Under the pieces are notes generated by a model. The model was not told the DNA's origin. It ran no database searches and saw only the letters and a program-made list of their open reading frames with translations. 64,000 nucleotides of DNA from Phaeosaccion multiseriatum (lineage: Eukaryota > Protista > Ochrophyta, other classes): contig OZ218958.1 of the NCBI GenBank assembly GCA_965112735.1, forward strand, positions 2,666,001 through 2,730,000. Reading direction: 5' to 3'. Positions within the stretch are counted from its first letter, which is position 1. Every line of letters starts with the position of its first letter. The position numbers and the translations under genes are program-made. Positions 1 through 64,000 of this stretch are shown in pieces.

Positions 1-340
1 CGGAGGAGGAGCGCTCCAGCACCGCAGCCAGGCGACAGATGCATGCCTCCCCCACCTTTTCGCACCACATGTTCCTGCACACAAGGTCGGGGCTGCCGCG
101 TAAGATGAGGTGCGTGGGACCACCCTGTCCAGCCTGTTTGGAGGCCTCTGCCAGACTACGAGCCACGCGTTGTCTCCGTCGTCCTGAGGTTGTTTCCTCT
201 GCTGTTGCTGGTGCTGCTACCGGGGCGGCCCCTGCCGGCTCTGTGCCCTCTACCCTTCTGGCAGCCCTCAAAGCGGCTCTTTTCGCCGCTCCTGCCGCCG
301 TAGCTGAGAAAGGGAAGCAAAGACCCCTCGTTGCGTGCAT
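1..340 (-). CDS. 5' part of a protein-coding gene running off the left edge; unknown product
   Basis: Open frame from ATG at 340 to the window edge: MHATRGLCFPFSATAAGAAKRAALRAARR...LVCRNMWCEKVGEACICRLAAVLERSSS. Arg/Ala-rich N-terminus resembles a transit peptide. Head-to-head with the gene at 715. Confidence 0.5.
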   Translation of the reverse strand, partial: MHATRGLCFPFSATAAGAAKRAALRAARRVEGTEPAGAAPVAAPATAEETTSGRRRQRVARSLAEASKQAGQGGPTHLILRGSPDLVCRNMWCEKVGEACICRLAAVLERSSS

Positions 341-714
341 GGGTCTGGAGAGGGGCCAGTCAAATGGGAGAGGAGAAAGAAGGAAAAAGAAAAAAGAATG
401 GGAGAGAGGTGCCATCTGTGAGTGATTCCGAGCCACCAACACGTCAAGTTCAATATTCCGTGACCCGAATCCGTGATAAACTTTCTCTCCTTTCCTTTCT
501 CCTTTCCTTTCTCTACCGTGATGATTGACAGCAGAATGGTGCGCGGGGCGTAATTACACTCTCTCCTCGCCATCTCATAGGGGAACTCATAGCATAGTGG
601 CTGCAAGCATAAGGATTGCAGGCCAAATTTTTTGCTTGGCTTTGAACCCATTGTGCTGTGTGCGCATTCAAGTACCTTGTTGGACTTGAAGAAGGAGGCT
701 CTTGCTGTGGTGGA

Positions 715-1596
715 ATGATGCAATGGAGCTCTTTGATACCCGCTCTCGCAGCAGTTCTTTTTCAGCGGGCCTCCTCAGCGTTCGCGGGGGAGAGATTCAC
801 GGGAACGTCTTGGGCGATGGTCTATGAAAAGATGGCCCAAAGTCGGCGCGATTTGCAGAGTCTCCCAGAAGAAGAAAGGGACACGACTGACTCATATCCA
901 ATGCTTGGGTTGGACGATCTTCCAGACTCCTTCCCTCTTGGCTACCCAGACGGCTTGGGCGACTTCGTACTCGATGGTTGGTGGGGGGGCTGCGCGGGTG
1001 CCTCTTTTTCTGGGTGCACTGGAGACTATGTGCCACATGAAGGCTACGCCCTCGACCTTACCGGCCAGACTTGCTACGTGAACCCAGTGAGCGAGAACGT
1101 CCCCGTTCAAGTTCACTGGTTTGGACCTCTGCCGAGATTTAGCAATACGCCATGGGAAAACATAACCTATTTTATGAGCACACTTGTTCCTGAGAATGTG
1201 ACCGACGCTCTTCTTGCAAGTTGTACGGCTGGAGGAGAGTGCTCATGTGAGGCAATCGAGTCCGTGGACGGAGAAGGTGGGCGCGTTTGCGAAAGGATTT
1301 GCACCGCAAGCTGGGGCCCATATTGGGTGGAAAGCGAGTGCATCTCCGAAGGCAGATACAGCTTAAACAACGAGACTTTCTGCTCTTTTGGCGCGAGCCT
1401 CAGCGATATTTCGTCTACAGCCCCGTCGCCTACACCCAATGATACAGCCCCTTCGCCTACACCCCGGACAAGCCCTGCAGGGAATGGCGCCGCCTCGACT
1501 TCTCTGATGGGTTTCCTTCCTTGTAGCCTGGTGCTCCTTACGATGGCCATCACTTCTCGCCCGCTCATCTACGGCGGCTTGAGGCGACGGCGGTGA
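715..1596 (+). CDS. Secreted/surface Cys-rich protein with Ser/Thr/Pro linker and hydrophobic C-terminus (GPI-anchor-like); intronless, function unknown
   Basis: Signal peptide MMQWSSLIPALAAVLFQRASSA; many Cys; repeated TAPSPTP linker; GNGAAS followed by hydrophobic LMGFLPCSLVLLTMAI. Confidence 0.7.
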   Translation: MMQWSSLIPALAAVLFQRASSAFAGERFTGTSWAMVYEKMAQSRRDLQSLPEEERDTTDSYPMLGLDDLPDSFPLGYPDGLGDFVLDGWWGGCAGASFSGCTGDYVPHEGYALDLTGQTCYVNPVSENVPVQVHWFGPLPRFSNTPWENITYFMSTLVPENVTDALLASCTAGGECSCEAIESVDGEGGRVCERICTASWGPYWVESECISEGRYSLNNETFCSFGASLSDISSTAPSPTPNDTAPSPTPRTSPAGNGAASTSLMGFLPCSLVLLTMAITSRPLIYGGLRRRR

Positions 1597-2153
1597 GGTG
1601 CATGACCCATGGAGGGCTGACGGGCAGCAGCGGGTAGGAGTGGAGGGTGGAGGCAGGGGCGGCGACAAGCAAGAGTATTAGTTGTAGTGTTTTTTTTTTT
1701 TTGCCCCCTCTTCTCTTCTCTCAGCTGCTTTTTCTCCTCCCTAAAGTCTCGGATGTTCATCAGCAGCTCCTTCCTCACGACCTCCCTCTCACCCTCCCAC
1801 TGTTGCGTCTCCCAAGCTCATCCCCAGATAGAACTAGTTGATTGCCCCTGAGAAGAACCCCCCATGCTGATGTTCACAGAGTTGCAAGGTGACATTGTGG
1901 CTGTAGTGCGAGGGCGCCACTCCCACTGTGGGCGGGCTGCTCGGAGGGCTTTATTTATTGTGGGCGGGCTTGGGAGGCAAGATAATAAAAGCTTTATGCA
2001 TCGAAAATTTATCGAGTATATCGATTTTCACTCTCCCCTCCCTCCATTCCTCCCTCCTCTCCTCTTCTCCCACACTCAGCTCCCTCACTTCCCCTCCCTC
2101 TGTCATTTACACATTGGTAGGAATTGAAGCGTACAAAATAGGAGGGGCCTGTA

Positions 2154-3638
2154 ATGCTTCAGCCTGTAGGGCAGCTGCGGCGGGCCTTCGGGCTGAGGCG
2201 TAGACTGCCCCTCTCCCCTCATGCCACCTCTCGCCACTGCCCTGGCCAACACCACCGGCAGCTACCGTGCCAGTATGCTCAAATCCACGCACAGCAGAGG
2301 TGTGTGTCCTTCCGGATACCATTGACCCCCCCTACAGCAAGTGTAAGACGGGGATTGAGTACGCAAGTACCCACGACAGCAGGGGGAGAAGCAGGGAAGA
2401 AGGGGGCGGCCATGGATGAGCCGGACAGCTGGCCAGTCAAGTACAAAGTTCTTGGGGCGACGGTATTGGCCATGTTCTTCCCGTGGCTGTTCGATTACGT
2501 GGTGCGCCACGACCCAGAGACACGCTACTTCATTGAGGAGAAGCTATCTGCACGGCTCATCGCGACACTGAGGCGGCGCCAGGGAGGCTCGTTTGCGGAC
2601 GAGGATCCTCAACAAAGGGCCTTCGTAAAGTGTCAGAAAGACCTGCAGGCAAGGTCCGTGAACGCACGTCTTGTCCTTCGGGCGGGGGGGCTGGGAGGGG
2701 CAGAAGGGGCAGTCGGCGGCGGAGGAGGAGATGGAATGGAGGACCTTCGACAGGTGGAGGCTCTGCCTGGGAGCGAAGCCTTTGAGGAGGTTGCCAGGAA
2801 GGTAAGAGACGGAGGCTGCGAAGGCTGGCAGGGGCGGCGCAACAGGCTCTGGCTGTTGCGCCAGTCATCGCTTGGATGATGCGTCTCCCCTCCCCCCCCC
2901 CCCCGCCGCCCCCTGTTGGCGCGGCCACTGCTGCAAAGGGCGGTGGTATAGTAAGTGCGGAACGGTGCACATGATGATCACATCATTACTCGACGGCTGC
3001 AAAGGGCGTGTAGCACCGACTGACTTGACTGCATGATGATCACCTCACTGCCGTAGGTGCTAGCCCAGGAGCAGCTGCTCGACGGCGGGCAGGTGGTACA
3101 CAACTTCATCTTCGACGACTCTTCATCCGATGGTCACAACGGCGACGACGATGCGGAGTGGGAGAGTGAGCTGTACCCGGAGCTTAACCCGGAACACCAG
3201 CGGAAGGGGGGGGAAGAGCTGCAGCAGCAGAGGGAGAAGATCAAAACCCCCGCCTCCTTCTCTGCGGTGGAGGGAAAGGGGAGAGAGGTGGAACCCACGC
3301 TCAGCCATATCAGGCAAGAGTCTCTGTGGACGGCACTCGCCCCCCAGACGCAGCAGCAGCAGCAGCAGCAGCAGGAGGAGGAACAGCAGCAGCAACACCA
3401 ACAGCAGCAATGGCAGCAAGCAGGAGCGGCATCATCCTCCTCCTCCGCCTCGCTGGCCTCCAAGGAGCAAGCCCGGCTGCTCGTGGCTAGTCTAGAGGAG
3501 CGTATGGCATCCCTGGAGGCGGAGAAGCGCTACAGCCCACGCTCGATGGACGATATTGACGAAGAGATTGAAGAACTGCGGCTCAGAGCCAAGGCCATTC
3601 GGAAACAGCACCTTGGCAAGAGGTTCTTCTTCTTCTGA
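2154..3638 (+). CDS. Probable mitochondrial single-pass membrane protein, unknown function; exons 2154-2801 and 3057-3638
   Basis: Arg-rich, acid-free presequence; hydrophobic VLGATVLAMFFPWLF; phase-0 intron AAG|gtaag...ccgtag|GTG joins the two ORFs in frame; C-terminal coiled coil. Confidence 0.65.
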
Positions 3639-4233
3639 GTGAATGCGACACTTGCATGCATGCGTGGATGGGGTATTGCCTCACAGCGTCAGGAGGGTGG
3701 GGTGTGTGGTGATTGGGAGTTAGAGTTTTGTATGAAAGAGTCTTTTCTGTGTGACACGCTCTTTATACAGGGGTGATTGACAGCAAGCCCTCGTCCATCA
3801 TGTCACCGTCATCCTTGTTCTTGTTCTTGCTCTTGTTCTTCTTCTTCTTAAATTCAACAAATAATAGCGGTTTGGTTGAGAAGAGGAGGGTACCACAATG
3901 AAGGCGAGGCAGGCGGACGCCGCACGGCGTTCCATTGGCCTTCTCCCCCAAATGGGCGTTTCATCTCTCGGCGTGTTGCTCCCTTAAACCCCCCTCTTGA
4001 GGACCAGGAGGAAGCACCGAGAGAGCGAAGTGGGGCACCTACTTCATCCTCGTTGTCCTTCTCCGCTGCCGCTGTGGGCCAAACCTTGCACCAACACGGC
4101 GCCGTCGTAAGGTGAGTGAGAGTGCTCCTCCCCCCCCGCTCTCTACAGACCAAGGGCGTCCTTCACTCCTCCACTTGCGCTCCTTCCAACCAACCAACCA
4201 AGCCAAGTGTGGGGAGGCAGGTACATAGATAGA

Positions 4234-5387
4234 CTACGATTGCTTCTTGCTCTTGCCCTTTCCACCCTTGCTCTCCCCCTCCCCACTACTTGTTGTTTTT
4301 GTTGCTTGTGCTGCTGCATCTGCTGAAGCCCCCCCTCCTCCGCTTCTCCTGTCTGGCAGGGCGTCGAGCCACTTGACTGGGTTGCGGTTGAAGAAAGGCC
4401 AGTCAGGCACCACAAGCTGAGGAGTAGATAGATGGAGAGAGTAGGGACAGAGAGGAGGCGGAGAGGAGCAGCACACGCCAACGAAGAATAATAATTGTTA
4501 GATAGGGAGGTAGGGCTCTCTGAGCTGAATGCAATGGATAAGGGGGAGGTAAGAGAAGGTAGAGTGGGCCGCAGTGGAGAGAACAACAGGTCAACGAAGA
4601 AACAGAGTTGCTAGGTAGGGAGGAGGTTGACTCTGAATGATCCACTCCTCCCCCTCCTGCTCGGCCTTCGCTCTTTGGTGCCTCCGGCAGCAACTCTTCG
4701 CCCTCCCCTCATTCACGAGAGGCACGCGTTGAGGGGAGAGGGGGCTTTCCCTTCGTGTATTGTGTGTGAGCAGTAGGGCTGGGTACGCCGCCTATCGAAC
4801 GACCCTTTCTGTCCGAATCATGGCAAATCCCTATGCCACTTCACTTACAAGTGTTGATACAAGGACACCTGCAGCGCAGCCGATGACCACCGTCTGGAAA
4901 TCCTGCCAAATGTAACCTGCAGACGGGCAGGGTAGGGCAGACAGGGCAGGGGCGACAGGGACCAATGAGTACGCACGCCAGATTCCCGCCAGGTTCCCGT
5001 CAGATTCCTCGTCCCTCCACCCAAAGTCCAGGCTCGGCCCTGACGCGGCGAAGGGAAGTTAAACGCAAGGGCAGAGACCGCCCTACTTGGCGGTTCGAGT
5101 TGCCTGCCCTGTCGTCTTGCTCTCCTTCTCCCCAGTGAAGCCTGCACGGTAAGTCGTACCTAATATCCATGCCACACTCCCGAAGAGGATAATAATGTAG
5201 TAGTAAAGGTGCTCGGCAAGCTCCTGCCCTTTGTAGTCCTGTGGGTCCAAGCAAAGAGCTTAGTGAGGGATAGATAGAGCTGGGGATTGATAGAGGCCCC
5301 CCTTCTTTCACCTTGCCCACACACGCGACGCTCGTCCACCCCACCCGAGCGAGTGTGCTCCGCGACGACGTCCGCGTGACTCACCAT
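4234..5387 (-). CDS. SPCS1: Signal peptidase complex subunit 1 (SPC12); exons 5387-5385 (ATG only), 5238-5160, 4916-4849, 4416-4234
   Basis: Spliced product MDYKGQELAEHLYYYIIILFGSVAWILGYIWQDFQTVVIGCAAGVLVSTLLVVPDWPFFNRNPVKWL matches the SPC12 signature (MDxKGQxxAE...P-W-P-x-x-N-R-x-P-x-x-W-L). All introns are GT-AG with consistent phase. Confidence 0.92.
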
Positions 5388-5672
5388 GACTGGAGGGTTG
5401 GAGTACCCTTGCTTGCCCTTCAGTCCCTACGCCTCTCGCCGCCCCTCCTCCTTTGTAGCTCCTCTCCCCTCGCTTTCTTTACAGACAGCGCTCCTGGGGT
5501 GCTACAGTTCCTGCTTCCAGTGGGCGCTAGTTCTCTGGAAGGGTTGGGGGGCTTCAGTTTTTCTTTGGCTCTTGTATCCTGAAGCGACGAGAGCGACGGG
5601 GGAGGACGGGGAATTTAAGTTCCAATTTGGTACCCTCTCTCCCGACATGGACGCCAAAACCAGGACGAGACC

Positions 5673-8224
5673 ATGGCTTGGCAAATCGCCAATGCTTTGC
5701 CGGCTGCCATCACGGCGGCCTTGGTGCTCTGCTCCCCACTTCCCCGTCCGGTGGCGGCAGCGGTAGTGGGTCGGCAGCAGCAGGCCTCGCCCTTCGGGAG
5801 TGCAGCTCCATCAGGCCAGGTGGCACGTTGCAGGAGCAGCTCCAGCAGTTCTTCCAGTAGCAGCAGCAGCAGCCGTAGCGGGACTGAGCAGCAGCCGCAG
5901 CAACAGCAACATCAGAATAATGGGCCACGGAAGCAAGAGCAGTGTCGGAAAAGAAGGCGACGGGGAGTACCAGAGGAGAATGGCGCCAACCGCCAAGCAC
6001 CAGGCGCGCCATCATCATCAGTGCGTAGACGAGCGCTCGTGCAGGCCATAGCGGAGATTTCCGGGACGCAAGCGCCTCCCCTCCCGTGTGATATCGTAAC
6101 ACATGCTTCCGGCGAGTCCTCTGAACCGAGGCAAGTGCAACAGCAGCAGGAGGAGGAGGATCAGCAAAGGAGCGAAGATGAGCGCCTGGCTGTCGCAGTA
6201 GGCCCATCCTCCCCTCTTCACCATTCTGCATCGCCCCAACCGTCAAATTGGGTCCAATTCAGCAGGAGCGGCGTTGGCAGAGGTCTGCTTTCCGCCACCT
6301 CCTCCCCTCCGAGCAGCGCCTTACCCCCCTTCCGCCCCAGCAGCTGCGGTTCGCGACTACGTTGTCGGCTGGTGGCAGACTTGCCGAGGGGAGGCTCCAG
6401 TGGCAGAAGAGGTGGGTCCTTACTCGAGCGTCGTCGAGAATCATGCGAGAATGGAGAGTATTGTAGAAGGAACTCTCGGGGGTGCAAGAGGGACGATGAC
6501 ACCTGCAGTGTCAGCTAGAGGGAGTCACATCAGTCCAGCAGCGGGTTGAAGCTAGTCACACCGATCCCTCTTTGTATTTGACCGCTGGCAAGTCCTTCCT
6601 TAATGTCTCCGTGCCCTCCTTTCTGCTGCCTCATGCATGCTCAACGTTGCTCCGTATTCCGAAACGCAAAGCAGGGGGTGGCTCCGACGGGTATGACAAC
6701 AACGACTATGGCAATCAGGGCGGGGATAACTGGGGAGGAGGAGGGGGAGGGGGATACTACGATGACGGTTTCGACGACGGCATGGACAGAGGGTATGATC
6801 AGGGTTACAACGGATACGACGACTATCAGGATGATCAGTACGGGGACGATTGGGCCGACAGGGGGGACAGCAGAAGGAAGAAGCGAAGAGCCGAAGGAGG
6901 GGGTGGCTTGTCGTTGAGGGGGGTGGATGTGCAGGCCACTCTGACGCACGGCAACAAGAAGTATGGTATCATCACCATCGCTGCTTCCTTCGTCATCACC
7001 ATGATGGGTGTGTCGCTCTTCTTTGAGAAGAATCTCATGCGCCTCGGCAATGTAAGGAAGGCTTCACGACGGGACGGCGGGGGGGGGGGGGGGAGATGGG
7101 ATGAGGCCGGCTAGGAATGTACAGGGGGGAGGAAAGAATGGCCGTGTGTGTCTCTACGTACATATTTGCGTGTACATCCACCCCTCAACTTATACGTGTC
7201 CTCCTCCTTCTCCTGCTCCTCGTCCTTCTCCTCTTCTTCCTCCTCCTCCTCCTCCTCCTCCTCCTCCTCCTCTTGCTCCTCCTCCTCTTGCTCCTCCTCC
7301 TCCTCCATAACCACCACCACTACCACCACGACCACCATCATAGCTCGGCTTCATCGCGGGTACTTCTCTGTTCATCGGACCCAGCCGTACTGTGAAGTAC
7401 TTCCTGCAGCCGTCCAAGCTGCGAGGCACCATCATCTTTCTCATTGGATTCTTCTTTGTCTTCACTGGGCACCCGATTATAGGGCTGGCTGTGGAGGTCT
7501 TTGGCTTCCTGAACCTCTTCGGGTACGTTGGAAGCCTCGGGGTTGCGTGTGCTTGTTTAGCGGAAAGCACCGCTCTCTGCAGTGGCCCTGTGGTGGATGG
7601 GCAACACGTTCAGGTCTCTATCTTTGACTCTCTCCTCGACTCTCTCGAGTCCTTGTGGGGGTGGGCCTTGCTCCAGTCTGTTGCCTCCCCTTGTCCTGGA
7701 TGTGACGGTTTCGGTTGTTCCGTGCCTTTATATCTCTCTATCGACTGGAAGATCCTGCGAGCGAGATGCTGTCGCTCCTGGGCATCAGGTCGAGAGCTTC
7801 GTTGACGCATGGCACCACAATATTCGCACTTTCGTCCCTCCCTTGCTGGCTGATCCTCTGTCTTCACTCTCTTCTGTCTGTGCATCCTCTCTCTCATCCC
7901 CCTCCCTCCCCCCTCTCTCTGTCTTTTGTTCTCTCCCCTCCCCCTTCCTCCCTCTCTCTCTTTTCTCTCAATACTCGTGCACTGCCATCTCCCAGCAACA
8001 TGCTGCCAATGTTTGGAGCCATGGCCGCAAACATGCCATTCGTGAAGGATATTATCGGCGGCGCAAGCGGCGGCAAAGGAGGTGGAAGCGGAAGGGGGCG
8101 AGGAGGGAGCAAGAGCAGCAGCAGCAAAAAGAAGCGAAGCTCGGGGGGCGGGGGCGGGAGGCGACCCCCTCCCCCGCCGTCGGACTACTATGACGACGGT
8201 TTCGAGGAAGACTACCGCTATTAA
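5673..8224 (+). CDS. GOT1: Got1/GOLT1-family vesicle transport protein with long N-terminal extension; exons 5673-6411, 6675-7051, 7344-7522, 7996-8224
   Basis: NKKYGIITIAASFVITMMGVSLFFEKNLMRLGN-LGFIAGTSLFIGPSRTVKYFLQPSKLRGTIIFLIGFFFVFTGHPIIGLAVEVFGFLNLFGNMLP matches the Got1 four-TM pattern. Intron phases 1, 0, 2 are consistent. The first exon is less certain than the core. Confidence 0.8.
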
Positions 8225-8439
8225 GGGACATGCGTCCCGGCATGGATGGCAATGGGCGCAAGGCTCCATATATAGAAGAGTAAGCATTTGAGGCCAAAGT
8301 GATGTCTGAAGAATCCACCATTGCCTGTAACGTATTCAATCTCCTCTGTCATACGTGTACAAACCACACACACAGAGAGAGCTCCGCCCCTGTCTCCAAG
8401 CACATAAAGTCACCCAGCACACACCTCCCTCCCTGGTCT

Positions 8440-9620
8440 TCAGTCTAAGCAGTCGCAGGGGTGCCCATTGGCATGCACCCACTGCTTGATCTCCTCAAAG
8501 ACACTGCCCCCCACAACCCATTGTCGACCGTCTGCCTTTCTCGAGTTCTCCGTGTCTTGATGAGTCTCTGGACAGACACTCTTGCCCCACGGACAGCCCA
8601 CCTCTTCTGAGCGGAGGCACTGCAGCATTTCCAGGCTTTTGCTATCTTCAAATTGCCGCTCTGCGTACGTCAGGGGTCCAGTCACAGAACTCACGCGCGT
8701 TGGCGTGCAGCCACCGCAGAGCGTCGAGCTGGCCCAAAATGGCATCACCCCATGCTCCCCTCCTCCGCTCCCTCCACCCCAGCCCTGACCGTGTCATTGT
8801 TCATCAGCCATGCCAGCACAGAGATGTGCCCTCCCTTCACAGCATTGAGCCACACCCTGTGATCAAAGGGAGCGTCCACGCTATCCGACAGAAGCCACTC
8901 CAGTAGCGGCAAGTCCCCCCTCCGCGCAGCAGCACTGCTGAAGCTTGAATACCACGGGCCTTTCCCCTCCTTCGCATCAGCCGAGTCCTCTGAGCGCAGC
9001 CACTTGAGCATACTCAGGCTGTGCCGCTCGTTCAAGGCTGCCGATTCGCATGCCTTCGCGCTCCAGGGACAGCCATATGATGGAGGGCCTTGCACATGCT
9101 CACGCATCGTGAGCATCCATACCTAGCAGCGGCCCTGAAAGTCTTGACTGTTGTGGAGGCTCCAGCACACAAGTGGGGGTTTCTGTCTCCCCCCCCAAGG
9201 AGATGCTCAACCGCCAGCAGTAGCAGCAGCAGCAGTCTCACGGGGCACAGCAGCGTGGAGCATGACAGGAGCGGAGGAGACTGCTGGTAGCTACCAGAGG
9301 GAGGGAAGAGAACCCGACCCCCACCCCACGGAAGGAAGGATGTGGCCGTGAGTCCATGGAGGAAGGTACCACCTCCCTCTCCCTGCTGGTCACTCCGTCT
9401 GCTCCATTGTGTCCACACTGAGGAGAGCCCTCCCCGGAGGAGGAGAGAGCCCCGTCCTGACGGCTCAAGTGACTCACGAAGTAGAGAGACGCGCGTCCCC
9501 CTAACGGCTCTAGAGAGATCCCTTCCGTTGACTGCTCAAGTCTCCCACGAAGTCTCCAACGAGTGTCTGGCAAGCCGTCGCCAACAAAGGCCAGATGATC
9601 AAATGTCCGGTGTACTGTCC
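8440..9620 (-). pseudogene. Frameshifted ankyrin-like GCPW-repeat gene remnant, intronless
   Basis: Repeat motifs FRAAARYG, GCPWSAKACESAA, AAARRGDLPLLEWL, AVKGGHISVLAWL, GQLDALRWLHAN..CDWTPDVRRAA and LEMLQCLRSEEVGCPW lie in different frames. Shifts near 9077, 8755 and 8652 have no splice signals. HLAFVGDG near 9580-9600 resembles the family N-terminal motif. Confidence 0.65.
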
Positions 9621-9748
9621 CAGGCTCCTTTGCATCTCAGGGGTGGACCGGGCCCCTCAAGAGAGAGAAAGAGAAAAAGCCCCTTCCTCACGCAAGCGTC
9701 ACACCATATACCCCACACACCCAAGGGCTGGCTGCTCGGTGAATCCCT

Positions 9749-11435
9749 TCACAGCTCTTCAAATCGGTCAGAATCGGCAATGCCACTGTCGTCACTGTCC
9801 ACCGCCCTGGCGCCCCTTCCTCTTCTCCGAGGACCACTACCCGAAGCCGCCGCACCAAGAGGTTCGTCAAAGCCCTGATTGGCTGCTCCGACAGCCCCGA
9901 CAGCCCTCGAAGCCCAACTCAGGGCACCATTCATTACCGTGCCCGCCACCTTGGCGCTCAGAGCAATAGACTCTGGGTTGTTCATGCCCGCTTGCAGCCC
10001 GCTGCGAAGGGCGGCGACGGCGGGGTTGCTCGAGCTGACACCGAGCAGCTTATCCACAAAGCGGTGCACCTTGGCCACTTGGTCACTGCGAGAGAGGGCG
10101 GGAGAGAGAGGGGGACAGGGAGAGCGAGGGAAACGGAAAGAGAAGACAAAATAAGAGGGGGAGAGATGGAGGGAGAGCGAGACAGGGACAGAAGGTGAGG
10201 AGAAGAAGAGAGTGGGGCTCAGACGAAGGAGGGTGTGATGTATATGTGGTGCAGACACTACTCTTTCAAAGGTCGGGGGGGGGGGGGCAGCAGCAGGACG
10301 CACAGGGAAAGAATTGACTCTCTCATGCTCCACGCGACGCGACGACAGTGCAACTCCCGCGGAAACCAAACCAAGCTACACTGTCCTGACACCCGCTATC
10401 CCCTGTCCTGACACCAACCTGTTGGCCTTGCCCGTCTTGATGAGGTTGCACAGGTGCTCGCAGTTGTTCACCACCACATTGTACTCTCGCAGAATCAAGT
10501 CTACCGGGTCCGGTTTCCGCGACGCATTGTCTATCGAGAAGGCGGCTGATGGTGGCGCTTCCCCATCGCTTGCCTGTCCGTAGTCCCCCTGCTTCTTGTC
10601 CGCCCCTGCAGCAGCGGCCCTAGCCCTCGCCTTAGCTTTGCCTTTCCGCACCAGGTCTATCGCCCTGGCGCACGCCTCCTGGCGGTCGGTTTGGCTGTCC
10701 AGCTCCGGATAGGGGATGATGATAAAGTACTTCCCACCCTCCAGGAACTTTTGAACACTGTCAATGTGGGGACCTTCGCTGTATCGAGTGCGATGACACA
10801 CCTGCCACGAGGTGCATAGGGGGGAGAGGGAAGGGGAGAGAAGGGTGGAAATGAGTGTTAGTGGGGGGAAGCGGAGGCACTTTGGGGGAGTGCCTCGTGG
10901 CGACAAGGAAGGGCTCTTCTTCTAGCCCGCTACGCCACATACCTCGTTGTTTCCCAGGTACACCCCATGATGGAAGTACAGGTCCTCGCAGTCCACAGCC
11001 ACGTGGTCTCCTTCCAATACGTGGAAATCGAACTCCTCGATCGGATAGCGCTTTCCGCCGCCCTTGGAGGGGGCCGGCGCTAGCACTGCCTGCACGGCCG
11101 GGCCCAAGAACTTCCTGATGCCATCGAATGGGGAGGGCATGGGCGCAGGGGGAACTTCCTGCGGACGCGAACCAGCGCTGTAGTTTGGAGAGAAGCGGGG
11201 GGGGGTCAGAACGTTAGAACATCGAACGTGAGAAAAAGGGGGGAGGGGACAGCCCTCGTAGATGAAAGGGATCTTACCCGTTCAGGCCCGCGCCCTCATA
11301 GGCATTTACATTCATCGTGAGCGCTTCCTGCTTCTCGGATGGGTGTGAGGACAAGGAGAAAAAGATAAATCGGGTGGGGGGTCGGGGCTCCGGCTCGAAG
11401 TACACGATGTCGAATACCTTCACAGATGACGGCAT
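9749..11435 (-). CDS. LRAT/NC-domain (permuted NlpC/P60) acyltransferase/phospholipase-like protein; 4 exons, start at 11435 or 11315
   Basis: H-box EGDHVAVDCEDLYFHHGVYLGNNEV and NC motif YNVVVNNCEHLCNLIKTG..SDQV, joined across GT-AG introns. Confidence 0.8.
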
Positions 11436-11496
11436 GTCAGTTTCGCCTTGGAAAAAATAGGGTGGAGTGTAGAGTGTGTGTACACACGCAGCTACC

Positions 11497-12198
11497 ATGA
11501 TCCCTCCCCATCAGTCGTTGGTGAAGTATGACAACGTCGTGCTGGTCAGCACGACCAAGGAGAAGGGAGGCAAGAAGCAGCAGCCGCACGGAGAGAGGCA
11601 CACGACGCAAACGGAGGACATCCTCAACTCCATCCTCCCCCCACGGGAGTGGACAGACGACGGTCAGCTGTGGGTGCAGTACGTGAGCAGCACACCGGCC
11701 ACGCGGCTGGATGTGATCAATCTGCAAGAGCAGCTCGATCAGAAGCTGCAGCAGAGACAGGCGAGGGAGACAGGCATCTGCCCCATCCGAGAGGATTTGT
11801 ACGCGCAATGCTTCGACGAGCTCATCCGACAGATCACCATCAACTGTGCGGAGCGGGGATTGCTGCTGTTACGCGTGAGAGACGAGATCCACATGACGAT
11901 TGCCGCCTACCAAACGCTGTACGAGAGCAGCATTGCCTTTGGGATGAGGAAGGCTCTCATGGCAGAGCAGCGAAAGGCGGAGATTGAGAGCAAGATAAGG
12001 ACGCTGAGGGAGGACAAGAAGAGATTGGAGAGGCAGAGGGAGGAGTTACTCACCAGATGCAGCAACATTCAGACAAAGGAGAAGGAGAGGCGAGAGGCGG
12101 ATGAGAAGAAGCACTCTGATGAGGTTGACCATCTCAAGCAGACGAATGAGCAGCTCAAGCAGACGCTGGAGCAAATGCTGTCTGCACCAAAAAAATAG
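11497..12198 (+). CDS. DNALI1: Axonemal inner-arm dynein light chain p28 (IDA4/DNALI1), intronless
   Basis: MIPP..SLVKYDN.VLVST, TEDILNSILPPREWTDDGQLWVQYVSSTPATRLDVINLQEQLD, QARETGICPIRE, AERGLLLLRVRDE, YESSIAFGMRKAL are p28 hallmarks. Confidence 0.96.
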   Translation: MIPPHQSLVKYDNVVLVSTTKEKGGKKQQPHGERHTTQTEDILNSILPPREWTDDGQLWVQYVSSTPATRLDVINLQEQLDQKLQQRQARETGICPIREDLYAQCFDELIRQITINCAERGLLLLRVRDEIHMTIAAYQTLYESSIAFGMRKALMAEQRKAEIESKIRTLREDKKRLERQREELLTRCSNIQTKEKERREADEKKHSDEVDHLKQTNEQLKQTLEQMLSAPKK

Positions 12199-13379
12199 AG
12201 TGAGGAGGGAGCAAGGCTTGGCTTGGCCAGAGTCCCAGAGCAAGCAAGGTGTCTGTGTGTGTGACTGGTGGATGGTCGAAGGTCGGTAGCAATCAATCAA
12301 CGGGGGGTGGACGCGTCGCCTTCATCGGCATCTGCTTGTTTCTCTCGCCGGCTCCAGAAAGAGAAGATGATTCCTCTAGAGCACTTCCTTTCCGTCTGCT
12401 TGGGAAATGGCCATACTCCTCATCCCTCCCCCGACGGGGGTGGTACCCAGGATTTGTGAATAGTCGTCTTTGTGTTCTCTCCTGAGGCGGACTCCTCTGG
12501 CCTGCCTGGCGCTGTCAGGAGGGCGAGGGCAGCAGGTGTTGATCGACATTGTGGTGGTGATGGGCCCTCGCTCATGGCTATCCCTCTCTGTAAATGGTGT
12601 GTCTGGTGTGTCGTGATGAGTACAGAGGAACGATGCCGGGGAGATTGAGGGGTAGGAAGACACACCTCATCTTCCGCCTCGCACCGTCATATTCCAAAAT
12701 ACACACATTCTTTAGTACCTTCCGTACCCAAACATCGCACCCGTCGCTCATCTTGATGCTCCACTTTCCGCCCCTTCACTGAATCGAAGCGGCCTCTGCT
12801 GCCTTCATCACTCAGCACGAGAGGGGCCCCGGGGGGTGAGAGCCCTCACAGCTCTCTATGGATCATACATTGTGTACATGTGTATCGCAACGCCGTAGAC
12901 GACCATTCCCCGTGCCAAGCCTTCGTTGAAAGTGTTGACCATCAACCATTCAACCAATCAACCGTACCGAAGCGAAGCTCACTTGAGCCAAGTTGGAAAC
13001 GGTTATTGAGGCACTAAGCGTATGGTCAGGAATTGTATCATTGTGTCGCATGGATGGCTCAGAGGCCGACGCCGAATACATGTACGACATTTACATTGTC
13101 TCAATCCAGGACAGGCTTCACCATTGCACAGCACACCTTTTGTAAAAACTAACGACCTACTTTCTTTGGACTACTTGGACATTGCCTCGAAAAGCAGTGC
13201 AACATGAAGTCCCATTGGAACAACAAAAAACAAAACAGAAACAAGACACAAAACAGAACATTGCCAAACGGAACATTCCACGGCTCCCCTCCCGACGCCT
13301 AACCCTACATCAACCTATCCTCTCTCTCGAAACACACACATCTCGCCTCTCTTTCTCTCTCTCTCTCTCTCTGTGAAGA

Positions 13380-14183
13380 TCAATACACCAGTCTCGCCTC
13401 TCTCTCTTGCGTAAGCTTCTTGATCGTCGTGTGCTGCGCTTGAATATGGCTGTGGGTGGTGGTCTTGAAACGCTCCATCCTCTCCATCTCCTCGGCGTGC
13501 CTCTCCGCCCGCGCCTCGCACGCGCCCACCTCCGCCTCCAACTCCTCCACCCTCTCCCGCAGCCGCTGCTGAGCCACTTCCCCCTCCCTCTGAAGGTCTC
13601 CCATCTTCTCCCGCAGCTGCTGCTGAGCCGCTTCTCCTTGTCTTCGAATCTTCTCCTGCCCGCCCCTCAGCTCCTCCCCACTCCGCCTCTCCCTCTCAAG
13701 CTCCTGCACGGCCTGTTGGGTCTGCGCGGTGGCATGTGCAAGCTGAGCCTCGAGCTGACGGATCAAGAGAGTGTTTCGCTCCGTCTCTCGCCTCTCGACC
13801 ACTCTCTCGCGGACAAGTTTCCTGTGTCACATGCGATGAAGGTATGGTAAGGGGAATGAGAAAGATAAGGAGAGATCGACCAAAAAGAGGCATAGAGGCC
13901 AGCAAAAACAAGGTCAGACGGGTGACAACGACGGCAAGAGAAAGGCAACAGCAGAGACTGGGGTGTGGGTGATGGATAGATATGTAGACAGACAGATGGA
14001 TGGGTGTTCACTCACTCACCCACTCACTCCCTCCCTCACTCTCTCAAGCAGACAGTCAGTGAGTCAGTTCCTCACGCACTCACTCACCTGTTCTCCTCCA
14101 TCACAGTGACGAGCTCCCGCCGCAGGTCCTTCACCCAGGCGCTCTCCTGGCCCCTACCCTCGTCACCTCCTCCTCTACTACTA

Positions 14184-14220
<37 letters not shown>

Positions 14221-14412
14221 CTCGCTTGGCGGTCCCTCTTGCTGCCTGGCAGGAGGAGCACTCAGTGCCTTTCACGCCTTCCTCGTTCTCTTCCTGGTCA
14301 ATGTCTACAGCCTCGCCATTCTCACTCTTCTCTGCCCCAGCCTCGATTTCGGTGCTCGTCATGCGCACCAAAGGAGCTTCAGTCCCCTCTCCTGCCTCCT
14401 TGTTACCGCCTC

Positions 14413-14449
<37 letters not shown>

Positions 14450-17400
14450 GGCTTGTCGTTGTTGTTGCATCACAACCTCGACGTCTAGCTCTTCACTCGC
14501 TCGCCCCTCTTTCCCCTTCTTCTTCCGCTCCTTCTCCTCCTTCTCCTCCTCTGCTGCTTGATCCAACCCCTCTCTCGAGAGGGACGCACCCCTTCCTGAG
14601 CACTGCCGCTGCCCCTCATCGGCGAGCAACGCCCCCTGCAGTGTTGCAATTTCCATTTTCAAGAGCTCGAGGGCCATTCGCCGTGCAAACCAGCTGTTCT
14701 TTCGGAAGCTGCCAAGGCCACTTGCACCCCGTCGCAACGTCACCCCACCTCCCTCACCTCCTCCTCCTCCTCCTCCTCCTCCTCCTCCAACACCACAAGC
14801 ACCATCAACAGGAAGGGACGGGGTCTTGATGCTTGCAAAGTCCAGGTACCTCTCGACCCCCTTCAGCAACTCAGCATCCGTCATACCCTTGCACAGCGGC
14901 GCGAAGAAGGCCAAGAATTGACAGCGCCGCACCTCAGCCGTACGGAGCCTCTCGTCCGTCACATAGGCCAGGGGAAGCATGAGGCGATCGACTGTGGCAG
15001 TGCTGAAGGCAGGGTAGACGCATCGGGCAAAGAAAACCAGCTCCACCCGATCAACCGCACCAATAGCAGCAGCCCCAGTCGACCCCATCTTCTCCCGCTC
15101 CCACTCTCGCTGCTGCTGTTGCTGCTGTGTGGAGGAGGCACCGGGGTCTTGGGTGGTAGGAGGGGCGATGGGTGTGGCGTGTGTGGCGGGAGGCAGACCC
15201 GTCAGCAGCACCCGCAGGACGTTCAGGAGCAAGTCTCTCTTGCCCGTAGATAGTGCCTCGGCCGCTTTCCACCCTTCCAGCAGCTGCTCCACCTCCGCCA
15301 GTCGCGCCTCTTGCTGCTGTATCACCAACTGCTCACCCTCCTCCTCCCCATCCTCCTCCTCCTCTATCCACCGCCTTGCTTGCTCTACTGCCCCCTCCTC
15401 CCTCTGCTGCTGCTGCCATCGCTGCCCTCCCACCCCTCCCCCCCTACCGTTCGTCGTGCCCTCAACAAAGAAAAGTGCCTGCCCCGCCCAGTGTTCGAAC
15501 TCGCGCCTGTCCATTGCGTGGCCGTGGCCGTGCAGAGGACTGACTGCTCTCTCCAAGTCTGCCTCCGTGCAGGGCACCATCATGTATGCGGCAAAGTGTG
15601 TCACTGTACCAATGTCCAGCAGCCCCTTCCTGCCGCTGCTGCTCTGCCCACTCAGAAGACCAAACGCCGCATCTAAGACAGCCTGTTGGCGCTGCTGCTG
15701 CTGTATCACCAACTGCTGCTGCTGCTCGCGGTCGTGGGCAGGAGGGGGAGGCGGAGGAGGGGGCGCAAGCCCTCTTCCTCCTCCTGAAGCAGTGCTGCTC
15801 CCTACAGCGCTAAAGCTCCCCGACCGCCAGCTATCAGCGGACGTAAAGGCTTCTATATCAGCATTGACATCGGCATCGGCAGCAGCTGACTCATCCGAGA
15901 GGGGCTCAGTCCATTGTCCTCCTCCTCCTCCTCCTCCTCCTCCTCCTCCTCCTCCTCCTCCTCCTCCTCCTCCTCCTCCTCCACGCTGGCCCTCCTCTTC
16001 TGTGGTCGCTTCCGTGAGTAGAGACTCATGTTGGCTCCCCGCTCTAGACCCAGTGTTCGGTGCCAGAGCCGGTCTGGGAGGAGACCGAGATCGCGGGCCT
16101 TCTTCCTCCTCTTCTCCTCCGAATGCCGCGATCCAAGAAGAAGGAGTGGCCCCTGTGTGCCCTCCCAACCCCCTGCTGCTGCTGCTGCTGCTACTGCGAC
16201 TGATGGTGGTGTTGGTGGTGGCGGTCGCGGCAGCCGGCTTGAGGGCCGCTCCTCGACTGCTACCATGCAGATCGTGCCTGCTGCGACCTACCGGAGCCGC
16301 ACCTGTTGGTGCTACACAGCCATCCCCGCCGATGTCGCCAGGAGTGGGGAGCTGATTGTCCGTCATGCGAGCCAAGGGGGGCCGGACGGGTGATGGGCCT
16401 TGTCCTGATCCTGGCACTGAGGAGGAGGAGGCGGGCAGCAATGTGTCCAAAGCGTTAGGGATGAGTGCTCTCTCCCTCTCTACTTCCTTCCTCGACCTTG
16501 CGCTTGAGCTGAAGGAGGCGGATGCGCTGCCGCTGCCGCTGCTGCCGCTCCTGTTTCTGTGGGGTAGTGAACGCTTCCGTGACGAGGTGACCTGCTGCTG
16601 CTGCTGTGGTCGCTGCTGCTGATGTCGCGGTCCCTCCAACCCCTCCTCCTCCTGCTGCTGCAGCTGCCGCCACTCCGTCTCTTCTCCCTCCCGACTGGGC
16701 AGCCTCGGAGTTGTGGTGTTTTGGTGCAAGCCCCGATACACCACCCTCCCCCCGGGCAGCGTTACCTTGGCACTACCACCACCACCACCACCACCACCAC
16801 CTTCTCCAGCAAAGCGCAGGGACTCCTCCTCCTCCCCCTCCTCCTCCTCCCTCGGCAGAGGGGAATGGAGTGAACCTCTGACAGGGACTGTGGCCGACAA
16901 GTCCTGCCCCCGAGTGGAGGAGAAAGACGTGGGACCTTCTTCTCCTTCTCTTTCTCTTCTTCTCTCGTCGTTCAGTCCGCCGCAGGCCGCACCCTCCGGG
17001 ATCCCGCCCCCCGGGATTCGGATCCGCATCGCCTCTGCCACCGTCCTCGCTGCGACCTCTCTCCACCGCCCCGCCCTAGTCCCAGCTCGGAGACGCACCG
17101 CCGCCCCCCTCGGGGTCAGCGTCAGCAGGTCCTCCTCCCCTCTCTCTGCATTGCCATCCATACCCTCCTGCTGCTGTTGCTGGTGGTGGTGGTGCGGACG
17201 AGGGGACAGCGATGAGAGCGAGGCACTCCACCCCATGTCTGCCGCTGCAGGACCAGTGATGGGAGCGTCGCCAAGGGCCTGCTGTATATCCAACTGCTGC
17301 TGCTGCTGCTGCTCCTGCTGGTGGCGATGGTGGAGGTACCGGCTGCTCGCCCTCAAAAGGGGGTTCCCGCTCCTACTCCCACTCCTTTGCCCCCCCATCC

Positions 17401-20099
17401 GTTGATCATCCCGCTGCTCGGCGTGCGCAGTAAACCTCTCCAGCGCCCTCCTAAACCACTCATCGGACAAGGGGGCCGCCAGCTCTGCGAGCATTCCCTC
17501 GAACAGAGACAGACCCGACCTCCAGCACCTCCCCCCCTGGGATGCCTCCGTCAGCATGTCCAAGTAGCGTTGGTTTCTGGCGTCTGGATGAGCGCAGTCT
17601 GGATCCACGCACTCCCAAAGGTAGTGAAGCAGCTCAGCGTCCCACTGCCCTCCTGTCCCGCCTGCCCCTGCCCCTGCCCCGGCGCCTGTCCCTGGCCCCC
17701 CTCCAAAGTGATGGCCGCTGCTGTTGCCTCCTCTATTGAAACTACCGCCCCCTGCGCCACTGCCCCCCCCCCCACCCGAGCCCGATGGCGTTACGGTGAG
17801 CGCTCCTGTGCCTTGTGGGCTGCCGCTGCCGCTGTTGCCACCGTTGTACCCGTAAGCCTGTACGATGGAGGCGCTGCTGCTACTGCTGCTGTGACTGTGA
17901 GTGCGACTATGGCCACTACCACCGCCGCTGCAGATGAGGTGGTGGTGCTCTGCACCGCTGCTACTTCCTCCCTCCCCTCCTCCTCCTCCTCCTCCCTCTC
18001 CTCCGCTGACCTCCTTGTGCACGGCCTTGAAGACCATCTTGATGAGTTCTCTCCTCTCCTGCCCGGCCTGCGTCCACGCCTCAAACCGCCTAAATCCCGC
18101 CTGTAGATGAGCACGGCTGGCCTCAAAGCCATTTTCCTTCTTCTTGTTCCTCCGCTTCTTCCCATCTGTCTGCCTGCCGCTGCTTGCGCTCGTGTTGGAA
18201 TCCTCGACGGACATGAGCAGCTGCTCACAAATGGCGACAAAGAGGTCTTGCGTGATGGTCATCATACGGTGCTGGCCTGTAACCGACACACAAGACCACA
18301 GCACACGAGCACGGAGCAGAGAAGTCCTTCGAGTCAGTCATTGAGGTTCTTATTGACTTAAAGTCAGTCATTGGGGGCGGTTTGGGTGGGTCAGAACGCT
18401 ACCCGCCGGCGAAAAAGGAGACTCACGCCAATCAGTCAACAAGAGATGGATCGATAGAACGATAGTTAGTAGATGTAGTGCGAATGTCCTCCTCGCCTCC
18501 TTCCTTCCTCCCTCCCGCCCCCTGGCTTGCTTACTCCCCTGCCGTTTCCCCACACCCACACCCACCTGTTCTCGAGATCTGAAGGGTCTGGCACACGAGA
18601 TCAACGTCCCAATCCACCCCTCCTCCCAACATGCGGCCAAAGTCCACAACGTCGGTGATGTAGATATGGCCCGTCTCGTGGGGGTCCATGAGCTCAAAAG
18701 CCCTCATAAAGAGTCCTGTTCGGGGCCCCAAGGCCATAGGCTTGCTGCTACTGTTGCTGTTGCTCTTGTCGGTCAGAGAAGAGTACTGCCCCGCATCGGC
18801 AGGAACATCATCATCATCATCATCATCATGGGCCTCGTCATGGACGCTGGAGCTGCTGCTGCTGTCGCCCCCCACACTCCTCGCGGAGTGGCTCTGCTCG
18901 ACGGTGGCGTCCAGGCTACTCCTGTTGCTGCCGTTGCTGCCCCCCGAGATGGAGCTGAAGAGACTCACCATACTCTCACCGGAGGTGATGCCTCCACCCC
19001 CTCCTCCTGACCTGCTACTACCCTTGCGGGACATCTTTCGCTGACCCACCGCCCCCCCCATGCCTCCTCCTCCTCCTCCTCCTCCTCTGCTGCTCCTGCT
19101 GGTGGTGGTGGTACCCGCCAGTGCCTCGGTCAAGGACCCCCCCGACGCCGGCCTCGTCCTCCTCTTGCTTCCCCTTCGCGCCCCCTCTCCACCCCGCTGT
19201 GGTGTATCCACTACTGCCGCCAAAGGGCCCTCTGCCGCAAAGGTTTCCACTGCAGCCTCCTCCTCGACCCCGACGAGCTCGTAATTCACCAGGATACGCA
19301 TACCCTGCTGGTGCCTCCCTGTGGTCGCACCCGCCGCTGCCGCCGCTGCAGCTGCCGCTCGACCTTTGCTCTTGTTGGGCGTCTTGAGCTCGAGCCAACG
19401 CAGGGTGGTTGGCTCCTGCTGCTCCGGCTGCTTGTGCACTGGGGGCCGCTTCGCCAGGTCAGTGAGGAGGAGAGAGGCAAAACCCAGCTTCTCGTCCGAC
19501 AAGTCATTGACTGACGCGCTCCAGAGCGTCAACCTCACCCTTCCAGAGGCACTAATGGGCAGCACAAAGTCAATAACAAAGGCTTGCCCCCACTCTGGAG
19601 TTGTTGTCCTGAACTTGGTCTTGGTCCTCCAGGAGGCCACCGCTGCTGCGGATGCCGCTGCTGTCGCTGCTGGTGTCGCCGTCTCTGGTGTTTTTGGCCC
19701 ATTCCTCGTGGATAGAGTGCTACTATTCCTTCTTCCTGCACGACTGCCGCCGCGACTTGGGGCGGCGGGGGAACAGCTCCTCCCCAAGGTCGAGCTTTTG
19801 CTCCTCCGCTTCTCCAGGCCCGTGTCAATGGTATTCTCTGCCGCCGTTATTCCTGGCGAGCCTACCCTCTTGGCCACTCCTCCTTCCGTGCCCCCAAAGG
19901 ATCGCCCAAGTGGTGAAGCTGAAGTGGCGGAGAGGGTTGAGCAAGCTCGCCCCTCCAGCTGGTTGATAAGCTCAACTTGGACATAAGGGTTGGGGACAAA
20001 GAAGGGGCTATTGGGTCTCTCCAGCTGTGTGGCTTTGCTGATCGTCAGCCGCAGTCGCCCACAGCCAGGCTCCAGTGGCTTCTCGGTTTGCTGTGGCAT
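13380..20099 (-). CDS. Very large low-complexity protein with N-terminal C2 domain, degenerate EF-hand-like segments and C-terminal coiled coil; exons 20099-18566, 18276-14088, 13821-13380
   Basis: C2: GRLRLTISKATQL..PNPYVQVEL..WRTKTKFRTTTPEWGQAF..LWSASVNDLSDEKLGFASLLL. EF-hand-like: AFELMDPHETGHIYITDV. Intron phases 1 and 2 join the three long ORFs in frame. Confidence 0.75.
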
Positions 20100-20405
20100 A
20101 ATCGTTGCCGTTGGGTTGCCCCGGTTGCCTATTGCTCTCGAGCTCGGATCTCCCTGGCCATGCTCATCACGCTGACCGACAAGTATCAAGCCCACTCTGT
20201 ACGCAAGAAGCTGCCCTGAAGCCTCACCTATGGTGTAACAAAGCAGCTGCGCAAGAATCAAAATCTCGACCAAATCACAAACAACAAACAACAAACTAAC
20301 GTCAAAATTACGTAACTTTACGTAATGATATAGAGTCATACAGGCAGGGAAACAGCACCCCAAGCCCCATCCCCATCAAACAAGAAGCACTCCAAACAAA
20401 TAACC

Positions 20406-21595
20406 ATGTCGTTGCTTTGTAGAGCAGCGCGCAGGAGCTCAGTGGCTACGGCTGCAACTTGGACGCGGGCGCAGAGGAGGCCAATGTCTATCCTCAACGG
20501 TGCGTTATCCACCCACCACCTTTGGGGAGAGTGGGAAGAGAAGAAAGAGGGCTGAAAACTAGCAAGAGCGGGGTGGTGACGGCTCCACTGCTGCGGGCGG
20601 TTCTTTCCCACCCAGCTTCCGTGCTCTTTGTTACGAAGAGGCCTTGCTTGTCGACTCAGAAACATGTTTTCCCCTTAGAGAGAGGGAGAGAGAAGAGAGA
20701 GACAGAGAGAGAGAGAACGAGAGAGAGAGAGAGAGAGAGAGGGAGGGAGAAGGAGAGAGAGGGATGGAGAGAGCCTCTGCTGCGGCGAAGGAGGCCTACG
20801 CGTGTCCGCACCTACGCTCGGGGAAAGTTATTGACTTGCCTCTCTCTCACTCTCTCCTTCCCTTTCTTTCTCCTCCTCACCTTCCCCCCTCTCCTTCTCC
20901 TCACTCTCTCTCGCCCCCCCCCCCCCTCACACACACATTCTCTCTCCAATGAGCAGCCGACGACGGAAAGGTAGGCACGAAGGTGTACCACTACTTGAAT
21001 CTGACGCTCCTGGCGGCCTTCCCCGCAGCGGTCATCACCTCACCTTCTCCCCTCACCAAGCCCATCGATGTAGTGCTGGGCATCGCCATGCCTCTGCACG
21101 CACACGTCGGCATTAACTACGGTGCGTATTGTGGAGTATTGTGTAGAGAACAAATCGCCCTCAACACCGTGTCGAAGGCCAAAGAGGGGCCCGCCCTAGG
21201 GAAGGCGGATAGTATTAACATACGCCCCCCCCCGCCCCCCCCGCGTGTCCCCCACCCCGGACACTCTTGTCTTTTAGTATACAAGGGAGAAGCTATAGCA
21301 TTCCTTCTTTACCGTCGCGTGCCCAAATCGAGTACACTCCCAAATCTCTTGTTGTCATTCTCACTCACCTTCTTTGTCTCTCATCCCACGCCTTCCCCCT
21401 CCCCTCTCTTCCCCTGTGCCCCATTCAGTCATTTCCGACTACGTGCCCAAGGGTATGCGCGTCATGGCCCGGGCGGGCCTGGTGGGTGCAACAAGCGTGG
21501 CAATCCTCGGACTACTTCGCCTCAACTTTATGGGCGATGGCCTTACCGCCTCCACCCTCAGTCTGTGGAACAGCAAGGACAAGAAGGAGGAGTAG
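20406..21595 (+). CDS. SDHD: Succinate dehydrogenase cytochrome b small subunit (CybS/SDH4); exons 20406-20499, 20957-21121, 21429-21595
   Basis: Mitochondrial presequence MSLLCRAARRSS...; D-x-x-L...PLHAHVGINYVISDYVP motif typical of CybS; three TM segments; phase-1 introns are consistent. Confidence 0.9.
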
Positions 21596-23183
21596 TAAGA
21601 GCAACAGAGGAGTCAAAGAGTCGTAGAGCTCATCTCATCACTCCACTCCTGGTGGGGGGGGGAGGAGGGAGAAGGAAGTGAAGAAGGGTTCTTTGCTGTC
21701 GCCTTTGCTCAGCTCTGCTTTGAGCTTGGCTTGGATAACCTGTGGCACTGAGCTTGAGGTCTGCCCGGCAGGCAGGCTGCTTGCTGCTGCTGCTGCTGCC
21801 ATTTTTGGGAGGACTGAGGCAGTGGAGGAATAAAAGGAGGGGGAGATTGGCAATGCGCGGCGAGAGGTGGAGAGGAGAGCCCTGTGTCCCATTCATCTTC
21901 ATTCATTCGTGTACATACTAATAAAGTGTGGGGAGGATAGGCAAGGGAGGGAGGGAGCTTTGGTGTCCACGGCTCGCCTAGCGGCCTTCTCACCCTCTTC
22001 GTTGCGTCGCCAAGGACGTTGTTGGTCGAGCCCACTCACTTCAAAAAGTAAAACTAAAATAAAATCTGTATACTGTACCAATAGGGAGCAGACCTATACG
22101 TCTGCTCAACCTCTTCAATCTTAAATCAATCGGGTGCATCCTACTTAAGAGTACCTCCCTCATACTCCTCTATCACCTAAAGTCCGCTCGCGTCAGGTTG
22201 GAGGAGAAAATGCTGTCCTGTGCACACACGCACGCGGGCACCCTGCCCACAGCTTTCCCAAAATTGCCCACCTGATGAGGGCAGGAGCTGGAGCAGCAGC
22301 AGAGCAGCACGGCGAGGGGGTGCGGGGAGGAGAGAGGAGGAGGGAGGAGGAGGAGGAGGGAGGAGGAGGCGGAGGAGGAGGTGGAGGAGCAGGAGGAGGA
22401 GGAGAGGAGGAGGAGGAGGAGGAGGAGGCGGCATCGAGGGGAGATCACAGAAGAAGGGGGTGTAAGTAAATATTTTGTCCGAGCCTTCCAGGACACGATT
22501 GCTGAGGAAGGGTGAGCGATGCGCCCGCACAAAATGAACGGGGAAAAGGTGAGTGAGTGAGTGAGTGAGTGAGTGAGTGAGTGAAAGCAATCCCCAAGCC
22601 TCGAGTCCTCATACGAAAGATGGTGATCTGTTTTCAAATCCACATGTACGCATTAAGAGTGGTGCATGAACTTTATAATCACAGGACTGACTGTTGGGGC
22701 ACTTCCTCCTCCCCCTCCCGAACCCCTCACTCCCAGCCCTTCCCCTTTCGCCCCAACGCCCCCTCCACTCACCATTCCGTGCCTGCCACTCTCACAGTTG
22801 TCGTAGAATCGAACACTCCTCTCCCGGCTCCGCCCCGGCAGCAACAGTTTCAGTTTCTCCAACGAACCGCATCGAAAAGGCCGTCCTCTCCCCTCTCCCC
22901 TCTCCCCGTCCCTCCCATGATGGCACCATCAAAGGTCCGTTTGTTTCAAAAGTACCCTTAGCACCAGGCGCCACGACCGTTGGTGGCATGTGTCTAGAGT
23001 AGCGACCACGCGCTGCTCAGAGACAGAATGATCACCTCTCTACTGCCACACTCAGCTTCACAGACAACGACGACTGCACACTACCACACGCAGCCTCACG
23101 CTGTCGTCTGTCGTCAGTCGTCTGCCGTTTCGTCAGTTTCGTCTCATGACGCTCCTCCAATAAATCTCTCCCCCATTCCATCA

Positions 23184-26100
23184 TCACACGTCAAACTCAT
23201 CTCCCCTGCGATGCAGTCCCCAGTGCTCATCCCCCTTACTCTTGGCTTCCTGACTCCGTTCGTTGAGATTCACAGAAAACACTGCCTGAGCGCGGGCGTG
23301 GAGGTCTGCAAGGGCTCCGAAATTGCCCACCTGGGGAGGGCAGGGTAGCAAGCAGTTGGTGATACAGCGGCAGCAGCCGGGGGGGGGGGGAGCAGGTTTG
23401 GGAAGTGCATGGTATGCGAAGGGACACATGATAGACGAAAGGAGGGGTGTGGGTTAGGTTAGCAAGACCCCCTTTCCCATACACCTCCATCCGCACCCAC
23501 CATCCCACACATCTCCACCCACCTCCCACCCACCCACTGAATCATTGACTTACCATTGCCTCCATCTCCGCCAGCTTGTGGTAGAGCATGGCATGGTGCG
23601 GGTCAGCCTTGAGCCCCCTCTCAAAGAGCTCTCGGGCCTTGTCAATCCGCCCCACGGACTGCTCCATCTTGGCGTAGGCGCAAAAGAGAGGTCCGTGCAA
23701 AGGGTCTGCTCGCAGCCCGAGCTCGAAGATTTTGCGGGCACGGTCAATCTGAGGTAGAGAGAGAGAGAGAGTCAGAGGGAGATATTTAGAGGGAGAGAGA
23801 GAGAGAAGGAGAAGAGAGACGGGGAGACGAGACAAGAGGGAGGGCGTGGGAGAGAGAGGAGGAGGAGAGAGAGAGAGCGTAGGAGGGAGAGGAAGGAGGG
23901 GGGGAGGACCGACGAATGGTTGTTTAGACTTTGGGAGAAAGGGCTTCACTACGCTAACGCGCGCATCAACACGCCGACAAACATACAATCACGTACTCAC
24001 GCACGCACACACGCACGCACGGGCGCATGCATACACTCATCTACCGGCTCTCTCCCTCAATGCACGCACACACACACACACACACACGCACACGCAAACA
24101 CGCAAACACACGTACACACACACGCACCTTTCCACTCTCTCTCTCAATAACGGCGTATATAACCCAACACGGGCCGTGATTGGCGTCCTTCTGCAGGCCC
24201 TCCTTGATGATCTTCCTCGCCCGATCCAAGTTCCCCATTCGAGTCTCCATCACTGCCCACGCTTGGTACAAAAACACGTGCCCGGGACAGCGCTGAATGC
24301 CTGCCTTGAGTAAGGTCCGGGCTCTGTCTGTCTGATCGAGGCTAATCTCCAGCATGGCATAGGCTTGCCACAGCGCTCCGTGGGTGGGGGATTCCTTCAA
24401 CCCAACTTCATAGAGCGTTCGAGCCACGTCGAGGTTCCTTTCTCTGAACTCCATCACACCCCACGCCTGCCAGGCTTGCGCGTGGGTGCGGTCGGCTTGG
24501 GTGGAGGCCTTGAAGAGCTCTCGGGCTTCGTCGAGGTTTCCAAGTCGTGATTCGACAAGGGCCAGCCCGAGGAGGAGAGGGGCGTTCATGGGGTAGCGGT
24601 GGATGCCCTTGGAGAAAATGTCTCGGGCCTGGAGATGGTATAAAGAGAGGGAGAGAGAAGAGGGTTGGGTGAGGGGGGGGGGGTGGACAGAGACAGAGCC
24701 AGATCAATCGAAGGAGTGCACGGTAGGTCAACAGAGTCCACGCACAACCACACTCACGCACACGCGCACCTACACACGCACCCCCCCCCCCCCCCATATG
24801 CACACACATCCACACACCTCCATGATCCGATGTCCGTTGAGCATGAGATAGCCAAGTGAGTGCAGCAGGAAGCTTGTGTCGTCCCCACTGTCCCTCTCCA
24901 GGCCCTTGCTAAAGAGCGCCTCCGCCTCTACGGTATGCCCTTGCTTGGCCTCCAGTGCTCCTAGCCCTTGCCACACGCTGGCCATGTGGTCGCATCGAGC
25001 CTCGATGGCCCGGCGGTAAATGCCCCGTGCCCGCTCCTCGTTGCCTCTCCTGTAAAGAAGGAGGAGGAGGAGGACGGGGAGGGAGAGGAGGAGGAGGTGG
25101 TGGAGCAGGGGGAGGAGGAGGGTGAGCACGACGTTGATGTCCTTGTTTAGCTGCGATGACTACATTAGCAAACAACGAACATAAAAAACGAAGACATTGC
25201 ATGTAAAACTACACAAATCATACTTGTTTGGTCTCACCTCGCCTCCATGGACGCATATGCGTTGTAGAGTGGGCCGTGCGAGGCGTCCACGCTAATGCCC
25301 AACTCAAAGAGCTTACGGGCTTGTGCCACGTGTTTATCCACCGACATCTTGAGGTCGCTCACCTCTTTGTCGGTGAGGGGAGCAAGCTTTCGTAAAGGGA
25401 GTGAAAAGGAGGAGGGAAGGGGGAGGGAGGGTAGCAGTGGTTAGAGTAGGCATCGAAGGAAGGAAGGACGGGCGACTGATGACAGAGGTGGGATAGGGGA
25501 CACACACACCACACACACAACACACTACACACACCTTCAGCCCCTCCCTGTCCTGACACCCCCTGTCCTGACACCCCCTGTCCTGACGCCCTCTGTCCTG
25601 ACACCCTTTATCCTGACACCCTTTATCCTGACACCCTCTGCCCTCACACCTGTCCTGACACCCTCTATGCTGAAACCCATCCACTGTCCTGACACACACC
25701 CCCCCTCCACAAATAACCCACAACACACACCTTCAGCCCCTGCCTCGCCGCCTGCTGCTGCACATCCAGACTGTGTCCGCCGTTGCTGTTCCTCCTGAGC
25801 TTCATTTCGTCTCGCTGGGCAATCCGGTCTTCCAGGAGGGCCCAGGAGACGTAGGCAGGGGCCATGGGGCGTATCTCGATGCTCTTTTGGTAGTACTGAA
25901 TAGCCGAGTCAATGTACCCGCGGCGGTTCTGTTTAGGGTGTGTGCGTGCGTGCGTGTGTGAGGCGGTGAGTGCACGTGCAGAGCGAGGCAGAGCATACAA
26001 CACTCACCCACACACACACACACATACACACATTTGTCATGGGAGCGAAAATGGGAGCAAGCGAGAGACAGCCGACAGCCCCTCCCCCGGCCCTACAACC

Positions 26101-26757
26101 TACATCCACTCCCACACCTACATACACCCACCCATACACGCGCACGCCCACACACACACACACACGCCCACACACACTTACCTCGATCAAGCCCAGGGTC
26201 TGCAGAAGCGACTGCTCCGCCGGGAACAAACGTCTCGCGTCGGAAACAATCTTGAAGGCCTTGTCAAGCAAAGCCGGGTTGTCCTCAGACACCGCCGTAC
26301 GGGCCAAAATGGTACCCCACATGTTGAAAAGTTGGGCATCCCCGTGGCGAAGGTTCCGCGCCCCTTCCAATGTGAGTAGGGCCTCGTCTGTATCTCCTCT
26401 GCGCAGCTGCAGCTGGGCCACTGCGATGTGCACCTTAACATTGGTAGGGTCACATTCTCGAGCCTTGAGTAGAAGCTCCTCCACACGCACAAGGTCTGGG
26501 AAGGTACTGCTGACACCGCCACTTCTGCTACCACCGCTGGAGAAAAGGGACGTTACATCGGCGCCACCTGATATTGCGGCTGCCGCTGTCTGTGCTGGCC
26601 CGCTGCTGTTTTCAATACTACCACTACTACTACTACTACTACTCGCCGTCGTGCCCGGAGGAGGAGGGGCGCCTCTCCTGGCTGCTGCTGCTGCCGCTGC
26701 CAGTCGCGCCTCTCCTCTCGACTTCCGCTTCCGTCTCTGTTTCCCCCCCTTCCCCAC

Positions 26758-26793
<36 letters not shown>

Positions 26794-28139
26794 GCTGCTA
26801 CTGCTGCTATTGCTGCTATTGCTGCTACTATTACTACTGCTACCACTGCTGTTGATTCTGCTGTTGCCTGTGACCGATTCCTCCACACGCGCCCACGCCA
26901 TGTAAACATAGGCGTGGTCTCCCCTGTCCAGGCGCGGCAGATTCGCTCGAAACACTTCTCGGGCCTCCTCGATTCGACCCCGCTCCGCCTCCATCTCTCC
27001 CAATGCACAGACAATTTGCGCTTGCGGCCTCCAGGCAAGGGCTTGGTTGAAGAGGCGGCTCGCCATATCAAAGTTCTTGGCCTTTTGCTCAAGGAGGCCG
27101 AACGCGTGGCACACGTAGGCATTGCCCGGATCTACTTGCAGACCCTGCGTATGTGTGTGTGAGTGAGAGGGGGGGGGGGGGAGGTGAGGGGAAGAGAGAG
27201 ACAAGAGAGAGATGCGAAGGAAAGAGGACAGACGCAATCATGATGGGTGAGAGATACATGGATAGATACATTCTGTCACGTGAGCAAACACCTCCTTTTA
27301 CCCCCGGTCACCTCAACCCAACTTACCCGCTCAAAAAGCTCCCTCGCCTTCTTTATCTTCCCATTCTTGTGCTCCATCACCGCCCACGCCTGAAGCAAAT
27401 GCACATTGCGGGGGCACTGCGCCGTGGCCTGTCCAAAGACTTCCCTCGCCGCCTTGACCCTCCCCCTTCGCTGCTCCGTTCTCGCCAGTAGCAGCCATGA
27501 GTGCGAGTCTCTCGGACTGAGCTCCAGACACTCTCGCAGCTGCGCAATGCCCTTCTCGATGTGGCCTTGCCGCAGGTCGTGCTGGGCGTTCAAGTACATG
27601 CTCGTCACCCTTTCTCGCATCGATCCACCCTGTCCCTGCTCCTTTATCGGCCCATGATGATGATGATGCTGCTGGTGCTGGTGCTGGTGCTGGTGCTGCT
27701 GCTGCTGCTGCTGCTGCTGCCCAGAGTGGCCACCCGCTCCTCGCGCTACTCCTCCTTCTCTTCCTGCTGGCGCTCCTGATGGTGGTTGTGGTGTCCTTCT
27801 TGGGAGGAACTGGGCAGAATTGGCCACCATCGTCAGGCGCACCGCATCTCGCGGGGCGTAGCTGCAGGAGCTGCTACTGCTGCTGCTCCTGCTGTTGAGG
27901 TTCCTACACTCGCTTCTGCCACGAATGCTGCCCCTCCTCCCCCCAGCCCCTCGGTGACCAGCCGCAGGGAGGACAGCGGAAGAACGGGCGCCCAAGGATC
28001 CCACGAATGCGAATGGGTTGGCATTACTTCTGGCGTTGCTCTCCTCCAACCGTCCTGCAAAGCAAGAGCCTGAGGTGGGCAGCAAAGTGGCCGTGAGCCC
28101 CACTGCCGCAAAGCTGCGTCCTCCCTTCTTCACCTTCAT
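23184..28139 (-). CDS. Plastid-targeted HAT/TPR-repeat RNA-binding protein, Mbb1/HCF107-like; multi-exon
   Basis: Many HAT repeats (NVHLLQAWAVMEHKNGKIKKARELFERGLQVDPGN; HAQAWQAWGVMEFRERNLDVARTLYEVG); hydrophobic leader followed by AFVG and a Ser/Arg-rich transit region. The 3' end is uncertain. Confidence 0.8.
25548..25700. repeat. Intronic ~15-bp minisatellite (CTGTCCTGACACCCC-like, about 8-9 degenerate units)
   Basis: Directly visible tandem units of tcctgacaccc. Confidence 0.85.
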
Positions 28140-28422
28140 GGTCACAGACCGATAAACCCCACTCCTGCGCAGCAAGAGGTCTCAATAACCCTCCCTCTGT
28201 CACCTGTGCTATGCATGAATGTAGGGGAGGGCACGGGCCACAACCCCGTGCCCCCTGGGTCGCTGACATACTGCTCTTTTGCCAAACATCGATCATCCTC
28301 CCAACAAACCCAACAAACCCAGCGCTATGTATAAAAGCCTTTTACCACCCGCAATAAGGAGCCGAGGTTGAAGGGGAGGGGAAGCAGGGATTGGGGACTT
28401 CTTGAGGAGAAGAAGGGGTGGA

Positions 28423-31400
28423 ATGGAGGCCCTGGTACGGCTGTTCTCCGGCGCGCCAGGTGAGGTAAACGGTGCTTGTGCTGCGTTGAAGAGCGTGCGA
28501 AGAGGGGCTATTGGATGGGCTAGGCAACACAGTAGAGCCATCGTATTCGAAGATACGCAGAGAATAAATGCAAGGTAGCCCGACACCGGCTTTCCGCCCT
28601 CATGGGAGGAACGTAACCTCAAAAAGCTGTACTTAGAATCGCCCTCCCTCCCCATCTCCCTCTCTCCCTGCTTCCTTTCCCTGGCGCTCCGACCACCTCT
28701 TGCCCCGCCTACCCCCCATTGTATGTCTGCCTGCTTGTCTGTTTTCCTTTCTCTCTTTCTCTCTCTTTTCTCCCCTCCCCCCCCTCTCTCTCTTTCTCTC
28801 TGTCTATCTCTCTATCTTGTCTTGGCCTCTCCAGAGCCGCATGCTAGCCCTCGCCGCGCGTCGCTCAGCGAAATCCCAGCGGGCTTCGACGAGCTCTTTG
28901 CCCTATACAAGTCAAGAACGGCTTCCCTCCAGGGCCTCAGGCGAGACGTCCTGAGTTTCTTGCTCGCCTCCCACGATATGGCCAAGCGAATGAATGGAGT
29001 GTCAGAGCACCTCCTGGAGCTGCTGGGGCCGTCGAGCGGTCGGCGAGACGGCGTGTGTACATACGTCAACTCCCTCGGGACGCTTCTGAATGACTGCCAC
29101 GGTGGTTTGGAGAGCGCTGCCCAGCTTCAGGTGGTGGAGGGTATCGATGCCATGCTGGCCACGGAGAAGGGCATCAAGAAGCGAGCGGTTGCACGCGCAC
29201 GCTACGCCGATGCCTTTCAGCGTGCCATTCAGCGGCAAAAGAAGCTGCAGCAGCACGACAGCGGCGACGCCGAGACGCGAAGGCAGATGCAAGAGGCCGA
29301 CAAGGAGAGAGTGAGAGCCCGAACGGCATACGACGAGACACACGATGCTCTCATGGAGGAGCTGCGGGAGGAGCTGGGGGCGCAGCAGAAGGTCCTGGAG
29401 AGGGCCTTTGATGACTTACGGCGACTGCAGTTGGCTTTCTTTGATGGCTGTTCCAAGTGCCTTAGACAGGAGGACGGACCTCATCGGGAGGCGTCAGAGC
29501 TGAGCGTTAGCAGTAGTGACAGCTTGCAGCAGGAGGAGCGCAGGATTCGGCAGACCTGGGGATCAGGCTTCGCGGGTCAAGGGCCGGGGGGGGCGGGGGG
29601 AGGAGGAGGGGGGGGGGGAGGAGCGGGACAGACGGGTTTCTTTCCGCTTGCAGAAATGACAAAAGCGAATACGGGGAAGGAGAATGGCGTGGGAGTCGTC
29701 GACAATTGTGGGGCCAAGACGAGCAGAGACTACGGCATTGTCGAGCAAGTGTGCGCAGCGGCGATGGAGAGGATACTCGAGGAAGCTCTGGAGGAGGAAG
29801 TGGTGGCCTTGGTCACTGCTCGGGCCTTGGAGGACACCAGGAGGAACAATAGCAGCAGTGAGTGTAACGGTCATGGAGGCTCTCCTCCACACGGAGCGCA
29901 GAAGGACCCCATACGGCTGAGCCAGCCGCTGGTGGATGGTGCATTCGCCGCCGTCCTTCCGTCGTCGTCCGCGGAAGGAGGAGAGGGGAGAAGAGGGCGA
30001 GCAGGGAGTGAGACATCAGCAGGAGCAGAGAACGGCATGCGAAAGGGGAGTTACCAGCAGCTCTTCCCCGCATTCACGAAGCGCAAGTCGAGTCAGCGAG
30101 TGCGTGGCCTGGTGGAAGAAGGAGGAGGAGGAGGAGGAGAAGGAGGAGGAGGAGGCGACGCCGACGGCGATGAGGATGTGGGAGGGGCGTCGATGACGAA
30201 TGGAGGGGAAGGGGAAGGGGGAGGAGATGTTCTGTCCGATCTAGAGGCAGAGATGGTGGTGGAGGTAGAAGTGGGGGAGGTGGACCCGACGAGGGGTTTG
30301 AATAGTGGTGGGAGTGAGGATGGGGGAGCTAGTGATTCCTCCGACGAGGCGGACTCTGGGTTTGGCAGCGGCCTTGTCAGCCCACCCCAGATACTATTGG
30401 GCGACGACGTGGCCGGCGGCATCGGCGGACAGACTGGGACGGTTACGGAAACGGAAGCGGAGGCTGGGGGGCAACGTCTGGACATGTCTCTAACCACAAC
30501 CACGGCCACCAGCACAGCCACCCTCGGGGGCGGCTCGTCTTGCGCGTCTGCAGAGGTTGGACTGCTTCACAGCCAGGGGGTACGTCCGTACGATGGCAGC
30601 AGATGGCCTGCTTGAGAACCAGGGGCGAGGGGGAAGGGAAGGGGGGGGGGGTAAAGTGGGTAGAGTAGGTTGAATGGATGTGCTCCCCTCCCCTCCCCAC
30701 GCGCGTTTGGTGGTCTGCCTCTGTTCGATGAGGTCTTTTAACACTCCGGCGTAGTGTAGAACGGCCCTGCTATGTTCTCCTGAAGCACGGGGAGGGCTGC
30801 TGGAGTGGGGTGGTGCTGTGGAGAGTGCTCAACGTTGAACCTCCCGTGCTTCATCTTCGGTCTTCCGGTCCGTTTCGCCCCCATTTGTGGACGATCACCT
30901 CTCAATTCCCTCCTTCCCCCTCGTCTCATCCCCCCTTCCCCTCCCTTCCTCCCTCCCTTCCCCCTTGTTACTGCTTCTACTGCAGAGCTTCGACGGGTGG
31001 GTGTGCTCCTTTGACACCGACCAGCCGCCGCAGCAGCAACAGCAGCAGCAGCAGCAGCAGCAGTTGGTGATACAGCAACAGCAGCAGAGAGACGGAGAGG
31101 AGGAGGAAGCCGCCTTCGAAGAGCTCGGAGAGGAGCTGCTCCGCAGTGATGAGGACGACGATAACGTTTCCGAGTCGACTTCTCTGCGTACCCGTGCCCA
31201 AGCCGTGGAGAGGGCTGCGGCAGCGAGAGACGCCCTTCCCCTGGCCCTCGTCTTCCTCGATGTCCTCGGCCTGACTCGGGCCACAGGGGTATGCAGGGCC
31301 TGGAACAGGCGCCTCAGCACGGGAGGCACCACACCTGGGGTGTGGCACAGCTGTCTCCGCCGAGACGGTGGGCTGCCTGGCGGGAACCGCGCCGACTTCT

Positions 31401-34016
31401 ACCTACACCTTCTCTTCGACCGACCAGCGTGGATGCTGCAGCTTCAGGGGGTCCAGGGGGTTCACCACCAGCGGCCCAGCAAGAGCAAGAGACCCTCCCC
31501 ATCGCTGTTTGAGTCGCGACTGAAGGAAGCTGAGGAGATGGTGCGAACGTCGCCAAGTGTGGAGCAACTCATGCGGATGGAGAGTGAGGCGTCGTCGGAG
31601 GCTCGGGCGAGGAAGATCAGGCAGAAGTGGCGATGGATACAGGTGTGTGTGTGTGTGTGTGTTGGTGATACATGTGTGTGGGTATGTATGTGGTGTGTGT
31701 GCGTGCGTGTATGTGTGCGTGTGGGTGGGTGGGTGCGTGTAGGTGTGTGTGCGTGTGTGTGGGTGTGTGTGCGGGCGTGAAAAATTGAAATTTTGTAGCA
31801 GGGGATGGAGTCGGGGAGAGGGGAGAGGGGCAGGGAGGAAGAGAGCAGCGGTGCTCATTCATGGCGGACGCTTTTCATGGGCTGACCACTTGCACGTACA
31901 TGGCTTGCTGCTCTGTCTCCTTCCTCCACTCCTCGAAAAGGAAATCGAAACCGATCTGAGTCGGACCGCGCTGAGCCCTGTGAGAACCTCGGCATCCACC
32001 ACCGGGGGAGGGTGGGGATTTGGAGCAGAGGTGGCCACTGCCCCCCAATTTGATGAGGACAGCGACGCTGCTGCCGCTACTACTTCTGCTCCGGATACGG
32101 ACACGGATGGGGTAGAAGGCAGCGGCAAGAAGAGTGGTGGTGGTGGTGGTGGTGGTGGTGGTGGTGGTGGCAGTGGTGGCCGTGGTGGCCGTGGCGGCGG
32201 TGGTGGTATGTGGAGCCGCGACGGGGAGGAGGAGGAAGAAGAGGAAGACAGAGTGGAGCAACTCGCCAAGCTGCGGCGGGTGTTGTGGGCTTTCGCCGTG
32301 CACAACCCCCGTGTGTCGTACTGTCAGGGTATGAACTTTGTGGGACAGGCTTTGCTGGACATTGCACAGGGTGAGTAAGCGAGGAAGGGAGGGGAGGCGA
32401 GGCGAGGGAAGGGGAGGGGGAGAGGAGAGGGGATGGGATGGGATGGGATGGGAGGGGGAGAGGAGAGGGGAGGGGAGGGGAGGGGATGGGATGGGAGGGG
32501 AGGGGGAGAGGAGAGGGGAGGGGATGGGATGGGATGGGAGGGGGAGAGGAGAGGGGAGGGGAGGGGATGGGATGGGAGGGGAGGGGGAGAGGAGAGGGGA
32601 GGGGAGGGGAGGGAAGGGGAGGGGGAGAGGGGAGTGAGTGAGTGGGTGGGTGGGTGAGCGAGTGAGTGAGGGTGCATGAGAGCCTGCGTGAGTGAGTGAG
32701 TGAGTGAGTTAGTGGGTGGGTGAGAGAGTGCTTGAGTGAATGCCTGCGTGCTTGCGTGCGTACGTGCGTGGATGTGTGCGTGCGTGTGTGCGTGTCATTC
32801 TCACGGGTACAACTCCCAAGCGCCTCTGACCATGCTGACCCGTCGCGCCTCACCCCTCCCCTGTTCCCCTCTATCGTTACCCACACCCAGGGAGGGAGGA
32901 AGTAACGTTCGAGATCATGGTGGGGATGTGTGAGCGCATGTCAATGGAAGACATGTGGCGGCCTGGTGTGCACCGACTAGAGTTTTGCTTCATGGCCGTA
33001 GAGAAGCTTTTGGAGCAGCGGGCTCCTCGCCTTGTGCAGCATCTCAATCGAGAGGGAGTGGGCCTTAGCCTCATCACCAGCCGGTGGTTTGTAACACTCT
33101 TCACTAGTGGAGATACCTTTGGTGAGGATGAGAAGGAGGACGAGGACGAGGACGCGGACGAGGACGAGGAGGAGAAGGGAGGAGGAAGAGAGAGGAGGAG
33201 AGAGGAGGTGCAAGTGATCTTTTTCTCTTCTCGGGAGGCGTTCAGGTCCCTACCCCCCCTTTTCGCATGTTTTGATTCCTTTTCCCCATCGCGAAATACC
33301 CCATTGCTTTGCCGAAACTGAACAGTGCCATCCTTCCCTCCTTCCCCCCCTCCCTCCCTCCTCCCCCGTCTTTCTCTCTCCTCTTTCTCTCCTCCATACC
33401 CACACTCCCAGGCCCGGCAAGCGTGAGACGCATCCTCGACCTTGCCCTTGTTCACCGCTGGCCATTCATCTTCGGTCTTGCCGTGGTCGTGCTGCTCCGG
33501 CTCGGCCCCAGCCTGGAAAGTGCCGACTTTGAGACGATTGTTCGCTTCATGAAGAAGCCCCGTGCTAAGCTCTTTGGCCTGCGAGGGGGTGGCGGCGCGG
33601 GTGAGGTTAGTCGAGGAGGAGTAGGAGGAGGAGGAGTGGGTGCGGCAGCGGCAGCGGAGTCTCTTGCCGAGCTCATGTTGGCAGAGCAGCTCTTCACCTC
33701 GGCACTGAAACTGGGCATTAGCGACGAAATGCTGCAAGGGTTGGAGGCGGAGCATTATCTCGGCATTGCATCTGAAGGCGGCGGCGGCGGCGGTGGTGGT
33801 GACGGCAATGATGATGACGGTAATGATGATGATGAGGACGAATATGACCGTCGCGCGACCCGCCTGGCCAGGGGTGGGACTGGGATAAGCCCCTCTGGTG
33901 GGGGAGGCGGGAGCGGGGGGGGCAATCGCAGCCGAGTGTCGAGTTGGAAAAAGGATGTGGAGGACGCCTTCTCGGGCTTGACTTGGAAGGCGCCACAGCT
34001 GCAGCTCCCGCGGTGA
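28423..34016 (+). CDS. TBC-domain Rab GTPase-activating protein with N-terminal BAR-like helical domain and F-box-like motif; about 6 exons
   Basis: TBC arginine finger EIETDLSRT and glutamine finger YCQGMNFV, LRRVLWAFAVHNPRV, RWFVTLF. N-terminal long amphipathic helices. ALPLALVFLDVLGLTRATGVCRAWNR resembles an F-box. First exon 28423-28459 splices in phase to 28835. Confidence 0.85.
32385..32635. repeat. Intronic polypurine GGGA/GGGAT repeat tract
   Basis: Directly visible. Confidence 0.85.
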
Positions 34017-34443
34017 TGGGGAGGGAAGGGAGGGGAGGATCAATCTCGACTGCCCCCCCCTGCCCTGCCTTGCCCTGTCTGACCAGCCAGGGTGGTGCAG
34101 GCAGGCAGTGGGCAGCGAGTGTCTTTCTAAACTCGGCTAAGGCTGTTAATAGTACAAGTTTATTGTACTTTTTTCTTCTTCTATTATTACTTTTTACTGT
34201 GATCAATATTCCCTGTAACACACGATGTGTTCTCCACATGGTTCAACTTTTGATTCCACACGGTGTGTGATGTTTGCTTCTGTCTCCCTCACTCCAAACC
34301 AAGTGAGTGTGAGTGTGTGTGCGCAAACGAAAAACACACACCTGCCTAGTTTCGATCGGTCTTGGGCTGTCGAACCCTCTTCCTCTCCACCTCCATCTTG
34401 CCTATCCTATCCTATCTATCTATCTACCCCACTCCATCGCGCT

Positions 34444-37400
34444 TTACTTGAACACCACAATGACGCCGTGCACGTCGCTCCTCTCTGCCCCGGAGTAATC
34501 GATTCCTCCAGAGGCAGAGACAGTGAAACCCTCAGGGTCTTGGAAGCCTGTGTTGGTGGCGCGGAGCACGTCCACGAGCTTGCCGGACTTACCATCTTAA
34601 GAAGAGAGAGAAAGAGAGGGAGGGAGGGAGGGAGGGAGGGAGAGAGAGAGAGAGAGGCCGTGTATTGGAGACAGCAGCGTGTGATGCGTAGAAAAGAGAA
34701 AAGAGGGAAGAGGCGTGCCCACGGAAGAAAGAGACAAAGATGACGTCAGTCGAGCCGAAGAAAGTCATTACGGTCGGCACGACTGTATGATGGCCAAGCA
34801 AGCGAAGGAGAGGAAACCCTGCCAACCCGCCCTCCCTCTCCTCGGCTCACTCCTTGCTTCTTGCTACTTGAAACTGAAGCTGCTTCTCACCTTCCGTGAC
34901 CTCGACGATGCCGACTCCGGGGCACGAACCCTGGCCTGAGTGAGGCACCGATACCGGCGAAGGGCCGCGGAAGGCGATCATGAAGTACTTGCCAGAAGGA
35001 GTGAGCTCGAACAGGTCCGGGGCTGTGGAGAGGCATATAGGCATACGAGGTCATAAGTCATCAAGAGATGGAGAGAGGCATACGGGTATAGAGGAGTTGG
35101 TGATGGTGTCGGGGTCAGTCAGGTCTAAGGACTCAACCTTTGGTAGTCACCATGTCACTACATCCGTAGAACCATGGGCAGCCATGGGGCGAGATGCTTA
35201 CCTGGGTCGTTGAGGGGAAGACTGGCGTCGTCCAGGACGGAGCGAGTGTAGCAGGGTCCAGCGGGGCCGGTGCGACCGCTCTTACCGTCCTTTGAGACCA
35301 AGTCGTACGTGTTGACTCGCTCGTATGTCTCAGCGTCGAACACCTGATGCAACACAGATAAATCAGCAGGCATATGGGCATACGATAAGCATATGGGGCA
35401 TAGTATAGAGGCCTATGGGCATTGACATAGCTGGCCTTAGGGAGGACGGGCCGTGGGTGCGTGGGTGCGGCGCAGGGATGGGATACATGGGTGCCACATA
35501 CATAAAATTCCACACATGCGCACACACGCACGTGCGCACACCCGCATACATACGCACACACGCACGCGCGCATACACGCGCGCGCACACACACACTTACA
35601 CACACTTACACACACACACACACGCACACGAACACACACACGAACACACACACACGAAAACACACACGCACCTCCATGACATTCTGCAGGCGGTCCACAA
35701 CGTGCACGAATCCATTGAGGGTCGCCCCTGCTCCGTGCGAGTCGCGACGCGTAGTGACAGCGGGCAGCTGCCCCGTGAGGTCCTCCGCCTTGATGCCCTC
35801 CACGTTGCCACCGGACAGCGTGTTGCCCTCGTCTTGATACACCATGACTGGCATGGGCTGATTCTCCCCCAGCTGCTCTGATCCGCCGTACTTGGTGTCA
35901 TCTAGCGCAAAGACAGCAAAGGTGGACTGGGTGGCTCCGGCTCCAGATGCCGACACACCAGCATTCAGGAAGACCTGGGATGGTGTAGTGGTCAGCCAGT
36001 TAGTTGGTTGGTTGGATGGATGGTTGGTTGGTTGGTATGTACGTAGTTGTGCAAGTACTTGGATACATTGGGTACACGTACTTGGTCGTCCACTTGAATT
36101 CCGCCACAGCCGGCTCCGTAGATCACAGCTTTCCCGTACTCGCCTGGGTGTGGCAAACGTACGTAAGTGTTTGGTTTGTTGGTTAGTTGGTTAGTTCCTT
36201 CCCCTCTCCCTCCCTCCCCCTCCCTCCCTCTCTCCCTCCTTCCCTCCCTTCCTCCCTCCCTCCTCCCCCCTCCCTCTCTCCCTCCCCTCCCTCCCCTCCC
36301 TCCCCTCCCTCCCTCTCCCTCCCTCCCTCCCTCCCTCCCTCCCTCCCTCCCTCCCTCCCTCCCTCCCTCCCTCCCTCCCTCCCTCCCTCCCTCCCTCCCT
36401 CCCTCCCTCCCTCCCTCCCTCCCTCCCTCCCTCCCTCCCTCCCTCCCTCCCTCCCTCCCTCCATCCCTTCGTACCTTTGATGGCCATGGGTGTGGTGGTA
36501 AGATCCGCAACGAGCAAGCCCCCCCCTGCGAGGGTGATGTACACCCTGTCGTTGGTCGACGTAATGGGGCAAATGGGTAAGTTGGTGGAGCGTCCCCCTG
36601 CGGCGCCATCGGGTCCACTGGTGCAGCCGTTCTCGTCGCACACGGTGCAGCCGTTCTCCTTGCACACTCCATTGGGGGTCAGGTCAGACAGCCCTTCGCT
36701 GCTGTAGTCGCCACCGACACTCCCGATGAGGTCATTTCCAAACGCGTTCTTCCCCTTGAAGAAAGTGGCGCTCTTCGTGACCGACATGCCCTTGCCGAGG
36801 CCGAGCGAAGCGCTTCGGTCGAAGGTAATGCCCGTAATCTTGTCCTTGTCCTGTGGGTCGTTGCGCTCCACGTTGAGGCGTTCGATGGCTCTCCCGTTGA
36901 GGTTGGCGAGGATCACCGCAGACCCATCCACCGCCCAGAAGCTCATATGCACGGAGCGGGTGGCATCGCTTCCGTCGAAGGCGTATTCCGTGGCTCTAAA
37001 GAGAGCAATGGCCTCCTTGGTTGTCGTGTCGATGATGCCAATGAAGCCTCCACCGGGGGAAAACAAGTTGGCGTTGACGTAGCGGTCCGAGCTGGGGTCT
37101 TTAATGACTCCATGCAGCCGACCAAAGCCGTCCAGGTCTCCTAAGACCACTCCGGTGGGCTCACCACCCGCGTTATACTCCTTCAGGTCCTGTGGGAAGA
37201 CGTCGAGCATGTTGCAAGGCCCTGCGGCCACATCAGGGGCGCAGCTCAGAGGGACCGCATCCCCGTCACCATCGAGCTGATCTTCAACTCCGTCCGAGTC
37301 CCAGATCCACAGGAAGCCCCCCTTCAGGCCCAAGCCACTCTGATTCGAAGCAGTGTTGGACTGATCGGAGGCCCAGACCTCGTAGTCCGATTTCCGTCCC

Positions 37401-37567
37401 TTCTTCTTCCACTTCCCCGTGTTTGAATCTGATGAATCTCCCCCGTGGCCATCCTTTCTCTTGTTCTTCAGTGTCCTTCTGCCAAGCACGGATGTACTCT
37501 GATGCTCTTTCTCCTCAGCACGAGTCAGCAAGGGAAGGAGAGCAAGTGCGGCGCCCAACAACTTCAT
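34444..37567 (-). CDS. ISIP1: Iron starvation-induced protein 1 homolog (secreted, beta-propeller-type); 6 exons
   Basis: Signal peptide MKLLGAALALLPLLTRA; YEVWASDQSN, FGRLHG, RSVHMSFW, CKENGC, PICPI, GAGCGG, GVSASGAGATQS, TRRDSHG, NDPAPDL, QGSCPGVGI and ERSDVHG are motifs I recognise from diatom ISIP1 (recalled, not searched). Exons join in phase. Confidence 0.82.
36200..36465. repeat. (CCCT)n microsatellite in first ISIP1 intron
   Basis: Directly visible. Confidence 0.95.
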
Positions 37568-38620
37568 TGTTGCTGCTGTGGGGCAAACAAGCATTGTGTG
37601 TCAGCCAAAATGGAGTGAGGACTGACGGCTTGAAAGCTCGCTCATCGGCTCAGACAGTGTGAACTTCAAGCAAGAGGAGAAGGCGACAGACACGCAACAA
37701 ACAATCAGCGTTGTTGTCATGTGGGTGCTCGAATGCCTCGCTTAGCCAAGAGACAGACACACAGGGTGAAGCAAGAGGACGAAGGCCACCAGTCAAAGCA
37801 AGAGGAGGAGAAGGAGCAGAAGGGAAGGAAGAGGACCGACGGAAGCCAAATGGCAAGAAGGCGAAGGCGAGCAAAACACATTTAGCGCTAATTTTGGAAT
37901 CCCCGCTCCCCCCCTCCTCAGCAGACTGGCAGACACGGCCGGCGAAGCAAGAGGATCCGAATCTTACCTCAAGAGCCTGCTGTGTTGTGCTCTTTTTGAA
38001 TATACACCACTATTGGTTGTGAGAAGGGCCCCAGAGCAGTAGGATGTGATAGCCAGCAGGGAAAGGTTTGAATTCGCGGCAGCCCAAAAAATTAAATCAA
38101 AAATAAAAAAAACAAAACAAAAAAGTGCAACTCATTCAACTGAAATTCAAACTTTCAATAACTTCTTCAATCGTTTGCCGGGGAGGGGGCTGTGCAGCAA
38201 CGGCTAGCCCTCTCTTTCTCTTAAGGGGGGGACGTCTCTTTGGAGGAGTGAGTGGCTCGGATCACCTCGTAATACTCGCCACCTCTTTCTCGTCCGCGAC
38301 TCATTTTCTCTCCTCTTGCCTCCCGTTGCGTCCCTCCCCCCCTTTCCCCTGCTTGGAGGGCGTGATTCATCGGTGATTCATCCCCTCCTTCTTGCTTCCC
38401 CATGAATCTGAGATCCTTTTACCCTCGTGCCCCCCCTTCTGCCCCTCTCTCCCGTTCCCCACTGCTCGTCTCAGGGCCTTTTGTCAAGCAATTGGCGGGG
38501 GGCTTGGCGGTTGGGGCAGTGGCCTAGCAGTAGCACCAGTAGCAGCAGCAACAGCACTTGTTGTGCGGCAGTGTTGGAGCTAGTGGTATAGGCACAGGAG
38601 AGAGGAGCAGAGAAATAGCC

Positions 38621-39388
38621 ATGTATCCAGCGGAGGACCTGGACTGGGCGGGGCAGAGCGATCGGGCCCGAGGCAAGAAGATGCAACCTCGAGCGCCGAG
38701 CCACCTGACGGCGAGTACGGAGTACGGAATGACCCCGTCCAGCGAGGCTGCCGTTGTCGACCAATGGAAGCCCGAAAAGAGGGTGGTAGAGCACCGGAAC
38801 AGGGCCGCCAGAGAGGAGGGAGTGGCCTTCTTCGCAGGCAGCGGGGAGGACGCCTCCGGGGAGCCAGCGTCGTCGCCATCTGTCTTTGTGGGAGAGACAG
38901 AGTACCAACGGGCGGTGCGCCACGAGGGCACCCCGCTGGATGTGCGCACGGACAAGGCGAGGGCACTGTACATACCTGGCAGGCGTATGGTCAAGCCCGC
39001 CTCGGAGTTGGCTGTGGCTGCTACTCAACGGGCGTGTGAGGGTGATCGTGGGAACTGGCGAGCCCATGCAGGCTTGCAGTCTGTGGCCAGCAGCAGCAGC
39101 TTCATTGGCACGAGTCCTGCCCCGGCTCCAGCGAGCGGTGGTCCTCTCCCGGCCAAGTTCCTCACCGGGCGAAGCTCCTTTCTCGGCGGTATGGGCAAGT
39201 TGGTTGTCCAGGGGGGCACAGCAGCAACCACACCGGTAGCATCAGCAGCAGCAACACCAGCATCAGTAGGGGGTGGCGCCCGTCAGCAGGGCGGGGTTAG
39301 GCAAGAGGAGGAGCAGCGGCAAGGCTATAAGATCGCGCACCTCGCGCCTTCATGTCCGGGTCTGGGCGGCCCTGCAAGTGTGCGATAG
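38621..39388 (+). CDS. Hypothetical protein, intronless
   Basis: 255-codon ORF with GCC-ATG context, non-repetitive N-terminal half; no recognisable family. Confidence 0.55.
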   Translation: MYPAEDLDWAGQSDRARGKKMQPRAPSHLTASTEYGMTPSSEAAVVDQWKPEKRVVEHRNRAAREEGVAFFAGSGEDASGEPASSPSVFVGETEYQRAVRHEGTPLDVRTDKARALYIPGRRMVKPASELAVAATQRACEGDRGNWRAHAGLQSVASSSSFIGTSPAPAPASGGPLPAKFLTGRSSFLGGMGKLVVQGGTAATTPVASAAATPASVGGGARQQGGVRQEEEQRQGYKIAHLAPSCPGLGGPASVR

Positions 39389-39801
39389 ATGGATAGCGAA
39401 GGATCAGCAAGCCGGAAGGCGCGTGTGTTGTGTGTATATCTTTACGGTGATCGGAGGGAGAGGGAGCTGGACTTGCAAGAGACAGGAGTTTTCTTCCATT
39501 TTGGTTCAATCAACCGAGCTCAATATACAGAGCGTCTTCACCAAAGAATGACTGTTTGCTCGCTGGGCGGATCCTCTGCAGCCCTTGTTATGTGGAGCGC
39601 CTAGACTCGGTTGTGGCTTGAGTGAGCGACAAGGTACAACCGATTACAACCCAGCAAAAAATAAAAAAAGGCGACAAAAAAGAAAAACGACTCCAAAAAA
39701 ACAAAAAAAAACAAATTTAATTGTTGCAGTCTACAAACTGAAACTGAAACTGAATTTTGCCGCGCCCTTTCCTTTGGCAACAAATCTGCTCTGTCCACGA
39801 G

Positions 39802-41315
39802 ATGCAGCACAGCTGCGTGGCCAGCGCAATACTCATCTGCTGCTGCTACTGCTGCTGCTTGTTCCTTGGAAGCAATGCCTTTGTTGTGCACACCGGCAGA
39901 AGCCTCGGCACCAGGGAGGCCACACACCGTGGAGGAGGGAAGAGCAGCAGTAGTAGCAGAAGTAGTAGCAGGGGTGGAGGTGGGGGCGGATGGACCTTTA
40001 GAGGGATTCATCATGGACATCTGATGTCTTCGTTGCAGCCAGACGCGGGTGCTACTGCTGCAGCAGAAGCCGAGGGACAAGAATGGAGAAGCGAGGAGGG
40101 GGAGGGGGAGGAGATGGTACAGCAGATCTGCTTCCAGCTGAATTGCGTGGACGCCGTTCCCTTGTCTGAGCTCCTGCTTGAGACAGGGGCACTTGGGGTG
40201 GAGGTCGCAGACGCCGCTCGCGGAACAGAAAGGTGAGGAAGAGTAAGGGAGAGAGGAGGGAGAGGAGGGGGTACACAAAGACAAAGCTACTCCCAGCCGC
40301 TGCTTTGCTCTACTGCGCTCTGCGTTATTCTGCTCAGTATCGTGCTGTCTATCTACGGTTTGGGGGGTGCCACACCCCCAGCCCTTCGCCATCGCTCGGT
40401 GTCGAGAAAGTCATGGATGGATGGGATTAATTATTCACACTCACACACGAATGTGTTGCGAAGAAGAGCACTTGGACAATGTCATCAATGCACAAGCCCT
40501 TCTATGTGGGCACCATTGTATAGTTGTCGACTACGCCGGAGGATTGAGGACCTCACCACACGGATTCGATTCGACGTGCCTCTCTGGCTTTTCGTTTGTC
40601 CCTCCCTCCTGTTTGACTGCTGCTTTCGCTGCCTCTAAACAACGCCGTCGCAGAGAAACGCCAATTTTCGACGAAATGAACTCTTCTTGGATATACGACA
40701 GGTGCGTTGGTGCGTGGGGGGGCAGCAGGGGGGGAGGGGGCATACATATATGACAACGCAGCGTAAGGAGTACCTAAGGAGGCACGCAACGATTGCAATG
40801 AGTGGTCGGTTCGTCAGGTTCAGAGGGTTACCACCTCTTCCTCTGTAGGCATAAGCGCCCTCTGTTAGGTAGTATAGGCATAGGCATATCGGCATACATG
40901 CATGTACACGCGCTAAAAAGGGTACTTCAAAGTAATTTTAAGTACTTTAAGTACCCTTGACCCACTCGACTCGCTCACCGACGAGAAGAGAAAGTCAAAA
41001 AAATTCGCTGTGCTGTGTCTTGCCGTCTTGGTGGTGCCTCGCCACCCCCCGCTTCTCCCCCTCCCACCCACCCCCTCACAACCAGCCTCTCCTCACTCAA
41101 CCAAACCACTACGGTTGACGCTACCACCGCCATTGGTGACGAGAAATTCAGCGGCCTCCGAAAGACGTCCTCGCCGTCTGCCTCAGCCGTGATTGGCGAC
41201 GACGCGCTGCAAGTGGAGATTCGGTACGCGGTTTCCGCTCTGGAAGAAGAAGAGGAGGAGGAGGGGAAGGACGAGGACGACGACGAGGAGGAGGACGTGG
41301 CGTGTGTGTGTGTGT

Positions 41316-41359
<44 letters not shown>

Positions 41360-41869
41360 TGGGGGGGGAGGACAGGCAGAGGCCGGAATATGGGCTGTTG
41401 GCTCGTTTTTTCGTCTAGTGCTTATTCCCCCCCCCTCCTCCTCCTCCTCCTCCTCCTCCTCCTCCTTGCTGTGGGCATATGGGGCTTCACCCAGATCTCG
41501 CGCAAAGCTCTGGACCAACAGCAGCGTGACCGCTCTGTTCCCTGCCTCCTTCGATATGGAAGTGGTTGTGGAGCAGCTCACGGAGGCATTCGACCTCCAA
41601 GAGAACTTGGAGTACGAAGTCGCCACCGGTGAGCGCCTGCTCGTGTATCCTTTACCTACCTACCTCCCTACCTCCCTTCTTCTTCCTCCCTCCTTCCTTC
41701 CTACCTACCTACCCTACCTACCTACCTACCTACCTACCCACCCATGTATCCGTCTACCCATCCGTCTATCCGTCCGTCCATCCATCCATCCGTCCATCCA
41801 TCCATCCATCCATCCATCCATCCATCCATCCATCCATCCATCCATCCATCCATCCATCCATCCATCCAT

Positions 41870-41905
<36 letters not shown>

Positions 41906-44605
41906 CAATCTGTCTATCTACCCATCCATCTATCGTATCCATCGGAGTCGCTCTTGTTCAACTGCAGCGAAAGGCGACACACGACACCAACTTACGCACT
42001 CAGCGCCCCTCCCTTTCTATCCCTTCTCTACTTATATACTCTCTTACGTAAAGTCCCCAAGGGGGTCGATTGGCAATTGCAGGTACAGGAAGACTGGGAT
42101 CCCATCGACGTGGGTGCCGTGACTATTTACTTCCCGTGGCACGACAGACCAACGTAAGGCAACGACAGCAGCACAGCGGCGGCTGAGGAGAAGCAGGAGA
42201 AAGTGGAGAAGCAATCAGTCAATCAAGACTGTTTTTCACAGTCACACTCTTGACCTCCTTCTCCCCAAGCCTCTCTACCATCGTCTTCTCTGCTTCTCTC
42301 CCCCCTGTCGTTACTTACCCCCCCCCCCCCCCCCCTCTCTCTCCCTCTCCCTTCCTCCGGCTTTTAACCCCTGCTGCTCCATTGCTCTGCTCTGTGCCGC
42401 CATCTGCCGCCATCTGCTGGAATCTCCCACACAGTGAGGAGGACGGAAAACTTGGCCTCGTGTTGGAGGGGGTGAGTGAGTGAGTGAGTGAGTGAGTGAG
42501 TGAGTGGGTGAATGAGTAAGTAAGTGAGTGAGTGAGTGAGTGTGTGTGTCTCTTGGCCACGCAAAAAAGGAAACACCTTCTTTTGGGGTTCAAAGAGGGA
42601 GAGAGAGGAGACATGAGAACAAGCTCCCGATGAGACTTTCGACACAAGCCTAGACTGGGTCCGCTCGATTCTGTATCCCACTTCCTGCGGGGCTGAAGTG
42701 GTGGAGAAGCCTTTCTTTCTGAAGTTCTTGTGTCTGTGCACCCCCTCCTACTGCATCAATTGCTCCTACCCGCACTAACACCTCTCATTCTACCCCTCCC
42801 CCCACCCCGCTTCTCCTTGTGCCCACCTCATCAAAAGGGGAGGGCCTTCGGAACAGGGGAGCATCCAACCACGGCTTTGTGTTGCTTGTGGCTCCAGGAG
42901 CAGCTGGAGCAGCAAGCACTTGATGCAGCAGTTGGTGATACAGCTGATGCAGCGTCTCGCACAAGAGTGTTGGACTATGGGTCTGGCTCTGCCATCCTGG
43001 GATTGGCCGCCCTCAAGGTAAGTTGGGAGGGGATTTGCTTGGAGGCCCAAGGAAGGGAAGTTCAAGATGAAAGGAAGGAATTCGGACACACACACACACA
43101 CACGCGGAGACAGAGACAGGCACACACACACACACAGACACACACACACACACAGACACACACACACACACAGAGACACACACATACACATTGGGGGGCT
43201 CGGGCTCCGACACTCTCATTCATGTCAAGCTGTGGTTGGGCCATCTCCTGCTGTGCTGAGGGGGGGGTTATCCAGGGAAGAGGAGAGGAGAGGGTGTGTG
43301 TGTGTGGTGGTGTGGTATACAGGGGAGAAGACAGGCGGTGATTGGGTTGGGTTATGCGGCGTGAAAGAGAGACGGTGGTTGTGGGTGCTGTGCTGCTGCT
43401 GGGGCTCTGATGGCTGCCTGTATTTGAAGATGATACCCTATGGTCCCCTTCTCCTCAGCACAGAGCATCCTTAACGCACCACCCCGTGGGGGAGATCGAC
43501 TGATGTCTGCTCACGTGTTTTATGTGCGTGTGCGTGTGCGTGTGCGTGTGTATCTCTTGTGTGCCTCAGCTTGGGGCATCGGAGGCCGTCGGAGTTGAGA
43601 TCGACATTGGCGCGATCCTGAGCGCCATTCAGAACTGCAAATCGAACAAACTGCACATGGTGAGAAGTGCACACTGAGCTCAACACTCACTCGTCGACTC
43701 TCTCCTCATCCCGTGCCCCCCCCCCCCCCCTCTCTCACACTCTCTCACTCACTCACTCACTCGCTCACTCACTCGCTCACTTACGCTCTCACTCACTCTC
43801 TCTCTCACTCACTCACTCACTCACTCACTCACTCACTCACTCACTCACCCACTTACTCATTCACTCACTCCCTCCCTCCCTCACTCACTCACTCACTCAC
43901 TCACTCACCCACTCACCCACTCACTCACTCACTCACCCACTCACCCACTCACCCACTCACTCACTTACTCACTCGCTCATACACACACGCACACTCACTC
44001 ATACACTCATGTACTTACACGCTCCCTCCTCCCCCCTTGGCGCCGAGCAGGACTTCTTCCACCCGGAGGAGAAGGCGGACGGCGGGTTAGAGATGGTCCC
44101 CGTAGCAGTTGCTGAGGATGGAGCAGACTCAGACTATTCAGGTACACGAAAGCACAGAGCACAGAGCAAAGGTAGCATGGCAGAGAGGGTGCGCCCCTAC
44201 ATGTGCCGCCCTCTGTCCTCCCCCCACCCACACTGCCCCTCCACTCTGCTGACTTCACTACCCCTGCTGTGAATCGAAATCGTGTCGCACCTTGTCTGCA
44301 CATTTGCTTGCATGTGGATCACAGAGGGCCCGCCCGTCGAGCTGAAACCGTTTCCCATTGTGGTGGCGAACATCCTCTCAGGTAAAGCTGTAACGCATTT
44401 TGCCGGTTACACACAGAGCAGTGAGGCTATACGTTTCGCTGCTTACACACAGAGCAGCCAAGGCGCTAGACAAGGGGGAGACCCTCTCTCACACCCTCAC
44501 CCTCGCTCTCTCATGTGTCCGTGTGTGTGTGCGCGCGTGTATGTCCGTGTGTGTGCATGTGTGTGTATGTCCGTGTGTGTATGTGTGTATGTATGTGTCC
44601 GTGTG

Positions 44606-44689
<84 letters not shown>

Positions 44690-45284
44690 TGCCGTCTCCC
44701 CAGTGTGCTTGACCGGTCTGGAGCCGCAGATGTACGCCATGACGGAGAAGGGGGGACGCATCGCCATGAGTGGTATACTCGAGGAACACGCAGACAACGT
44801 CCTGCAGGCCTACAGGGTGAGGAGTGGGGGGCTGAGGTGGAGGCGGGCAGGGGAGGCTTTCATCAATTCCTTCGTCCTTTCATTCAGTAACCATGCATTC
44901 TTATCATAAGGAATCTACTGAAAGAGATGAGCGAGGACGGCTCTGTCCTATTCCTTCTACGCTCCCATACTACCGACCACTTGCCGTACTGTGTTGAGCT
45001 CGGCGGGTAGGGGTCGAGAGAATATTGCAGGAAGGGAGGAGATGCTCGAAGGCCGTAGCTACCTAGCCGCCGAGGTCCCTCCTTCGCACCCTTCTCAACC
45101 ACGCACGCTTGTCACGAACAGCTCATGTCTAAACCCTATCTACTGCATCTACTCCTGCTGCTGTATCACCAACTGCTTGCTGCTGTGGCTCCCATCTTCT
45201 CTGGCCGCATGTCAGGAGAGATTCGATGTGAGCGTGACAGCGAGGAAGGACGGCTGGGTGCTCATCAGCGGAGTGCGGAGATGA
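39802..45284 (+). CDS. prmA: Plastid-targeted ribosomal protein L11 methyltransferase; about 10 exons
   Basis: Signal peptide plus SNA-FVV cleavage motif; DW...QEDWDPI.VG...PWH; [12 protein letters not shown]; [27 protein letters not shown]; VVANIL; [10 protein letters not shown]; DGWVLISG. Confidence 0.9.
41750..41905. repeat. (CCAT)n microsatellite, intronic
   Basis: Directly visible. Confidence 0.95.
43740..43980. repeat. (ACTC)n microsatellite, intronic
   Basis: Directly visible. Confidence 0.95.
44517..44691. repeat. (GT)n microsatellite immediately upstream of a 3' splice site
   Basis: Directly visible; acceptor ccccag ends at 44703. Confidence 0.95.
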
Positions 45285-45899
45285 CGTTGAGTTAGGCCGT
45301 TCTGAGTGAGCAGCGCTAGCCGCCAAAGGGTATCTCTCAGGGGGGAGTCGCTAGCTAGGGGCTGTGGTTGTTGAGCATGGAAAAGCTAGAGCAGCAGTAG
45401 CAGGGCAGCCTCGGGTGGTTGCGCCTGGAGAGGCCATAGAAGCAGTAGCAGCTCTGCTCTCTATTTCTTCAAGAGAAGCAGAAGCAGCTCTATGCCTCTC
45501 TATCAACAACACAAGAGCATTCGGCTCCCTCCCCTGAGCTTCATCCGCGAGACGGAAAGAGACAAGTAAATTCCGGTCGCAGATATAGTTTCAGATCGTC
45601 TTCATGGTGCTCTGCTTGTCGGGCCCTGACGTAATTCTGAGGGAGGGCGCCGAGAACCACGAATCAGGCCTGCACAAGGTAGCGGTGCACAGAATCACGA
45701 ATCACGTTTCCCTTTATTACGCACTATGACGTCATTCATTGCCTTATTTCTAAGACGCCCGAGAATCACAAATCACGCCCCCCTCAAAACACGTCAGGGG
45801 TCGATGCTTCACCTCTTTTCTTTCTAGTCTATAGCTTTCAAGGGTAAAAAACGCCATAAGAAGCAAGATTCTTCTTCCCTTCTCCCCCCCCATACATCA

Positions 45900-46171
45900 T
45901 CGGCCCTGGACAAGGTTACAGTGTGCGCCGGCCATATAATCAGTAATCAGACCGGCTGACGCCAATAATCAGAAATCAGGCCGGCGAGGGCGGGTGATAG
46001 TAATCAGTAGCTAAGGGCTGGTCATAATCAGTAATCAGACCCGGCTGGCGCCGGCCATAATCAGTAATCAGGCCCGGCTGGCGCCATCAGGCCGGCTGGC
46101 GCCGGCTGTAATCAGTAATCGCCGGCTGCGCCGGCCGTAATCAGTAATCAGATAACCTTGTCCAGGGCCGA
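45900..46171. mobile_element. MITE-like element: perfect 19-bp inverted repeats enclosing about 7 TAATCAGTAATCAG units separated by GC-rich GCCGGC-containing spacers
   Basis: TCGGCCCTGGACAAGGTTA (45900-45918) and TAACCTTGTCCAGGGCCGA (46153-46171) are exact reverse complements. Internal units start at 45937, 45966, 46001, 46025, 46058, 46109, 46138. No clear target-site duplication. Confidence 0.6.
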
Positions 46172-46489
46172 AGAGGAGGAGCAGCCTTATCAGAACCTGG
46201 AACCTGGAACCTGGGTCGCCTCAGAACCTTGTCTCAGGGGCCGAGTGTCGTTTCGTGTTGATCACCCCTTGAAGTCAACGAAGAACAGTCCGCGCCCCAC
46301 CAAAGAAAAAGAAAAAGCTTTTTCAAGCATTACATCCAGCTCACAGCGGCCTCACTAAAGAAGGGGCAACCTCCAGCCGAAATTCTTTAGAAACGTGGAG
46401 CAGCAGGCGCCAGGTTTCTTGCCCCTTTCGTAGCTAAGCAAGAAGTGATGATACGATCATTCTTTGGAAGATGGGGGGGGAGGGGAGAA

Positions 46490-49400
46490 ATGACAGATGT
46501 GGACGAAGAAAGGGAAGGGATGGTATCGCTGTTTAAGTGCACCGGAGGAGATCAATGGACGGACAAGAATGGATGGAACGAAGTGTGCCCCAGCAGACCA
46601 TACTCAGATCCTTTCTACTACTGTGATCCAAACAAGAAGGGAGGTATACAAAGTCTCATCCTCCGCCATAACGGACTCAAAGGTGAGTGACGCGTTTGCT
46701 CTCACGGTCCTGGCTGAGGGGGTGTTAAAGGGGGGACTGCTGCTGCCCTTGTCCACACACAGGCACGATACCGGCCGAGCTGGGCCGATTACAGGCGCTG
46801 GAGTGGCTCTACCTTGATGGCAACAAGTTGACAGGTGGGTGATAGGCATGATACCATCCACATATCGTCCCTTCTTCTCATGTGGTCACAGTCCCGAGGG
46901 GCATTTTTAAGACGTGCCGCTGTTGCCCCTGTTCGCAGGCTCCGTACCGGCCGAGCTGGGCCGATTGCACGCGCTGAAGGACCTCCGCCTTAGTGGCAAC
47001 GAGCTGACCGGTATGTCACAGACACGCTACCGGCCACCTTGGTACATCCTTTCTTCTGCGGCCCACTGTACCACCTACCGTATCCTCTCCCCTTGTGTTC
47101 TCTCCCTGGCTGCGACAGGCACGATACCGGCCGAGCTGGGCCAATTACAGGCGCTGGAGCGGCTCTACCTTCATGGCAACAAGTTGACAGGTGGGTGATA
47201 GGCATGATACCATCCACAACTGTCCCTTCTAAGACGTGTTGCTGTTGCCCTGGCTGGTCCAAAGGCACGATACCGGCCGAGCTGGGCAAGTTGCACGTGC
47301 TGACGCACCTCTACCTTGATGGCAACAAGTTGACAGGTGGGTGATAGGCATCATACCATCCACACATCATCCCTTCTCCTCGTGTGCTCATAGTCCTGAG
47401 GAGAATATATTAAGACTTGTTGCTGTTGCCCCTGTTCGCAGGCTCGATACCGGCCGAGCTGGGTAAATTGCACGCGCTGGCGATCCTCTACCTTAACGGC
47501 AACAATTTGGCCGGTGGGTTGGCAAGGGTCCCTAAAGTATTCGACAACGAAGAAGATTGTGGCAGTCACTCATACAATCGCGACAAGTGCTGTAGTGTGT
47601 GCGTGTTGTCCCATTCCAAGCTCATCCCTTCGTCTCTCGGGTTGCATGTGCAGTTTTAAACACATCTGAGGTGAAGCACTGTCTCACTGTCTCACACGTT
47701 AGCGACGTCACGCGTTCTGTGCTGTTTCAAGTCTGACGGATTAAGAGGTGCGGTGATCTAACCCCCCCCCCCCTCTCCTGCCCCTGTCTGTTCCTTCCAC
47801 CTCAGGCAGCATTCCTGCGGAGCTTGGTGAGCTCCATAACCTTGGCGTTTTGAGCCTGGAAGGCAACCAACTCACAGGCTCGATTCCTGTGGAGCTTGGG
47901 TCTCTACTCAGCCTGACGATAGCCTCTTTTACTCCCGGGAACCCTTTTCTCTACGGTAAGCCCTCCTAGATGGTCCGCGAAGCCTCTTCACAGCTGTTCT
48001 GCTTGCTTGAATGACTATCCTTTTTCTCCTTACTCCATGCGATTGATTCGACTGTACTTCGGTTAAGCAAACCACGAGTACACTCCCCTGTGCTCGAGGA
48101 GGAGAGGACACCCCGCTCTGCCCTGGCCCCCTTCGTAGTAGGTGCAGCAATTGGTTGGCGTGACTGACTCTCTCTGCGCGACGACCTCTCTTCTTTGCGC
48201 GGCCCACAGGCAACCCCGGTAGGTTGGAAGGCCGGAACAAAGTGCAAATTTGGCAGAGAGACCTTCCGCGGACGATGGCGACGATCGAGAGAGATATAGC
48301 GCGCGACGAGCTGCAGATCGAGAGGGCCTGCTTCCTCACGCTCGAGGCTGAGCTTGAGCAGGAGAGACGAGATAGACAGTCTCTGACAGCACGACTCGAC
48401 ACGGCGAACAATAGCGATGCCGCTCTGAGGGCCAAGCTTCAGGAAGAGGGTGAAGCAGCGACCTTTCAGCGGACCAAGCTTGAAAGAGAGAACGCACTTC
48501 TGAAGGCGCAGCTGGAGGAGGCGCAAAGAGCGTCGATGTCCTCCGGGGTGGGCATGCTGCTGGCCGTCACGGACGCTGTAGCGGACACCAGAGGGCGCAT
48601 GCAGAAGGAGCACAGCACTGAGGTGCAGATGAAGCATCAGAGTGGGGGCATTGAGGAAAGGGCCCGACTTCCGACAGCCTCCTGGAGGGGTCTGCTCAAG
48701 GAGATAGAGTCCATGTCCAAAGGCGAAGGGACGCGGGACAGTGGCACAATCGGGGCAGAGGCTCTGGCTGAGGTGGTGCAGGAGGAAGAGCGGGCCACTA
48801 GGCACTGGGACTCTCTCAAGATGCATCAGAACATACTGAGGAAGTGGAGTCCGTCTGTGAGGAGGGGGGAGACTCGGACGGGAGAGGTCAGCATCGATGA
48901 GATCCAAGCGGCGTTGATTGGTACTGACGAGGCGCCTTATGCTGGGAAGAGCTTGGCTGAGGTCGTGGCTGCTCGAGATGGGCAGAGGAGAAGCCTTGTG
49001 GACGCGATGAGCCAGTTCCTATTGACATACGCGAGGCAAGAGCTGCCCAGCAAGGTCGACGCCGAGAAGAGAGAGATTGAGAAAGTAAAGGGTCTGCTAG
49101 CACCGCTGAGAGAATTCCAAGGAAGATTCGAGAAACTGCTGAAGAAGGACAAAGGGGAGGGCGAGGGCGTCGATGATAGCTTCGATATTGGTGCGCTGTG
49201 CACAGAGGCGCTGCAAGCCGTGAGGCAGTGGGAGGCAGCTCACGACCTCGCTGCCCTCGCGCAGGGTACTGACGGGCGCTGCAGAGAGCTGGGGGAGGCG
49301 CTGGTGAAAACGCTGGGGTGGCTGGGAGGCAGAAGCCCTGGAGCCGAGGAGCGAGCAGGAGCTGTGGGAGAGAGCGAGAAGTGGACGGCGACACACGGCG

Positions 49401-52400
49401 GTGCATTCAACTGGCGGTGGAGGCACAGGCGGCGGTCGACGACGAACAGAGGGGCAGAGAGGGCACCGACCTAAGCTCTTTGCTCGGCGACCTCCCGCTG
49501 ATTGCCGTCCTGAAGTCTGGGGAGGGCCTGCTCGCTTACCACCGGCAGAGGGTGGCGACAATGGAGGGACTGGGCACCAGGCAAGGCATCTTACTTGAGG
49601 TGCTTGCTCAGCAGCAGGAGGTACGTATCGCCTTTCACAACGCGCTCTGTTGTAGTGTTCCGACTCTCTCTCTCCCTCCGCTGGAAGATACTCGACGCAG
49701 AGGAGCGAAGGTGCTTCACGACGTGTGGCTCTGATGGAGTCCACTGCGTGTACCGCTGTGCACCTCCCTTCTCTGGAGAGGTGACACACTCTAACTAAGG
49801 CTTCCTCTGCCCTCCAGGTGGTGTCCAGCGCGTGCTACCCTCCCGACAACGGCGGACTCAAGGCCCTCCGCGGAGGCCTGCACGACCTCCAGGACGAGAT
49901 GGAAATGCTGAAGACCCGGATCCTCCAGAAGCAGCGCCGGGGAGAGCCTACTGACGGTCTGCAGGCAGAGCTGAAGCGCGTCATCTCTGACATCAATCAG
50001 AAGGTAGGGCGAGTGCTGTATGGGGTTGGCTTAGTGGGTCCGAAGAAGAGCTCTTGATCATCCTCTCTTGGGCACGCAGAGCCGCGCGACTGACGTCTCT
50101 CCTCTCCCGTTGGCTGTGCGGCTGTGCTCCCCTGCCCAAGTAGAAGCTAAGCCGGCGCATCATGGCGGAGGAGAGTAAGCTGTGTCGCCTGGCGCAGGAG
50201 CACTACCCCGAGCTGCTGCTGGAGGGCAGCGAGTGGGGCAAGGAGGTGCGCATTGACGTATCCTCCGTCGGGGCAGAGGCTCGGCGCCTGGGCTTGCTGG
50301 CGGATGGCCGGACGCTGCAGAGCTTTGCCAAGCAGACGCTGCTCTCCACGCAGGTGGGCAGGCGTGTCTACCTCGTGGAGGAGGCAGGGGACTCCATCGC
50401 AGAGCAGCAGCAGCCGCTCCGGCGGAAAACGGTGGTGAAAGAGTTCAACTTGAAGCTGGAACGGGACATGCGGCACTTCTACAGACAGGTGCGTCTGGCC
50501 TGTCCCTCTCATGCATGGCCGTGATGTACTGAGAAGTGAGGCCAAGCAAACGCACTCACGTCTGAGCCTGCTCTCCCCTCCTCCTCACCTCCCGCTCTGT
50601 GACCAACAGGTTGCCCTGCTGCACCAGCTGAGGCATCCCAATCTCGTGGGCGTGTGTGCTGTGTTCCAGGACCTCACGGTGGGCTCCTGCTACCTGCAGA
50701 TGCCGCACTATGGGGGAGGAGATCTCCGAGCTTGGATGGACGCCAACCCCGCCACGGCCAGAGATGCCGTCTTCTGCGCGCAGGTGTGCGTGTGTATGTG
50801 TGTGTGTGTGTGTATGTGTGTGTGTGCGTGCGTGCGTGTGTGTGTGTGTGTGCGTGCGTGCGTGTGTGTGTGTGTGTGTGGACAGGGGGTGGACAGGGGG
50901 TGGACTTTGCGTGGATCAGAGTCAAGCACCCCGCCCGAATGTATGTTCAGTTCTATCTATCCACTGAGCGTCTCTTCGCTTCTGTCCGCCGTCCGCGCCT
51001 CGCAGATTCTGAGCGACGTGTTGGCAGGGCTGCACCACCTTCACGCAAACGGCCTCGTGCACTGCGACCTCAAGCCCTCCAACGTGCTGCTCACCACGCG
51101 AGGCACCGCCGTGCTGTCGGACATTGACGGGCTACGCAAGGAGGATGATTTGGCCAGCAGCATGGGATCGACCACTTTTGTAGGGGGCATCCAGGGAACT
51201 ATGCGCTATCTCCCTCCAGAGCTGCTGCAACCGCCAGGCACGTGTGTGGTGAAGAACATCATCACTCCAAGCGTCGACATGTTCGCTTTCGGGAGGGTTG
51301 CGGAGGAGCTGCTGCAAGAAGGGGTGCAGCTCAGTTGGCGAAGGGGGAAAGGAGGCGACAGGAAGGAAGAGCACCGCAGGAGATGCGACTCGCTCAAAGG
51401 CTTGGTCGCTGCACTGGTGGCTGATGACCCGGCCAAGAGGATGAGCAGCTCGGACGCGCTGGCCCACCCTCTCTTGGTGGAGCTCGGTAGGAGGGCCGCG
51501 GAGGGAGAGGACAGGGTGAAGCAGCGCAAGCTCCAGTGCGTCATCTGCTTTGACACATTTCTCGCTGCGGAGGGGGTGCAATGCGACGCGGAGCACTTCA
51601 TATGCGACGAATGCCTGGAAGGGTACACCACGGCTAAGAGCGAGCCTGCAGAGAGGAAGGCGCTGTACCAGGGAGGGCTGCAATGTCCCCAGCCTGGCTG
51701 CGCAATGCCCTTCGAAGGACACACCATTGCTAGCCACGTGTCCGCCTCCGTGTATGAGGCATATCGCACGGCGCTGAACGCGGGGCTGGAGACCAAGGTT
51801 GTGCAAGACATGGAGAGAGTTCACGAGGTGAGGATGCAGGTGGGGGTGAGGGTGGTATTGGCTGCGTTTGGTGTGTTTATGCCGTTCTGACGGGCGAGCT
51901 ATTCATGTGGACTGTGTGGCTGGCGACTGTGTGGCTTTTCCTCACCGTTGCTGTCTTTCCTTGCTCGCCATTTGCGCCCCCTCGCTGAGCAGGAGAGGCT
52001 GGAGGCGATGCGCAGAGACTTTGCCAATCGATCGGCAGCCGACGCCCTCGAGGAGGAGGCCCGCCAGCACTCGCTCCGCGTCATCGAAACGGTCATCAAC
52101 CTGGCCTGCCCACGCTGCAAGCAGGCCTTCGTGGACTTCATCGGCTGCTTCGCCCTCAAGTGTGGCCGCTGTTCTGCGGGCTTTTGCGCCTTCTACCTCG
52201 CGGACTGCGGTAGGGACGCTCACAGACACTTGGCATCATGTGCTCTGAACCGGACTCGAAGTGTATGGGGCAGCCGCCACGTCTTCAAGGCCGCCCAGAA
52301 GGGCAGGAGGGAGAAGCTGCTGGCGGCCTACCTGCAGCCTCTGCGGGCAGAGATGCGCGTCAGGGTGATGGAGCTGCTCCAGCCGCACGTCAAGGGTCTG

Positions 52401-52430
52401 GGCCTCTCCATGGGAGGGCCAGGAAACTGA
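46490..52430 (+). CDS. LRR - coiled coil - Ser/Thr kinase - RING - Rcat/RING2-like multidomain protein; about 13 exons; apparent frameshift near 49405 (possible pseudogene); alternative start at 46448
   Basis: LRR N-cap [23 protein letters not shown]; plant-type 24-aa LRRs ([24 protein letters not shown]); kinase [43 protein letters not shown]; [25 protein letters not shown]; CPRC...[10 protein letters not shown]...FC. Confidence 0.85.
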
Positions 52431-53071
52431 AACCGACAACAGGAGGCAGGGCAGGGCGGCAGGGGGGCTCATGAAATATGTAGAGGGCTTGAAAGAGTGT
52501 GTTGTGCCTAGTCTAGTGTATTGTGTGGATCAGCAGCTTCAGAGGAAGACAGCTACGCACGGAGTTAGCAGTACGTGAGGAACGTTCTTCGCGGATCGCT
52601 GATGCGCGTCTTCTCCCATCGCGTCCTCGATGGGACAACTTGCCCTGAATCAAGTCATCCTCCATAGTGAGATCCAGCAGGCTGTGACGTATGACTGCGA
52701 TCCAACGAATGACGACATCAGGGACGACATATGATCGCTGTGTATGGTAATGTACTCGTTAAGGAAAACATTGTGCCTGATACGATACATCTCCACGCCA
52801 TACGCACTGAGTTTGTCGTGAACGATTTGCTCTCGTCCTTCACCAGCCTCGGCATGGATCCGTTCCCTTTCGCGTCTTTCATTAACACTTTTGTCGCACC
52901 TCGACAAGGTTACCCCCGTTCAAAATGCAGTTACGTCTTGCCTGCTGCTGCCTGCTGCTGTCTTGCTTGCCCCACTAGCCCTTCCAATCCGAGATCAGAC
53001 ACAGGCACACGCACACACACACGCACGCACGCACGCACGCACGGCCATCTTCCTCGGCATCGTCATCACCC

Positions 53072-53656
53072 TCACCCCCTCTTCTGGCCCCACATTCCTT
53101 CGGGCTCCGGCGATCTCATCCTCGTCCTGACCCCAGGCACTCCACCTGCCTCACCTGCTGGCGCTGTACCACCAACTTCTGCTGCTCCTCCTGTTGCTCC
53201 TTCTCCACGACTGACTACCTCACCACTCCCACCACGACCACGTCCCGCAGCCCCAGGGGGCGGATTCGAAGAGGAGGCTTCCCCACCCCCTCCAGCCGCA
53301 GCCGCCACCCCTGTCACAGTCGGCGAGAGGTCGTACCATTCCTCCCCTATTCCTCCGTCCATGCCAGCTACTGAAGGAGCTCGCTTGTCCCTCATGTAGT
53401 CGTCTTCGTCAAAGGGCTCCGGTGCCCCCCCGGGTCGCATGAAGCTCTCTCTCTTGAAGGTGCCCCCCTTGCGGCCGTAGAGCTGAAGCCGCTGGGCCCC
53501 TCCCAGCTGGGCATCTGTGGGATAGAGGGATAGGATTGATGGATGGATAGATAGATATAAAGGAAGCGCCGATCGTGAGGTGCGTGCGATAGACCGGTGG
53601 GTGCGTGGGTGGGTGGCAGAGAGATATGGTGGTGGGACACAAGCAGTAGGAGCAGC

Positions 53657-53689
<33 letters not shown>

Positions 53690-56600
53690 AGAAGTGATGA
53701 GGGAACGGGGTCCAAATCTAAATTGCACTTGTCGAAAGACAAAGGATTCTCCCACTGGTTGGACCCCAATATGGCTAATACACTCCCTCCCTCCCTCCCT
53801 CCCTCCCTGCCTCTGTACCACCAACTCGCTCACCTTCGAGCTGCTCATCTGTGACATTGACCGCCCTGGCTGCGAGCTCCGCGTCTCTGACTGTGCGGTG
53901 GCGGCGCTCTCTGTCAGGGTGCGTGGCCCCTGTCCCCCCCATCATGTCTCCGCTCACGGGGAAGCCCCCGCCGGGGACGCCCGCCATGCCGCCCCCGAAG
54001 ATAGAGGAAGGTGGTGCTGTAGTGGATGGCAGTGTATGGATGGATGGATGGATGGAGAAGCGGGTCAGGTGGATGGCAGTGGATGGGTGGATGGATAGGC
54101 GTATGAGGTGGATGGCACTGGATGGATTGGAACATACAACAACAACAGAACAACAACAAACGGAAGATGCTAATGGCACACAATGAAAAGACGCCCAATA
54201 AGGAGAGAACCAAGCGTGAGTGCCGTAGAAACCCACGCGCCACCCACCTATCGGACCGGAGGGCCGACCCACGTCCTCAAGCCCCCCGTCAAGCTCGTCA
54301 AGGTCTTCGTGTCCACCCTCCTCTCCGAAGGAAGCTCTGCGCACGACCCTCCTCCCCTGCAGTGCTCCTCCTCCTCCTCCTCCTCCTCCTCCTCCTCCTC
54401 CTCCTGGTGGTGCTGCTCCTCCGCCTCCCGCTTGGCCTACTATTCCCGAGCCCATAAGGCCCGCTCCCCCTCCTCCTCCTCCCGCTACGCCTGCTGCTTC
54501 CCTTCCCGCTCCTCCTCCTACTGCCTCCCCTCCTACCTCCCCTCCGCCCCGTCCCCCCACACCCACACCCCCCACGTCTCCTCCTGCCCCGGCAGCCTCT
54601 AGCTTGACAAGCTGCTCCACCGCCTTGAGGTTGGTGGCTGCAGCTCCCATGCTCGCAAGGTTGGTGGCTGGAGCCCCCGCACTCGCAAGCGGACGCAGCC
54701 CCCCGGGGATGCATACGCTATCCGTACCACCACCACCACCACCACCACCACCACCACCACCACCACCACCACCACCATCACCGCCACCATGGACTGCCAT
54801 CCCGCCACCGCTAATATTATTCATCTCGGTCAAAGTCTCAGGCGAAATCAGCCCCGTGTTGACACTCGCTGTGCCACTCTTGTGCAGGAAGCCGAGGAAC
54901 GGTCCTCCTGCCGGTGGAATGGTCTGTCCTCCCCCGGGCCCGTCTGCTGCCATCCCTACCACCCCTGTCATCCCCTCTGCCCCCCGTATTGTGGATGCCT
55001 GGCCGAACATCCCTCCTCCTCCTCCTCCTCCTCCTTCTCCTCCTCCCTCTCCTCTTCCTCCTCCTTCTTCTCCTCCCTGCTCTCGCCATCCACTGACATC
55101 TCCTGATCCTACTGTTCGAGCGGCAGGCGCCAAACCATCTGCTACCATCCCTCTTGGCTCCCCCAGAATGTTCGCGCCGACGCTTCGGGCGGAGCGCAGC
55201 GCACTGCTCCCGCCCTGTGCCTGTGTGTGTGTGTGAGAGAGAGACAGAGAGAGAGAGTGTGTGTGTGTGCGGAGGATGTGCAGAAAGGGTGCAACGAGGT
55301 GATGAATGAACGGACGAACGAAGGAACGAAACTTGTTGTGAAACACGTCAAGTATATACCCCTATAGCTACCCCTTACATAACCTTACGTAATAACCTTA
55401 CGTAACGCTACTTAGGTGCACACATCGTACCTCCAGGCTGTGCATAAGCTTCTGATAGACGCTGGTGGTGCGTGCGTAGAGCGATGCGTTGAGCACAAAG
55501 AAGATGCTCTGGTCTGTGAACTCCAACTCACCCCCCACCTGGATAAGTCAATGAAGTCATGTAGGTTATTAAAGGAAGCCACGGGAGTATGAAGGGGTTT
55601 GGGAGAGGGAAATGGGGAGTGAGAGGGGGGGAGAGAGAGGGACAGGAGGGAGAGAGAGGGAGAGAGAGAGAGAAAGGAAAACAGAGAGACGGAGATACAG
55701 CGGACATAGACACGCAGGTTGACGTGTGGTCCGTGAACTCAAGCTCGTGTGTATGAGCGTGTACATGCATGAAATAAGCCCTCCTGACACCCAAGTGCTG
55801 CAACCCCACGTACCCAAGTGCTGACACCAGGTACCCAAGTGCTGATACCAAGCACCACAGTGATGACACACCCTTACCTTTGACACCATACACACGGCGT
55901 CGTGCTGCGGAATGGAGTCGATGGCCAGAGTGGGCACACGCGCAAGCAGCCTGATGGATGGCAGTGGATGGGCCGTGGATGGCAGTGGATGGGGGTAAGA
56001 GGGTGGCGAGCTTTGAGTAAAAGAGAGCGGTCGGGGAAAGGCCTTCATTCACCGGAGGGGGGCCAATTGCACTGCGCACTTGGTGCATGAGTGTGTGCGT
56101 GCGCCCCGTGTGTGTGTGCGTGCGTGCGTGCGTGTGGGTGCGGGTATATGTGTGTGTGCATGTGCGTGCATGTGCGTGCGTGTATGCCGTGCACTGCCAG
56201 ACTCAAGACTGTGGCAAAACTCAAACGTAACGCTCAAACTCAAAACTCACCTCCCCTTGAGCAGGATGATGTGCGAGCCCCGTGGCACCGTGTAGCGATG
56301 CACAATTGGCTGCTCCTCGCCTCCCCCAAACTTGCCGCCGTCTCTGCTGTCTTCCCCCAAAGCCGACAGATGATGGGTGCTGTCATTGCGGCGGAAGAGC
56401 CGCCCATGGATTGAGTCGTCGAGGCTGTGGCGCAGCTTGTGCCTACTGGTGTGCACCACATGCTTCAGCCCCGAAGAGAGCGAAGCGCGGGGCTTTTGGA
56501 CGGTAGGAGCAGCAGCAGCTGCAGCAGTTGGTGCTACAGCGGCGGCCTGGCGTGTGTGGGCCTCTCCTCCTCCTCCTTCTCCTCCTCCTTCTCCTCCTGC

Positions 56601-58037
56601 TACCGCTGCCACCATCATCCCCGCCTCCTCCTCTCCCTTACTCTCTCCACCGCCCCCTACATAGAGCGCCGCCGCGTGGGAAGAGCCCCCTCCGGTCCCA
56701 CCCGCAGCCGTAGCGGCAGCAGAAGCCGCAGCCTTCTTGCGATGACTGCTGCTGCTCACCACAGCGGCGCCTGCTGCCTTGTGCCTGGTGTGCCTGCTGC
56801 CCCACCCGCCGGCGCTGAGTCTCCGATGGCGACTGCCGATGAAGCCCTCCACACCCTCCGCCTTCTCGCGCAGCTCTGCGAAGTCGGCGCTGTGCACCAC
56901 CTACGGCGTCATGGAGAGGGTGTGTGAGTGTGTGGGTGGGTGTGGGTGGGGGAGTGGGTGGGTGAGTGAGTGAGTACGTGGGTTGGTGGGGGAGTGGGTG
57001 GGTGGGTGAATGAGTGGGTGGGTGGGTATGTGTGTGTGGGTGAGTGAGCGGGGTGGGTGGAGGGGTGAGCGGGTGAGTGGGTGAGTGGTTGGGTGGGTGG
57101 GTGGGTGAGTGGTTGGGGGGGGGGGTGAGGTAGTGAGTGAGTTTCGAATGGGAGGAAGGAAGGGAGAGTGTGAGTGAGGTAGTGAATACGTGTCGAATGG
57201 GAGGAAGGAAGGGACAGTGTGAGTGAGGTAGAGAATACGTGTCGAATGGGAGTAAGGAAGGGAGAAAGCCGATGTCGATATAGACATGAAGGAACACAAA
57301 AGTAGCGCAGCGCGCACGCTCCCGCTCCCGCCTCCTTCCTTCCTTCCTTCCTTCCTTCCTTCCTTCCTTCCTTCCTTCCTTCCCACCACCTACCTCACCC
57401 ACCCACACCTACCCACACACCACCCACCCCACACACACACACCTGATAGACTTGCGTGAGCGGCATGCGTCGAAAGCCCTTTTGATGCCTCACCACGGAC
57501 ACCGCCAGGCTCGCCCACAGCCCCCTCTTGAGCGGCGGATACCTCTCCGCCAGGTGCATCATCTCGGTCTTGTCAAAGAAGAACAGGTGCACAAAGGAGG
57601 AGGTGACATAGGTGGATCGGTAGGGCTTGTCCAGCAGTTGGTCATCCATCCCAAACACCGTGCCCGAGTGCAGCAGTCGCTCTTTGTAATCCGCCCCCTC
57701 CTCTCCAGGGGGGAGGGTAGAGGAAGGCGCATCTGCACCACCTCCTCCTCCGGCGTCCCCGGACTCATCCGCGTCTGCCTGACTCTGGTACGTGCTGTTG
57801 AAAGAGTTGAGGAGGAGCTTGCTGCTCTCGTCAACACCACTCCCCAATCCTCCACCGGCCGTTGAGCTCGTGAGGGTTGTGATTTGGCGCACAGAGCCGC
57901 GGCAGACGACGAACCACCCGGCGCGGTCGTGACCCTTGGCCTTGGAGCATTGCTCCTGAGAGAGGGGAGGGAGAGGAGGGAGGGAGGGGAGGGGGCGGTG
58001 GTCAAAGCGAGAGGCTGAGGGTACCCACTGAAGGATC

Positions 58038-58087
<50 letters not shown>

Positions 58088-58909
58088 CACATATTGACAC
58101 ACACATGCCCCCCCAACACACACATACACGCACATATTGACATACGCACACACACACACTCTCTCTCTCTCCCTTCCCCTGACCTTCAGGAGTGTGACGC
58201 TGCTTCCGTAGAACTCCTCCCGGATGGCACTCGAATGGCCAATGACGGCCTCGAGCTCATCGGGGGACAGGTAGGAGAAGAAGGGAACGTCCTTCAGCAG
58301 GGTAAGGCGGTCCGGGATGTGGTCCTGCCACCCCGCAACGGTTGAGGCAATTGTGAGTAGAGTAGGGTAGAGCAGTTGGTGATACAGCAGCAGGAGGGAG
58401 AGAAGAGCCGCCGTGGGAAGGGATGAGAGGGAGGGGGGCAGTGAACGCGACCGTGAGAGTGACGCGACGAGAGGGGTGACGATGAAACTAAAACTGAAAC
58501 TGAAATTGAACATTCTGCTACTCTGGATGTGAACTTGTTGCTGTATTCCGTCCTCCTCATTTAGTCTCACTTAGCCTTACATAAGCGTTACGTACCCTGT
58601 GTGGATGGTAGTCGAGCTTGACCCTTGCGGTGTTGTTCCTGTGCGTAAGCGTTTCGTACTCCCTCTCGTTGATGTACCCGTGATGGAAGATCTCCTCCAC
58701 CACCTCGCGATGCTTCACCAGCATGAAGCGACAGGCGCCCGCGGTCTTGACCGATCGTGCGAGCTCCGGAAAGACAGGGAGCTGCTCCTTTAGCGTGTTG
58801 CGAGCTCGATTGAGCTGAGAGAGGGAAGAGGGGGGAGGGCAGACACACAGATGCAAATACATGAGGCGGAGAAAGGGACGGCACATGCAGGGACATATCG
58901 GAGAGGGAC

Positions 58910-58941
<32 letters not shown>

Positions 58942-61900
58942 GGTGTGAGGGGAAGTGTAGGGCGCGGGGAGAGAGGGGACTTGAGAAACGAGATGCTCAT
59001 ATGATGCCCATATGTAATGCGAATCATACCATACTAATATTGTTGCCCCTGTGCCGTACCTGACGATTCTTCTCAAAGGCAAGCTGATATGCCGTAGGGC
59101 CCTCCTTGGTGAGCGCCAAGATATCCACGTCCTCATGTGCGCTTATAAAGTTGGAGGCAAGCTCAAAGATAAAGGCGAGCCGACGAAAGATGTAAGGCTC
59201 CACGATGGACCCAATCAGAGGTAGGCGCCGCAGAGTAACGGCGGTGGTGGTGGGAAGGGTGAAGGACTCGGCGAGCTTGTTCCACTCGTCGAGCTCTTCT
59301 TCTTCGACGTCAAGCTGAGCGTCAACGTTCTCTTTGAGCACACGGAGGCCCGTGCTGGTGAGCCAGCCCTTTTGGTACCGCTCCTGTTGTCGTTGTTGTG
59401 TTGTTGTGATGGTGTGGTGATGATGGCGTCGTGGTGGTGGTGGTGGTGATGTGATTGTGTTGCGTCGTCAGTTGTGAGATTGTGACCATCGCTATCCAAC
59501 ACTTTTACCCCTCACATCCTCCTCCCTCAAATAGGACCGACGACGCTTTCCCGCAGCGTCTCCACCCAAGCAACCCACTCAACCAACCACGCAAGTACCA
59601 ACCAAGGTGCGCCAACCACCCAACCAATCAAACCATCAACCAACCAACCAACCAATCAGCCCGACCAACCCGACCCACCCAGCCACCCAACCCACCCACC
59701 CACCCAACCAAACCATCAACCAACCAACCAACCAATCAGCCCGACCAACCCGACCCACCCAACCACCCAACCCACCCAACCAACCAACCAAACCATCAAC
59801 CAACCAACCAACCAATCAACCAACCAAACAATCAACCAACCAACCCGTCCAACCAAATCAAACCATCAACCAACCAACCAACCAATCAACCCGACCAACC
59901 CGACCCACCCAACCCACCCACCCACCACCCAACCAATCCAGTCAACCTAGCCAACCTAGCCAACCCAGCCACCCACCAACCTGATAGTTGGCCTTGACCG
60001 CGGTGAGGAACCTCACTCTGCTCTCTGCAATGGCCATGTGCTCCTCCTGCGCGTAACTGTCAAGATCATCGTCGTCCATATCCACCACTCCGTTGCCAAA
60101 CTCACCCTCCTCGCCCTCCTCCTCCTCTTCACCCCCTGTGTCGTCGCCCCCCACGGGCACTTCATCATCCATGTCTCCTATACGTCGCCCGCCCCCGAAC
60201 TCTCCAACGAGGGATCGGCCCCCTGCACCCCCCGGTGTGGCCCCATTGGCAGGGTTCTCCCCCCCGGGGTCGTCATCATCCCCCAAGTAGTGCAAAAAGC
60301 CCCCTCCCCCGCCCCCCCCCCCCCCTCCTCCTCCTCCTCCTCCTCCTCCAGCTTCGTCATTCTTCCACTCATCCAAGTGCCTCTTTCGCAGCTCCGACAC
60401 GCTGAGCCTTCCTCCCCCCCCTGCCCCGCCCCATTTCCCTGGTTCTTCCCCTCCTCCTCCTGTATCACCAACTGCTCCGGCTGCTCGTCCGCCCCAAGAC
60501 CCCTCCGCCAGTGTCGATACACTGTCTCTGCTGTCCTGCTGCCCCTCTCCCCCTGCCCCTGCGCCTCCCTCCCCACCTCCCCCTCCTGCCGCAGCGGACG
60601 AAGTAGTGGCTGTGCTGCTACTGCTGATCTGACTGAGGCGGCGCCTGGAGCTTCCTCTAAGGTTGTGCCTCGACACTCCGAGGGCGTCGAGGCGCTTGTT
60701 CACACTCTTGTTTGTCTTTTGATGCAGAGTCACGTTGTGCAGCTGATGGAAAAGACATGAGAAGTAAGGGGACGGAAAAGGGACAGGATTTAACGGAAGA
60801 CAAGGGAGAAAAGAGCAGGAAGAAGGGAGAGCAAAAGAAGGAAGAGAGGAGAGCAGAGAAGAAAGACGAGGGAGGAGAGAGGAAAGGACGGGACGGAGAG
60901 AGGGGGGCAAAGCAACGAGACGACGTGTTCGAGTAGAGGGAATGGGGTTTTATCAGCTCTAAGGAGATAAAACCCGTCCCTCGCCACGTTTCCATCTACC
61001 GCACGCACCCCCTCACCCACCCACCCACGCACCCACGCACCATCCCAACCATCACACACACGCACACACCCACACACACACACGCACGCACGCACGCACG
61101 CACGTACGCACTCACTCACCTGTTCATCGTTGTCCTCCTGCGTGGCCGTGGCTCTCTCAATATCTCGGATGGTGGCTTTGAGGGCCTGTTCTGTCTTCTG
61201 AAGCTCTCCGATGGCCGCCGCCCTCTGCTTGGCCAAGGCGCTAATCTTGTCGGAAATCTCCTCCAGGCTCTCCCTCCTCCCCCCCCCTTCCAGCCCCTGC
61301 CCCTCTCCACCACCACCACCACCCCCAACAACACCAGCACCTCCTCCTCCTCCTCCTCCTCCTCCTCCTCCTCCTCCTCCTCCTCCTCCTCCTCCTTCTT
61401 CTTGCTCGTAATGCACGCTGTTTCTGTGCTTCTGGTGACCATTGCTGTCTCCCTTCGCCTCTCCCTCCTGTCCATGCCCTTGCCCCTGTGGCCCCAGGGA
61501 GGCCCGCCTCGCCGCCGCAAACTTGCCCAGTTGCTCCGTGGATAAGTGGCTCACATCAAGGTCCCACCCACTCCTCTTCTGCACCCAGCCACCCTCTGCT
61601 ACTACTCCTTCCTGCTCGTGTTGGTGATGCGACATGTCGCCAGAGCTGCCCCCGGAGGGCGTGAGCGGCATCATGTGACCCCACTCCCCGTCCTCCTCCA
61701 CGTGATCGTCCACCTCTGGGTGGGTGGTGGTTCGGAAGGAAGCAGTTGCCGACACCGCCGCAGCAGCTGCAGCAGTAGCAGCAGATTCCTCGTTCGGCCC
61801 TCCCCCTCCCCCTCCTGCTGCTGCTGCTCCTCCCCCTCCTCCTCCTCCTCCTCCTCCTCTTTGGCTTGAGTCGGTGGAGCGAGGAGAGTCGAAGAGTTTC

Positions 61901-63867
61901 GAGTTGCCGCGGCCTCCCGTCCTCCACTCCTCTGACTCCGCAGGATCCGCAGGAGGGAGAGTCGTCACCTTGACCAGCGGCAGCATATCCGCGTGTCCTG
62001 CGTCTCCTTCTCCTCCTGCTCCTCCTCCTTCTCCTCCTCCTCCTCCTCCTTCTCCTCCTCCACCTCCTCCTCCTCCTCCTCCTCTCAAACGCAGACCCGC
62101 ATCGAGCGCGGACATATCCACAACCCGCACGCCGCCGTTGGCATCATCCTCCTTCCCCTCCTCCTGCTCCTTCACCTCCTCCTCCTCATCATTATCATCA
62201 TCATCGTCGTCGTCGCCAGAAATCGAGTAGAGCAGACGGCGCGCGCTGCCGGCCATGCCCTGCGTGTTGAGTCTCTTGAGGTTTCCCCCTACCGATGCCG
62301 CACTGGCGGAGCTGTTGTCGAGCTCGTACCACGCGTCCGCAGAGAGAGACATTTGCGGGGAAGAGTGGAGGTGCTGCTGCTCGAGAGTGGCCTTCCTCTG
62401 TATATGGGTGCACGCACGCACACACGCACACACACAGAGAGGCATATATGCACACGCACAGAGAGAGAGAGAGAAAGAGAAAGAGAGAGGGAGGGAGACG
62501 CACACATGCGGACGTAATGGGATGGGATGAAGTCACAACGCAGAAACCAATTAGCAGCGTCGCACATTGGCACGCGTGTATACAAGGGAACGGCCCCCGA
62601 ACCTTTCACCATCATCCTGCCTGCCTACGAGCTGATGTTCTGCTTCCTCCTCAAAACTGAAACTCAAACCCACCTTGCTGCTATCCCCTCCTCCCACGTA
62701 GAAGGCTCTGTGATACTTGTACCATGTGGCTCTGAGGCGCGGAGGGAGGTGACACAGGCTATCCTCTCTGCCCTTAGTGGTCCAGCAAGAGCGGCACCAT
62801 TGCGACACTGAGTTGCTCAGCATCGCACAGAATTGGACGAAGGGAACCTGTGAAGGAGAGAGGGGAAGAGGGGAGAGAGAGATGGGAGGGGGGGGGTGGA
62901 GAGGGAGGGAGAGTAGAAGGGGGAGGGAGGGAGAGTACGGGGGGAAAGGGAGGGAGAGAGTGAGGAGGGGAGCAGGGAGAGCGAGAGAGGGAGGGGGGAT
63001 GGAGGGAGAGAGTGAAGAGGGGGCATGGACGGAGGGAGAGAGGGAGGGAGAGAGAGAAAGAGGAGGGTAGGGAGGGAGAGCGAGAGAGAGGGGGAGGGGG
63101 AAGGGTTGGAGTAGGGGGGGTACCCAGTGAGTGAGGTGATCGGGGGGGGGGCACGATGCGAGGCGTCATGTCATAGAAATCTTAATTGAGGTCTGCTCCC
63201 CCCCACTGGTACCGCACCCTCCCACACACACACGGACACACACGGACACACACACACGCACACAAGCACACACGCACACACACGTACGCACACATGCACA
63301 CAAACACACACACACACACACCCTCCCCCCCTTGCCCTCCTTACTTGGAGCACACTGGGCCTCATTGCGCCGTCATCGTTCGAGAGGCTCGCCTCCCAAG
63401 AGTAGCTCGCGTCGGCGATGGAGGTACCGTATTCGGCTGTGCATTCACAAATGGCAAGTAGGCAAGGTAGGCAAAGAGGCACCATGGGCGGTAGGCAGTC
63501 TTGAGTTTAGTTTGAGTTTGAGTGCGATATACAAGACCTCTTCTCTCCCCGCTCCTCCTGTACCCTATACCCCCCCCCCCACCCCTAATTCGTTTCTCCA
63601 GGTACCCTTTCCCCTCCCCCCTGCCCGCTCTCACCCGCTCTCTCCCGCTCCTGAATAAGCTCCTCCTCCTCTTGCGTGAGCAGGATGGAGCCGTGCCGGA
63701 TGCGGTGCCAGTATGTCTTGGCCGTGAGCACGGGTAAGTAGCGCCACACCATCTCCCAGTCTGCATCTCCGAGGAATCGATCGCCTTTCAGCATGTCCAC
63801 CTGAGAGTGGTATTGGCCGTGGGATGGCAGCCAGTGGTAGTGGTAGTGGTAGTGGTGGTGATGGTGG

Positions 63868-63934
<67 letters not shown>

Positions 63935-64000
63935 GGTGGTGGTGGTGGTGGGGATAAATGAAGAAAAGAACAGTGCATGCATTCGTCGTGTGTGTGTCAC
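53072..64000 (-). CDS. SOS1: 3' (cytosolic) portion of an SOS1/SLC9C-type Na+/H+ antiporter with cyclic-nucleotide-binding-like domain; 5' end lies beyond the window
   Basis: DRFLGDADWEMVWRYLP, ESRVRFLTAVKANY, FPELARSVKT, HGYINEREY, LLKDVPFFSYL, GWFVVCRGSV, GTVFGMDDQLLDKPY are typical of the SOS1 C-terminal tail. TM domain not in the window; stop position uncertain. Confidence 0.75.
57140..57265. repeat. 49-bp tandem repeat, about 2.5 copies, intronic
   Basis: TCGAATGGG recurs at 57144, 57193 and 57242. Confidence 0.9.
59570..59980. repeat. (CCAA/CCCA)n tract with higher-order repeat structure, intronic
   Basis: Directly visible; blocks such as aaccatcaaccaaccaaccaaccaatca recur. Confidence 0.9.

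Follow-up and report, generated by a model that had tools for sequence, protein, structure and literature searches.

The window analysed here, a stretch of 64,000 nucleotides of contig OZ218958.1 from Phaeosaccion multiseriatum, carries on its + strand (46490–52430) a predicted gene model of 14 phase-compatible exons, encoding about 1342 amino acids. GT-AG introns can account for each of the 13 junctions, the 4026 coding nucleotides are divisible by 3 and the exons of the model are free of stops. The features of the locus are as follows.

46490–46682, + strand: exon 1, with the start codon, the LRR N-cap and a first partial LRR; donor GTGAGT, phase 1
46763–46834, 46939–47010, 47119–47190, 47265–47336 and 47442–47513, + strand: exons 2–6, single-LRR cassettes of 72 nt each in phase 1, from a pattern scan and repeats
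47806–47955, + strand: exon 7, two LRRs with the end motif GNPFLYG; donor GTAAGC, phase 1; Pfam LRR_1 E 0.0025
48210–49363 (3′ end uncertain: 49303, 49317 or 49363), + strand: exon 8, acceptor CACAG, phase 1; coiled-coil-like helix, then pre-kinase domain from 48875
49304–49428, + strand: ambiguous stretch, frame 2 to 1, with GT-AG candidates 49364–49428 (65 nt), 49304–49374 (71 nt) and 49304–49428 (125 nt), or else a frameshift
49429–49620, + strand: exon 9, pre-kinase domain continued; HMM positions 231–288, weak but collinear; donor GTACGT
49818–50003, + strand: exon 10, end of the pre-kinase domain and a short heptad segment; HMM positions 282–355, E 1e-5
50144–50488, + strand: exon 11, conserved HYPELL N-extension and kinase N-lobe; family kinase HMM positions 72–174, E 1.7e-22
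50610–50783, + strand: exon 12, kinase alpha-C to hinge; HMM positions 175–228, adjoining exon 11
50784–51005, + strand: intron carrying a (GT)n microsatellite; the gene has no other array
51006–51839, + strand: exon 13, kinase C-lobe (HMM positions 231–358), RING1 C3HC4 at 51534–51698 and the start of the linker helix
51990–52430, + strand: exon 14, remainder of the linker helix, Rcat-like zinc domain at 52107–52241, C-terminal helical hairpin and stop codon

Family HMMs match consecutive exons at abutting positions for the kinase (72–174, 175–228 and 231–358), and the pre-kinase HMM likewise follows the exons (71–210, 231–288, 282–355 and 358–376); in six homologues, sub-threshold matches for exon 10 directly precede the kinase. 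The splice from the LRR exons to the rest of the gene (47955|48210) we infer from the quality of the sites, their phase and a spacing of 250 nt. No second copy of the gene was found within the 64-kb window, the minus-strand ORFs inside the gene contain no Pfam domain, and large ORFs nearby (among them C2 and TPR, the rest without a match) form no cluster of related or defence-like genes in the window.

The LRR domain consists of the N-cap and eight repeats, the number given approximately in the original prediction, and five of the repeats each lie on their own 72-nt phase-1 exon. These five exons have the form defined as type I, a 24-aa LRR per 72-nt exon with the pattern GxxPxxLxxxxxLxxLxLxxNxLx (Zambounis et al. 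2012, PMC3341825), and their introns were duplicated in part along with them. Among the cassette LRR exons, the scaffold positions have a pN/pS of 0.21 and the exposed x positions one of 0.93. The modelled exons encode neither a transmembrane segment nor a signal peptide, in agreement with what had been claimed (Kyte-Doolittle means over 19 residues peak at 1.29 across the exons); a further in-frame ATG lies at 46448, and 46433 could serve as an acceptor, so that an additional exon may lie upstream.

Between the LRRs and the kinase lies a region of ~510 aa that is predicted to be helical. This had been described as about 550 aa of coiled coil; the helical region stands, but the coiled-coil-like part extends over only about 75–100 aa (nt ~48302–48520), where heptads rise above shuffles (score 0.28 vs 0.12 in shuffles for the exon 8 helix) and a long helix is confidently predicted (AF2 of exon 8: helix 2–107, pLDDT 76–88). 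The C-terminal ~300 aa of the helical region are a family-specific pre-kinase domain (exon 8 at HMM positions 71–210, E 8e-9). The protein kinase itself matches Pfam PF00069 with E 3.5e-21 (exon 13, Pkinase E 1.2e-17). The beta-3 Lys (50438–50440), the catalytic-loop Asp and Asn and DIDG are all present in the window copy, and the whole family conserves the corresponding K, HCD, N and DFDG. With HCD at 51060–51068 the kinase is of the non-RD type, which is reportedly associated with innate immunity in plants and animals. A Gly-rich loop and the alpha-C Glu are absent across the family (no GxGxxG, and RQ at the alpha-C position), and for this reason kinase activity is not assured.

Two zinc modules follow the kinase. 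The first is a C3HC4 finger of the RING1 type (nt 51534–51698), ending in CPQPGC, whose Cys/His columns are near-invariant in the family alignment. The second is Rcat-like, with the family spacing C-x2-C-x9-C-x4-C-x2-C-x4-C-x2-C, in which the third Cys occupies the catalytic position. The first matches of a profile built from 38 homologues and two pieces of the window were parkin RING1 (E 2.8e-4) and CUL9 Rcat (E 1.4e-3), and the Cys of GCFALKC (nt 52146–52148) fell in line with CUL9 C2249 and with the parkin Rcat Cys. This Cys is kept in at least 90% of the family alignment rows, the window copy included. The window copy has a Tyr (52194–52196) where at least 90% of the relatives have a zinc-binding Cys, and the His found two residues after the catalytic Cys in parkin and CUL9 is missing here (C-F-A-L). 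The ~85 residues between the modules contain no Cys/His pairs, and hence no IBR. The kinase, the RING1 finger, the Rcat/RING2-like module with GCFALKC at the catalytic position and the lack of an obvious IBR, together with the domain order, had all been named beforehand and are present; the domain order and the RBR-like reading of the two zinc modules are supported by these alignments and by the fold matches.

These fold matches come from the AF2 model of a Tribonema homologue (pLDDT 94.8), in which the stretch between RING1 and Rcat is predicted to be a single helix (residues 83–145). All 50 matches listed by Foldseek for this model were RBR ligases, and the modelled fold resembled RNF216 RING1 (Z 9.8), parkin RING1 (Z 7.6) and RNF216 Rcat with its helix (Z 6.1); against solved Rcat domains the structural Z was only 3.4–6.1, a range where chance folds occur. 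The sequence E-values to solved RBR ligases are modest, and neither the IBR nor the RING models of Pfam reach their cut-offs. Weak Pfam matches to zf-CRD and zf-RING_14, also below cut-offs and with no paper found under these names, were treated as generic zinc-finger similarity. Both zinc modules of the family cassette show affinity to RBR ligases, and ubiquitin transfer through the putative Rcat Cys is predicted.

By sequence comparison the helical-kinase-RING1-Rcat cassette is a real family. In an exhaustive HMMER search about 52 of the best 150 database representatives had kinase, RING1 and Rcat-like domains in the same order, and these relatives, spread over several eukaryotic supergroups, include xanthophytes, a labyrinthulid, Chromera, Paulinella, Tetraselmis and holozoans. 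Among named relatives, xanthophytes come closest (40–44% identity), and no brown-alga protein occurred among the 30 matches whose source was looked up; the family is not specific to brown algae. The cassette is homologous in these proteins and their N-termini are swapped: ankyrin repeats in 12/39 and LRRs in 3/39, besides Sel1, ubiquitin-like and other domains, with RanBP1, MYND and PAH further examples. LRRs and cassette share one ORF in transcript-derived records, namely the cluster P0078 with an MMETSP transcript ORF marked complete; P0009, another such fusion, is a 4137-nt contig with one ORF. A fungal origin for one MMETSP record was set aside, the taxid in its header being taken as a truncated number. 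Source annotation calls the relatives only ‘protein kinase’, and no description of the kinase-RING1-Rcat cassette was found in the literature or curated families, in line with the earlier remark that the fusion is not a described family. Surveys that rely on domain models overlook the family, since neither the IBR nor the RING models of Pfam recognise it. A word-index protein search restricted to 263–836 aa returned generic kinases only.

Copy depth was taken from DNA unitigs in the four runs containing the locus, all from one sample. The summed depth is several-fold the single-copy level over conserved exons, while introns stay near single-copy. The gene belongs to a multi-copy family in the Phaeosaccion multiseriatum genome, which rules out a conserved single-copy housekeeping gene, the case that the original prediction had named against itself. 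A transposon is an unlikely source of this signal, since the excess depth falls on conserved exons and most introns remain near single-copy depth.

An LRR binding domain, a helical region, an unusual kinase and a parkin-type ligase without the middle zinc domain are most likely joined in this one gene. The product is probably a single cytosolic chain from a multi-copy family, with variable N-terminal repeats, a coiled coil, the pre-kinase domain, a non-RD kinase and an IBR-less RBR-type ligase. As parts of this same reading, the ligase portion of the family architecture would comprise RING1, one ~60-residue helix, Rcat and a C-terminal helical hairpin, and the N-terminal domain of the window copy would be an 8-repeat LRR solenoid built from one-repeat cassette exons.

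Such a protein may be intact and have no part in immunity, acting instead as a kinase-ligase in general signalling or quality control, with cellular substrates recruited by its repeat domain, and we regard this, tentatively, as a reasonable possibility. It fits a family found across several supergroups, the ubiquitin-like, RanBP1, MYND and PAH N-termini, which suggest cellular partners, an exposed-position LRR pN/pS that is not >1, and surroundings in the window without a defence-like cluster. It fits less well with a multi-copy gene whose sensor-type repeats are exchanged and with a non-RD kinase, a trait said to be tied to innate immune kinases. Furthermore, the LRR exons are of the cassette type described for candidate receptors of Ectocarpus, namely LRR-ROCO and type I LRR-kinases (PMC3341825).

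Somewhat unlikely, in our estimate, is a decaying paralogue of a functional family, with a frameshift near 49.3–49.4 kb and a damaged second zinc site. The frame there shifts without a strong intron, in a purine-rich stretch lacking a pyrimidine tract; GC3 by frame leaves the switch within 49304–49428 undecided, and the pre-kinase family alignment at HMM positions 205–235 is too variable to place it. DNA unitigs match the assembly over the same stretch. However, the 65-nt candidate intron 49364–49428, whose sites (donor GTGGGA, acceptor CACAG) are the most similar to the gene's others, repairs the frame, the exons are without stops, and GC3 is 0.70–0.86 across every cassette exon. As for the near-invariant Cys replaced by Tyr, similar unitigs list no Tyr-codon variant, a missing row that does not prove identity, and therefore close copies may share the Tyr.

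Two adjacent genes, a small LRR-only protein ending at 47967 and a coiled-coil-kinase-ligase gene from an ATG at ~48275, are unlikely: the unspliced exon 7 does run through its donor into a stop after 4 codons (47967), an in-frame ATG does lie 22 codons past the acceptor in the cassette ORF, and one unitig, belonging to a different copy, shows no match before 48135 and diverges upstream, so that the duplicated unit may start in the 47955|48210 intron, but a 3′ end, promoter and 5′ UTR would need to fit into ~300 nt, the junction has a good donor (GTAAGC) and a good acceptor (CACAG), both in phase 1, the ORF begins 46 nt ahead of the acceptor, and in relatives one ORF, in some cases on a transcript-derived record, joins LRR or Ank repeats to this cassette.

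As a single-chain kinase-ligase, the protein can be set against several known systems. The hallmark of RBR ligases is a set of three zinc domains. In parkin, HHARI/ARIH1, CUL9, RNF216 and HOIP, as in the window gene, a C-x4-C pair closes RING1 and a helix comes next; the family of the window gene shares the Rcat spacing and the alignment of the catalytic Cys, RBR ligases give the best sequence and fold matches, and RNF216 also has a C-terminal helix after Rcat. Unlike these ligases, the window gene has a ~60-residue helix in place of the IBR, no His two residues past the Cys, sub-threshold Pfam IBR/RING matches and a kinase fused directly upstream. The RING-Cys-relay ligase MYCBP2 also lacks an IBR and has its catalytic Cys in a zinc domain that follows a RING and a helical linker; in contrast to it, the C-terminal domain here is Rcat-like rather than tandem-cysteine, and MYCBP2 is missing among the 50 Foldseek matches listed. 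Plant KEG (RING-kinase-ankyrin-HERC2-like repeats) also holds kinase, E3 RING and repeats in one chain, but its RING is canonical and N-terminal, it has no Rcat and its domain order is reversed. PINK1-parkin and phosphorylation-activated RNF216 likewise pair a kinase with a normally auto-inhibited RBR ligase, and a phosphorylated RNF216 structure is among the fold matches. Unlike PINK1-parkin, kinase and ligase here share one chain, the kinase is unrelated to PINK1 and activation by phosphorylation is only presumed.

Among algal receptors, Ectocarpus LRR-kinases with type I LRR exons, five in number, are already listed as brown-alga receptor candidates (Zambounis et al. 2012, PMC3341825). These kinases and LRR-ROCO share with the window gene the motif, the 24-aa LRR per 72-nt exon and the joining of LRRs to a signalling domain, and are proposed pathogen receptors. 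The main text of that study mentions no ubiquitin, zinc or RING domain for the Ectocarpus type I LRR genes, and gives a coiled coil in none of the Ectocarpus LRR proteins (PMC3341825). No exon of the window gene has a Pfam match to the Roc GTPase or COR of LRR-ROCO, or to the NB-ARC or NACHT of NLR/STAND receptors. The window gene also differs from the brown-alga membrane LRR receptor kinases (10.1101/2024.02.19.579948) in having no transmembrane segment between LRR and kinase (hydropathy maximum 1.29).

In the mechanism that we propose, the LRR face would bind a ligand and the coiled coil would gather chains. The kinase would then phosphorylate in trans or cis, freeing the RBR module from auto-inhibition (cf. 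PINK1 on parkin), RING1 would bind E2~ubiquitin, and the Rcat Cys would accept ubiquitin as a thioester and pass it to the substrate. An immune-sensor role for the LRR-kinase-ligase, drawn by analogy, is speculation. With little confidence, we further suggest that the cassette might represent an unnamed pan-eukaryotic class of single-chain receptors, in which swappable LRR, ankyrin or Sel1 sensors drive a kinase and, through it, an IBR-less RBR ligase: a PINK1-parkin in cis and an NTPase-free immune receptor, spread in the alga by cassette-exon shuffling.

The kinase-ligase core, present in many protists, seems undescribed. A conserved, widespread IBR-less RBR branch wired to its own kinase would probe the purpose of the IBR, and the kinase-ligase chain would offer a compact model for the control of RBR ligases by phosphorylation. 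For algal biology, it would add a third candidate receptor architecture beside LRR-ROCO and NB-ARC-TPR, shuffling the same LRR exons.

The introns had also been called microsatellite-poor, correctly: there is one array in 6.3 kb here, whereas the remainder of the window averages about 1.6 per kb. No evidence was found for the different history that had been read from this scarcity, which short introns in an exon-dense gene suffice to explain.

The gene predicted at 46490-52430 on the + strand would encode LRRs, a helical region, a kinase, a RING1 and an Rcat-like domain, and this architecture is real. Stop-free, high-GC3 segments (GC3 0.53-0.86) can all be linked by GT-AG introns of 65-292 nt; with a 65-nt intron at one frame switch, 14 exons total 4026 nt (1342 codons) and phase is kept at every junction, as checked arithmetically with the exons translated one by one. 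Everything from the helical pre-kinase part to the Rcat-like domain, the cassette, is shared by a family of proteins.

The zinc domains C-terminal to the kinase resemble those of RBR ubiquitin ligases. RING1 has the spacing C-x2-C-x11-C-x3-H-x2-C-x2-C-x23-C-x4-C and is followed by about 85 residues without zinc ligands, then by the Rcat-like domain (CPRC-x9-C-x4-C-x2-C-x4-C and further His/Cys ligands). Searched singly, these pieces matched parkin and IBR models weakly. An alignment of 38 homologues with the two window pieces showed near-invariant RING1 ligands and the Rcat-like consensus CPRC..AF.DF.GCFAL.C..C...FCAWCL.DCG.DAH.H...C. Among proteins of solved structure, its profile matched parkin (E 2.8e-4, over RING1 and Rcat) and CUL9 (E 1.4e-3) best, in line with the original prediction of a RING1 and an Rcat-like module without an IBR. 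The Cys of GCFALKC, which had been proposed to occupy the RBR catalytic position, aligns, in the numbering of that alignment, with CUL9 residue 2249, the catalytic Cys. In the gene described here, codon 52194-52196 encodes Tyr; at least 90% of relatives have a Cys there, the second one of CAWC. This copy may be imperfect.

Structure prediction with the same alignment was carried out on a Tribonema homologue (P0017, residues 420-671). The model (pLDDT 94.8) comprises RING1, a 63-residue helix, a small zinc-ribbon domain and a helical hairpin, and all 50 Foldseek matches listed were RBR ligases. VIA-align placed its RING1 on those of RNF216 (Z 9.8) and parkin (Z 7.6), and its second domain on RNF216 Rcat plus helix (Z 6.1) and the Rcat of parkin (Z 3.9) and HHARI (Z 3.4). 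An ESM Atlas search returned uncharacterised haptophyte fragments and clusters of RNF14, RNF216 and plant RBR proteins. We therefore read the zinc module as a putative RBR that has lost its IBR.

The predicted kinase was likewise recovered, with a Pfam Pkinase match (E 3.5e-21) and many solved kinases matching its C-lobe. It has the beta-3 Lys (VVK), a non-RD catalytic loop (HCDLKPSN) and DIDG instead of DFG, lacks a Gly-rich loop and carries Gln at the expected alpha-C Glu. These atypical features are family traits and no defects of this copy: 39 relatives have VLK, F-x-RQ, VHCDVKPxN and GDFDG as their consensus. Exons 11, 12 and 13 cover positions 72-174, 175-228 and 231-358 of the family kinase HMM, and this collinearity confirms the two junctions among them.

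Upstream of the kinase, the original prediction of a coiled coil stood for exon 8 residues 31-103 and a short stretch of exon 10, the only places where the heptad score exceeded that of shuffled sequences. Single-sequence AF2 predicted a single long helix with confidence (residues 2-107, pLDDT 76-88), the remainder being helix of low confidence. Much of the predicted coiled coil is instead a conserved pre-kinase domain, detected with an HMM that was derived from 21 relatives by taking, in each, the 340 residues that precede the kinase. Its match is collinear with the gene, making exon 8 part of the cassette:

48875-49318, + strand, HMM positions 71-210 (E 8e-9)
49423-49602, + strand, HMM positions 231-288 (weak)
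49791-49997, + strand, HMM positions 282-355 (E 1e-5)
50144-50200, + strand, HMM positions 358-376

An exhaustive HMMER search with exon 13 gave no match above 44% identity. Kinase, RING1 and Rcat-like domains were contiguous and in the same order in about 52 of the 150 best representatives, which confirms the 51839|51990 junction. Members occur in stramenopiles (Tribonema minus, Heterococcus and Hondaea fermentalgiana), alveolates (several genes of Chromera velia), Rhizaria (Paulinella chromatophora), green algae (Tetraselmis striata) and Holozoa (Sphaeroforma arctica, Pigoraptor chileana), as well as among MMETSP transcripts. Their N-termini vary: ankyrin in 12 of 39, LRR in 3 of 39, and further Sel1, ubiquitin-like, RanBP1 and MYND. 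The Paulinella transcript (P0107) encodes, in this order from its N-terminus, a ubiquitin-like domain, ankyrin repeats, a kinase and an RBR-like module, the first of these recalling the Ubl of parkin.

The sources label these proteins protein kinases and nothing more, and our searches of the literature turned up no account of this family, as had been anticipated. Type I LRR exons, LRR-ROCO genes, NB-ARC-TPR genes and 15 LRR-kinases have been reported (Zambounis et al., PMC3341825), ubiquitin and zinc domains being absent from the main text of that paper. Membrane LRR receptor kinases are described in the Phaeoexplorer preprint (10.1101/2024.02.19.579948), and no kinase-RBR fusion appears in a survey of ubiquitin systems (PMC4327156). 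The architecture is of interest to ubiquitin and algal biologists; the immune reading of the gene is a hypothesis.

The LRR part consists of the following exons:

46490-46682, + strand, exon 1: acidic N-terminus, LRR N-cap, first partial repeat
Five exons of 72 nt each after exon 1, + strand: AG and GT on the flanks, one repeat apiece, phase 1
47806-47955, + strand, exon 7: two further repeats and the usual end motif, ending in phase 1

The 72-nt exons encode the repeat G-x-I/V-P-x-E-L-G-x-L-x-x-L-x-x-L-x-L-x-G-N-x-L, and their introns are partly duplicated along with them. Among six repeats, pN/pS was 0.93 at exposed x positions versus 0.21 at scaffold positions, a pattern of relaxed or mixed selection, positive selection not being proven. 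No 19-residue hydropathy window in any exon exceeded 1.29 and the N-terminus is acidic, so the proposed absence of a TM segment holds. A possible acceptor at 46433 makes a further exon upstream of exon 1 possible. Tandem units of 29-33 nt with a GC-rich palindromic core lie at 46023-46149, some 350 nt before the start codon. Elsewhere in the window, a stop-free minus-strand ORF of 1406 aa at 14084-18304 gave no Pfam match; near it are an ORF with a C2 domain (18531-20363) and one with TPRs (25933-27237).

Fusion of the LRRs to the cassette is putative. The four runs that contain the locus are all DNA unitigs from one sample. The two parts are only 250 nt apart, donor (GTAAGC) and acceptor (CACAG) are both good and share phase 1, and the cassette ORF opens 46 nt ahead of its acceptor (48210); from these features we infer that the LRR exons are probably spliced to the cassette. 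Relatives carry LRR and cassette within single ORFs: the P0078 cluster, which includes an MMETSP transcript ORF marked complete, a further relative (P0027), and P0009, a 4137-nt contig with one ORF containing ankyrin, a window-like N-cap and LRRs. Within the cassette, the switch from frame 2 to frame 1 has three GT-AG solutions, and the intron at 49364-49428 (65 nt) has the sites most similar to the gene's others; a frameshift may, alternatively, account for the switch.

A 765-nt unitig (47802-48566) matches at single-copy depth with zero differences. Over the downstream conserved exons the summed unitig depth is several-fold higher, with many unitigs 95-99% identical, and over the introns it is near single copy, a pattern that fits a gene family. 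A transposon does not fit it. In the bin of the first LRR cassette exon (46650-46849) summed depth reaches about 40 to 150x single copy, depending on the run, so exons of this type must occur in great numbers in the genome. In two runs, unitigs link 46781, in that exon, to 47747/47762 in the intron that precedes exon 7 and leave out 965-980 nt; with flanks under 30 nt, the join may come from a different locus or from a repeat artefact, and not from an allele containing fewer LRRs. One unitig matches only from 48135 on, 75 nt ahead of the cassette acceptor, and differs upstream, hinting at another copy with the same cassette but an upstream part of its own.
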